From a virus (taxonomy: Duplodnaviria > Caudoviricetes), in IMG/VR virus record IMGVR_UViG_3300036791_000329, positions 1-48,289 of that record: a stretch of DNA of 48,289 nucleotides; one strand, 5' to 3'. The position numbers and the translations under genes are program-made. Within the stretch, counting starts at the first letter, position 1. The number at the start of each line of letters is the position of its first letter. The notes under the pieces were generated by a model. That model saw only the letters and a program-made list of their open reading frames with translations. It was not told the DNA's origin and did no database searches. Positions 1 through 48,289 of the stretch are shown one piece after another.

Positions 1-127
1 CACAGGGATGCATATAATGACAAAAATCAGCAAAGCGAAACTTTAGCGACTGGCTTGTGGTGCGGCTTTGGCTGTTGGTTTAGACTGTACGGCTTTTGTA
101 GATCATCAGACTGTTTCTCTGATGCTG
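1..127. repeat. 127-bp exact terminal direct repeat (copy 1); probable circular-assembly overlap
   Basis: CACAGGGATG...CTCTGATGCTG is identical to 48163-48289; 127 is a common assembler k-mer length. Confidence 0.9.
104..124. other. candidate attP core
   Basis: CATCAGA-CTGTTTC-TCTGATG: 7-bp inverted repeat around a 7-bp spacer just downstream of int; flanked on the circle by TGTGCCA/TGTGAC pairs at 223-240 and 48136-48153. Confidence 0.55.
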
Positions 128-170
128 TAAAGGCACGCATCAATTTTATGTTAAGTTAAACAGCTATATA

Positions 171-1217
171 TCAGTAGTTTACAACTGATAGTGCTGGCTT
201 TGATTCCACATCATCATCACTCTGTGCCAGAAATGTGACAATGCCACTAAATTTGCTCAGGTGTTCCGTGCTGAGGTGGGCGTACTTGTTCACCATTTCC
301 AGCTTCTCCCATCCGCCCATTTCTTTCAGCATCATCAACGGCGTTCCGTTCTGAACATGCCAGCTTGCCCAGGTATGACGAAGGTCATGAAATCGGAAGT
401 CTGTTATGCCAGCGCGATTTAATGCTCTGGAAAACTCGCCTCTGGATATCTGGTTAGCTTGCCCGCCATTCAGAGAGAATACGTAATCAGAATCTCGGTC
501 ACATGAGGTGATCATCTTCACCGCTTCATCATTGAGCGGTAGCGGCCTAGCTTTTCCGGACTTGGCGTTATCAGCCGTCACCACAGCAATACGACGAGAA
601 AGATTCACGCTCTCCCACTTCATGCTTAATATTTCACCTTTCCTTGCCCCGGTAAGTAGCGCGAAAGACACAACACGCTTCATCCACTCGGTTTCAAGCG
701 AGCTGATAAGACCCCTTGCCTGGTCTTTCTCTATCCACCGGACGCGAACCTTTGGTTCTCGCTGGGTAGAAATGTGCGGCGCGGTGGTGATCCATCCGGA
801 CTTAACAGCGAGTGAGAAAGCCCTCATAATGAAGGAGCGGTAACGGTTACGTGTTGCATTGGACAATTTGCATCGCTTGGCTGGCGAAAAAGAAGGGAGG
901 TTATCTGCAATTTCCTCCCCGCTTATTTTCGTGATCAGCCTGTCACCAAACACAGAAAGCCAGTATCTCGCATAAATCTGCTTGTTGATGAAGCACGATT
1001 GCCCCTCAGCCTCCCTCAAGGCAAGTACCACAATATCCCCGAATGTCCTGTCTGGAATCTTTCCAAGCCTCGCCACCTGCCATAGCTCATGCTTCAGCTT
1101 GTCGTGATATTCCTGTGCTTTTGCTTTGTCCTCGGTGCCAGTAGAGCGTCTAATTCTCTCTCCGTCTGGCGCTGAGATGTCCACCCAGTACTTCTTACCT
1201 CTTTTGATGATCGGCAT
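171..1217 (-). CDS. int: tyrosine integrase
   Basis: TGARKGE (R), K in AKSGK, FHDLRHTWASW (HxxR) and KYAH (catalytic Y); P22-like N-terminus. Confidence 0.97.
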   Translation of the reverse strand: MPIIKRGKKYWVDISAPDGERIRRSTGTEDKAKAQEYHDKLKHELWQVARLGKIPDRTFGDIVVLALREAEGQSCFINKQIYARYWLSVFGDRLITKISGEEIADNLPSFSPAKRCKLSNATRNRYRSFIMRAFSLAVKSGWITTAPHISTQREPKVRVRWIEKDQARGLISSLETEWMKRVVSFALLTGARKGEILSMKWESVNLSRRIAVVTADNAKSGKARPLPLNDEAVKMITSCDRDSDYVFSLNGGQANQISRGEFSRALNRAGITDFRFHDLRHTWASWHVQNGTPLMMLKEMGGWEKLEMVNKYAHLSTEHLSKFSGIVTFLAQSDDDVESKPALSVVNY

Positions 1218-1420
1218 TTTTTAGACTCCTTACCGCCGACCACAGCCAGTCGGGTGACATTGTTATTCGGTTGTGTGAATTTTTCCAGGCTTTCATTATT
1301 GGCCCGCCATCCATTACCAACTCTGAACATGTGGTATTTGTAAGGGTTCCGATAGATAGTGTGCTTGGAGACCCTTATCCTCCTTGCGTACTCATCCATT
1401 TTCATGAAGTCGTCACTCAT
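1094..1420 (-). CDS. xis: excisionase (P22 Xis-like)
   Basis: N-terminal HTH-like segment; overlaps the 5' end of int as in P22; GGAGG RBS. Confidence 0.7.
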   Translation of the reverse strand: MSDDFMKMDEYARRIRVSKHTIYRNPYKYHMFRVGNGWRANNESLEKFTQPNNNVTRLAVVGGKESKKCRSSKEVRSTGWTSQRQTERELDALLAPRTKQKHRNITTS

Positions 1421-1435
1421 GGTTTCCTCCAGGCA

Positions 1436-1463
1436 ATAAAAAACCCCGGACTTAGCCGAGGTT
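1436..1463 (-). terminator. intrinsic terminator downstream of the antirepressor gene
   Basis: AACCTCGGCTAAGTCCGGGG hairpin followed by T6 on the minus strand. Confidence 0.75.
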
Positions 1464-1482
1464 TGGTTGTGGTTCGTGGCGA

Positions 1483-2049
1483 TTAATGTATCTGTTTAAA
1501 TTTGCTTCTGTTCATTGGTACGAGCGTGAATGCGTTCGGCTTGAATCCGAGGTCTGTTGATATACCAGCGGCCACTTGCCGCATCTCGTTACCTTGCCCA
1601 AGCATTTCAACCGAAGTCCCCATCAGCTCGTCAAAAATAACCAATTTGACCCTGTATCGATACTGAGCCTCTTTCCTTGCTGGAGCCTCGCGTTTAGCGA
1701 CACCTTTAGTGAAGTAGTCGTGCAGAGCGGAGAAGCATTCTTCCTGATATGCGATAAGCCCATCACGAATGTCGGCACGAACTTTGTTGGGGTTGATGCT
1801 GAACAGCCAGCCGTTGAGCTTGCGAAGTGGGATACATAAGAGGTCACGTCGCTTACCGTCAGCAGCAACTGTATTCATATGAATACAGTTGAACTTATCC
1901 GATTGTCGTTCAAGTTTCTGCTGCTGAGTCCCCCAGGCCATGCCGAGGTTTTCAACTACACAGCGCATGGCAACATAGACAACGCCATCTACCTCTATGG
2001 CATTGATAACGTCAGAACGGAAAGGGACTTCAATAATTTGAATTTTCAT
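1483..2049 (-). CDS. antirepressor, P22_AR_N domain
   Basis: VPF...YVAMRCVVENLGMAW...Q.QKL...LLCIPLRKLNGWLFSINPNKVR matches the P22 Ant N-terminal domain. Confidence 0.88.
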   Translation of the reverse strand: MKIQIIEVPFRSDVINAIEVDGVVYVAMRCVVENLGMAWGTQQQKLERQSDKFNCIHMNTVAADGKRRDLLCIPLRKLNGWLFSINPNKVRADIRDGLIAYQEECFSALHDYFTKGVAKREAPARKEAQYRYRVKLVIFDELMGTSVEMLGQGNEMRQVAAGISTDLGFKPNAFTLVPMNRSKFKQIH

Positions 2050-2336
2050 GAGCGTGCTCCTGATTGGGTAAGGAACACCACCTTTGACGCCAATCTTGGG
2101 TGGTGAACTACGAAGGGTTGGCGTAACCGGTCAATCAAGGAACCCGGCGCATCTTGCGATGCCCCCGCGTAGCCCACCATAGATGTGCAAACGCCGCGCA
2201 CAAAAAAACCGCATAGCGCGGCTGTGCGCTTGATTGATGCCCAGGACGCCAATCCCGGCACCTGATTTTGCAGGTGCACAGAGATAATAGCCCGAACATC
2301 ACAACATTTTCCATAACTCAATAATAATTTAGACAT
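2046..2336 (-). CDS. Ash/Icd-like leader ORF running through the C4 module, ATGA-coupled to the antirepressor
   Basis: GAGG-preceded ATG at 2336; CGFF...SMVGYAGAS..APGS motif of the ash family; stop overlaps the antirepressor start. Confidence 0.5.
   Translation of the reverse strand: MSKLLLSYGKCCDVRAIISVHLQNQVPGLASWASIKRTAALCGFFVRGVCTSMVGYAGASQDAPGSLIDRLRQPFVVHHPRLASKVVFLTQSGARS
2100..2180 (-). ncRNA. C4-type antisense RNA no. 1
   Basis: Closing stem GGTGGGCTACG/CGTAGTTCACC, GCATC-GCAA-GATGC hairpin; loop TTGATTGA and bulge ACGCCAAC are complementary to targets upstream (2229-2254) and downstream (2059-2095). Confidence 0.75.
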
Positions 2337-2479
2337 AAAGCCTCGCAACTATCTGAAATTGTTAGATAGCCTCCTTGCATTTATGTGCGCACAGATTGAG
2401 TGTGGTTTGTTAAATGATTAAAACAAATAGGCATTGCAGATCAATATCATCATATCGATCGGTTTAATCGATCTTGTTT

Positions 2480-3274
2480 CTACTGTTCGCCGGGTAACTG
2501 CGGCGCGGCTGCTATTGCGCGGTCATATGATTCATCCGTTACGTAAGACAGTTCTCCGTAGCCGCTCAGGCTGTATCCAATCAACTGAGCCAATTGCATA
2601 CGGTCTTCTGGCGTGAAATCTTCAACCGCCATCTGATTTAGTCCGTAACCGTGCTCGGTACCGAAATCCAGCAGCTTTCTGACGAGAGTATTTTCTTTGA
2701 AGCGGAGCGTGCCGCGCGAATCAACAACCAGCGGTTGCATCGGCAACTTGTAAGGTTCGGCAGGGAGTGGCGGGGTGGCGGCTATCGCGGCGCGTAACTT
2801 ACCAGGAACATCTGCCCACACTCCAGAGTAATAGCTAGTATTAGGGTCAGCATGCTCCAGCAGGTCCTCTATCGCTGATGCAGCCATATGAAGTAAATCA
2901 TCAGGCGCATTAGGAGGTTGAGGTGCTGTGTAGAGTGGCAAAACTCGGCCGCCCCACTTCTTTACGCTATTTTCCGCGAAAACAAGATGCTCGGGGCGGT
3001 AATAACCAGGGGCATCAATATCCTTTCTCTCGCTATCCCACATGTAAACCACAGGCTTCTCCGCAGCTTCCCACAGTGCCAGTAGCTCACGGGCCATAGC
3101 TTTAACAACCGCTGGTGGAGCGTAACGGTCATTCAGATCGTCCCATAAGCCGCACATCTTCGTGCTGTTGTCAGGATGAACGTCATCGTTAGTGCCGGCC
3201 AGCGCAGTTAAAACTTCGTCTGCTGCCACGATAATTGCGCTCAGGTTTTCATTGCTCAGGTTTGTTGTTGTCAT
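2480..3274 (-). CDS. Eaa/Ea22-like early accessory protein
   Basis: AMARELLAL.EA.EKPV and PLYTAPQPP modules typical of lambdoid ea genes; start placed at the ATG after GGAGG, overlapping the upstream stop. Confidence 0.65.
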   Translation of the reverse strand: MTTTNLSNENLSAIIVAADEVLTALAGTNDDVHPDNSTKMCGLWDDLNDRYAPPAVVKAMARELLALWEAAEKPVVYMWDSERKDIDAPGYYRPEHLVFAENSVKKWGGRVLPLYTAPQPPNAPDDLLHMAASAIEDLLEHADPNTSYYSGVWADVPGKLRAAIAATPPLPAEPYKLPMQPLVVDSRGTLRFKENTLVRKLLDFGTEHGYGLNQMAVEDFTPEDRMQLAQLIGYSLSGYGELSYVTDESYDRAIAAAPQLPGEQ

Positions 3275-3750
3275 AAAGCCTCCTGCGGTTGTAGCGTGGT
3301 TAATGGAATCCAGTGGACAACCTTGTTTGAGTCGTAAGTTTTTCCACCCACCAGAATCGCGCCTCCTGATTGGCGCAAGTGAATGCCTACGCCATCCCCA
3401 AGAAGCTTGCCGTCTTCGCTCCAACACCTAACCTCCGCCCCGTCCAGTGGTCGCTCCTGCGGGAAATAACACGCATATAAATCATCATCGACTTTTAAGC
3501 GCATCTCACTCACTCCCTTCCACGGTGCCGCAGCCAGCGCATCACACTTCCGCTTCAGCCCGTCACGCTCTGCTGCCAGCTTCTCTACATTCTCTTTTGC
3601 CAGCGCGTTAGCCTGCACAGCGGCTTCCATCAGACCGTGAATCATATCCATTTTGGATTTAAGCGCTGCGTAGTCGTCGTAGCGAACATATTTACCGGCA
3701 TCGTCTGTCCAGACATCTTTGTGCATTGCGTCATATCGTTTAACTGTCAT
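3271..3750 (-). CDS. Ea22-like hypothetical protein
   Basis: GKYVRYDDYAAL motif, coiled coil, HWIPL end; coupled ORF chain. Confidence 0.6.
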   Translation of the reverse strand: MTVKRYDAMHKDVWTDDAGKYVRYDDYAALKSKMDMIHGLMEAAVQANALAKENVEKLAAERDGLKRKCDALAAAPWKGVSEMRLKVDDDLYACYFPQERPLDGAEVRCWSEDGKLLGDGVGIHLRQSGGAILVGGKTYDSNKVVHWIPLTTLQPQEAL

Positions 3751-3971
3751 AGCCTTTCCTTAAGCGCCCCGTTAATGACGCCTATGTGATAGATGAGTTG
3801 ATAGAAGGTGAATCGGGGATTGATGCGCTTTTCGTAGCTGAGAAGGATGCGGCGGTTGATGATGTCCCTTTGCTTAGCGTTCCGGGCTTTCTCTGCTTTC
3901 CATGCTTCCTGTATTTCTCCCCAGCATTGACGAGCTGTTGCGCGAATAGCGTTTTGCTCTGCTGTATCCAT
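3747..3971 (-). CDS. hypothetical phage protein
   Basis: ORF in the leftward chain with an overlapping stop/start. Confidence 0.65.
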   Translation of the reverse strand: MDTAEQNAIRATARQCWGEIQEAWKAEKARNAKQRDIINRRILLSYEKRINPRFTFYQLIYHIGVINGALKERL

Positions 3972-3974
3972 GAT

Positions 3975-4145
3975 TCAGTGCTTCGTAGCTTTAATGAATT
4001 TGTCGATGTGCCGGTTATCATCGGGAGACGGGAAGCTATGCCGTGCCTTAAGTTCTGCGGCGGATGGCATTGGCTGCTGTCTGAATTTAGGGCGAGCGAT
4101 GACGTCACCCGGAGTTAAATCCGGGTTATAAATTCCGTTGCGCAT
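3975..4145 (-). CDS. small phage protein (DUF2737-like), not in ORF track
   Basis: Hand translation MRNGIYNPDLTPGDVIARPKFRQQPMPSAAELKARHSFPSPDDNRHIDKFIKATKH; fills the gap between its neighbours. Confidence 0.6.
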   Translation of the reverse strand: MRNGIYNPDLTPGDVIARPKFRQQPMPSAAELKARHSFPSPDDNRHIDKFIKATKH

Positions 4146-4147
4146 AT

Positions 4148-4444
4148 TTAGTTACTCGCTGATATGGCGTTAAGCATGTTCTTAACGTCTGAGTTAGTTC
4201 TGTCGAGGCGGCGGGCTATTGTGACGATGTTCCAGTTAGGATTCCGTTCCTTTAGAAGCTGCAACTCGTACAACTCCCATTCCTGTTTGTGCTTTACTTT
4301 TGCCGCCTCTGTTTCTTCTGCGATTCGATGTGCTTTGAGAGGATTACGGGTGAAGGTCTTATCTGGCAGCATCCAGCCGCTGTACGCGCTGTAATAGCGC
4401 AATACGGTAGTCCCGCACCGTATGTTGTCGTGTGCATTGTTCAT
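4148..4444 (-). CDS. DUF1317-like protein with possible C-terminal HTH
   Basis: HDNIRCG...GWMLPD...RNPLKA.R.AE motif. Confidence 0.65.
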   Translation of the reverse strand: MNNAHDNIRCGTTVLRYYSAYSGWMLPDKTFTRNPLKAHRIAEETEAAKVKHKQEWELYELQLLKERNPNWNIVTIARRLDRTNSDVKNMLNAISASN

Positions 4445-4446
4445 GG

Positions 4447-5007
4447 CTATTCACCACTTTTATTTTGAAGCTCTGTTTTCCGGCTGTTGTATGCTTCATC
4501 CAACTTCTTAAGCTTTTCATCGTTGCCAGATAGTGCTGTCTTTGTTTTCTGGTAGAAATGCTCAAGCTTTTCTAACGGTGCGGTAATTGCTTGCTCGCAG
4601 AACCATGCAAGAGGGTCAACGATGTTTAGTTTTTCTACGAAGTGCTCAACTCGTTTTCCGCGAGACACTGTTAGCATTAGAGAGAAATTTGATTCGATGT
4701 GGCTCATTGCTTTTACTTTGATGCCGCCAACTGCCACACCCCCAAATTTAACTGAAGGGTCGCCAATCAGCGTTAAAGACTTTCCAGCCCACGAATGACC
4801 ATCATTTCCCCATCCACCAATAAGAACCCGACGCATTGATTTAGATGGCTTGTAAGGTCGTCCATCAAAACCTTCTAAATCAATAAAAACTGGCTGTTCT
4901 TTGTTTCCCTGACGAACCGATTTAATTACTGCCGTAATGCTGACGGACTGCACATCTTCAAAGTTAATCTGGTCAGAGCGCGGGACTACGGTGCTTGAAA
5001 TGTCCAT
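4447..5007 (-). CDS. uncharacterised protein in the recombinase (SSAP) position
   Basis: Directly downstream of and coupled to the RecE-like nuclease; no RecT, Bet or Erf motif recognised. Confidence 0.7.
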   Translation of the reverse strand: MDISSTVVPRSDQINFEDVQSVSITAVIKSVRQGNKEQPVFIDLEGFDGRPYKPSKSMRRVLIGGWGNDGHSWAGKSLTLIGDPSVKFGGVAVGGIKVKAMSHIESNFSLMLTVSRGKRVEHFVEKLNIVDPLAWFCEQAITAPLEKLEHFYQKTKTALSGNDEKLKKLDEAYNSRKTELQNKSGE

Positions 5008-5828
5008 TAGAGATATACCTCGTCGTCAAATTCTTCTTCAAATAGATATCCAGGAACGTTTATTTCGCTGGACGGTAATACCATCCCTTCATATTGGAGA
5101 GAGGGGTTGTCCATACACCCCAAAAGCATGTCCATTGCTTCAAACATGACTTTCCTGCCGAGTTCCAGTGAGTCCTCGCCGATGTAGTACATGCAGTTTT
5201 TGAAAGGTGCAGTGTTTTCGATGGCGAAGAATGCAAACTGGTTAAGCTCTCGCCCGGTGACTAGCTTCAACACGTACAAATAAAATGCTGCCTGCACATG
5301 GTAGTGATACTGACCGAACGCCTGACTGAACCCGCGCTGCGTTGCATCCCTGCAACTTTTCACATCCAGAGGGTAAGGGTGGCTATCTGAAAGTCTGTCG
5401 AATCGGCATTTCAGATTTAGACCGGTAACAGGGCAGGTGGCGAACATAGATACTTCTGAGTGGCCTTTAGCGGAAAGATAATCAGTAAAGTCATGATTCA
5501 GATTTGACGATTCAATCATCCGGTTTATCGTGTCAACTTCATTGCCGATAAGTATGTTTTCGGGATTAGCGCCTGGCAGAAGTGCCTTGTACTCTTTCGA
5601 TGCACGAGTGCTGATATCCGGTTTTAGCAAAAAGTCCTTTTCAAACACGCTAGGCTCAAGTAATGCTGCGTGTATGGCAGTGCCAATCTGTGCCGACTTA
5701 CTTCCTTTGAACGGGTTGAAATACAGGTTAGCCGGACTAACGCTAATGGCCTTTATTGTCGTCGAGCCTATCGCCTCGTCCTTGTGATAGTCCTCATTCG
5801 ACAGGTCGTAATAAATCCCCGGTTCCAT
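5007..5828 (-). CDS. RecE-like exodeoxyribonuclease VIII (PD-(D/E)XK, DUF3799)
   Basis: [41 protein letters not shown] motifs. Confidence 0.9.
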
Positions 5829-6136
5829 TATGCTGCTCTCCTCTGCTCATGCTTTGCTTTGAAGATGCCGAGTGCATACTCAGCTTTAACCCGCTCCGTT
5901 AAAGCGTCCCAGAGCCATTCAGCGGCCTTTTCCTGAAAAGCCAGATCATCATCAGATAGATAGTCAACGGCGTCCCCTGTGTGTTCGTCAGGCTGGAAAT
6001 TGCGGAGCAGGGAAGTGATAGGGTTTGATGCTTTAGCTAGGCGTTCGACTTCAGCGTAAATCCGCTCTTTGTCCTGCTCATTTAGGGAGGAAATGATGTT
6101 CTTAATTTCCTGCTTGTCTGCGTATGTGAGTCTCAT
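5828..6136 (-). CDS. hypothetical phage protein
   Basis: Coupled ORF with GGAG RBS. Confidence 0.7.
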
Positions 6137-6237
6137 GCTGACTCCTTCTGCGGCTCTTTTACTGGTACGCCGAGGTCTTTAAGCAGCCTGGCGAATTGTG
6201 CGTCTGTCATATCGCGAGGGGATTTCTTCTGCTCCAT
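6133..6237 (-). CDS. 34-aa ORF in the kil position, not in ORF track
   Basis: [34 protein letters not shown]; start and stop overlap both neighbours. Confidence 0.5.
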   Translation of the reverse strand: MEQKKSPRDMTDAQFARLLKDLGVPVKEPQKESA

Positions 6238-6416
6238 CACGGTTGTCCCGGCTGGCTAAGAAAAGCAACGAGGCGGTCAAATAATCGTTGTAGCTGCGTC
6301 TTCAAATCTGGCTGTCGAAAGTCTGAGCTCGTTAATACATTGCAACGTGCAAACTCAATATCTTTGATGGCGTTAAAAGGGCGAACCGATGCCGCCCCTG
6401 CAATAGCGAATTGCAT
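6237..6416 (-). CDS. cIII: CIII-like protein
   Basis: Begins MQFAIAG (lambda CIII begins MQYAIAG); AGGAG RBS; correct position. Confidence 0.6.
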   Translation of the reverse strand: MQFAIAGAASVRPFNAIKDIEFARCNVLTSSDFRQPDLKTQLQRLFDRLVAFLSQPGQP

Positions 6417-6474
6417 GGTTATGCTCCTGTTAGGTTTGTGTTCATTCATCAGCCTTAAGCTCAGGAATGGACGC

Positions 6475-6500
6475 AATAAAAAAGCCGCGATTAGGCGGCA
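6475..6500 (-). terminator. tL-type intrinsic terminator
   Basis: GCCGCCTAATCGCGGC followed by TTTTTTATT on the minus strand. Confidence 0.75.
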
Positions 6501-6550
6501 ATAGGGACAACGCGGGTTTAGGTAGCTCTCAGTGAAAGCTGATGCGGAAG

Positions 6551-6814
6551 TTACTCGGTAGGTGGCGGGAGCATTAAAGACCATTCGCTTACATTTTCCA
6601 TGAGCCCATTACCATCCGCTACTGGCCCATCTCCTCGCCCATCACCGAAGCGAATGCTTTCCATGAAGCCGTAATGCTTAGCCCCACCTGACCATGTGAA
6701 GCCGAAATAAGCTGGGATAACACCCATTTCGCAGTTAACAAGCAAAGGAACATCCGTTCTCCAGCTGCAATCAGGAATGGAAGGCATCCTGTCGCTGCAC
6801 TTAATCCACTCCAT
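6551..6814 (-). CDS. DUF551-family protein
   Basis: MEWIKCSDRMP ... VSEW..LPPP; AGGAG RBS. Confidence 0.8.
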   Translation of the reverse strand: MEWIKCSDRMPSIPDCSWRTDVPLLVNCEMGVIPAYFGFTWSGGAKHYGFMESIRFGDGRGDGPVADGNGLMENVSEWSLMLPPPTE

Positions 6815-6816
6815 AT

Positions 6817-7077
6817 CTATTCTCCTGTAGCCTTGCTGATAGCGGCGCGAGCCTTGTCTAACCATGGCCTGAAATGCGATTCGATATAATCCATATCCAC
6901 ATCAGAAAGGATTATTTCTGTTTTTAATCGCTGTAGCGCTTCCAGTAACTCAGGCGCTGCACTAGCCATCCTCATATCATCTTCTTGTGCGTAGACTGCC
7001 TGAAACAGCACTTCGGATGTGTTTAAGTCGACAACATAATTCTCATCAGCATCCCAATGCTTCGCCTCACTCATCAC
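6817..7077 (-). CDS. hypothetical phage protein
   Basis: AAPELLEAL...ARAAISKATG motif common in phage early proteins; GAGGAG RBS. Confidence 0.75.
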   Translation of the reverse strand: MMSEAKHWDADENYVVDLNTSEVLFQAVYAQEDDMRMASAAPELLEALQRLKTEIILSDVDMDYIESHFRPWLDKARAAISKATGE

Positions 7078-7115
7078 TCACTCCTCTGCATAAAAATGGC
7101 CTCACAATGGCGACA

Positions 7116-7292
7116 TTAAAATGGCTTATATCCATGCTTAAATGCGTAATCGTATGCCTCATCTTTAGTGTCGAAATACTCATATTCCGCAAATCCATTT
7201 TTGAAATACTGGCAACACCAATGCGGAGGGATGCCGTCTTCAGGTCCATAGTTCTGATGAAACACTTCAACCACTTCAATTTTTTCGCTCAT
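7116..7292 (-). CDS. 58-aa hypothetical protein, not in ORF track
   Basis: GAGGGG RBS; MSEKIEVVEVFHQNYGPEDGIPPHWCCQYFKNGFAEYEYFDTKDEAYDYAFKHGYKPF. Confidence 0.6.
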   Translation of the reverse strand: MSEKIEVVEVFHQNYGPEDGIPPHWCCQYFKNGFAEYEYFDTKDEAYDYAFKHGYKPF

Positions 7293-7393
7293 AACCCCTC
7301 ACTTAACGATATGCACCGCTTCTTTGCGGACTGTGCGATGACCTCAATTAGTGCCGGGATATTTATCCACGCCCGGCGCGTGGCTTCCCTGCT

Positions 7394-7438
7394 TTCCACA
7401 GACAAAGGAAACTGATAAATTGTTTATTCCACAGACAA
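7394..7438 (+). repeat. 12-bp direct repeat upstream of the antisense cassette
   Basis: TTCCACAGACAA at 7394-7405 and 7427-7438, 33 bp apart. Confidence 0.75.
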
Positions 7439-7452
7439 TTTAAGGAAAATCA

Positions 7453-7551
7453 ATGAGCGACAATACGGGCTTTGCACAAGACCACATGCCGCCTCGAATG
7501 CAGCCAAAACCACAACCGAAGCCTATTCCGGCACCAGCGCCAAAGAAGTAA
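7453..7551 (+). CDS. 32-aa proline-rich peptide A, not in ORF track
   Basis: TAAGGA RBS at 7441-7446; MSDNTGFAQDHMPPRMQPKPQPKPIPAPAPKK. Confidence 0.65.
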   Translation: MSDNTGFAQDHMPPRMQPKPQPKPIPAPAPKK

Positions 7552-7576
7552 CGGTTGTTAAAGAGAAATAAGCCAA

Positions 7577-8041
7577 ATGGAAAGAGAAGAACTGCTTTAT
7601 CGAATCGAATACTCATATAACTTTGAAACGATGTTCAGCAAAATTACATGGCGTATTGATAAGTTGATTTCGTTGGTACTTCTGGTTCTTGGCTCAGCTG
7701 TTTTCTCTGGAGTTCAGGGGACGTTCTGGTTTGGCTTGTCCATAGCCATGCTGACGGCGATACAGATGACCTATCAGTATGCTAAGGCTTCTGAGCATTC
7801 ATCTATGCAGGGTAAGGCTTACATGAAACTACTGACGCTTGAGTCTCGGTATTCGGATGATGATCTGCTGGATAAAATTGTCGAAATTGAAGACGGTGAC
7901 CACAAGCCGTGGTTCCTATTGTCAGATCTGGCAATGATACGAACGAATATCCGTAGGGGTTACGATGCAGAATCAGACCCTCAACTCCCCTGGTACATGA
8001 AGGTTATTGGTTGGTTTGCCGGAGACTTGCCTCGCCGGTAA
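7577..8041 (+). CDS. SLATT-like two-TM membrane protein; candidate exclusion/defence effector
   Basis: N-terminal helix, two adjacent hydrophobic segments, then A..H......Y..L helix; antisense to the pL operon, just downstream of N (sieB slot). Confidence 0.65.
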   Translation: MEREELLYRIEYSYNFETMFSKITWRIDKLISLVLLVLGSAVFSGVQGTFWFGLSIAMLTAIQMTYQYAKASEHSSMQGKAYMKLLTLESRYSDDDLLDKIVEIEDGDHKPWFLLSDLAMIRTNIRRGYDAESDPQLPWYMKVIGWFAGDLPRR

Positions 8042-8058
8042 TCCTGACAGGGCGAAAT

Positions 8059-8136
8059 ATGAGCAAAAAAGATATTACTCCAAACCACGCTATTCCGCGG
8101 CCAACTCCCAAGCCGCCGCAACCACAGCCAAAGTAA
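8059..8136 (+). CDS. 25-aa proline-rich peptide B, not in ORF track
   Basis: MSKKDITPNHAIPRPTPKPPQPQPK; weak AGGG RBS; ends just before the terminator hairpin. Confidence 0.55.
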   Translation: MSKKDITPNHAIPRPTPKPPQPQPK

Positions 8137-8142
8137 TTATCA

Positions 8143-8163
8143 GCGCGACTTCGGTCGCGTTTG
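8143..8163. terminator. hairpin between N and the convergent cassette (tL1-like, possibly bidirectional)
   Basis: CGCGAC-TTCG-GTCGCG then TTTG. Confidence 0.6.
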
Positions 8164-8168
8164 TCACC

Positions 8169-8495
8169 TCAAATAAGTGGAATGCTGTGGCCTTTCATTT
8201 TCTGCCGCGCGTTAACCTGCTGGCCGAGCGGGTTTCTTACCTTTTGCCATACACGCTGATTTCGCTTATCCATCTGTCCGCGTAACGCTTCGTGAAGCTC
8301 AGCTGCTTTAGCTATCTGTGTAGCCATTTCATTGCGAATTGGATTAGCAGCTTTGCTAACACGGTCAACCTTCTTGCTCAGCGTTAATACCTGACGCTGT
8401 GGCTTAGCGCTCACTCCCACTAACAGGGGGTTGGCAACTTTCCATTCTGCTCGCTTAGCTTCACGGCGTTCGCGGCGGCGTTCTTGTGCGTTCAT
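8169..8495 (-). CDS. N: antitermination protein N
   Basis: MNAQERRRERREAKRAEWKVANPLLVGVSAKP closely parallels the lambda N arginine-rich motif. Confidence 0.93.
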   Translation of the reverse strand: MNAQERRRERREAKRAEWKVANPLLVGVSAKPQRQVLTLSKKVDRVSKAANPIRNEMATQIAKAAELHEALRGQMDKRNQRVWQKVRNPLGQQVNARQKMKGHSIPLI

Positions 8496-8639
8496 ACATC
8501 CTCCTGTCAGTGTGTTTTGGTTGTGTGGTGCCGAGCGCTTAACTCTCGATATTCCTGCCGATGGCTGGTAGCTGCTTCTCTACAGGACAAGCCCGCTGAG
8601 CTTTCACCACACACCAAAGCACATTGCTTCAGTGTATTT

Positions 8640-8670
8640 GCCCTTCTTCAGGGCTATCTGTTAATGAGCA
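8640..8670 (-). promoter_or_regulatory. nutL (boxA + boxB)
   Basis: Minus strand TGCTCATTAACA then GCCCTGAAGAAGGGC, the lambda nutL boxB sequence. Confidence 0.88.
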
Positions 8671-8710
8671 TCGGCTTCTTGCCGGGTAGTGCGTCCTGCT
8701 GATGTTGATA

Positions 8711-8796
8711 AGAATACTTCAGGTATTTTATTGTGTAAATACCTTGAGTATTTATTTTTGGTGTTTACCTGTAATCATATGAATACATAAGGTATT
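8711..8796 (-). promoter_or_regulatory. pL promoter with three oL operators
   Basis: -35 TTTACA (8734-8739), 17 bp, -10 TATTCT (8711-8716); AATAC-N5-GTATT at 8713-8727, 8738-8752 and 8782-8796. Confidence 0.82.
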
Positions 8797-8860
8797 TATT
8801 TTTGTAAATGCCATCTAATCGGCTGTGTGATACTGTTTTCGTAAGGCTAAGAGGAGGGGT

Positions 8861-9235
8861 ATGGACACAAAAGAGTGGGTTGATGGACTGCGCTGGCTAA
8901 GTGCTGAGCAAATTGTTGATGTGCATTTCAAGCTACAAGAGCAAATCAAGAAGCATTACAAACTGCGGGCAGAAGGGGATAACCTGGAAAAAGCTATTCA
9001 GCTTTGTGAGCAGCATGTCGCCTTGGCTGAATTAGCTCTTCCTGCGTTGAAAGAAAAACATGATGCGCAGGCCAAAGAATATGAGGAGCTGCTTGGTAAG
9101 AAGAGTCCAATGGAGTTCTACACGCCATCCCATCATGGTTATCGGCAATTGATCACAATTATGAAGAAGCAGCAGAACTTTGAAAGGGTGACTGAGCTAG
9201 AAGCAAAGCGGGATGCTGAAGGATGGCGTTCGTAG
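8861..9235 (+). CDS. hypothetical helical protein in the immunity region
   Basis: Strong GAGGAGGGG RBS, possible extended -10 TGTGATACT; converges on bstA. Confidence 0.75.
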   Translation: MDTKEWVDGLRWLSAEQIVDVHFKLQEQIKKHYKLRAEGDNLEKAIQLCEQHVALAELALPALKEKHDAQAKEYEELLGKKSPMEFYTPSHHGYRQLITIMKKQQNFERVTELEAKRDAEGWRS

Positions 9236-9239
9236 AACA

Positions 9240-9268
9240 TAAAAAACCCGGCTCGGTGGCCGGGTTTG
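9240..9268. terminator. bidirectional terminator
   Basis: AAAAAACCCGGC-TCGGTG-GCCGGGTTT between convergent genes. Confidence 0.8.
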
Positions 9269-9271
9269 TAC

Positions 9272-10192
9272 TCAGTGGGGTTTCGGTAATTCTGGCTTCT
9301 TAACAGCTTCAACAATTCGCAGTGCATCAGCTGCAGATAATGCGCCATCGGCTGATTTTTTAGATAAATAATTGCCAAGACGGTTTGGAATATAGTCATT
9401 TTGCATCCATCTTCTAAATAGTCCTAGACCATCATCAGGGTATATCCAAGCTTCTTGAGGGCCTGCGCGATGCTGAGGGAACCAGTCTGGGTAGACGTGA
9501 GGTGATTTGGTGCGTGCTCCATATTTTTCATCGCATTCGTTAGCAACCCAGAATTTAGACCACATGGTTCCTACACTTATATCTGGAATTGCTGAGGGAC
9601 CAAAATCAAAATTGCCTTTGACCATTTTTAATGAAAGATCGGCCATTTCTCGAAAGACAGAAAAATACCCGAATGGGACTTGATCATTCATCAAGAGCCT
9701 TTCATGGAAGCACTCCATGGCACCACGTTGTGGATTTTCTGGATCAATACCAACACTTAGATATATGAATCTGCGAAGCTGGGAGCCGGCCAGCTTACGA
9801 AAGTTAGATAATGCAACTTCGCGGCTACCCTGAGTAGCTTCAAATGCGTAGTATTCGAGAAATGCCATACACACAACATCAGGAAAAGCGTTTGTCTCAG
9901 TGCCTTGAATTATTGTTTTATGAAAAAGCCTGTTGAGATTTAAGCCTTGCTCTTGAAGCTTTTTGTCGATGAATTGCCCGCGAGGCTTGGTCCTTTCGTC
10001 ATCCCAATTAGAGGCTAGGCGAAGGAGGGCGGCGTGATCAACACCGCATAACCTTGCTAGACCTCTAAGTGTCAAAAAGGGTGAGCCATCATTCATGACT
10101 CCCATTTGAATGCCATCAACATCAGCTTCTTTAATTGGGTAAAGATCAATTTGCAGCTGGTGACCGGACAGGGCTAGCGATAGGTTATCCAT
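9272..10192 (-). CDS. bstA: BstA-family abortive-infection protein
   Basis: 306 aa directly downstream of cI; MGV.NDG.P.LT.RGLA..CGV, KPRGQ, VCMA.LEYYAF, SVGIDP.NP, FSVFREM, PDISVG, HVYPDWFPQ match BTP1 BstA as recalled. Confidence 0.85.
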   Translation of the reverse strand: MDNLSLALSGHQLQIDLYPIKEADVDGIQMGVMNDGSPFLTLRGLARLCGVDHAALLRLASNWDDERTKPRGQFIDKKLQEQGLNLNRLFHKTIIQGTETNAFPDVVCMAFLEYYAFEATQGSREVALSNFRKLAGSQLRRFIYLSVGIDPENPQRGAMECFHERLLMNDQVPFGYFSVFREMADLSLKMVKGNFDFGPSAIPDISVGTMWSKFWVANECDEKYGARTKSPHVYPDWFPQHRAGPQEAWIYPDDGLGLFRRWMQNDYIPNRLGNYLSKKSADGALSAADALRIVEAVKKPELPKPH

Positions 10193-10280
10193 TTGATTTC
10201 CTTATTTTATTTATACGTTTCGGGCGGTGGTCAATCTAACAATCGAAACCCAGCTACTCGAAGATAGCCTCAGGCCACTG

Positions 10281-11015
10281 CTAGAGCTTTTCGATATCGC
10301 CCGATGGGGCATCATCAAAGTCTACATAGCGAGTGTGCTTCATGATCGCTGAGACAAAGTGCATTTTTTCAACGCTATCAGGCGGCAATGTTATAGGTCG
10401 ATGATCATCGTTGATGCTTGAGAATTGATAATCTCCATCCCTAGTCTTATTCATTACTTTGATCATGTTGTGACCATCTTTCGTGCGTACGAAAACCTCA
10501 TCTCCAGGATGGATAGGTGTGTTTGGCTCTATAACCACATACTCACCAGACTTGATGCGTGGCCACATACTGTCTCCTTTCACCTTCAGACCGTAGGCAT
10601 CTTTGTCTTGGCTATAAATTCTAAGCCATCCCGCCTGAATTTCTGCCATATCCACTGATCCATCAACCCCCAGGACAGCCTCGCCAACGACAGGTACAAA
10701 ACCGTCTCTTAACTTACCAGCATACTCGATGCTGTCATGGCTAAGGTTTTTAGCTTGATCTGCGACTATTGCCGCCAGAGAAGGGCTGAAGTCAGAAATG
10801 GAAACCTGAAGAAGGCTGGCAAACTTTGATGCAACATCAACATTCAGGGCGTTGCGCCCATTCAGATAGTGAGCAACGGCACCCTGCGACATTTCAAATA
10901 CATCTCCAAGTGTATATTGGGTGATACCAAGCATTTTCTTTTTTGACTCATACAAAGCTTTAAGCCGTTTTGCGTCTTCAAGCTGTTCTGTCGTCAGGGA
11001 TTTTTTTGTTTCCAT
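10281..11015 (-). CDS. cI: CI repressor (HTH + S24 autopeptidase)
   Basis: METKKSLTTEQLEDAKRLKALYESKKK resembles lambda CI; KGDSMWP Ser and MIK Lys; start at ATG 11015. Confidence 0.95.
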   Translation of the reverse strand: METKKSLTTEQLEDAKRLKALYESKKKMLGITQYTLGDVFEMSQGAVAHYLNGRNALNVDVASKFASLLQVSISDFSPSLAAIVADQAKNLSHDSIEYAGKLRDGFVPVVGEAVLGVDGSVDMAEIQAGWLRIYSQDKDAYGLKVKGDSMWPRIKSGEYVVIEPNTPIHPGDEVFVRTKDGHNMIKVMNKTRDGDYQFSSINDDHRPITLPPDSVEKMHFVSAIMKHTRYVDFDDAPSGDIEKL

Positions 11016-11027
11016 GGCAGGCATTGT

Positions 11028-11093
11028 AATACTAGAGCTATTCATTTTAAAAATACCCACCATATTGAATGTTATAAATACCTGTAGTATTCT
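11028..11093 (+). promoter_or_regulatory. oR operators and pR
   Basis: AATAC-N5-(G/A/C)TATT at 11028-11042, 11052-11066 and 11077-11091; -35 TTGAAT (11065-11070), 17 bp, -10 TATTCT (11088-11093). Confidence 0.82.
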
Positions 11094-11122
11094 TTATTCA
11101 TGGTAACTAACGGAGTGTACCT

Positions 11123-11320
11123 ATGAATCGAATGACACTAGCTGACTACGCAAAACTTCACGGGCAGACGAAAACTGCCAGCGACTTTGGCGTAATCCAA
11201 TGTGCAATTAGCAAAGCAATACGTGCTGGGCGAAACATTGTAGTTACTGTCCTTCCTGACGGTAACGTGCAAGCGGAAGAGGTTCGCCCGTTTCCTAGCA
11301 CCAAGAAAAACGCAGCTTAA
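11123..11320 (+). CDS. cro: Cro repressor
   Basis: TLADYA...GQTKTA.DFGV.Q.AISKAI.AGR.I...AEEVRPFPS is lambda Cro-like. Confidence 0.95.
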
Positions 11321-11329
11321 GCAGTAACC

Positions 11330-11362
11330 CGCTCTTTACACATCTCCGAGCTGAAGAAGCTC
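11330..11362 (+). promoter_or_regulatory. nutR (boxA + boxB)
   Basis: CGCTCTTTACA then GAGCT-GAAGA-AGCTC. Confidence 0.88.
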
Positions 11363-11439
11363 AGTAATCAAAAAGACTACAAATCATTAGTGGCACCCGC
11401 TACGGGTTCGCCACGTAACGACTTATTCAACATATGGAA

Positions 11440-11472
11440 ATCATACGAAATGGACACTACAACAACACGCAA
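11440..11472 (-). promoter_or_regulatory. pRE, CII-activated promoter
   Basis: Minus strand TTGC-N6-TTGT (11459-11472) with -10 TATGAT (11440-11445) at 17-bp spacing; a second TTGC-N6-TTGC at 11483-11496. Confidence 0.7.
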
Positions 11473-11728
11473 TAAAGCCCGTGCAATTGAAAGCAAGTTA
11501 TTGAGCAAGATTGCAATTCGTGGTGTTGCGAACGTCGCTGAGTTAATCGGCGTGGACAAGTCGCAAATCACCCGCTGGAAGGAATCGCTGTTGCCGCGCA
11601 TGTCGATGCTGTTGGCAGTTCTTGAGTGGGGAGTGGAAGACGAGGAGTTAGCGGATCTGGCTAAGCATGTGGCCAGGCTGCTGACAAAAGAAAAAGCGCC
11701 GGAGTGCTTGGAACACTTCAGCGCTTAG
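11450..11728 (+). CDS. cII: CII transcriptional activator
   Basis: RNKARAIES.LL.KIA..G...VA..IGVDKSQI.RWK...SMLLAVLEWGV. Confidence 0.93.
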   Translation: MDTTTTRNKARAIESKLLSKIAIRGVANVAELIGVDKSQITRWKESLLPRMSMLLAVLEWGVEDEELADLAKHVARLLTKEKAPECLEHFSA

Positions 11729-11752
11729 TGCGAATAACTGGATCAATTCACA
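11688..11752 (-). ncRNA. OOP-like antisense RNA to the cII 3' end
   Basis: pO-like -35 TTTACT (11782-11787), 17 bp, -10 CATAAT (11759-11764); hairpin plus T-run overlapping the end of cII; ends approximate. Confidence 0.6.
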
Positions 11753-11761
11753 GGTGTAATT

Positions 11762-12169
11762 ATGCCAGGACAAACCAAACAAGTAAACATCGATCTCCGG
11801 GCCGGGGATAAGTTTGAAACCGTTTATCCATTTCGCTTTATCTGCACAGACTACCAGTCATACAACGGCGATGTAGTCACCGATGAGCGCTGGATTGGTG
11901 GCTGCCATAAGAATTTTGAGCCAGCCGATTGTGGTTACGGCGATCAGGCGTTTTACACAGCTGATGCTAATGGAAAGAGAATCCTTGAGGTGCTAGCCAT
12001 TGCTGAAATGCCTGGCAACTGGCAACGCAGAATTATCTACAGCTGCACCATGATTACGCCTGATGGCAATGTTCGCGCAGGAAGAAAGGCGTATACGGTG
12101 ACAGAGGCGAGATTCATTGCCATGTCAAAAGGTTACTTCACTGATTACGAAGTGGAGGATTCAGAATGA
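11762..12169 (+). CDS. hypothetical protein between cII and O
   Basis: AGGTG RBS; ATGA overlap with O. Confidence 0.7.
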   Translation: MPGQTKQVNIDLRAGDKFETVYPFRFICTDYQSYNGDVVTDERWIGGCHKNFEPADCGYGDQAFYTADANGKRILEVLAIAEMPGNWQRRIIYSCTMITPDGNVRAGRKAYTVTEARFIAMSKGYFTDYEVEDSE

Positions 12170-13125
12170 ATACCGCCGAAGTAATTAGATTTCCCAAGAA
12201 AACTGAGCAAACAGGGGGGCGTATGGCTGACCTGTCCAACGGGTACACGAAGGTCGCCAACGAAATACAGCAGCTTAAACCTCGCCTCAGAATGTCAGGC
12301 AGGGAATGGCAATGTTTCGAGGCGGTGATTTGGCTCACCTACGGATGGAACAAAAAACATGACAGGGTGACGAACACGGTTATAGCCGAGCTGACAGGCC
12401 TGAGTGACACCCATGTATCGGACGCCATCAAGGCTTTAGCTGAGAGGAAAATCATCTTTAGCCAGAAGCAGGGAATGATGAAACTTGTAGGGGTAAACAC
12501 TGAAATTTCATGTTGGGTTATTGATAAGCCTGAAATAGTCAAAAAACCAAAGAAAACAGTGGTTAAAGAAATCTTACCGGGAACGGGAACAGAATTCCCG
12601 GAAACGGGAAAATCCTTCCCAGAATCAGGAAAAAGGTTCCCGAAAACGGTAGACACCCAATACAAGAACAAGAACAGTAATAAAAACCCTTCGTCCGATG
12701 ATTCTCACGAATCACCTGACAAGCGCCTTTCAAAGTTTCTTTCAGACCATCCAGACGCAGAGATTTACACGCCAACGGGAAGTAAGTGGGGAACTGCTGA
12801 CGACCTGAAAGCTGCGCAGTGGATTTACTCTCAGGTGCAGAAAGTAACCCCAAGCGCTAAAGAGCCGACCTGGACAGACTGGAGCAATACTATCCGGTTA
12901 CTTCGCCAGGCCAACGAAACTAACCATCATGAAATCTGCGCTGTATTCCAGTGGGCTAACAACGATCACTTCTGGTACAGCAACGTCCTCAGTCCTGCAA
13001 AGCTCCGTGAAAAGTGGGACACCCTCAAACTCCAGATGGAACAGCCAGGCAGAAGCACACGCACTGCGGCACCTGCCAAACCTGAAATCTGGAACACACG
13101 CGAAGCATGGCAGGAGTTCATATGA
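12166..13125 (+). CDS. O: replication initiator O
   Basis: MADLSNGYTKVANEI...TYGWNKK.D; C-terminal FW..NVLSPAKLREKWD.L; internal iterons. Confidence 0.92.
   Translation: MNTAEVIRFPKKTEQTGGRMADLSNGYTKVANEIQQLKPRLRMSGREWQCFEAVIWLTYGWNKKHDRVTNTVIAELTGLSDTHVSDAIKALAERKIIFSQKQGMMKLVGVNTEISCWVIDKPEIVKKPKKTVVKEILPGTGTEFPETGKSFPESGKRFPKTVDTQYKNKNSNKNPSSDDSHESPDKRLSKFLSDHPDAEIYTPTGSKWGTADDLKAAQWIYSQVQKVTPSAKEPTWTDWSNTIRLLRQANETNHHEICAVFQWANNDHFWYSNVLSPAKLREKWDTLKLQMEQPGRSTRTAAPAKPEIWNTREAWQEFI
12574..12657 (+). repeat. replication origin iterons (4 x 21 bp)
   Basis: TT(A/C)CC..AA.(G/C).G.A units starting at 12574, 12595, 12616 and 12637, followed by an A-rich tract. Confidence 0.85.
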
Positions 13126-13823
13126 GAAATCTGACGAGCATCATCGCCAACCGTGACGGCGGCGCTCTGGCAGGCATGGCAGGGGCTAACCCTGAGCCTG
13201 TGAGCATCGTTAACGAAAACGCTGAGAAGCTGGTAGACGCGCTTTTTCAGAACTTGAAGCAGGTATTCCCGGCAGCGGTATCGACAGTGTTTCGTAACCC
13301 GACAGACGAAGCCGCGGCAAAGCGTCAGTGGATCGCCGCATTCGCTGAGAACGGAATCAGAACCCGCGACCAGTTATCAGCAGGCATGCAGCATGCCCGA
13401 GCCAATGAGTCGGCGTTCTGGCCTTCTCCGGGGCAATTTATCGCGTGGTGCAAACAGGGGGTTATCAAAGCCAATGGATTGCCTGATGCCGATGAGCTTT
13501 ACCGCATGGTCATGAAGTACAGTCGCGACCGCGGTTATCACAGTTCAGCAGAAGCTTACCCCTGGGAATCTCCGGCATGTTTCTGGATGGTAACTGCCCT
13601 ATACAACCAGATGCGATCGCAAAACCTTACTGAAGCAGAACTCAGAAAGCGTTGCGGCAATGAGCTGAAGAACATGTCGCGCCGGATTGAGTCTGGTGAA
13701 TTAATACCAGCGCCGGTAGTTCAGATTCCAAAGCTGCATATACCGGTAAGCAACGAGAAAGGCCTGGATAAAATCGCTGAAATCCGCGCCAAACTTGGAC
13801 TAGTTAAGCGAGATCAATCATGA
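13122..13823 (+). CDS. P: replication protein P (helicase loader)
   Basis: KRQWIAAFAENGI...Q...GM..AR....FWPSPGQFIAWC; ATGA overlap with O. Confidence 0.92.
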   Translation: MRNLTSIIANRDGGALAGMAGANPEPVSIVNENAEKLVDALFQNLKQVFPAAVSTVFRNPTDEAAAKRQWIAAFAENGIRTRDQLSAGMQHARANESAFWPSPGQFIAWCKQGVIKANGLPDADELYRMVMKYSRDRGYHSSAEAYPWESPACFWMVTALYNQMRSQNLTEAELRKRCGNELKNMSRRIESGELIPAPVVQIPKLHIPVSNEKGLDKIAEIRAKLGLVKRDQS

Positions 13824-14095
13824 CTACTACCAGACAACGTATACACACCTACATCTCAAACAATCCCAATACATCAGTAAACGAAATAGCCGAGGCGATG
13901 GGCGTAACTCGCAGTTGCGTGAGTCCTCAGGTATCGAACTTGTTTCGTGATGGCCTGTTGATACGAAGTGGAAGCCATCATGGCTATCGGTACGCTGCCA
14001 TTGGAAAGATTACAGAGCCGGCATCAGCCCCGGCAATGCACATGAGCGAGGGTATGGCGCTGTTTAACAAGCTACTTCGAGAGGTGCGAGCGTGA
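13820..14095 (+). CDS. winged-HTH protein
   Basis: I..NP..SV.EIAEAMGVTRS.VS..V..L...G.L. Confidence 0.7.
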   Translation: MTTTRQRIHTYISNNPNTSVNEIAEAMGVTRSCVSPQVSNLFRDGLLIRSGSHHGYRYAAIGKITEPASAPAMHMSEGMALFNKLLREVRA

Positions 14096-14367
14096 CAGAA
14101 GCAATGAGGGAGCTACTAACTAACCCGCGCTTTGCAGCAGTTCTGGATAAGTGTCTCGATGAAGAAGAGCTAATCGTCCAGTTCGAACGGCTATACGGGA
14201 TTAGCCGCCCACCGGTACGCCGATCACCGCTAGAAGCAATGGTCGATAAAGCTACCGGATTTGCACAGGAACAATGGGGAGCATTTTTCAACGAGTTTAT
14301 CCAGTTCGTTTACGAATGCATCTGGCTGACATGGCCGCAGCGTAACAACGAGGAGTGTTGGCAGTGA
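14092..14367 (+). CDS. hypothetical protein
   Basis: GAGGTG RBS, GTGA overlap. Confidence 0.65.
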   Translation: MTEAMRELLTNPRFAAVLDKCLDEEELIVQFERLYGISRPPVRRSPLEAMVDKATGFAQEQWGAFFNEFIQFVYECIWLTWPQRNNEECWQ

Positions 14368-14621
14368 AAGATATATCCATGTACATGCAGACCGGGCTGG
14401 CTCTCATAGGATGGCTCTATATCATGTTCAAAACAGGTGAATGGCTTACCAAATCAATTCTTAAGCAATGGGATAAACGTCGCAAATTTTCTGCGCGTCA
14501 GAGGGCGGTTAATGACCTCTACGCCGCCTATGAATTGGACAAAATCAAGAACGGACATGACATGAAAATCACGACCAAGGGCAACCTGGTAATTTTGATG
14601 TACCGTACCGAGGATAAATGA
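14364..14621 (+). CDS. small membrane-anchored protein (DUF4752-like)
   Basis: GTG start after GAGGAG; N-terminal hydrophobic helix. Confidence 0.6.
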   Translation: MKDISMYMQTGLALIGWLYIMFKTGEWLTKSILKQWDKRRKFSARQRAVNDLYAAYELDKIKNGHDMKITTKGNLVILMYRTEDK

Positions 14622-14693
14622 TGGTCACTCAGACATTACTACCAAACGAATAACAGGCTCGCAAACCGCGGGCCTTAATTTTATGGAGGATTT

Positions 14694-15164
14694 ATGAAGA
14701 TTTCAGACGACGATTTTTTGAAGGCGATATGGAAATCAGTAGCCGAGATTCTGCCGTATACGGCAACGCACAATTACTTTGGAGATAAGAGGGGCCTTGT
14801 TCCTAACGACTGGTTCTATGTTCGTTATGCAACACACATATGCACAGCTCGCCGGAGTAATCGCATTCATCTACCCATCGGAAATTCCGCGTCAATGAAC
14901 CGGATTAGAAAATTAGTCGCACAAGGCCTTTTGTTTGCCGAGAAGCATAAGCCCGGCGATGCATTTTACTTCTGGCTCCATGATTCACTTAACCAGCCAG
15001 CATTTGAACGAACTCTTGTTTTGCTAGGGGCATACGGCATCACAAAGGAGCCAGTAGATGGTTACGGATTTGATGTTATCGCAAAGAAGATAACTAACAG
15101 TTTGATGGCTGAATTTGGCGAATTACCAACGCAAATATTCAAAAGTAACTCGGAGGTGGAATGA
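14694..15164 (+). CDS. hypothetical protein
   Basis: GGAGGA RBS; preceded by a hairpin at about 14655-14676. Confidence 0.7.
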   Translation: MKISDDDFLKAIWKSVAEILPYTATHNYFGDKRGLVPNDWFYVRYATHICTARRSNRIHLPIGNSASMNRIRKLVAQGLLFAEKHKPGDAFYFWLHDSLNQPAFERTLVLLGAYGITKEPVDGYGFDVIAKKITNSLMAEFGELPTQIFKSNSEVE

Positions 15165-15358
15165 CCGAAACACTAAAGCTTGATGAAGAGCGGGCGAAGT
15201 TTGAGCAGCATTTTGAACACGCTGGTGCTCTGCCCTGGGGTTATCTTGCAAAGCAAAGAACCGGTAACGGTTACTCCATTCAAATCTACAGCTACATGTG
15301 GAATGCCTGGCTAGCCCGCGCACAACTGGAGGAATCATGTCCTACGACACGTTCATAG
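15161..15358 (+). CDS. hypothetical nin-region protein
   Basis: ERAKFE...Y......MW.AW.ARA motif; GGAGGTG RBS. Confidence 0.65.
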   Translation: MTETLKLDEERAKFEQHFEHAGALPWGYLAKQRTGNGYSIQIYSYMWNAWLARAQLEESCPTTRS

Positions 15359-15456
15359 GTCTGTTATTCATGCTCGCAGAAACAGTGTTTGGCCTGTTGA
15401 TTATGGCTGCAGGAATGCTGGCTCTGTGTTCAATTTTCGGCAGCAAGAAGGGATAG
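15337..15456 (+). CDS. 39-aa hydrophobic ORF, not in ORF track
   Basis: GGAGGA RBS; MSYDTFIGLLFMLAETVFGLLIMAAGMLALCSIFGSKKG. Confidence 0.5.
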   Translation: MSYDTFIGLLFMLAETVFGLLIMAAGMLALCSIFGSKKG

Positions 15457-15465
15457 GGGGCATAC

Positions 15466-15687
15466 ATGACAGCCACAATCCACCAGTTACGACCTAACAC
15501 GGTAACTATCACCAAAAAACAGTACCGCGCCATATGCGACGCGCTGATTAACTCCGCCAACCTAATGCCACAGCTACTGGCCATCAGCACTGATGGGGGA
15601 GAGCGCTCCAACCGAGCTTTATATCAGGCGCAGAATCTACTCCAGACGATTGAGCGCCAGCTGACAGAGGCGACCAAAGAGAGGTGA
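15466..15687 (+). CDS. hypothetical protein
   Basis: AGGGGG RBS, operon context. Confidence 0.6.
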   Translation: MTATIHQLRPNTVTITKKQYRAICDALINSANLMPQLLAISTDGGERSNRALYQAQNLLQTIERQLTEATKER

Positions 15688-15690
15688 TAC

Positions 15691-16137
15691 GTGAAGCAAA
15701 CATACTTGCTTCGTAATGAAGCAATCCGCAACAACGCCATAGACTCCATTCTCGCACTACCAATCGACGACAAGTCACCGCACGAAATCCACGTTAAAGA
15801 ACCCAAACGAACCAAAGCGCAAAATGACCGCCTCTGGCCCATGTTGCAGGACGTTTCGCGTCAGGTGCTTTGGCATGGTCAGCGGTATGACGAAGCAGAC
15901 TGGAAAGATATTTTCACCGCGCTATGGCTGAAAACTAAGAAGCAGGAGCAGCGTAGCGCCCCAGGAATTGACGGCGGTGTGGTTCTATTTGGCGTTCGTA
16001 CCAGCAAGATGAGAAAGGCCAGCATGACAGAGCTTATCGAAATTATGTTCTGGTTCGGCTCAGAGAGAAACGTCAGATGGAGCGACGATTCCCGGCGAGA
16101 GCACGAATGGTCTCAACGAACAGGGAAGGCAGCATGA
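15691..16137 (+). CDS. ninB: NinB recombination protein
   Basis: KRTKAQNDRLW.ML.DVSRQVLWHG...WKDIFTA...G.RTSKM. Confidence 0.93.
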   Translation: MKQTYLLRNEAIRNNAIDSILALPIDDKSPHEIHVKEPKRTKAQNDRLWPMLQDVSRQVLWHGQRYDEADWKDIFTALWLKTKKQEQRSAPGIDGGVVLFGVRTSKMRKASMTELIEIMFWFGSERNVRWSDDSRREHEWSQRTGKAA

Positions 16138-16138
16138 A

Positions 16139-16339
16139 ATGAAGCGCACATGGTTTCGCCACCACGATTTAACGACACAGGAAGCAGACGAACTCATTCA
16201 ACGCTACACACTCCGCAACGTACAAACATCCAAAACATTAAGCGCCGACCCGAGATATTGGGTTGTTTCGGCATTTCTGCCCGAGGGACGAACGGAGCCG
16301 AGGACGAGCACCATTTATCAGCAAAGGATATTTTTATGA
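16139..16339 (+). CDS. hypothetical nin-region protein
   Basis: Coupled ORF; TWF.H..LT..EADEL..RY pattern seen in lambdoid phages. Confidence 0.65.
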   Translation: MKRTWFRHHDLTTQEADELIQRYTLRNVQTSKTLSADPRYWVVSAFLPEGRTEPRTSTIYQQRIFL

Positions 16340-16707
16340 CCGATTATTCAGAGATGAGCGATGCGGATATCAACTTACGCATTGCAAAAATTATGCACCC
16401 AGAAAAAGAATTTACTCTTGCATATAGCTTCGGCCATCCAGAGGGGCCAATGGTTCAATGGGTTCAGGGTTATGCGGAATACTTGAAATTGGACTACTGC
16501 AATAACCCCGCAGACGCTTGGCCGATTATCGAAGCAAATCGCATCGGCATTATTCCGGCCCCAGAACACGGAGAATGGAAAGCTGCGCACCGAAGCGTGG
16601 GTGATGACGGAATGCCACACCATTTCAATCAGGGCAGGAATCCTCTCCGCGCCGCAATGATAGTCTTCCTTCTGATGCAGGACGCAGCAAATGCTAACTC
16701 CAACTGA
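16336..16707 (+). CDS. ninX: NinX/DUF2591-family protein
   Basis: MTDYSEMSD..IN, DYCNNPADAWPII, NPLRAAMIVFL. Confidence 0.85.
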   Translation: MTDYSEMSDADINLRIAKIMHPEKEFTLAYSFGHPEGPMVQWVQGYAEYLKLDYCNNPADAWPIIEANRIGIIPAPEHGEWKAAHRSVGDDGMPHHFNQGRNPLRAAMIVFLLMQDAANANSN

Positions 16708-16888
16708 CATCACCACATATCAACACCAGAGCAACGCAGCAGCAGGATATTGCGCAGCATGTACAAAGCCTTTGCAGCCTGGCGAAGTTTACGCATGTAA
16801 CGAGTGCGCTCATGAGGCGTATTTAGAAACCGATCCCCAAGGAGTAATGCGAGATGAGGAAGCCCAGAAAGCGGTGCAAGAATCCTGA
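16691..16888 (+). CDS. ninF: NinF-like zinc-binding protein
   Basis: CAACTKPL...EVYACNEC. Confidence 0.7.
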   Translation: MLTPTDITTYQHQSNAAAGYCAACTKPLQPGEVYACNECAHEAYLETDPQGVMRDEEAQKAVQES

Positions 16889-17495
16889 GTGCCGGGAATG
16901 GTTTCACCCAGCCTTCTCAAATCAAACCTGGTGTAGCGCAGAATGTGGAACCGTAATAGCACTAGCCAAGAGAGAGAAAGACCGTCAGAGCGCGATACTG
17001 AAAGCAGAGCGACGGCGAAAGGATGAAGCCCAGCAGGAACGACGAAGTTTAAAAGTCCGCAAGTTAGCGCTCAAATCCCCAAGTTACTTCATGAAGCAAG
17101 CCCAGCAAGCCTTCAATCTATACATCAGAACCCGCGATAACGACAAGCCATGCATCAGCTGTGGAGAAACCAACCCACGCGATTTACACGGCGGTCAGTG
17201 GGATTGTGGTCACTTTAAAACAGTTGGCGCACATCCAGAACTTCGCTTTGAAGAGCTCAATGCTCACCGTCAGTGCAAATCATGCAATGCAGGCTCTTCC
17301 AAATACGCCGCTAAGGGCGCAACGGTCGCGCAGCAGTACGAATCCAACCTGATTATGCGGATAGGGCAGGAAGCGGTTGATTGGCTAAATGGGCCGCACG
17401 AAACGAAGAACTATCGCCGTGACGACTTCATCAGCATTCGCGATGAGTATCGGAAAAAGGCCAGGGCGTTACTTAAAACTCAGGAGGCCGCATGA
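16854..17495 (+). CDS. ninG: NinG/Rap endonuclease
   Basis: RCKNPECREWFHP, AQQAFN.YIR.RD, CISCG, WDCGH, ELRF.E.N.H.QC..CN. Confidence 0.93.
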   Translation: MRKPRKRCKNPECREWFHPAFSNQTWCSAECGTVIALAKREKDRQSAILKAERRRKDEAQQERRSLKVRKLALKSPSYFMKQAQQAFNLYIRTRDNDKPCISCGETNPRDLHGGQWDCGHFKTVGAHPELRFEELNAHRQCKSCNAGSSKYAAKGATVAQQYESNLIMRIGQEAVDWLNGPHETKNYRRDDFISIRDEYRKKARALLKTQEAA

Positions 17496-17653
17496 AACTA
17501 CACGCAGCAATAGCACTCACCCTTGCATCAATGTCCCGCCACTTCAATTCACTACCATCCATCGGCTACTCATATCCCATAGCTAACCACCGTCACACCG
17601 GTAAAGCGGCAGAGCGTAGGGCAGCTAAACAGCGCGGGAGGGCGAGACTGTGA
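17492..17653 (+). CDS. 53-aa basic ORF, not in ORF track
   Basis: MKLHAAIALTLAS...HRHTGKAAERRAAKQRGRARL; ATGA and GTGA overlaps at both ends; GGAGG RBS. Confidence 0.55.
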   Translation: MKLHAAIALTLASMSRHFNSLPSIGYSYPIANHRHTGKAAERRAAKQRGRARL

Positions 17654-18465
17654 GACTTGAAGCAATCGGGAAATACTTCGCACCAAAATCACCACACATC
17701 ACAGACGCACCCAGGGCAACAGCTTCTGACTCGTTAAGTATCAGTGAAGTGATGGCCGCATTAGGTCTTGCAGGACTTAAAAGCGGCATCGGTCTGGATT
17801 TATATCTGGCGAAGATTGGCATCAGCGCACCAGATAAAGCAGTGGAGGGACTTTATGAAATTGCAAAACGCCTGGCCGGGCAATGCAAAGCAATCTCAGA
17901 ACTTGATGAAGATATTAAGCAAAGGGTTCTGCAAATACTCGCAACTTTTGCCTATCAGGATTATTCACGCAGCGCGGCCAGCGTTCGTAAATGCGAATGC
18001 TGTGCTGGAGAGGGGTTCATAGAAGCTGAAGCATTCATCATGAAAGCCGCTATGGGCCAGATGACCCGGTCGGCAGATATGCAACTCATGCGATTTGCTA
18101 GTCCAATGCCGGGGAACGACCTTAAGCCGAAGCGGGAAGTTGTCCGCATTCTCTGCAAGCCGTGCGGAGGAAAGAAGGTGATCAGCAATGCGTGTCGGTG
18201 TCACGGAAAGGGGGTAGTGCTAGACAAGGAGAAAACCGCATCACAGGGCGGGGTGCCGGTATTCAAAACTTGTCCACGTTGCACTGGCCGTGGATATGCC
18301 CGTATTCCTGCTGAGACGGTTCGAAAGGCCATATCACTGGATGTGCTGGAAATAAGCCAGCCGTCATGGTCGCGTCATTACAAGCCGTTCTATGAGCTTC
18401 TGATAACGGAATGCCATAAAGAGGAGTCCATGGCTGATTCAATGCTCTCAAGTGTGACAAAATAA
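17650..18465 (+). CDS. Q: late antiterminator Q (zinc-finger type)
   Basis: MRLEAIGKYFAPKS, DYSRSAAS, CxxCxGxG repeats; position before the lysis genes. Confidence 0.9.
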   Translation: MRLEAIGKYFAPKSPHITDAPRATASDSLSISEVMAALGLAGLKSGIGLDLYLAKIGISAPDKAVEGLYEIAKRLAGQCKAISELDEDIKQRVLQILATFAYQDYSRSAASVRKCECCAGEGFIEAEAFIMKAAMGQMTRSADMQLMRFASPMPGNDLKPKREVVRILCKPCGGKKVISNACRCHGKGVVLDKEKTASQGGVPVFKTCPRCTGRGYARIPAETVRKAISLDVLEISQPSWSRHYKPFYELLITECHKEESMADSMLSSVTK

Positions 18466-18470
18466 GCAAA

Positions 18471-18610
18471 TATTTCTACTGATATGGATATTGGTAGAAA
18501 TAATGGTTTACTTGCTGAATAAACTCGGCTAATCTTCACCCTAACACTACAAATCCGTCTGATTGTTACGGTGGATTAAAAAAGAGGCCTCGCAGATGCG
18601 GGCCTTTTCT
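18471..18610 (+). promoter_or_regulatory. pR'-like late promoter and tR'-like terminator
   Basis: TATTTCTAC...GTAGAAATA palindrome (18471-18502); -35 TTTACT (18507-18512), 17 bp, -10 TAATCT; AGGCCTCGCAGATGCGGGCCTTTT hairpin at 18585-18610. Confidence 0.6.
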
Positions 18611-18762
18611 GTATATGAAGCATCAAAATTCTATGAGGCTGCCAATCGGCGGCCTTTTTCCGTTTTGCGCCCATCCAAACAGCTACCATTACCCTCTAAT
18701 CGCATTGGATGAGGCGCTTTCCCAACTACACAGAACAGCACCCCGAAATACGGAGGTGTGGA

Positions 18763-19071
18763 ATGCATCGTATGAATGACCAGCCCGGAAATATTGTCAC
18801 GCAGTTCTTTGCGTGGCTGGCAACTATTGCAGCCGGTCTTGGCCTTGCGACACAAGATGTCGTCTTCATGATATTCGGCCTGATCGGGGTCGTTATCTCG
18901 CTGGCGTCATATATAAACGGTCGGATTGACGCAAGGCGTGGCAGGAAAGAAGACCAGCGGAGAACGGAGATGCTGCGGCAGTATCTGGGAGAGGTGAAAG
19001 ATAAGCCTCAATCAGAGCGGCCTGCAGCCGTAAAAGTTGCAGTTGATGCCCTGGAAAAGGCAGGTGAGTAA
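18763..19071 (+). CDS. holin with dual-start motif (MHRM)
   Basis: GGAGG in a hairpin; ATGs at 18763 and 18772; two hydrophobic segments; precedes endolysin. Confidence 0.8.
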   Translation: MHRMNDQPGNIVTQFFAWLATIAAGLGLATQDVVFMIFGLIGVVISLASYINGRIDARRGRKEDQRRTEMLRQYLGEVKDKPQSERPAAVKVAVDALEKAGE

Positions 19072-19557
19072 ATGGCAATGTCTCCGGCATTACGAAACAA
19101 ACTTATAGCTATGGGTGGAGCGAGTGCGTTAACAATCGCAGGCGTCATGATCCCTGAGCTGGAAGGTGTGCGTTACTCCCCTTACTACGATGTCGCAGGC
19201 GTGCTGACTGTTTGTTACGGCCACACGGGTAGCGACATCATCAAGGGCAAGAAGTACACAGAGAAAGAATGCAGAGCGGTGCTCGATAAAGACCTGCAGC
19301 CATTCGCTAAATCGGTCGATCGCTCGGTGAAAGTCCCGGCATCAGAGTATCAGAAAGCCGCGCTCATTAGCTTCAGCTATAACGTCGGCGTTAGCGCATT
19401 CGAGAACTCATCTCTGCTTCGCAATCTGAATGCCGGTAATTACGCTCAAGCATGTGAAGGCCTGAAGGTCTGGATTTATGCAGGAGGCAGGAAGTGGAAA
19501 GGCCTCATGAATCGTCGCGACATTGAAAACGAAGTCTGCATGTGGGGCCAGCGATGA
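19072..19557 (+). CDS. SAR endolysin (GH24 lysozyme)
   Basis: Gly/Ala-rich N-terminal anchor; E-G...Y.D..GV.T.CYGHT triad; SFSYNVG; GL..RR..E. Confidence 0.95.
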   Translation: MAMSPALRNKLIAMGGASALTIAGVMIPELEGVRYSPYYDVAGVLTVCYGHTGSDIIKGKKYTEKECRAVLDKDLQPFAKSVDRSVKVPASEYQKAALISFSYNVGVSAFENSSLLRNLNAGNYAQACEGLKVWIYAGGRKWKGLMNRRDIENEVCMWGQR

Positions 19558-19934
19558 GCATCATCACGAAAGCTATTGCAGCGCATTGGCGAGTAATAGT
19601 CGGCGCGTTACTTCTGCTGCTTATCGTAATCACAGCCAAGATAGCCCGCAGCAATTATGACCGCGCCATAACCGCTGAAAGCTCTCTCGAATCCTCTGCA
19701 ATGGTGACAAGCAATGTCATCACAGCCATGAACCTCATTCACGACATATCAAAGGCCGCATATGAAGATAAGCAAAGCCTTGCTGAGAAAGGTGCGGCGC
19801 ATGAGGTTTATATACGTCAGGCGCTTGAAGGCGATGCCTGCGCTCATCAGCTTGTTCCTGATTCCGCAACTGGTAGCCTGCAACAGCTCAAAGATAGTTT
19901 ACGTACCAGCACCAGTAGTACCGATAAGCGCTGA
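19554..19934 (+). CDS. Rz: i-spanin Rz
   Basis: N-terminal TM, helical periplasmic part, C-terminal Cys; follows endolysin. Confidence 0.8.
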   Translation: MSIITKAIAAHWRVIVGALLLLLIVITAKIARSNYDRAITAESSLESSAMVTSNVITAMNLIHDISKAAYEDKQSLAEKGAAHEVYIRQALEGDACAHQLVPDSATGSLQQLKDSLRTSTSSTDKR

Positions 19935-20088
19935 CCTTACCGCAGACACTCTGTTCCCCGATATTCCACAGCCATTCACATACGGTGCCAGCGTTGAGCT
20001 AAACGCCACGCTCTACACATCTTTGGGCCAGTGCAATATCGACAAGGCAGCAATCAGGAAAATCGAATCATCCAGAGCCTCGCAATAG
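19801..20088 (+). CDS. Rz1: o-spanin Rz1 lipoprotein
   Basis: Lipobox LVAC, Pro-rich segment, CNIDKAAIR end; overlaps Rz in another frame; start uncertain. Confidence 0.8.
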   Translation: MRFIYVRRLKAMPALISLFLIPQLVACNSSKIVYVPAPVVPISADLTADTLFPDIPQPFTYGASVELNATLYTSLGQCNIDKAAIRKIESSRASQ

Positions 20089-20101
20089 CGGGGCTTTTTT
20101 A
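20075..20101 (+). terminator. terminator after the lysis cassette
   Basis: GAGCCTCGCAATAGCGGGGCTTTTT. Confidence 0.75.
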
Positions 20102-20116
20102 TATCTGCATTTCACC

Positions 20117-20240
20117 GCGCATTCTCGTGCGCATCTTAACCAAGAGCCTTTCGGGGTAGAGCTTGAGATAGGGCAGTGGTAACGCTGACCGCTCTTGGGC
20201 TGCCCACATCTACGAGAACAGGCTCAACCACCAAAAGGTA
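20117..20240 (+). ncRNA. divergent C4-like structured leader of the KilA-N gene
   Basis: Nested stems; GCTCTTGG (20191-20198) and ACGAGAA (20212-20218) complement CCAAGAGC (20140-20147) and TTCTCGT (20122-20128). Confidence 0.5.
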
Positions 20241-20248
20241 TCAGCGTA

Positions 20249-20770
20249 ATGAATATTATCCCTCTAAGTTATAAAGGCGAATCGGTGCGTTTCAGTACTG
20301 AAGGCTGGGTAAACGTTACAGACGTTGCCGAGAAATTTGGTAAGCGTATTGATAACTGGATGCGACTAGCTGAAACCCTCGAATACATCCGGGCACTGGA
20401 TGAGGCAATGACAGGTGTTGAGTCTCAAATTTTACATCCCTCGAAATGCAGGTATGTAAAAACCAGCAAAGCGAGAAAGGATCGCGGCGGTGGTACGTGG
20501 CTTCATCCAAAGCTCTCTGTTGCATTTGCTCGTTGGTGCGATGCACGATTTGCTGTCTGGTGCGATTTGCATATTGATAGCCTCCTTCGCGGAGAGTTAA
20601 CCGAGCAGCAAAATTATGAGCAAGCGTGTCGAATTCGTGATGACCGGAAATCAAAAGCAAGTGGTGGTGCTCGTGAAATGGCTCGCTGGCGTTGGGATAA
20701 ACCAGCCTTGGATGCGAGTGTTGAATTCTGGCAGGAACAATTGAAGTTGACGCTTGATGTTGCAAGTTGA
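20249..20770 (+). CDS. KilA-N domain protein
   Basis: GWVNVTDVA..FGKR..NW.R...T..Y; GGTWLHPKL...FARW....FAVWCD. Confidence 0.9.
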   Translation: MNIIPLSYKGESVRFSTEGWVNVTDVAEKFGKRIDNWMRLAETLEYIRALDEAMTGVESQILHPSKCRYVKTSKARKDRGGGTWLHPKLSVAFARWCDARFAVWCDLHIDSLLRGELTEQQNYEQACRIRDDRKSKASGGAREMARWRWDKPALDASVEFWQEQLKLTLDVAS

Positions 20771-20852
20771 AATCTGAGAGAGCCACTTTCACAACGGCTC
20801 TTATCAGTTCCGTGGCGGAAACGAGGTGAGTAAAATTTAACAGAAAAACATC

Positions 20853-20884
20853 AAAGAGCCTCCGTTAATACCGGGGGCTTTTTT
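20853..20884 (+). terminator. intrinsic terminator
   Basis: AAAGAGCCTCCG...CGGGGGCTTTTTT. Confidence 0.7.
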
Positions 20885-20967
20885 GTGTGCGCAATCTAGG
20901 CTGATCCCCGAAAAGACGATACGCCATCGTCCTGATTGCGCTCATTCATGGCGATAGTGAGGCGACT

Positions 20968-21555
20968 ATGTTTACACGTGAATACATCACTTCAATTTAT
21001 TCAAGAAAGCCGCTTATAGACCGGCTGAAAAACAAAATGGTTGTCGATGAGAATGGCTGCCACATATTTACCGGGACTAAGGATCGCTGCGGATATGGCG
21101 GGCTAAGCGTTGGTAAGCACAGGTTAGGAACACACAAAATTATGTATCTCCTGGTGAAAGGTGATTATGACCAGAAAAACCTAGAGTTGATGCACACGTG
21201 TGACAATCCGGCATGCATGAACCCTGACCACCTTGTCCCAGGGACGCACAAAGAAAACATTCATGACTGCCTGTCAAAGGGGCGCCATACAACGCAGATA
21301 TACACCGGCTTAAACCTTGGGCGCGGTGCTCGTCAAAGGGCCAGATTGAGAAGTGGTGAATATCTAATCCAGCTCTATTCAACAAGGTCTCTTGCGATCG
21401 CCTCAAACCATGAAGTTTATTCGGCCAGCAAATGCAAAATTCATAATATGCCTTGGCGTGCAACAAGTAATGGAGCATGCATCTATTGCAGGGAGAATTA
21501 TAAAACTTCATGCAAAAAGAAAAGAGTAGAGGCAGCCGCAAAGCGTAAGCCGTAA
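20968..21555 (+). CDS. free-standing HNH endonuclease
   Basis: GC..FTG....GYG, MHTCDNPACMNPDHL..GTH.EN..D; C-terminal Cys cluster. Confidence 0.88.
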   Translation: MFTREYITSIYSRKPLIDRLKNKMVVDENGCHIFTGTKDRCGYGGLSVGKHRLGTHKIMYLLVKGDYDQKNLELMHTCDNPACMNPDHLVPGTHKENIHDCLSKGRHTTQIYTGLNLGRGARQRARLRSGEYLIQLYSTRSLAIASNHEVYSASKCKIHNMPWRATSNGACIYCRENYKTSCKKKRVEAAAKRKP

Positions 21556-21655
21556 GTGGGGAAGTCCTGCTGTGAAGCACCACAACTCTGCGACATCCAT
21601 TATGTCTGCGTAATTTTAATGTAGAATGATTCCGGCAGAACCATTCGGAGTCATT

Positions 21656-21898
21656 ATGAAGAACTTCCAGTTATACGTTGGCGGCGTTAACGACATCACC
21701 TACAGGTACGACATTCAAAAGGCAGGCGATATCTTTAACGTTCGCATCTTCAGCGTAACGAGAAAGAATCACATAGAAGAGGGCGTTAAGAACCTGAGAA
21801 ACATAACGGCTCAGGATGTTATTGACGAGTGCTCATCCCACTACCACAGGAAAGCCAAAAGCATAAGAGGCTTTCTGAGTTGGTTAGGAATTAAGTAA
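21656..21898 (+). CDS. hypothetical moron-like protein
   Basis: GGAG RBS before ATG at about 21656, TAGAAT -10-like element upstream, own terminator. Confidence 0.6.
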   Translation: MKNFQLYVGGVNDITYRYDIQKAGDIFNVRIFSVTRKNHIEEGVKNLRNITAQDVIDECSSHYHRKAKSIRGFLSWLGIK

Positions 21899-21902
21899 GA
21901 CG

Positions 21903-21930
21903 AACCCCGGCTAAGTCCGGGGTTTTTTAT
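21903..21930 (+). terminator. intrinsic terminator
   Basis: AACCCCGGCTAAGTCCGGGGTTTTTTAT. Confidence 0.8.
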
Positions 21931-22190
21931 GTCCAAATTATATCAAACGTGCAAGACGATCCCTCTTCACGTAAACACATCTCTAGCGTTTAACGAAGAC
22001 TCCTGCCAGTCAAAACTGGTACTCCTCGGGACGAGTGCGCTGGATTAGATGAAGGGATAATCCGGGCGTTTTCCTTTTGCTGCAACCAAAAGGGTTTAAC
22101 CTCATACCACGAAACGTCAGCGTGGGGAGAAGAAGCGGCGTGCCAGCCTGAGAGAAGGCAATAACACAAAATCAACGAAAGGTATAAGAC

Positions 22191-22427
22191 ATGACTACTA
22201 AATCCGAGAAAGAAACTAAACAAGAAGTCACCACAAACGAAGCTGATGTTGAGGTAGCAGAAAAGGAGTCCACTCCAACTTCTAAAGGCCCAGTCAATCC
22301 TAATGCCTATGTACTTTCACAGGCTGCATTCCAACTTTATACCAGCGCAGCTCACTCAAAAGATGATGTAGCTGAGCGCCTCAAATTACTGGAAGCATAC
22401 CTGGTCAAAGTTAACGCTGAGGAATAA
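22191..22427 (+). CDS. hypothetical protein
   Basis: AAAGGT RBS; ends 2 nt before terS. Confidence 0.6.
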
Positions 22428-22429
22428 TC

Positions 22430-22933
22430 ATGGCAGCACCGAAGGGTAACCGATTTTGGGAGGCCCGCAGCAGTCATGGGCGAACCCCCAAGTTCGATTC
22501 GCCTGAGGCGCTATGGGCAGCATGCTGTGAATACTTTGAGTGGGTAGAAGAACACCCGCTCTGGGAAATGAGGGCTTTCGCATATCAAGGCGAGGTTACT
22601 CAAGAGCCAGTAGCAAAAATGCGCGCTATGACTATTACCGGACTCTGCTTGTTTCTGGATATCACCCTTGAAACGTGGCGGACATACAGAGCACGAAAAG
22701 ATATATCTGAAGTCGTTACGCGAGCCGAGCAAATAATTTATGACCAGAAGTTCTCTGGCGCTGCAGCAGACCTACTGAACTCCAACATAATAGCGCGCGA
22801 CCTTGGCTTAAAGGATGCCCATACAACAGAGCATTCTGGTGAAGTCACTACTAAAGACTCAAGCATGACAGATGTAGCCCGCCGTCTTGCTTTCATCATC
22901 ACAAAGTCCATGAAGGAAAACGAAAATGGCTGA
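22430..22933 (+). CDS. terS: terminase small subunit, P22 gp3-like
   Basis: [38 protein letters not shown]...[13 protein letters not shown] closely follows P22 gp3. Confidence 0.93.
22698..22712 (+). promoter_or_regulatory. pac-like site within terS
   Basis: AAGATATATCTGAAG, one mismatch to the recalled P22 pac core AAGATTTATCTG, at the equivalent position. Confidence 0.6.
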
Positions 22934-23192
22934 TATTTTAGTTTCTATCCACGGCAATCGTCTTGGAATCACTGCGCCAGATGAAAATGGCGTATGCCAG
23001 TTGCTGCTCGATGGCGAGCCTATCAGTGGTGATGCTTATGTGCTGCCAGCCGCTAATTCATCCACTATTGGTGGCGTCAAGCAGGGCGTTGCAGTTGCTA
23101 ACAGTGCAGCAACAGACGTGGCTGGCGTGAATACAGTTCTTAATGCATTACTTGCATCCCTTCGCACTGCCGGTGTTATTGCTTCTTCCTGA
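22926..23192 (+). CDS. head fibre/decoration-like protein
   Basis: YVLPAA...IGGVKQ and N.LLASLR.AGVIA motifs. Confidence 0.6.
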
Positions 23193-23203
23193 TTGGTAAT
23201 CCC

Positions 23204-24799
23204 ATGACAATCTCCTTTGACGACGTACTGAATCGACTTTCAGGGCTTACTCCTGCACAACTGGCAGAGGTAGAGAAAGAAGTTATGTCGGCAACAGGCG
23301 ACCAGATTTGGATACCAAACCCAGGGCCTCAGACAGATGCTTACTACTGTGAAGCTGATGAGTTGTTCTACGGCGGACAGGCTGGCGGCGGTAAGTCGGC
23401 GTTGATTAACGGCCTGGCAGTGACGAATCATGAGCGTTCGTTACTGCTCAGGCGCATTCGTGGCGATGCTCAAAAGCTGGCAGAAGCAGAGTTAATTGGC
23501 AAGCTGTTCGATGGCAATCGTTCAGGCTGGAATGGCTCAGATTTGGTGTGGCGTAACGGTAAGCAACTGATTCAGTTCGGAGGTTGCGAGCTTGAAGAAG
23601 ATAAGCAGCGTTATAAAGGCGATCCGCATGACCTGATTTGCTTTGATGAAATAACGGACTTCCTGAAATCGCAGTATGAATTCATCACTATCTGGAATCG
23701 CTCAACGACTAAAGGGCAGCGTTGCCGCGTTGTCTGCACTGGGAACCCGCCAACATCAGCCTCTGGTCTGTGGGTTATTCAGCACTGGGGTGCATGGCTT
23801 GACCCAAACCACCCCAATCCAGCAAGGCCTGGTGAATTGCGGTGGTATCTGCGTAACGAACTCGGAGATGAGGTCGAGGTTGACGGGCGAGGGCCTCATT
23901 TGATTGGTGGCTTTGATGTTGAAGCTAAAAGCCGCACGTTCATCCCTGCAAAACTCAGCGACAATCCAGATCTTGCTGGCGATGGTGAATACGCTCGCAT
24001 ACTGAATAACCTTCCAAAAGAACTACGCGATGCTTATCGTGATGGACAGTTCCGTGCCTCGCTCGAAGATGAACCAAATCAATGCATTCCTGTTGGATGG
24101 ATTCAGGAAGCGCAAAAGAGATGGACATCTCAGCCTCCTTTAGGCGTCCCAATGTGTGCGATTGGCGTTGACGTTGCGCAAGGTGGCAAAGACAACACAA
24201 CGCTCGCACCACGGCATGATGCGTGGTTCTCACAACTTCTTGTTGTGCCGGGGAAAGAGACGCCAGGCGGTACGGATGTTGCAGGGCTGGTCATATCGAA
24301 ACGCCGCGATGGTGCAAAAGTCATTATAGATATTGGCGGCGGCTGGGGAGGAGATGCTTACGCTCATCTGCGCGAGAACGGTGTAGATGCAACGTCATAC
24401 ATGGGTGTAAAGCCATCGGTCAGGCGTACCGAGGATAAGACATTACGCTTTGCGAATGTTCGTACAGAGGCGTACTGGAGATTCCGTGAAGCTCTAAATC
24501 CAGACCAGGCAGGCGGATCACGCATTGCTCTCCCATCCGATGACACAGTTTTATTGTCTGATCTGTCAGCGCCTACATTTGAAGTCAAGGGGGCTCATGG
24601 TGGCGGTGTAATCCATCTTGAACCAAAAGATAGATTGGTTAAGCGGCTAGGACGTTCGCCGGACCGTGGGGACGCGGTAGTAATGGCGTGGTTCGATGGA
24701 GAGAAGCAAGAACAAATTCGCGGCGGCTATAAAGCAAGAATTCAACGTGGTTCACCAAAGGTTAACCTCGGTCATACAGCATCTAAGAGGAAACGATAA
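23204..24799 (+). CDS. terL: terminase large subunit
   Basis: PNPGPQ, YGGQAGGGKS Walker A, ICFDE Walker B, TGNP, GVDVA.GG.D, SPDRGDA. Confidence 0.95.
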   Translation: MTISFDDVLNRLSGLTPAQLAEVEKEVMSATGDQIWIPNPGPQTDAYYCEADELFYGGQAGGGKSALINGLAVTNHERSLLLRRIRGDAQKLAEAELIGKLFDGNRSGWNGSDLVWRNGKQLIQFGGCELEEDKQRYKGDPHDLICFDEITDFLKSQYEFITIWNRSTTKGQRCRVVCTGNPPTSASGLWVIQHWGAWLDPNHPNPARPGELRWYLRNELGDEVEVDGRGPHLIGGFDVEAKSRTFIPAKLSDNPDLAGDGEYARILNNLPKELRDAYRDGQFRASLEDEPNQCIPVGWIQEAQKRWTSQPPLGVPMCAIGVDVAQGGKDNTTLAPRHDAWFSQLLVVPGKETPGGTDVAGLVISKRRDGAKVIIDIGGGWGGDAYAHLRENGVDATSYMGVKPSVRRTEDKTLRFANVRTEAYWRFREALNPDQAGGSRIALPSDDTVLLSDLSAPTFEVKGAHGGGVIHLEPKDRLVKRLGRSPDRGDAVVMAWFDGEKQEQIRGGYKARIQRGSPKVNLGHTASKRKR

Positions 24800-25071
24800 T
24801 GGCTGGAGCAGGCAATGCACTAAACAAAGTAACAAACGTGATGGACAAGGTTCCCGGTCACAAGCAACTAAACAAAGTATTTGGCAAGATTGGCCTCCCA
24901 ACGGATAAAGACTTATTCCCTGCAACTGAAACGCCGGAAGTAGAACAGACGACTGTTATTCCCACTGCTGATTCTGAAGGCGTAACTAATGCTCGGCGGC
25001 GACGTACAGCAGAGCAAATGTCTCGCGGTGGTCGTCAAAGCACAATTCTAAGCGACCGATTAGGCGGGTAA
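24799..25071 (+). CDS. small virion-associated protein
   Basis: GRQSTIL C-terminal motif typical of pre-portal genes; coupled to neighbours. Confidence 0.65.
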   Translation: MAGAGNALNKVTNVMDKVPGHKQLNKVFGKIGLPTDKDLFPATETPEVEQTTVIPTADSEGVTNARRRRTAEQMSRGGRQSTILSDRLGG

Positions 25072-26684
25072 TGATGAATCAAAACGCTCAGCAACTTATC
25101 AAGCAGGGCGATTACCTGTTCGGCAAAAAATCGCCAATCCTTAATCTGTGGCAAGAGATTGCCGAGCAATTCTACCCGGAGCGAGCAGACTTTACGGTAT
25201 GCCGTTCACTTGGTGATGAATTTGCTGATCACTTGATGACATCATACCCGGTCATGGCCAGACGCGACCTGGGAAACTCGTTCTCCTCAATGCTTCGCCG
25301 CGATAACTGGTTCAACCTTAAGGCCAGTTACAATGACAATCTCGACCATGAAGGGCGCGTTTGGCTCGATTGGGCACGAGATGTACAGCGTCGTGCTATG
25401 TATGACAAACGCTCGCAGTTCGTCAGGGCAACCAAAGAAGGCGATCACGATTATGCTGCTTTCGGACAATGTGCAATCAGTGTAGAGCTAAACAAGAATG
25501 CTGATGGTTTGCTGTACCGATGCTGGCACCTTAGAGATATGGCCTGGGCTGAAAACGGTGAAGGGGTGATTGATACTGTTCACCGAAAATGGAAACCAAC
25601 CATTCGTGATTTGAAGCAGATATTCGGCGACAGGATTCATCAGAAAATCAAAGATGCTCAGGATAGCGAGCAATATCGCGAAATTGAGTGTCGGCATATC
25701 GTTGTACCTTCTGAGGAATACGGCACCAAATACAAAACACCTTACGTGTCTATTTATCTCGACGTAGAGAATCAGCATGTGATGGAAGAGATTGGCGTAT
25801 ACAACCGCGTCTATGTCATTCCACGCTGGCAGACTGTTGCCGGATCGCAATATGCATACTCCCCAGCGACTATCGTGGCATTGCCTGATGCTCGACTCAT
25901 TCAGTCCATTACTCGCGTCCTGCTGGAGGCTGGAGAAAAAGCGGTCGATCCGCCACTGGTAGCAAGCCGGGAAGTTTTCCGGGATGACTTCAACCTGATG
26001 GCCGGGGGCATTACGTGGGCTGATGTTGAAATGGACACAGACATCCGGAATGTTATTTCTGAATTCGGCAAAAGCTCAAATCTTCCGGCAGGGATAAACA
26101 TTCGCGACGATGTACGTGTAATGATTTCTCAAGCGTTTTATCTCGATAAGCTAACGCTTCCATCGGTCAGAGAGATGACAGCATACGAAGTATCACAGCG
26201 CGTCCAGGAGTACATCAGGCAGGCGTTGCCAATCTTTGCTCCGATTGAATATGAGTACAGTGGCGATCTGTGTGAAATGACATTCGACCTGCTGCTTCGC
26301 GGCGGGGCTTTTGGTTCAGCGATGGACATGCCTCAGTCGTTACGCGGTCAGGAAGTGCAGTTCACGTTCGAAAGCCCGCTACAAGCGGCAATTGGACAGG
26401 AAAAACAAGGGCTCCTGCAAAATACTGCACAAATGCTCGGAATTGCCGCACAAATCGACCCATCCGTTACGGCTGATGTTGATATTCGTTCTGCATTCAG
26501 AGATGCAGTAGAAGGATTTGGTGTTCCCGCAAAATGGATGAGAAGTGAAGAACAGGCTGATCAGATTATTCAGCAACAGCAGCAGCAAGAAGCCATGCAG
26601 CAGGCAACTGAAGAAATTCAGCAGGGTGCTGGCGTTATGCAGAATGTTGCAGCAGCAGCGCAGGCGGCGGAGGCTATTGGATGA
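25071..26684 (+). CDS. portal / head-tail connector (T7/BPP-1 type)
   Basis: WQEIAE.FYPER, PRW....S.Y..SP, VDPPL, EMTA.EV..R; Q-rich tail. Confidence 0.9.
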   Translation: MMNQNAQQLIKQGDYLFGKKSPILNLWQEIAEQFYPERADFTVCRSLGDEFADHLMTSYPVMARRDLGNSFSSMLRRDNWFNLKASYNDNLDHEGRVWLDWARDVQRRAMYDKRSQFVRATKEGDHDYAAFGQCAISVELNKNADGLLYRCWHLRDMAWAENGEGVIDTVHRKWKPTIRDLKQIFGDRIHQKIKDAQDSEQYREIECRHIVVPSEEYGTKYKTPYVSIYLDVENQHVMEEIGVYNRVYVIPRWQTVAGSQYAYSPATIVALPDARLIQSITRVLLEAGEKAVDPPLVASREVFRDDFNLMAGGITWADVEMDTDIRNVISEFGKSSNLPAGINIRDDVRVMISQAFYLDKLTLPSVREMTAYEVSQRVQEYIRQALPIFAPIEYEYSGDLCEMTFDLLLRGGAFGSAMDMPQSLRGQEVQFTFESPLQAAIGQEKQGLLQNTAQMLGIAAQIDPSVTADVDIRSAFRDAVEGFGVPAKWMRSEEQADQIIQQQQQQEAMQQATEEIQQGAGVMQNVAAAAQAAEAIG

Positions 26685-26980
26685 AAAAGCCTTTAGATAT
26701 TCCGCAGCCTTTCGAACCTTATGAGTGGGCAAGCGACTTGCCATTTGTTTACGCGCTTAAAGCATTGCATGAAGGTAAGGCCACAGAAGAGCAGCAGCGG
26801 CTAATACTGGACAAGCTAATGAAGCTAACCGGCTATTACGACCTTAGTTATCGCCCGGACAGCGACCGGAATACCGCGTTTGCTGAGGGAAAGAGGTTTA
26901 TAGGTGCTCAGGTAGTAAAGATGGTTAACCTATCATCAGCAGTGATAGAGCAGTCAAAGCAAAACAAACAGAAAAACTAA
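26681..26980 (+). CDS. Bbp19-like protein
   Basis: TAFAEGKR.IG motif directly after the portal. Confidence 0.7.
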   Translation: MKKPLDIPQPFEPYEWASDLPFVYALKALHEGKATEEQQRLILDKLMKLTGYYDLSYRPDSDRNTAFAEGKRFIGAQVVKMVNLSSAVIEQSKQNKQKN

Positions 26981-27014
26981 CCCGCTACGGCGGGTTTTTT
27001 ATTGAGGAAATTCC

Positions 27015-27953
27015 ATGTTGCACCGAAATATGTTCCTGAAATATTACGCAGAAGCAGAGGAAGGCGGCGATCCTGGCGCGCCATCAGCAACGATTGAACC
27101 GGAGCAGACGGAGCAATCGCAGCCAGTGTCACCCGTAGCAAATTCTCCAGTTGATGAAAAACCTCCTGTAGCCACTGATTTCCCTGAAGACTGGCGCGAT
27201 AAGCTAGCAGGTGATGATGCAAAGTTTCGCAAGCAACTTGAGCGCTACGCCTCACCTAATGCCCTGGCTAAAGCATACAAAGAGCTTCACACAAAAGTTA
27301 GCTCTGGCGAACTGAAGAATAACAAACTGCCAGAAAAACCTACTGATGAAGAGCTTGCAGCATGGCGCAAAGACAATGGTGTCCCGGACAAATCATCCGA
27401 TTATATCAATGACCTGCCATCTGGCGTGGTGCTAGGCGAGCAAGATAAAGCGCGCGTTGATTCGTTCCTTGAAGCGATGCACGGACAGAATGCACCGAAA
27501 GGACTGGTACAGGCTGCCATTGAGTGGAACCAAAAGCAGGTAGAGACAGAAATGCAGGAGCGTTATGAGCGCAATGCAGATTTGCAGGATAAGACAGAGG
27601 AAGAGTTACGAGCAGAATGGGGCGGTGAGTATAAGCGCAACCTAAATATGGTTAATGGACTCATCTCCACCCTGCCTGAAGATGCCCGTGAATTCATCTC
27701 TGCAGCTACCGGGCCTGACGGAACCGCATTATTTAACAACGCAAATGTTGTCAGGTGGATGGTAGACCTTGCTCGGCAAGTTAATCCAGCTGGTACTGTT
27801 GTTCCTGGTGCGACAAATATCAGCGCCGTCGATAACGAAATTGAACAGATTGAAAAGGTAATGCGTGAAAACCGCAGCGCCTACAACAAAGACGAAAAGA
27901 TGCAGGGACGATACCTGCAGCTACTCGAAGCAAAAGAGCGCTTCAGCGCTTAA
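27015..27953 (+). CDS. capsid scaffolding/assembly protein
   Basis: Acidic flexible N-terminus, LRAEWGGEY..N motif; position before the capsid gene. Confidence 0.75.
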   Translation: MLHRNMFLKYYAEAEEGGDPGAPSATIEPEQTEQSQPVSPVANSPVDEKPPVATDFPEDWRDKLAGDDAKFRKQLERYASPNALAKAYKELHTKVSSGELKNNKLPEKPTDEELAAWRKDNGVPDKSSDYINDLPSGVVLGEQDKARVDSFLEAMHGQNAPKGLVQAAIEWNQKQVETEMQERYERNADLQDKTEEELRAEWGGEYKRNLNMVNGLISTLPEDAREFISAATGPDGTALFNNANVVRWMVDLARQVNPAGTVVPGATNISAVDNEIEQIEKVMRENRSAYNKDEKMQGRYLQLLEAKERFSA

Positions 27954-28090
27954 CCCCTTTCTTATACCGCATACAGCACGGCCCCATTCGCAGACATCTG
28001 GCCCCTCTTTACTGAGGATACCCCGCGATTGTCTGAGGAAAGGATACCCCGTCGGAGCGAAAAAATAATATTCCCGATGGAGATTTAACA

Positions 28091-28927
28091 ATGGCTTCTA
28101 CAGCTTTCCAGACCATGTACCGCAATGAGTTTATTGCGGGATTTGAGCAGAACCAGTCACTGGTTCGTCAGACAACCACCACTGAAGGCGTAATCAAGGG
28201 TAACCAGATTGTATTCCTGGTAGCCGACTCTGGTGGTGCAACCGCAGTAACACGTGGCGTAAACGGCATGATCCCCGCTCGCGCCGACAATCTTAATCAG
28301 TACACAGCAACACTGGTTGAATGGCACGATCTGGTACGAAAGACCAACTACAACGTCTTCGCCAGCCAGGGTGACCAACGTGCAATCATGCACGGTACAA
28401 CTATGGCAGTGCTTAACCGAAAAATTGACCAGGACATCATTGGTGAACTGAGCGCAGCAACTCAGACAACCGGTGCTGCGGCTACCATGTCTCTCGCTCT
28501 GGCAATGAAGGCCAAAGTGATTCTGGGTAACAATGAGGTGCCAGCAGATAACCAACTGTTTGCTCTCATTACTCCAGCGGCGGAAGCATATCTGATGCAG
28601 ACCAAAGAGTTTGCTTCTGTTGACTATGTGAACAACAAGCCGTTCGCAGTGACAGATAGTTCGCTCAAGTCTTTCAACTGGGCCGGTATTACATGGATTG
28701 TTCACCCGAACCTTCCAGGCAAAGGAACCGACTCAGAGACCTGCTTCCTGTATCACCGCAGCGCGATTGGTCATGGCATGGACACCAAAGGTCTGCAGAC
28801 TCCTGTGGGTTATGACGAAGAGCAGGATTACTCATGGGCGCGTGCGTCTGCATATATGGGTGGCAAACTCCTGCAGAACAAAGGCGTAGTTAAAATCATT
28901 CACGACGGCTCAGCATACGCTGCATAA
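28091..28927 (+). CDS. major capsid protein
   Basis: FEQ..S.VR.T, A..RKIDQ.II, F.SVDYV, W.G..WI.H; GGAG RBS; position. Confidence 0.85.
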   Translation: MASTAFQTMYRNEFIAGFEQNQSLVRQTTTTEGVIKGNQIVFLVADSGGATAVTRGVNGMIPARADNLNQYTATLVEWHDLVRKTNYNVFASQGDQRAIMHGTTMAVLNRKIDQDIIGELSAATQTTGAAATMSLALAMKAKVILGNNEVPADNQLFALITPAAEAYLMQTKEFASVDYVNNKPFAVTDSSLKSFNWAGITWIVHPNLPGKGTDSETCFLYHRSAIGHGMDTKGLQTPVGYDEEQDYSWARASAYMGGKLLQNKGVVKIIHDGSAYAA

Positions 28928-28936
28928 GGGGGATTC

Positions 28937-29191
28937 ATGGCTTATTCAACAACTAACCCGCCAGCACTTTTACAAGACCGGGTTATGGGTGGTGGTGCTG
29001 TCTGGTCATACATTTCTGCCGATGCTCGCGCTACCGTAGTTGGGGCAGGTTATTTCACAAACGGCAAAAGCCTGGGTATGAAACTTGGCGACGTAGTTAA
29101 CTGTGTTGTTGACACTACCGGCGTTCTTACCGTGGCCTCTGTGACAACTGTGGCGGCTGGTGGTGCAGTCACCGTAACTGCACTGGCATAA
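28937..29191 (+). CDS. capsid decoration-like protein
   Basis: Small Gly/Ala/Val-rich ORF after the capsid gene, followed by a hairpin at about 29200-29222. Confidence 0.6.
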   Translation: MAYSTTNPPALLQDRVMGGGAVWSYISADARATVVGAGYFTNGKSLGMKLGDVVNCVVDTTGVLTVASVTTVAAGGAVTVTALA

Positions 29192-29233
29192 ATTAAACAA
29201 ATGGCCGCTTCTGCGGCCTTTCAGAGGTTGTAA

Positions 29234-29653
29234 ATGAAAATTCTCGTTCCTAATTTCGAACTGGCTGAATACAAACGTAATATCTGGCGTGTAACAGCGC
29301 TTCACGGGCAGTTGTTCGACCAGTTCAAAGAGCCGGAGACTTGGGCACATGTTGCAGCCAATTTCAAACGTCACGATGAAGTTGAAGTAATCGCAGAGGA
29401 CGGCTCCTTCTTCGCTAAAGGCATAGTACTGAAGGTCACCAAAACATCGGCCTCAGTCCACTTCTTTACTCACGTTAACTTTGAAGAGAAAGTTTCAGAG
29501 CCAGCAGAAGCGGCTGCTTATTCTGCCGAATGGGGAGGCGGTGCGAAGTGGCGTGTGGTTCGCGCATCAGATGGTGAAATCATTGAAAGCCATATCAGTT
29601 CTAAAGAAGAAGCGCAGGCTAAAGCGGACAAGCTAAACGCTGAGGGTGAATAA
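29234..29653 (+). CDS. hypothetical structural-module protein
   Basis: GAGG RBS, operon context. Confidence 0.65.
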   Translation: MKILVPNFELAEYKRNIWRVTALHGQLFDQFKEPETWAHVAANFKRHDEVEVIAEDGSFFAKGIVLKVTKTSASVHFFTHVNFEEKVSEPAEAAAYSAEWGGGAKWRVVRASDGEIIESHISSKEEAQAKADKLNAEGE

Positions 29654-30269
29654 TATGCCTAGCCAGCTCAATGTGTATAACGATGCGTTGCGGCTGGTGG
29701 GTGAGCGCCAGCTTGTTTCACTGGATGAAAACAGGGAACCGCGCAGGCTCCTTGATGCTGTATGGGATGGAGCTGTTGAGTACTGTCTGGAGCAAGGGCA
29801 ATGGAACTTTGCCATTCGTTCACAGCAACTTGATTACTCCCCATCTGTTGAGCCGCCATTCGGTTACAGGCGAGCCTATAACAAGCCAGATGACTATGTC
29901 CGTACAGTCTCCATATCAGCAGATCCTTATTTCAGCGATGGTCTGATGCAATACACAGATGAAGCTGGTTATTGGTTTTGCGATCTGGACATCATCTATC
30001 TGCGATACGTTTCAAAAGATTTGTCGTTCGGCAAGGACACATCGTTGTGGCCGCAGACATTTCGTCACTACGTAGCGGCATACCTTGCCTGGCAAATCGC
30101 CCCGCGAATCAAAAATGATATCGATGTAGATAAGCTTGAAAAACAATATCGTATGAAGAAATCAGATGCGCTTGCTAAAGATGCGCTTCAGGAAGCTGCG
30201 AAACGTATTCCAGATGGTTGCTGGGTACGCTCGCGAAGCGGCGGGTATAGCCGATATTATCGAGACTAG
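29646..30269 (+). CDS. tail tubular protein A / adaptor
   Basis: N.AL..VGE, WNFA, Y..P.D.VR, P..F...VA..LA..IAP pattern. Confidence 0.8.
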   Translation: MNNMPSQLNVYNDALRLVGERQLVSLDENREPRRLLDAVWDGAVEYCLEQGQWNFAIRSQQLDYSPSVEPPFGYRRAYNKPDDYVRTVSISADPYFSDGLMQYTDEAGYWFCDLDIIYLRYVSKDLSFGKDTSLWPQTFRHYVAAYLAWQIAPRIKNDIDVDKLEKQYRMKKSDALAKDALQEAAKRIPDGCWVRSRSGGYSRYYRD

Positions 30270-30277
30270 GAAGAGCC

Positions 30278-32941
30278 ATGCCAAGAAACAACGTCCCATT
30301 GCAGGCATTCAATAGGGGGATTGTTTCCCCTCTGGCATTGGCCCGTACCGATATTGACCGTGTGGCTTTGTCTGCAGAAATTCAAACTAACTGGATGCCT
30401 CGTACGTTAGGGTCGATGATGCTACGTCCGGGTCTCGGATACAAAGGTAGAACAAGAGCAGATCAGAAAGCTAAATTCCTGAAGTTTATTTTCTCAACTA
30501 CCGATACATCGTTAATTGAACTAACTAATGGATTCATGCGCATATGGACGGGTGACTCACTTGTTGCCAGGCCTGCAGTAACAACCACGGTTACAAATGG
30601 GGATTTCACGACCGATTTAACCGGGTGGTCATCTGCAGACGAGACTAGCGCATCATCATCCTGGGTTGTTGGCGGATATATGCAACTTGTTGGTACAGGT
30701 TTCAACGCGGCTATCCGACGACAGGTAGTTTCTGTTTCCTCTGGAAATCTGAATAAGCAGCATGCGCTACGTATTGTTGTTCAGCGTGGTCCAATTACAC
30801 TACGAGTTGGTTCATCTACTGGAGATGACAGTTATATCCGAGAGACAAGTCTAAATACCGGCTCTCACTCTATCGCTTTCACTCCAACTACTGACATATA
30901 TATCGAGATTTCCAGCAGACTAACCTATCCAGTGTTGCTTGATTCAGTGAACATAGATGCCTCTGGCGTAATGGAATTACCAACTCCCTGGCTTGAAGCT
31001 GATCTCCCATTGATTCGGTATGACCAGAGTGGCGATGTGATTTTTGTGGCGTGCAAGGGAAGGCAGCAGCAACGCATTGAACGAAGAAGTAATAGCTCAT
31101 GGTCAGTGGTTGCCTATGAAACAAATAATGGTCCCTTTGCTCTTGAGAATGTCACAGGACTGCGCCTGAAACCCAGCGGAATATCTGGCGCCATAACATT
31201 AACCGCATCCGCTCCCCTATTCAGGAGCACTCATGTTGGTGCGATATTCAGACTTACCTCTACCGGACAAACAGCATCTGCAACGCTTACAGGCGGAGAT
31301 CAGTTTACTGATTACATCAAGGTCACTGGTATTGGTGACTCACGCAAATTCACCATCAACAGAACCAGAATCGGTGCAGGGCCGTGGACTGGAAACCTGA
31401 CACTCCAGCGTTCAGTTAGTGAGCCTGGAGCATGGGTAGATGTCACCACATATGGACTGGACAACGGTACGATCACTTATAACGATGAGTTAGATAATGC
31501 GACCATCTACTATCGAATTGGTATCAAAACTGCTGACTGGACATCAGGTGAGATTAACGTAAGTCTCGCATTCTCAGGCGGAAGCCGCGAGGGTATTGTC
31601 CGGATAACCTCAGTTGCATCAAACGTATCTGCCGGGGCGATTGTTCTCTCTCAGCTTGGAGGAACTGATGCCACTGAAATATGGGCTGAGGGTGACTGGT
31701 CACTCAAGGCTGGATGGCCTACATCGGTAGCATTTTATGAAGGTCGCCTTTGGTGGGCAGGTATCACGAAATTCTGGGGGAGCGTTTCTGATGCCTTCAA
31801 CTCCTTTGATGACACTATCGAAGGTGACTCTGGTCCAATATCAGGTGCTATCGGCTCTGGTCCTGTAGATACTATTAACTGGTTAATGCCCTTGCTGAGG
31901 CTGTTAATCGGTACTCAGGGAGCTGAAGCTTCTCTGCGATCTTCTTCCTTTGATGAACCACTTGCACCGACAAATTTTGGCGTGAAATACCCATCAAACC
32001 AGGGTAGTGCTGGCGTTGCAGCGGTGAAAATTGACAGTTCAGCGATATTTGTGCAGCGCAGTGGAACAAGAGTTTATGAGCTTGCTTATGACTCCGGGAC
32101 ATATGACTACATCAGTACAGATATGACATCACTTTGCCCTGAGATTGGTCAGCCTTCCATAGTTGCTGTTGATGCGCACAGACAGCCAGATACAAGAATC
32201 CATTGCGTAAGAAGTGATGGAAAGGTTGCTATCCAGGTTTATGACAAAGCTGAGAACGTCCGTTGCTGGGTACTTTTTGAAACCAATGGATTGGTTGAAG
32301 AGGTAGTGACACTTCCTGGGGATATTGAGGACAAGGTTTACTATGTGGTAAATCGGAATGGAAAACGCTGCCTTGAACGCTGGGCGCAGGAGTCTGAATG
32401 CCTTGGCGGTCAACTATGTAAGCTAGCTGACTCTCATATAACCTATTCTGGATCTGCTGTGAACACTTTGTCAGGATTGAGCCATCTTGAGGGTGAAACG
32501 GTTGTTGTCTGGGCAGATGGATTCGATGTAGGTGAGCATGTTGTGACATCAGGAACTATCACACTTGACTCTCCAGCCTCTAATATTGTGGCCGGACTTG
32601 GTTACTCTGCACCATACAAGAGCACAAAGTTGGCATATTCATCAGTAATGGGTACGGCACTTACACAGCGTAAGAAAGTGGATCGTGTCGGGTTAATACT
32701 CAATAACACACATGCACAGGGTCTCACATTCGGGCCTGATTTTGACGTAATGGATGATATGCCTCGCGATGAATATGGGGCTTACGTTCCTGACGGAAAA
32801 ATATGGGAAGCTTATGACAGCGATGCAATTGAGTTTCCTGGGGACTGGAATACTGATTCCCGTATATGTTTGATGGCAAAAGCACCACGACCCGTAACAA
32901 TACTAGCGGCAATCATTGGCATAATTACAAATGACAAGTGA
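30278..32941 (+). CDS. tail tubular protein B / nozzle
   Basis: F..G.VSP...RTD, G....RPG, WP..V.FYE.RL, HLEG.TV...DG. Confidence 0.85.
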   Translation: MPRNNVPLQAFNRGIVSPLALARTDIDRVALSAEIQTNWMPRTLGSMMLRPGLGYKGRTRADQKAKFLKFIFSTTDTSLIELTNGFMRIWTGDSLVARPAVTTTVTNGDFTTDLTGWSSADETSASSSWVVGGYMQLVGTGFNAAIRRQVVSVSSGNLNKQHALRIVVQRGPITLRVGSSTGDDSYIRETSLNTGSHSIAFTPTTDIYIEISSRLTYPVLLDSVNIDASGVMELPTPWLEADLPLIRYDQSGDVIFVACKGRQQQRIERRSNSSWSVVAYETNNGPFALENVTGLRLKPSGISGAITLTASAPLFRSTHVGAIFRLTSTGQTASATLTGGDQFTDYIKVTGIGDSRKFTINRTRIGAGPWTGNLTLQRSVSEPGAWVDVTTYGLDNGTITYNDELDNATIYYRIGIKTADWTSGEINVSLAFSGGSREGIVRITSVASNVSAGAIVLSQLGGTDATEIWAEGDWSLKAGWPTSVAFYEGRLWWAGITKFWGSVSDAFNSFDDTIEGDSGPISGAIGSGPVDTINWLMPLLRLLIGTQGAEASLRSSSFDEPLAPTNFGVKYPSNQGSAGVAAVKIDSSAIFVQRSGTRVYELAYDSGTYDYISTDMTSLCPEIGQPSIVAVDAHRQPDTRIHCVRSDGKVAIQVYDKAENVRCWVLFETNGLVEEVVTLPGDIEDKVYYVVNRNGKRCLERWAQESECLGGQLCKLADSHITYSGSAVNTLSGLSHLEGETVVVWADGFDVGEHVVTSGTITLDSPASNIVAGLGYSAPYKSTKLAYSSVMGTALTQRKKVDRVGLILNNTHAQGLTFGPDFDVMDDMPRDEYGAYVPDGKIWEAYDSDAIEFPGDWNTDSRICLMAKAPRPVTILAAIIGIITNDK

Positions 32942-33311
32942 AATCAGAAGGGCTACAGCTAACGATGTAGCCCTTTTTTATGGGGTCGATAACACGCCAA
33001 AGGCATCACTGAGAGGAGTGGTTATTGCAGTTGATGGTGAAATTCTTGGCATTGGTGGGGTATCCATGAGTATTGGTGGACCAGTTGCCTTTATGAATAT
33101 TAAACCTGAAGCGGTGGCTCATCCTTTGATGATAATGAAAGCATCACGATGGATGATAACTAACGTTTTCAGTTTATTCAGGTGCCCAATCTATGCATTC
33201 AGGGATACAAGCCTTGAAAGCTCTGGCCGATATCTGAAAAGAATGGGATTTAACAAAATCGACGAGAATAGCGAGGTATACATATGGCGGCCGCAATCCC
33301 ATTCATCATGA
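32931..33311 (+). CDS. T7 gp13-like / GNAT-like virion assembly protein
   Basis: IRRAT..D start, S.RYLKRMGF end; position after nozzle. Confidence 0.6.
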   Translation: MTSEIRRATANDVALFYGVDNTPKASLRGVVIAVDGEILGIGGVSMSIGGPVAFMNIKPEAVAHPLMIMKASRWMITNVFSLFRCPIYAFRDTSLESSGRYLKRMGFNKIDENSEVYIWRPQSHSS

Positions 33312-33754
33312 TGGCTGGGACTGTCGTTGGTGCAGCAGGGCAAGCGCAGCAGGGTGAGCAAGCAAAACTACAGGCGCAGTCTGAGGCAAATCAATTACAG
33401 TCCCAGGCAAAAAATGAACAAGCAGCTTCTCAATTGCAGGCAATGGAAGACCGCAGGCAATCAAGGATAGCTCAGTCCAGAGCACAAGCCGTTTCTGCTG
33501 CATCAGGCGCAGATCCCACTTCTACTTCATTCGTCAGAAATATCAGTGATATCGAGGGGCAAGGGGAACTAAATGCCCTGACATCTCTTTGGAATGGCGA
33601 TGAGAAGGCCCGACAACTTCGCAATCAGGCATCGGCTACGAGGGTGTCGGGTAGCCAGGCGGCAAAAGCTGCAAACATTGGCGCGATGTCTTCGCTTCTG
33701 CAAAGCGGTGGTTCTCTTTATTCGAAATATGGCGGTAAGCCAACATCAGCTTAA
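33284..33754 (+). CDS. internal virion (ejection) protein
   Basis: Hydrophobic N-terminus, Ala/Gln-rich, AASG motif. Confidence 0.7.
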   Translation: MAAAIPFIMMAGTVVGAAGQAQQGEQAKLQAQSEANQLQSQAKNEQAASQLQAMEDRRQSRIAQSRAQAVSAASGADPTSTSFVRNISDIEGQGELNALTSLWNGDEKARQLRNQASATRVSGSQAAKAANIGAMSSLLQSGGSLYSKYGGKPTSA

Positions 33755-33772
33755 CTTAGCAGGGGATAAAAA

Positions 33773-36583
33773 ATGGCAAAGCTTCCTGATGCCAATGATA
33801 TTGGCCGCCGTGCTCCACAAATTTCGGGCGGGGTAGCAAGCGCAGATACAGGTGCTGTTGCTCGCGCCATGCAGGGACTTGGTCAGGCTGTAGCAAGCAC
33901 TGCCGGTGCAATTGGCGAGAAGCAAGACCGTTTCAACTATGCTGAGGCTCAGTCTGATTTCTTAAAGAAAAAACTAGAAATTATGTCTTCCTTTGACGGG
34001 GATAATGATTATTCAACTTTTGGTGATCGGTACAACGAAAAGATAAAGCAGGCCAGACAAGAATCCGCCAACTTACTAAGAAACAATGATGACCGACACC
34101 TTTTCGAAATAGAAACAAATAACGACATATCGAGAGGACTAGACCAGATTCGCGGTCTGGCCCGCAACAAAGAAGTAGACCATGGGATTGCGACCCTTAA
34201 CTCAACAATTGAGTCAAATCGCAATGCGGCTTTAAATGCCCCGGATGAATCAACCAGGCAGGCATTCCTGAAAGCAACTAGTGATGCTGTGCAGGGGGCA
34301 TTTGATCGGGGATACATTAATGAGCAAACCCTGGTTAATACCCGACAGAAAGCAGCAATTGATTACGCAACATCTTCGATTGGAATGATGAAGCCAGAGC
34401 AGCAAATATCGGCTTTGCGAGATAGTTCAGGAATGGCTTCGATACTTCCCCCTGACACACGCAAGAAGATGATGGATGCCGCAGCAGTGGAAGTCGTAGG
34501 TAACAGAATCAATGATGCCCAGATGCGCCTCATGAATCCTGGCGGTATCTCAGGATATACAGTTGGACCAATCCCAGAAGAGGATTTGTTCGCTGCGGTG
34601 GTCGGACAAGAAAGCGGCGGACGTCAGTTTGGAAATGATGGTAAGCCATTAACATCATCAGCAGGTGCGATTGGCGTTGCTCAGGTTATGCCTGGCACTG
34701 CCCCCGAAGCAGCCAAATTAGCAGGTATGCCATGGGATGAGCAGCGTTACAAGAATGATACCTCTTACAATCACGCTTTAGGTAAAGCCTACCTGAATCA
34801 ACAACTGAAAAAATATAACGGTAACCCTGTCCTTGCCCTGGCTGCATATAACGCCGGGCCGGGAAAAGTTGATGAGTGGATTAACCAGATTGGCGACCCA
34901 CGAAAAGGTGAGATAACGAATGAGGGGTTTGCAAACTCTATCCCGTACGGAGAGACGCAAAATTACGTTGCCAGTGTGATGAGCAATGCAGCAAAAGTTA
35001 ACGTCACCAAGAACGTTATTGAGTCTCCAGAATTTGGAATGCTGGACGCCCAGCAGAAAGCACGGGTAGTAGAGCAAACATACAACGTTATTGATACGGC
35101 AGCCTCAGCTCAGAGATTTAATCAGCAGCAGAGAATGCAGGATGATGTTGCACGCATTGATGCTGGTCAGGTAGTGGAAAACCCGGTTAGCCCATTGGAA
35201 TACATGGCTGCTATGCCGTTAAATTCTACGCCTGCTCAGCGGACGGATGCTGCGCAGAAATATGACCAGTATCGACAGATCCTTGCGCTACAACCCGCAT
35301 ACCAGGCAATCATATCCAGCCCCGCTGATGTTGGTGTAAATACCGTTAATGCCCTACGCCCACAGGCCGGTGATTCAGATTTCGAATTCAAGCAGAAACG
35401 ATATTCGATGGCCGCCCAGAAGCTTCAGCAAACACTTACTGCTAGGGAGAAAGACCCTGGTGGATGGATGGTGCAAAACGACCCGCAGGTACAGTCTGTC
35501 TATCAGCAATACCAACAGGACCCATCGCAGGGTGCTCAGTTAGCTCACCAGATAGAAATGCAAAAGCAAAGGCTTGGCATTAAGAGCAAAGATGTCTTAC
35601 CTGAGTCACTAGCGGATAATCTGTTGCAGCAAATAAATACGAATCAGGAGCAGGATGTAGCTGCAATTCAGGGGATAGGCCAGCAATTCGGACAGTACGC
35701 ACCGCTGGTAATGCAGCAGGTACAGAAGAAGGCTGGACCTGTACTGCAGGTTGTCATGGCGACAAGCAACCCACGAGCGGCAAATGCTCTATGGCAGAAC
35801 CGAGACGTGAAAACATCAGAGCTAAAGGACGCGGTCAATACCGCCTCTTCAGGAGCTTCGGACAGCGCTGACAGCGAATGGGCGTCGCAGTCGAAAGACT
35901 TTGCCGGGACTATGGTGGTTCAACCTGGAGGTATTCCTATCTGGAACAACTTCAATGACCAGGGGCGCAGGCTTACATACCTGAATATGCAAAAAGGAAT
36001 GAGCGCGAGTGATGCGGCGGCACAGGCTTATCAAGATGTTCTGGGAAGTCAGTACCAAACCAAAGATACATGGCGCTTACCTGTAGCTTCGAATGTTGAT
36101 ATCAAAGACGTATCTGACGGTGTAAGCCGGTACATGGAAACCATGAAGCCAGAGGACATCACTCCGTTGCTTGGTGATCCGCGATTAAGTGTCGAGACTA
36201 ACCGCAAGCAAAGTCTGGATCGTATTAAGGATAATGGTGAATGGGTTACGAATGCAGATGAGACAGGTCTGATGTTAACACTGAATGGACTTGTCGTTAG
36301 CGATGCCTCCGGAAACCCTGTGCAGGTTCCGTTCAACCAGTTGGCTCAACTTGGTTCCACTAACCGATCTTACTTCAATAGCCTTTCAAAGGACGCGTCA
36401 AAAATTCGCACCTATGTTCCTGGACAAGCGGCGAGAGAATCCAAGGAAAGAAATGAAAATATGGCTCAGCAACTTGGAAATCTGGGAAATCAAAATGCGC
36501 CTTCAATGGCAGAAGGAATGAGGAGCACTAATGCCGATTTATACCAACGAGCCGGGTCGGGGGATAAACCAGCCAATCAGTAA
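33773..36583 (+). CDS. ejection protein with SLT lytic transglycosylase domain
   Basis: QESGG, GAIGVAQVMPGTA, ALAAYNAGPG, ETQNYV. Confidence 0.88.
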   Translation: MAKLPDANDIGRRAPQISGGVASADTGAVARAMQGLGQAVASTAGAIGEKQDRFNYAEAQSDFLKKKLEIMSSFDGDNDYSTFGDRYNEKIKQARQESANLLRNNDDRHLFEIETNNDISRGLDQIRGLARNKEVDHGIATLNSTIESNRNAALNAPDESTRQAFLKATSDAVQGAFDRGYINEQTLVNTRQKAAIDYATSSIGMMKPEQQISALRDSSGMASILPPDTRKKMMDAAAVEVVGNRINDAQMRLMNPGGISGYTVGPIPEEDLFAAVVGQESGGRQFGNDGKPLTSSAGAIGVAQVMPGTAPEAAKLAGMPWDEQRYKNDTSYNHALGKAYLNQQLKKYNGNPVLALAAYNAGPGKVDEWINQIGDPRKGEITNEGFANSIPYGETQNYVASVMSNAAKVNVTKNVIESPEFGMLDAQQKARVVEQTYNVIDTAASAQRFNQQQRMQDDVARIDAGQVVENPVSPLEYMAAMPLNSTPAQRTDAAQKYDQYRQILALQPAYQAIISSPADVGVNTVNALRPQAGDSDFEFKQKRYSMAAQKLQQTLTAREKDPGGWMVQNDPQVQSVYQQYQQDPSQGAQLAHQIEMQKQRLGIKSKDVLPESLADNLLQQINTNQEQDVAAIQGIGQQFGQYAPLVMQQVQKKAGPVLQVVMATSNPRAANALWQNRDVKTSELKDAVNTASSGASDSADSEWASQSKDFAGTMVVQPGGIPIWNNFNDQGRRLTYLNMQKGMSASDAAAQAYQDVLGSQYQTKDTWRLPVASNVDIKDVSDGVSRYMETMKPEDITPLLGDPRLSVETNRKQSLDRIKDNGEWVTNADETGLMLTLNGLVVSDASGNPVQVPFNQLAQLGSTNRSYFNSLSKDASKIRTYVPGQAARESKERNENMAQQLGNLGNQNAPSMAEGMRSTNADLYQRAGSGDKPANQ

Positions 36584-38153
36584 CGTCCCATCTGGGCTTG
36601 GTGAGTCTCTGGGGGCTTCATTTCAGGAGGGGTTCCGAGAGGGACCCCTTATTTCATCCATGCGAATGTCAGAGGCAGATAAGCTTGCCAATGACCCAAC
36701 ATCAGAGATGGTCAGTAAGTCAGAGGCAGATGCAGTTCTAAAGCAACTTGGCGTTAAAAGTATCCTTGTCCCTGAGTCTGGCGTAACCCGCGCGTATCTT
36801 GACCATGTGACAGAATCGAAGAAAGAGTCACTCGCGAAACAACAGATCTCCACCGCAGCACCATCTGGATTAATTAATACCCCTCTAAACTTTGCTGCTG
36901 GCCTGGCTGGCTCCATGGCTGATCCTGCAAATCTTGCCATTGGCCTGATACCTTTCGCTGGTGAAGTAAGGGCTGGTAGCCTTTTACGACGTGCAGGACA
37001 ACGGTTTGTTCAGGGGGCTGAGATGGGAGGGCTGCAAACAGCTGTAACAATCCCGTTTACGGCAGGCGCGGCAGCCGCTGAGGGTGATGATTACACCATG
37101 GCTGATGCGATGGGGAACATATTTCTAAGCTCAATAGGTGGAGGACTGCTGCATGCCGGAGGTGGAGCAATATCGGATGCTATTAGAGGGAGAAAATTAT
37201 CAACAGTAATACCTCCGGAAAACCTGAAGGAGTCAATTCCACCTCAGCAACCAGGGCCAGAATTTGTTAACCCCCTAACGACACAGTCTGTTGCTCATGA
37301 CATTGATAACTACGTTTACGGTAAAGCCTACGACGATGTTGTTCCTGATTATAGAGCCTCACTACAAGCGATAATTGACAGCCCTGCCGATGTGGTTGGT
37401 GAGGTGTCCGCAATTAGCACAGATCCCGCACCTACGAGAAACATAGTAGAAAGTGAACCTTCCTCACCACAGAGAGAGGGCCGAACAACAGATGGGCAAA
37501 ATGCAGCCACTGAAAGCGGTGCATCGCAACAACCCGCTCCTGAGTTACAAAGGGCGACAGACTCTTCTGCTCAGCCTGCAGTCATGACGAGAGAATCGGC
37601 AGCAGTTGAGATTGAAGCACTTAATCGCGGTGAGATTCCACAGTCTGTGAAGGTGGCAATAAGTCGTAGGGCGGAGGAATTAAAGCAGGGATTTAATCTT
37701 AATCAGATAACAAGCGGAATTCAGAACGCTGCGCAAAAAATTAACTCATCACATTGGTCTGTTCGAGAAAATGCTTTCCGTGCTGGCATATCCCATATGC
37801 TGCAGGGGAAGCCTCTGGACGTTGAGCCAGTATTTGGGATGGCAGACCCACAACTACGCGATGTTTCATTCAGGCAGATTCAGAATGGCCCTCGCGTAGA
37901 CATTGAAAGCTCAACTGTGAATGCCAGTCATGACGCAGATGTGCAATTAAGCCGAGCAGAAAGAGATAATTCAGACCTTACTTCGGCAAAAGAGGATCTG
38001 GATGCAGAACTTGAATTAGCCAGAAATATGGTTGATGAGGCTGATTCGCCTGAGTTGCGCTCTTCGCTGGAAAGTATCACTCAAGAAGCTAACGACGACA
38101 GTATCCTGAAAGGACTGCAGGCATACGCGACCTGTATGCTCCGGAGAATTTAA
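36531..38153 (+). CDS. internal virion (ejection) protein
   Basis: GAGGAG RBS; Gly/Ala-rich hydrophobic stretches; position. Confidence 0.7.
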   Translation: MPIYTNEPGRGINQPISNVPSGLGESLGASFQEGFREGPLISSMRMSEADKLANDPTSEMVSKSEADAVLKQLGVKSILVPESGVTRAYLDHVTESKKESLAKQQISTAAPSGLINTPLNFAAGLAGSMADPANLAIGLIPFAGEVRAGSLLRRAGQRFVQGAEMGGLQTAVTIPFTAGAAAAEGDDYTMADAMGNIFLSSIGGGLLHAGGGAISDAIRGRKLSTVIPPENLKESIPPQQPGPEFVNPLTTQSVAHDIDNYVYGKAYDDVVPDYRASLQAIIDSPADVVGEVSAISTDPAPTRNIVESEPSSPQREGRTTDGQNAATESGASQQPAPELQRATDSSAQPAVMTRESAAVEIEALNRGEIPQSVKVAISRRAEELKQGFNLNQITSGIQNAAQKINSSHWSVRENAFRAGISHMLQGKPLDVEPVFGMADPQLRDVSFRQIQNGPRVDIESSTVNASHDADVQLSRAERDNSDLTSAKEDLDAELELARNMVDEADSPELRSSLESITQEANDDSILKGLQAYATCMLRRI

Positions 38154-40693
38154 TGGCTAACAAATTTCTTACACAGTGCGAGCAGGTAGTAAACAAGGCC
38201 GCAGGGCGTGAGCTTTCTGAGCAGGAGATGGAATCTCTTGTTACTGATATGGAAACAACCGTTAAGCGTATTCGCGCTGAGAATGAAGGCATCTCTCTTG
38301 AAGAAGCCGCCATGAAAGCGGCTGATGAATTGGGTAATGCTGAGCAACTAGCCCGGGTTATCGAGACGCGAAACAAGGCGCTCAACACGCGTATAGCTGC
38401 GCAAAGGATTTCATTCATTCGAGATAGTTTCCCTGATCGTCCAGATATTGGCATATCCGCGATACTTGTTGGCCGCAATGAAGCCAGAACTGGCAGTCGT
38501 TCTTCTGTTTCCTCTGAGCAGTTTCAACTACGTTCAAAGTATCTTTCTGGATTAAATCACGATCTGGATAAAGAGGGTCTTGTTAAGTTCCTGGCAAGTG
38601 GCAGTAATGATGCTGAAGTAGCTGATGCCCTCTGGAAAATAGGTAAAGGCGAACCAACGGCTGAGTTAACGAAAGAGGCCGTACGCATTGCTGAGATCGT
38701 CAATAAGTGGCAGGAGGCATCACGGATGGATGCCAACAAAGCAGGAGCATGGATACGTAAAATGCCAGGCTACATTGCTCGTCAGGGTCACGACATGATG
38801 AAAATTCGCGCCGCTGGATACGATGCCTGGCGAAACTCAATACTGCCAAAACTAGACCCTTTGACTTTTGATGGAGTAGCTAACCAGGAAGATTTTTTGC
38901 GCAATGTTTATGACGGACTGTCTTCCGGGGTTCATCTGTCATCTGAGAAACCAGACTGGATGAAAGGTTTCCAGGGAAGCCAGAACGTAGCTAAACGAGC
39001 AAGTCAGGAGCGCGTGCTTCATTTTAAAGACGGCGTTTCGTGGCATGACTATAACAAGCAGTTTGGGGTTGGTAGTCTGCGAGAAGCAATTTTTGGTGGA
39101 CTTGAAAGCTCAGCCAGAAATACAGGGCTAATGCGCATCCTCGGCACAAACCCGGAAAATATGGTCAATTATCTTGCCGACACCATATCTGCAGATTTGA
39201 AAGGTAATGAAAAAGCACTTCGGGCATTTACTGATAAGCGCCGCAGCACTATCAAAAACGAGATGAAAGAGGTTACAGGCCAAACCAATATCCCCGGTTC
39301 AACTTCACTGGCTCGATTCGGTTCTACGACGCGAGCTATAGACTCAATGATTAAACTTGGTGGGGCCACCATCTCATCTTTTAACGACCTCGCCAGCAAC
39401 GCCCTTGAGCTTCGTTATCAGGGAAAGAACTTCATGCAGGCACTTACAGAGTCAATCCAGGGAAGATTAAAGCGTTATAGCGAACCAGAGCAAAAGGAAA
39501 TACTTAGCTCACTTGGTGTATATGCTGACTCTATGCGAGATGAAATTCTTCAACGTTTTTCTGGAGATGTAACCCTGCCAGGAAAGGTATCACGCCTCCA
39601 GCGTCAGTTTTTCAAACTTAACGGCCTGAACTGGTGGACAGATGCTTCTCGTAATACTACTGCAACTATGATCTCCCACTGGCTTGCTAACAATTCTGAA
39701 TCAGCTTACGGATCGCTTGATAGCAACCTGAAGCGGGCGCTTGACCTTCACGCTATTGGTGAGCCGGAATGGAGCATCTACCGCAATATGAATTTGAAGG
39801 GGTCGGAAGGTCGTAAGTTTATGACTCCTGATGGTATCGATTCGATCCCTGATGAAGCCATCTCTAAGTACGTTTCGGATAAAAATGTCAAAGTCACCGA
39901 CCGCAGTTTGCAGAATGCGAGGGAAGAGCTAAGTGATAAGTTGCGAGGCTATATACTAGACCGGGTGATGGTTGCAATGACTGAACCGGGTTCGCGCACC
40001 AGGGCCATGATGAAGCAAGGGACGAATCCAGGGACAGTGGAAGGGGAATTGCTTAGGTTTATCGGGCAATACAAATCATTTACGGCCTCATTCATGCAGC
40101 AGGCTCTGGGAAGGGAAGTGTTCGGGCGAGGATATACCCCAGCGAAATTAGGCGAGAGTAAGTGGGGAAGTATTCAGAACGCGCTGTTTAAAAGCGGAAA
40201 AGGTGAGATGGTTGGACTGGCTCAAATGTTTCTGTGGATGACTGTATTTGGTTATATGTCAATGCAGACGAAATTGATGCTTAAAGGACAGACACCGCGG
40301 CCACCAACAGCAAAAACATTTCTTGCTGCAGCTGCGCAGGGTGGAGGTCTTGGCATATTTGGTGATTTCCTGTTTGGTGAGGCCAACAGATTTGGAAACG
40401 GACCCATCACGTCCTTGGCTGGCCCGGTAGCTGGAAATCTTGACGATATTGTCACCCTTTACCAGAAATCAGTTCGTGGCGATGCAAAGGCAGGCGATGC
40501 ATTCAGGTTCACTGTTGACCATACACCGTTCATAAACCTGTTCTGGGCAAGGCCAATAATGAATTATCTGTTTCTTAACCAGTTACAGGAATCAATGTCT
40601 CCAGGTTCACTTCACAGATACGAGCAGAATATAAGGAAGAATCAGGGGAATAACTTTTTGATCCCTCCATCCGAAATGATGCTTGGTCGTTAA
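38153..40693 (+). CDS. large internal virion (ejection) protein
   Basis: GT..GELLRF..QYKSF and GGGLGIFGDFL motifs as in epsilon15/BPP-1-like phages. Confidence 0.75.
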   Translation: MANKFLTQCEQVVNKAAGRELSEQEMESLVTDMETTVKRIRAENEGISLEEAAMKAADELGNAEQLARVIETRNKALNTRIAAQRISFIRDSFPDRPDIGISAILVGRNEARTGSRSSVSSEQFQLRSKYLSGLNHDLDKEGLVKFLASGSNDAEVADALWKIGKGEPTAELTKEAVRIAEIVNKWQEASRMDANKAGAWIRKMPGYIARQGHDMMKIRAAGYDAWRNSILPKLDPLTFDGVANQEDFLRNVYDGLSSGVHLSSEKPDWMKGFQGSQNVAKRASQERVLHFKDGVSWHDYNKQFGVGSLREAIFGGLESSARNTGLMRILGTNPENMVNYLADTISADLKGNEKALRAFTDKRRSTIKNEMKEVTGQTNIPGSTSLARFGSTTRAIDSMIKLGGATISSFNDLASNALELRYQGKNFMQALTESIQGRLKRYSEPEQKEILSSLGVYADSMRDEILQRFSGDVTLPGKVSRLQRQFFKLNGLNWWTDASRNTTATMISHWLANNSESAYGSLDSNLKRALDLHAIGEPEWSIYRNMNLKGSEGRKFMTPDGIDSIPDEAISKYVSDKNVKVTDRSLQNAREELSDKLRGYILDRVMVAMTEPGSRTRAMMKQGTNPGTVEGELLRFIGQYKSFTASFMQQALGREVFGRGYTPAKLGESKWGSIQNALFKSGKGEMVGLAQMFLWMTVFGYMSMQTKLMLKGQTPRPPTAKTFLAAAAQGGGLGIFGDFLFGEANRFGNGPITSLAGPVAGNLDDIVTLYQKSVRGDAKAGDAFRFTVDHTPFINLFWARPIMNYLFLNQLQESMSPGSLHRYEQNIRKNQGNNFLIPPSEMMLGR

Positions 40694-40884
40694 AGATTTC
40701 TGCCTGTAATTTTCTCAACTAGCCACACAAATCCGACCATTGAATAGTACGCCCATGCGAATGTGGCAACTAAGACCGGGCCAACGGCCAGCCCCCAAAA
40801 GCCCATAAATGGACAGCAAATAATAGAGATAGCGATGGCTATCCCACAGGTCATCTCTATATCACTTCTTTGCATATTAGCCAT
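40690..40884 (-). CDS. small antisense two-TM protein
   Basis: AAGGG before MANMQRS; two hydrophobic segments; fills the gap between ejection gene and tailspike. Confidence 0.5.
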   Translation of the reverse strand: MANMQRSDIEMTCGIAIAISIICCPFMGFWGLAVGPVLVATFAWAYYSMVGFVWLVEKITGRNL

Positions 40885-40946
40885 TAAAAACCCTTGTATG
40901 CCGCAGGTTATTCCTGTGGTGCTTTCGTTCGTCTGGAGAAAAATAA

Positions 40947-43457
40947 ATGCCAGCAACATCTACTGACCGCCTGTATGGATTAACCACCAGCGTGGCAGTA
41001 AAGCCACCTGTTCAAATATCAGCTGATTATAATGTAATTACATTCGGCGAACAGACTATAACATCAACCACTTTCACTGGAACGAGAACAGTAACAACAA
41101 CCAAAGGAATGCGCGTACTTCTCACCGGACAATCAAATCCAATTGATAATGGAATATGGGAGGCAATGCCTGCTACATGGAAACGTGCGCCAGATTTTGA
41201 TGGTGCGAGGGATTCCGTTAATGGCACGCTTGTATTTTCTGTTTATGGTGATTGCTGGCAGGTTGAGGCGGCAGACCCTGTGAGAATTGGATATGATCCA
41301 ATACAATTTCGCTCGACATACCCATTTTCAGACACTGCAAATTTATACCAAAGAACACTACGCGTACCTGAATCATACATCGATGAGCTACCTGAACTGG
41401 CACTACGGGTAAATAAACAATTGGGTTTCGATGCATCAGGAAACCCAGCGCTTCTTGACCCCGCTGACACGGGAAGTCTTGGTTATATCCTTGTTGATTC
41501 GTTTGAAGATGGGGCGCTTATCACCTCCAGGTATCAAGCGTTACATTACATCTCAGAAGGTGAGTATTACCGCTGGGATGGTCCGTTACCAAAATCTGTT
41601 CCGATTAACTCTACACCTCTGTCATCAGGTGGTATTGGTCAAAGCGCGTGGGTAAGTGTGGGTGATGCATCCACACGGAAATGGGTAACAGAAAACTTTG
41701 AACGCTCAACTTATTATCGAGAGCAGGGTGGCGACTTCCTTTCTGGAATCACAGTAATCAGCCCATTCCAGATTGTTTACTATCCAACAGATGGTCACTG
41801 GTACAGATACCTGGTTGCTATTCCATCAGGTGGGCTCATCGTCCCTCCAGACAGTTCTCCTGACGGTAACTGGGAGAACGTTGATACTCAGCAAGTCATC
41901 AGCCTGCGGAAACTCAATGAGCTGTCTACATCGAGCATTGCTGGCTATGTTGGCGTAAATATCGACATGCCTGTGTCTGTGAAGGATGCTGATAATCAGG
42001 GGGCCAAGGTAGGTAATGGCGTTAGCATCTCAGGGGATGGCTCATCACAGACTTCAATATCCACTACCAAGCTTCAAACTGCATTACGATTGGATGGGGA
42101 TGATATTACTATTGTGAATGTAAATGGATCTGGTAATGCAGATAATACCAATACTTCAACTTCAGAATTTATCAGCTCTAGAATGGCTGGAGAAGTGGAT
42201 GGCCGTAACCTAAAAAGACTTACTGTGCGCGGGGCTAACATTAATGGGTTTACAACAGGCATCGCATTAACCGCCATCAACGGCGCAATCATCCAAGATG
42301 TCAGGGCCAGAAATATGCGTTACTCGCCAACAGGTCTGAATAGCGCAGGGGGATACCTTATAGTATGTGGAGGAAATGCTAAACACATTATCACAAACAA
42401 TATCCAGCATACTTTGGTTGAGCAGGCTGACCGTCATACTTTGTACATCTCTGCCGCGTCAGGCGACACGCCGGGATGGAGTTACTGGAATATATCTAAC
42501 GTTGATAGTGACTACAGCGCGAACAGTGTTAATAACAAAGGTGCAAACGGCGTACCATTCGCGATGTCACCTATTCACATAAGAAATGGGAAAAATCTAA
42601 ACCTTGTTAATCATATGGTAGAGGGTTACATGTGCTCGGCATTTGATTTTGAGAATCAATTTGGGAGCATAAACAACACAAATATCTCTAATATTGTTGC
42701 AACTGAATCCCAGAGCTTCCAAAATGGAACATTGACCGATCAGGGCGTTCTAAGAGTTGGTTATGACCAGTATAGTAGCATTAATCAGCACCATAACTTT
42801 AATAATTTTATTGTTAAAATGATAAGGGGTACCGATAACTCAGGAGTTAAAATGGCTGTAGGTTCTGATAATGGAGTTTGGGCAGCTAAGTTACAGTTTG
42901 CAAACTTCGTTAATGGGCAAATAACAACTGAGTCAGGCAATGCATTCAAGTTATATAATTCTAGCTATGTTAACATCGATAACATAATTGATAGACAAAT
43001 CGACACCACTTCAAGTGCTAATGCTATTTTCTTAAGCAATTGCTCTAATATAACAATTGGCAGTAACATTCAAAGCAACAGGACGGTAAGCAGCACTAAA
43101 GAGAGGGTCTATACCATTGATACCGCTAGCACAGAAATAACATGCCGATTCCCAAGACGTGTGGTTTTAAGAGTTACCTCTGGCGCGGTTACAATTGTAG
43201 AGGATCGATGGGATATGCTCTCTGGAGTGCCTGCCATAAGCGGATCAAATATTTTGGTTCCATTAAAAAACCATGTTTCGACGAATTCAAAACGTACCGC
43301 AACTGTTGAAAACCTTACCGCAGCAAATGTTAAAGCTGTAAGGATAGATGATGCTGATGCTGTAACCTTGCGCTTTGGTTTGTGGGATACGAGCACTAAT
43401 GCATCCGCTCCAGCATCAACTGCATCTAACACCGTTGCTATAAACTTCACCAGCTAA
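40947..43457 (+). CDS. tailspike / receptor-binding protein
   Basis: N-terminal attachment region, YYRWDG.LPK.VP..STP..SGG....W module, Asn/Ile/Gly-rich beta-helix-like body. Confidence 0.85.
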   Translation: MPATSTDRLYGLTTSVAVKPPVQISADYNVITFGEQTITSTTFTGTRTVTTTKGMRVLLTGQSNPIDNGIWEAMPATWKRAPDFDGARDSVNGTLVFSVYGDCWQVEAADPVRIGYDPIQFRSTYPFSDTANLYQRTLRVPESYIDELPELALRVNKQLGFDASGNPALLDPADTGSLGYILVDSFEDGALITSRYQALHYISEGEYYRWDGPLPKSVPINSTPLSSGGIGQSAWVSVGDASTRKWVTENFERSTYYREQGGDFLSGITVISPFQIVYYPTDGHWYRYLVAIPSGGLIVPPDSSPDGNWENVDTQQVISLRKLNELSTSSIAGYVGVNIDMPVSVKDADNQGAKVGNGVSISGDGSSQTSISTTKLQTALRLDGDDITIVNVNGSGNADNTNTSTSEFISSRMAGEVDGRNLKRLTVRGANINGFTTGIALTAINGAIIQDVRARNMRYSPTGLNSAGGYLIVCGGNAKHIITNNIQHTLVEQADRHTLYISAASGDTPGWSYWNISNVDSDYSANSVNNKGANGVPFAMSPIHIRNGKNLNLVNHMVEGYMCSAFDFENQFGSINNTNISNIVATESQSFQNGTLTDQGVLRVGYDQYSSINQHHNFNNFIVKMIRGTDNSGVKMAVGSDNGVWAAKLQFANFVNGQITTESGNAFKLYNSSYVNIDNIIDRQIDTTSSANAIFLSNCSNITIGSNIQSNRTVSSTKERVYTIDTASTEITCRFPRRVVLRVTSGAVTIVEDRWDMLSGVPAISGSNILVPLKNHVSTNSKRTATVENLTAANVKAVRIDDADAVTLRFGLWDTSTNASAPASTASNTVAINFTS

Positions 43458-43464
43458 AATCATG

Positions 43465-43487
43465 AAGGTGCCCGCAAGGGCACCAAA
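43465..43487. terminator. hairpin between convergent tailspike and acyltransferase
   Basis: GGTGCCC-GCAA-GGGCACC. Confidence 0.7.
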
Positions 43488-43489
43488 TC

Positions 43490-45418
43490 TTAATTAATAA
43501 TGAGATTATACATCCCTATCTTTTTGCCAATGATCCTGCTCCCCTCGTATGAAAGATGGCCTTTGTCTCTGTAAATTAGAGTATCACCAATGCTTGATTG
43601 GCAGATGCCATTGGAACAAATCGCATCTTTAAGCCATATAACATTTGTATCTTGAGAAATGATATTTATTCTCCTGTATATCTCCTTCTGTTTATCAGAT
43701 ATATCAGTTGATGAGAAATCACATACCGACCTTCTTAAATTCAGGGATGAAGTTTTTAAAAGACAAAAACCTATATCTTTCCCCTCTTTGTCCTCAGGGG
43801 TTGGCGCGACAATTGTAACATTTTTTCCAAGTTCTTTTAATTTATTGACTGTAGCTAAAATCATGTTATATGAATCGTTTGGGCTGGCTATAAAACTTCT
43901 TCCTGAACGGTCAGTAACATAATTACTAGCGGCCAACTGTGGGTATGGTGAAGAAATTACTACATTCTTGATAGAAGGAATTTTCTTTACCATATCGATG
44001 ACTCTATCGTTAGACAGGATGCAATTTTGCGCCCCAAAAATTGTGCTTGATCGAGAAAATCCAATTATCGGTTCGCATTGAGATACAGTTGCTTGGATGA
44101 GCTTTACGCTAGGATTTGATGCGATAATTGCAGGCACTATTTGCATCGCGTAAGAATCACCCCATACTAATATTTCTGGTTTATCTGAAGTGCGGCATTC
44201 AACGTAATTATGAAACTCTCGTTCACATTTTTTACTTAACCCAAAATTACCACGTAGTCTATGATTCACATTAGCATATGTTTCATTGGAGCTAAATCTA
44301 TTCATATGTGATGGATAGGTTACCCCTGATACTCCAAAAGTAATAAAGGCAACACTTCCAACAGCAGTGAATGTGAAAATCTGCTTTGCAGTAAACACAC
44401 CTTTCTCTCTAAAAGGTTTCTCAATTACCCTCCAGCTAAAATATGCAATAAGAATCGTAGTAGCTATAAGCAAGATCATTATTAAAGGTCTTGGTTCGCT
44501 AATGCTTTTATAGCGATAAAATGCAAATATTGGCTGATGCCATAAGTAAGCGCTATAGCTAATTAGTCCAAAGAATCTGATTTTTGTAATAGAAAGGATT
44601 TTACCAACGAGCAATTGATTGTTGCAAAAAACCAGAATTAGAAATGAACCCGCTACGGGTAATAATGTATATAAGCTAGGGTATGGCATTGTTTTATCAA
44701 AAACTAAAACAGATAAAATAATCATCAGAACACCCAAAATTGACATGATGTTCGCGAGGCTCTTTTTAACTCCTATCCCTTTGTTAGAAATGAATGCACC
44801 TATTGCGCCAAAAAGCAGTTCCCACGCTCTTGTATGTAAAAGATAGAATGCGTTCGTTGGATCTGATACTGATAATTTTTGAGCAAGAATTAGGCTAAGG
44901 ACAGCCAAGCCCACAACTAATAGTAAAGTGAATTTTTTTCCAACTTTCCATGCGGCGAACATAATCAACGGGAAGAATATGTAATACTGCTCCTCTACTG
45001 CCAATGTCCACGTATGCAGAAATGGTTTTAGTTCAACGTTTGGTGAAAAATAACCACTTTCAGAGGCGAATAGGAAATTAGATGTGAATGTTGAAACAGA
45101 AACTATACTTTTATAAAAACTGTTTATATCATCTGGCAGTAGATAGTAATATCCAAAAGGGATGCACACGATAATCATGAAAAATAAAGCTGGCATTATC
45201 CTGCGAGCACGTCTCTCATAAAACCTGACAATACTAAATTTTTCAGCCTGTAGTTCCTTTAAAAGGATATTTGTTATCAAATAACCACTAATAACAAAAA
45301 ACACATCTACACCGACAAATCCGCCAGAAACCACTGAAGGGAAGGCATGATAAAAAATAACAGATAACACTGCGATAGCACGCAACCCGTCAATTTCTGC
45401 TCTGTATTTTAATGACAT
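43490..45418 (-). CDS. acyltransferase_3 + SGNH protein; probable O-antigen O-acetyltransferase (OafA/OafB-like)
   Basis: YRAEIDGLRAIAV, GVDVFFVISGYLI, RRARRI.P, HTWTLAVEEQYY, GDSY, DKGHL; AT-rich, antisense to the late operon. Confidence 0.9.
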   Translation of the reverse strand: MSLKYRAEIDGLRAIAVLSVIFYHAFPSVVSGGFVGVDVFFVISGYLITNILLKELQAEKFSIVRFYERRARRIMPALFFMIIVCIPFGYYYLLPDDINSFYKSIVSVSTFTSNFLFASESGYFSPNVELKPFLHTWTLAVEEQYYIFFPLIMFAAWKVGKKFTLLLVVGLAVLSLILAQKLSVSDPTNAFYLLHTRAWELLFGAIGAFISNKGIGVKKSLANIMSILGVLMIILSVLVFDKTMPYPSLYTLLPVAGSFLILVFCNNQLLVGKILSITKIRFFGLISYSAYLWHQPIFAFYRYKSISEPRPLIMILLIATTILIAYFSWRVIEKPFREKGVFTAKQIFTFTAVGSVAFITFGVSGVTYPSHMNRFSSNETYANVNHRLRGNFGLSKKCEREFHNYVECRTSDKPEILVWGDSYAMQIVPAIIASNPSVKLIQATVSQCEPIIGFSRSSTIFGAQNCILSNDRVIDMVKKIPSIKNVVISSPYPQLAASNYVTDRSGRSFIASPNDSYNMILATVNKLKELGKNVTIVAPTPEDKEGKDIGFCLLKTSSLNLRRSVCDFSSTDISDKQKEIYRRINIISQDTNVIWLKDAICSNGICQSSIGDTLIYRDKGHLSYEGSRIIGKKIGMYNLIIN

Positions 45419-45489
45419 AACTATATTCTTAATGTTTTTGAGAGGTTGGAGTTTAGCACCTCAGAAGAAACTGATCAGCCTCTGAGGCA

Positions 45490-45516
45490 AGAAAGCCCAC
45501 TCAGATGGGCTTTTTG
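45490..45516. terminator. terminator downstream of the BRO-N gene
   Basis: AAAGCCCA-CTCAGA-TGGGCTTT with T-runs on both strands. Confidence 0.75.
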
Positions 45517-45542
45517 TTGGCGCGTCCTTGCGCCATTTTCAA

Positions 45543-46292
45543 TCACAGTCGGCTAATCAGCCCTTTGACGCCATGCTCGCTTAACCTGTCCAACATCAGC
45601 AAGCCATCGCTTTCTTTCTGCTGCAATTCAAGCAAATTGAGCCGCATTTCGTTCAGTAAAGGTTCAATAGCACCGCGCTTGCGAACTACTTTCTTGATAA
45701 CGTCTTTTTCAAACTCATACATGGTATGCCTGACAGCCGTTGTTATTTTCATTATGCGGCGACACTCCTCACCGAGTACGGGAAGATCGTCAACAGTAAA
45801 TGGCTTTGGTGATGGAGTTCCAGTTGCGGCGCGAAGTGAATACCAGACGCCTTGCGTCCAGGCATTTTCAAACTTCATGTTGCCTGTCATTAGCCAGACC
45901 AGCCTTTTGAGGTTTTGCATGTCGCTATTCGATAGTGGTTCTGATGTTGGTTTTTGCTGGTAGCTGCCAGTTTTGCGGATCGTTGGCAGTACATCATTGA
46001 ACACCCAATCCTGGAATTGTTTTGCTTCTGGCTTATTGCTGCGGAAAATGACGCGGTAGAGATTTGGTTCGTTGACGAAAGTCAATTGCTGTCTACCTCC
46101 GTCAGTAGGGATTACATTTTTTGTAACCCCTTTCATATCCATCTGAAATCGAGATGGACTGGCGACAGCGACGGAAAGAATGTCGCACACATCTTTCAGG
46201 CAGAACCACGGTTCACCGGCGATTACCTGGATACGTACATCATGGGATTCTTGAAATGAGAATGATACTGGCTGGATAGCTAATGCTGTCAT
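45543..46292 (-). CDS. BRO-N domain antirepressor-like protein
   Basis: GEPWFCLKDVC.IL, T.GG.Q...FVNEPNLYRVIFRS.KPEAK.FQ.WV...VLPTIRKTGSY; AAGGTG RBS. Confidence 0.9.
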   Translation of the reverse strand: MTALAIQPVSFSFQESHDVRIQVIAGEPWFCLKDVCDILSVAVASPSRFQMDMKGVTKNVIPTDGGRQQLTFVNEPNLYRVIFRSNKPEAKQFQDWVFNDVLPTIRKTGSYQQKPTSEPLSNSDMQNLKRLVWLMTGNMKFENAWTQGVWYSLRAATGTPSPKPFTVDDLPVLGEECRRIMKITTAVRHTMYEFEKDVIKKVVRKRGAIEPLLNEMRLNLLELQQKESDGLLMLDRLSEHGVKGLISRL

Positions 46293-46344
46293 GGGATTCA
46301 CCTTTGTAGTAGAGGTTAATCACCACCGTTGAGACCAATCGTGG

Positions 46345-46423
46345 GTGGTGAGTTGTACGGAGTTGGTCTTACCGGCTACAAAGGACCCGGCGCGGATTTC
46401 TCCGCCCCCGCACAACCCACCAT
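46345..46423 (-). ncRNA. C4-type antisense RNA no. 2
   Basis: Same scaffold as 2100-2180; loop CCTTTGTAG and bulge AGACCAAC complement targets at 46479-46505 and 46301-46340. Confidence 0.75.
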
Positions 46424-46534
46424 AATTTGGATGTAGCTGTGCTTTGCGCATAAAAAAACCGCTAACGCGGTATGTGCGCCTTTGTAGATATCCGGGAGAC
46501 CAATCCCGACAACCGATTTTGCGGCTGCAGCGAG

Positions 46535-46564
46535 ACTATAGCTCTGGATATCTGGCGCTGTCAA
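46535..46564 (-). promoter_or_regulatory. sigma70 promoter of the C4 / BRO-N unit
   Basis: -35 TTGACA (46559-46564), 18 bp, -10 TATAGT (46535-46540). Confidence 0.7.
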
Positions 46565-46658
46565 TTTAATGCAAGCATGCTAAATGTGAGTATTTGCTTG
46601 CTTGTGTTTATATACAGTGATTTAATGCAAGCACATTTCACAATAAGAGTGCTTACAT

Positions 46659-47621
46659 ATGTCAGAAGAAAAAAAAGAACCCACAGGTAAGGCGAAGGGT
46701 GGTGTTGCGCGCGCTAAATCTTTGACGAAGGAGCAGCGATCGGAGATTGCCAAGAAGGGAGCGGCTGCAAGATGGAGGGATAAGCCTTACAAAGCAATCC
46801 GTAAAGGCAATTTCATGGATGAGTTTGAAATAGACGCTGAATGCTATGTTTTAGATGACCCAGATAAAACTGTCGTTACTTCTAAGCGAGGAATGTCAAG
46901 GCTACTTGGGCTTGGCGACACTGGCAAAGAGGTGGAGAGGCTTATTCGTGCTAAATATATGCGCGATTACGTCGATCCAATTTTATTAGAGAAACTGGAA
47001 AAACCACTTTTATTTCAATGGGGTGGTGATGCGGCAATTTTAGGTTTCAGCGAAGCGCATGGCTACGACATAACGATGGTTGGTGACATTGCTAATGCCC
47101 TTATTAAAGCCAATATTGCCGGTGCCCTTCCAAAGACAAGGGTAGAAGCGGCCAGGAAAGCGCAGACACTTTCTAACGCCGCAATGAAAGCAGGGTTGAA
47201 AGGTTTAGCCTATGCCGTGGCTGGGTATCAGCCTGAAGTGCAGGAAGTAATAAACTCCTTCAAAGCCTTTGTTCGTGAGGAGGCTCGCCAATATGAAAAA
47301 GAATTCCCTGATGAGTTATACGAAGCGTGGTACAGAATTTATCAACTAAACAAGCCAGATCGCGGCAGGCCATTCCTTTTTAGTAGACTCACAAACGAGC
47401 AAATCTACATGCCACTAGCCAGAAGTAATGGAATGATTTTAGACCTGGCAAAAAAGAACAAAGAAGAAAATGGCAAGAGGGGGGACAAGATCCACCAATT
47501 CTTAGCCGAGGTAGGCGTGAAGGCCCTTAAGCAGCAAATTGGTAAAGTTCTTGCGGTATCAGAACTGTTTGGTGAAAGGGATACTTACGAGGCAGCGCTA
47601 ACCAAAGTAAACAAAGCCTGA
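46659..47621 (+). CDS. P63C-domain protein
   Basis: KGG.ARA..LT.E.RSEIAKK.A.ARW, CYVLDD, Y.KEFP.E.Y....R, IY.PL, KIHQFL. Confidence 0.8.
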   Translation: MSEEKKEPTGKAKGGVARAKSLTKEQRSEIAKKGAAARWRDKPYKAIRKGNFMDEFEIDAECYVLDDPDKTVVTSKRGMSRLLGLGDTGKEVERLIRAKYMRDYVDPILLEKLEKPLLFQWGGDAAILGFSEAHGYDITMVGDIANALIKANIAGALPKTRVEAARKAQTLSNAAMKAGLKGLAYAVAGYQPEVQEVINSFKAFVREEARQYEKEFPDELYEAWYRIYQLNKPDRGRPFLFSRLTNEQIYMPLARSNGMILDLAKKNKEENGKRGDKIHQFLAEVGVKALKQQIGKVLAVSELFGERDTYEAALTKVNKA

Positions 47622-47649
47622 AACTAAATTAATCCCAACCACAACCACA

Positions 47650-47674
47650 TAGCCCTCTCCGGAGGGCTTTTTCG
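47650..47674 (+). terminator. intrinsic terminator
   Basis: AGCCCTC-TCCG-GAGGGCTTTTT. Confidence 0.8.
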
Positions 47675-47684
47675 TTTCTGGCAC

Positions 47685-47727
47685 TTGATCAAATTCGCCT
47701 CATGAAATACTGTTTATGCATACAGTG
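47685..47727 (+). promoter_or_regulatory. SOS promoter with LexA box
   Basis: TACTGTTTATGCATACAGTG (CTG-N10-CAG at 47710-47725) overlapping -10 TACTGT; -35 TTGATC 17 bp upstream. Confidence 0.85.
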
Positions 47728-47746
47728 TTTATCAGAGGTGCTCACA

Positions 47747-48127
47747 ATGGCTTTCCCATCCCCGGCAAAAGACTACACAGAGCAGCGCGTAAGCCTGGAC
47801 GCTAAGTGCATCACAAGCCCAAGCTCAACATACCTTGTCCGGTCAGGCGACACGCACTGGCGAGCTGGCATCATGAGTGGTGCATATCTCGTCGTAGACA
47901 GCGGGCAGAAACCGTGTGATGGCTCTATCGTGATAGCGACAGTGCAGGCCGAGTTTCGCGTTCTGCGCTACAAGACGTTACCCAAAGAGCATTTAGAAGA
48001 CATCGACAATCCAGATCTAAAATTCGTGATGGATAGCAATTTTGAAGATGATGGGGTGTTCGGTGTCGTGACGTGGATTCTGAACGATGCGCGTTCCGGT
48101 GAGTTCGATGATGTGCCGGTGATGTGA
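47747..48127 (+). CDS. UmuD'/HumD-like S24-fold protein, probably non-catalytic
   Basis: Starts MAFPSPA.DY.E....LD after GAGGTG; GDTH replaces GDSM and the catalytic Lys appears absent. Confidence 0.8.
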   Translation: MAFPSPAKDYTEQRVSLDAKCITSPSSTYLVRSGDTHWRAGIMSGAYLVVDSGQKPCDGSIVIATVQAEFRVLRYKTLPKEHLEDIDNPDLKFVMDSNFEDDGVFGVVTWILNDARSGEFDDVPVM

Positions 48128-48162
48128 GGGGAAACTGTGACGGATTTGTGCCAAAGAAATGA

Positions 48163-48289
48163 CACAGGGATGCATATAATGACAAAAATCAGCAAAGCGA
48201 AACTTTAGCGACTGGCTTGTGGTGCGGCTTTGGCTGTTGGTTTAGACTGTACGGCTTTTGTAGATCATCAGACTGTTTCTCTGATGCTG
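48163..48289. repeat. 127-bp exact terminal direct repeat (copy 2)
   Basis: Identical to 1-127. Confidence 0.9.

Follow-up and report, generated by a model that had tools for sequence, protein, structure and literature searches.

The peptide-flanked membrane gene reported in an earlier reading of this phage DNA is a real feature, and it is larger than first reported. It belongs to an enzyme-free family of SLATT-like proteins that is accompanied, in the cargo slots of prophages, by hidden short peptides with a histidine and proline core, which annotation mostly misses. The SLATT effectors known to date respond to nucleotide or cDNA signals, whereas here an enzyme-free family is paired with peptides. 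We consider it probable that the peptides act as partners of the membrane protein, and we lean towards a killing-type phage defence as the function of the cassette. Our best explanation, which we hold tentatively, is a peptide-restrained abortive-infection module, in which cytoplasmic peptides would hold the membrane effector shut until infection removes them.

Locus and surrounding elements

The window, by which we mean the whole stretch of 48,289 nucleotides that was analysed, is a temperate phage of 48 kb whose early region is lambdoid and whose virion genes are podovirus-like according to Pfam, PHROGs and PADLOC. Integrase, exonuclease, N, BstA, cI, cro, O, P and Q were identified among its early-region and other genes. 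The cassette is on the plus strand, opposite N and the pL operon, with N on one side of it and the small leftward early genes on the other, and the N transcript would run antisense through it. The ORF listing bore out the three ORFs that the first-pass annotation had placed on the strand opposite the pL operon, and the ribosome-binding site (RBS) and the downstream hairpin that it had described around them are both present (please see Table 1 for coordinates). The large gene and ORF B have weak RBSs in the window copy, and that of ORF A is stronger. The U-run of the hairpin is short in the window copy and full in L001, L002, L004 and L005.

Table 1 Features of the cassette region. Positions are those of the window. 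Column Strand denotes the strand on which the feature is read, and column Basis denotes the evidence or a description.
Feature	Position	Strand	Basis
H-type pseudoknot	7353..7383	- only (pL early strand)	5-bp stem, 1-nt loop, 6-bp stem, 8-nt A-rich loop
Predicted sigma-70 promoter	7393..7421	+	By eye; kept in close loci; under scan threshold
12-bp direct repeat	7394-7405 and 7427-7438	+	Both copies fall in weak-hairpin loop regions; region z -0.3
Shine-Dalgarno of ORF A, TAAGGA	7441..7446	+	Sequence
ORF A	7453..7551	+	32 aa
Gene of 154-aa helical-hairpin membrane protein	7577..8041	+	PHROG 6315; putative remote SLATT relative
ORF B	8059..8136	+	25 aa
Hairpin, likely intrinsic terminator of the cassette	8141..8160 (approx.)	+	-12.3 kcal/mol, z -3.5
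Antiterminator N	8169..8495	-	PF11438, phrog_271

The BstA abortive-infection gene (9272-10192, minus strand; phrog_6287, PADLOC E 1e-117), a second, known defence gene of the phage, lies directly after cI. A 124-aa gene (8861-9235, plus strand; phrog_22434, function unknown) is situated between pL and bstA and is convergent with bstA, and an O-antigen acetylase moron (phrog_6705) is found at 43490-45418 on the minus strand.

The cassette had also been assigned to the slot occupied by sieB. The membrane gene does follow N directly in the pL operon and in reverse orientation, which is the sieB position of lambda and P22. We found no SieB match in Pfam or PHROGs for the window protein, and none in Pfam for the members of its family; both collections presumably hold a SieB model. 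Judged by its sequence, the 154-aa protein is not SieB.

The predicted promoter is composed of a -35 element at 7393-7398 (4/6), a 17-nt spacer and an extended -10 element at 7413-7421 (TG plus 4/6). Part of it falls within the upstream copy of the 12-bp repeat. The repeat had been counted as part of one unit with the three ORFs. It is present, but it precedes unrelated cargo genes too and is not part of the cassette unit. The pseudoknot was found upstream of 18/51 clusters of the family on the antisense strand compared to 3/51 on the sense strand and 1/147 base shuffles, where the 51 clusters are those with L080 retained and 4 of the 18 antisense pseudoknots came from the scan for the motif itself. 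In the pseudoknot alignment, 96% of the cells were paired and 7 of the 11 pairs had two-sided changes, which is above all 500 shuffles, with the covariation biased in favour since the rows were chosen for structure. No Rfam family was found at the element of the window.

Among the matches listed (many of L120-L240), numerous small antisense genes of lambdoid and P2-like prophages that have nothing else in common carry the pseudoknot and the repeat ahead of them, the pseudoknot just upstream of their promoters. The element and the repeat occur in HK225, HK639, SopEPhi and Fels-2, and lambda and P22 are absent from the 16 matches. Since the element and the repeat are shared by unrelated cargo, they mark a generic cargo slot and not this cassette. 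The pseudoknot may mark or protect the end of the antisense transcript. At L085 a variant form lies ahead of the peptide, and at L130 the platform element is present twice, once on each side of a peptide-effector cassette, which may be a vestige of cassette exchange.

The membrane protein and its kinship to SLATT

The large protein matches PHROG 6315, a group of unknown function (E 1e-26), and the profile search gave a family of 162 representatives at 50% clustering. Its AlphaFold2 model is all-helical (pLDDT 94.4), with helices at residues 3-43, 49-66 and 68-87 and three more. In the layout of the model, a long helix runs into membrane helix 1, a loop of five residues follows, helix 2 continues into another long helix, and the C-terminal part consists of three short helices. 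The arrangement expected of SLATT, i.e., a hairpin of two membrane helices with cytoplasmic helical extensions, is present in this model, and hydropathy peaks at residues 25-60. The description of the gene as two-TM agrees with the predicted helical hairpin, but the hydrophobicity of the second membrane helix is no more than moderate, with 19-residue means of 1.8 at 29-47, 1.4 at 41-59 and 0.9 at 49-67.

The claim that the protein is SLATT-like is supported in the sense of a probable remote kinship, to which NCBIfam, PADLOC, Foldseek and hhalign each contribute a weak line. In Pfam, SLATT did not match the window protein at E 0.1 or any of the 123 family members at E 0.01, and the distant member L090 scored 18.3 bits against a cut-off of 27. 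The NCBIfam model SLATT_4 matched 14/123 members at E <= 0.001 (best 2.2e-5, by E and not by the curated cut-off) and did not match the window protein. PADLOC models for 2TM-effector and DRT-SLATT were matched by 3/123 and 1/123 members, respectively, and the window protein was without a PADLOC match. When Foldseek was run against viral models, SLATT-annotated models made up 11 of the 50 listed rows, with probability up to 1.0 and TM up to 0.64, none of them at E <= 0.001. The hhalign comparison to one SLATT_4 protein gave E 0.003 and a probability of 10% over 119 columns, and the Atlas gave 0.90 to a cluster with 12% SLATT_4. Solved structures gave no sequence match and no Foldseek match at E <= 0.001; the best VIA-align value among them (Z 7.3) corresponded to unrelated helical hairpins. 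Taken together, these weak lines suggest that the 154-aa protein is SLATT-like, as a remote relative and not a member of the curated SLATT family.

There were no signalling genes (SMODS, SLOG, TIR, RT) beside the window gene, and 15 neighbours taken from 8 other loci proved to be phage genes or unrelated ones. Fused longer forms were absent among 8,000 candidates, which is weak evidence. The complex prediction for two effectors and two copies of peptide A had a score of 0.01 and a mark of 0.32 with controls that did not fold, and it carries no weight in either direction.

The peptides and their pairing with the membrane gene

Peptide A has a variable N-terminal segment of 10 residues, followed by His11, a proline-rich core with Arg at His+4, and a basic tail. 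In peptide B, His10 is followed by a proline-rich core that likewise has Arg at His+4, and the peptide contains Pro-Arg-Pro. The first-pass annotation had proposed one design for both, consisting of polar residues, an Asp-His or Asn-His dipeptide and a proline tract. The histidine and the proline tract that follows it hold, but the residues before the histidine are not all polar, and Asp or Asn before His is common without being general to the family. As had been thought, A, the large gene and B travel together: both peptides flank the large gene in 12/12 close loci, in which the large protein is 64-86% identical (7/7 viral loci, L017 of Trabulsiella, L018 of Enterobacter and 3/3 metagenome loci; L017 is the same locus as L003). 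The pairwise dN/dS of 9 loci was 0.115 for A over 18 codons around His, 0.034 for B over 16 codons and 0.086 for the large gene; the pairs are non-independent but the contrast is large. In ORF B, 0/16 first, 2/16 second and 16/16 third codon positions were variable. Purifying selection is strongest in this downstream peptide, and its residues before the histidine are also conserved. By the selection test both micro-ORFs are genuine genes and, as the codon changes indicate, the peptides are selected as amino-acid sequences.

For the family as a whole, grouping at 90% identity reduced 125 loci to 53 clusters, and 50 clusters were counted after dropping L119 (unpublished genome G1068), L080 and L077 (broken or truncated). 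A lack of Pro-rich ORFs at homologous loci had been named as the result that would speak against the cassette, and the pairing held. A Pro-rich short ORF ending 45 nt or less before the gene start was found in 31/50 clusters compared to 5/225 control genes (p 9e-23), and a composition-blind rule, requiring a short ORF with a Shine-Dalgarno sequence, gave 37/50 clusters compared to 24/223 controls, with the caveat that there are spurious ORFs among the controls and that the clusters lack phylogenetic independence. Inspected by eye, the 19 clusters missed by the Pro-rich test consist of 9 in which a short polar ORF is present but less rich in proline, 2 having arrays further upstream, 1 ambiguous case and 7 having none. 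An intact gene without a peptide was found in 7/50 clusters (L016, L107, L110, L112, L088, L113, L114), and at L094 the gene is intact and the start of its peptide is ambiguous. The upstream peptide is present in 61/61 Fels-2-type loci. In the family, the peptide ORF usually lies immediately ahead of the gene, with 3-25 nt between its end and the gene.

A downstream Pro-rich ORF was found in 12/50 clusters compared to 4/207 controls. In 9 clusters the downstream ORF has the His core, five of them of the window group and four (L091, L092, L095, L101) at 32-36% identity. The peptide-gene-peptide architecture that drew attention to the locus is real and recurs in these four distant loci, but it is only one variant, and a single upstream peptide is usual. 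The His-to-Arg spacing is common to both peptides in 9/9 two-peptide clusters (by eye, no tree), being +4 in the five window-like clusters and +6 in the four distant ones. L087 (2090-2415 region, minus strand) has three separate tandem Pro-rich peptide genes having Pro-Pro-Lys cores without His, and L093 (2101-2541, minus strand) has, upstream of the membrane gene, a polyprotein of 147 aa in which differing linkers separate six His-x-x-Pro repeats, and for which an Atlas search gave no match. Given these single, paired, tandem and polyprotein forms, bracketing counts as one route among several to supply 1-6 copies of the core. The 37 upstream ORFs have lengths of 26-51 aa, contain His in 30/37 and have a hydrophobic stretch in only 2; from their sequences, we predict disordered peptides that reside in the cytoplasm.

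The sole coherent peptide-less group is that of L016, L107, L110 and L112, which alone replaces S13, Y82, D108 and R122 together, and in the peptide-less L088, L113 and L114 other conserved residues are lost. The joint loss of the four residues fits a putative binding site lost with its ligand; drift or a changed function would look similar. The group of four is found in Salmonella-type non-phage surroundings and is possibly a domesticated form. In a distant SLATT-like branch (L083, L090, L117, L118; 15-18% identity), short upstream polar ORFs end in a different Pro-containing core, which suggests that the pairing extends to this branch. Broken effectors beside intact peptides (L077, L078, L116) were set aside, as gene size alone explains them. 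The tblastn search of peptide B against phages, run without a positive control, gave no match.

Homologues of the membrane gene were found in 32/401 genomes of one enterobacterial family sample, 8/401 of the order and 3/400 of the class (each count includes the centre genome), and a Fels-2-type homologue was found in 40/5,426 E. coli genomes. Homologues are also present in Salmonella prophage Fels-2 and other phages, and the slots vary from beside cI to between Q and lysis and P2-like early operons. The Fels-2 peptide and membrane gene (L011:2887-3435) are unannotated, and STM2733.1 of the record is an ORF of the opposite strand. An assembled RNA contig of run X23 spans the Fels-2 peptide and gene (L032:2800-3647); its flanks are covered too and either strand is possible, which makes it a weak hint. 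Long flanking ORFs mostly run in the opposite direction (28/45 upstream, 35/43 downstream).

Candidate mechanisms and known systems

In a peptide-restrained module, the lysogen would transcribe the unit from its own promoter, and the peptides, being without a hydrophobic signal stretch, would remain cytoplasmic. They would be made in excess, as they come first in the operon and have the stronger RBS, and their His...Arg-Pro core would dock on conserved polar residues, e.g., S13, Y82, D108 and R122, at the cytoplasmic face of the membrane protein. Infection, through host shut-off, proteolysis or sequestration, would deplete the unstructured peptide, and the freed effector, as an oligomer, would breach the inner membrane and kill the cell. 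The six-repeat polyprotein would suit multivalent binding to such an oligomer. During the lytic growth of the phage itself, the opposite-strand pL transcript would silence the unit.

We favour restraint because of the gene order, the RBS strength, the co-loss of the conserved polar residues and the proposal made for DRT10, for whose defence SLATT is required and in which a repetitive cDNA ligand is proposed to hold SLATT inactive until infection (in part, PMC12632851). The family-wide pairing, the amino-acid selection, the shared His-to-Arg spacing within two-peptide clusters, the remote SLATT kinship and the precedent of P22 SieB with Esc support it as well. The seven peptide-less clusters and L094 count against it, and their genes must in that case be non-toxic or complemented in trans. 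Restraint is also weakened by the two different conserved peptides with distinct segments before the histidine, which simple inhibition does not need, by the literature, where the SLATT effectors of type VII Thoeris are described as ligand-activated (in part, 10.64898/2025.12.03.692087), and by the scores of the window protein, which stays under the curated SLATT cut-off and has no match in PADLOC.

The main rival, which we regard as unlikely, is a protease tripwire. The segment before the histidine would be a bait, and its cleavage by a phage protease would expose the His-led core, which would then activate the effector; several peptides or repeats would widen the range of phages sensed. In agreement with this, the segments before the histidine differ between copies within one locus and between the six L093 repeats while the core is kept, the His is 8 to 34 residues from the start, and the corresponding residues of B are conserved. 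Peptide loss would be harmless, which fits the 7/50 peptide-less clusters, and there is a precedent for protease sensing in CBASS, where CdnG is activated when T4 gp21 cleaves a disordered loop (in part, PMC12991175). However, the residue in front of His is highly variable within the family, 7/37 upstream ORFs are without His, and the cassette encodes no protease. If the tripwire were true, it would be categorically new: a widespread undescribed prophage immunity, to which we assign the same low probability, in which peptides replace nucleotide second messengers and phage proteases free a His-led ligand that opens a SLATT-like pore. Its precursors would be hormone-like, occurring as single, paired, tandem or six-repeat polyproteins with variable bait.

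It is rather improbable that the peptide and the membrane protein cooperate outside killing, either to block DNA entry (superinfection exclusion) or to tune the envelope or physiology of the lysogen. The sieB-type position, the varied moron slots and the persistence of the peptide-less group outside obvious prophage context would agree with such a role. On the other hand, the modelled protein is almost without a periplasmic part, having only the five-residue loop there, and the literature presents SLATT relatives from defence systems as effectors that kill (in part, 10.64898/2026.04.29.721553; 10.64898/2025.12.03.692087).

The first-pass annotation had offered two further alternatives, neither of which fared well. 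That the micro-ORFs are cis leader peptides, EF-P-sensitive or stalling, which set the translation of the membrane gene has a small probability. Although the peptide is usually directly upstream and Pro-Pro occurs in 19/37 upstream ORFs, it is absent from 18/37 including the Fels-2 peptide, three prolines in a row occur in only 7/37, and a conserved polyproline stall motif directly upstream was not found. ORF B, moreover, is downstream and yet under the strongest selection. At L087 and L093, the pseudoknot element and a promoter-like element lie between the peptides and the gene, with the peptides ending 94 and 138 nt upstream, respectively; this suggests that the peptides can act at a distance and argues against a purely cis leader role. 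Proline-rich antimicrobial peptides are Arg-rich and cationic and have a Pro-Arg-Pro motif, and there is very little chance that the present peptides bind the ribosome and act alone in that manner, since, short as they are, with a median of 20% Pro, often a basic tail and, in B, Pro-Arg-Pro, the 37 upstream ORFs have a median of 6% Arg, Pro-Arg-Pro in 6/37, a net charge of -9 to +9 that is zero or below in 15/37 and no export signal, and the peptides were seen solely beside the membrane gene, where the search was made.

If the peptides gate the protein, the cassette would be a minimal system (<800 bp) in which to study SLATT pore switching, and prophage defence would gain a sensing principle that is new. 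Membrane effectors elsewhere that seem to stand alone may likewise be accompanied by overlooked peptides.

The SLATT effectors of DRT10 (UG17), type VII Thoeris (ThsH) and SMODS/CBASS-linked SLATT_4 likewise have a two-helix membrane hairpin with cytoplasmic helices. Unlike those systems, the present family comes, in the window and among the neighbours from 8 other loci, without an RT, TIR or nucleotidyltransferase gene, its constant partner is a ribosomally encoded peptide, and it falls under the Pfam cut-off. No SLATT-like gene with peptide partners is described in the literature surveyed, including the available part of PMC9122126; the tables of large defence screens could list the family. 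PepX of Streptomyces (in part, PMC11256431) is unrelated.

The SieB-Esc-sas system of P22 and lambda resembles the cassette in its slot, its membrane-acting exclusion gene, its proteinaceous modulator and its antisense lytic transcript (in part, PMC7067206, PMC12197685), and in P22 the phage itself encodes a protein, Esc, that bypasses SieB (in part, PMC12197685). However, SieB and Esc both come from one gene, whereas the peptides of the cassette are separate ORFs and the family is also found in other slots and in P2-like phages. The tripwire has its likeness in protease-sensing CBASS, in which a disordered bait is cut by a phage protease, with the difference that the peptide here is free and there is no second messenger. 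As in type II toxin-antitoxin (Abi) systems, the small partner gene comes first and has the better RBS, in 37/50 clusters and in the window. The guard-type systems Panoptes and Hailong are said to rely on a constitutive restraining signal. With them, and with the type II toxin-antitoxin Abi systems, the peptide-restrained module would share a constitutive inhibitor whose loss frees the effector; it would differ from them in that the inhibitor is not a nucleotide, DNA or a folded DNA-binding antitoxin but a disordered peptide of 20-50 aa, supplied in 1-6 copies.
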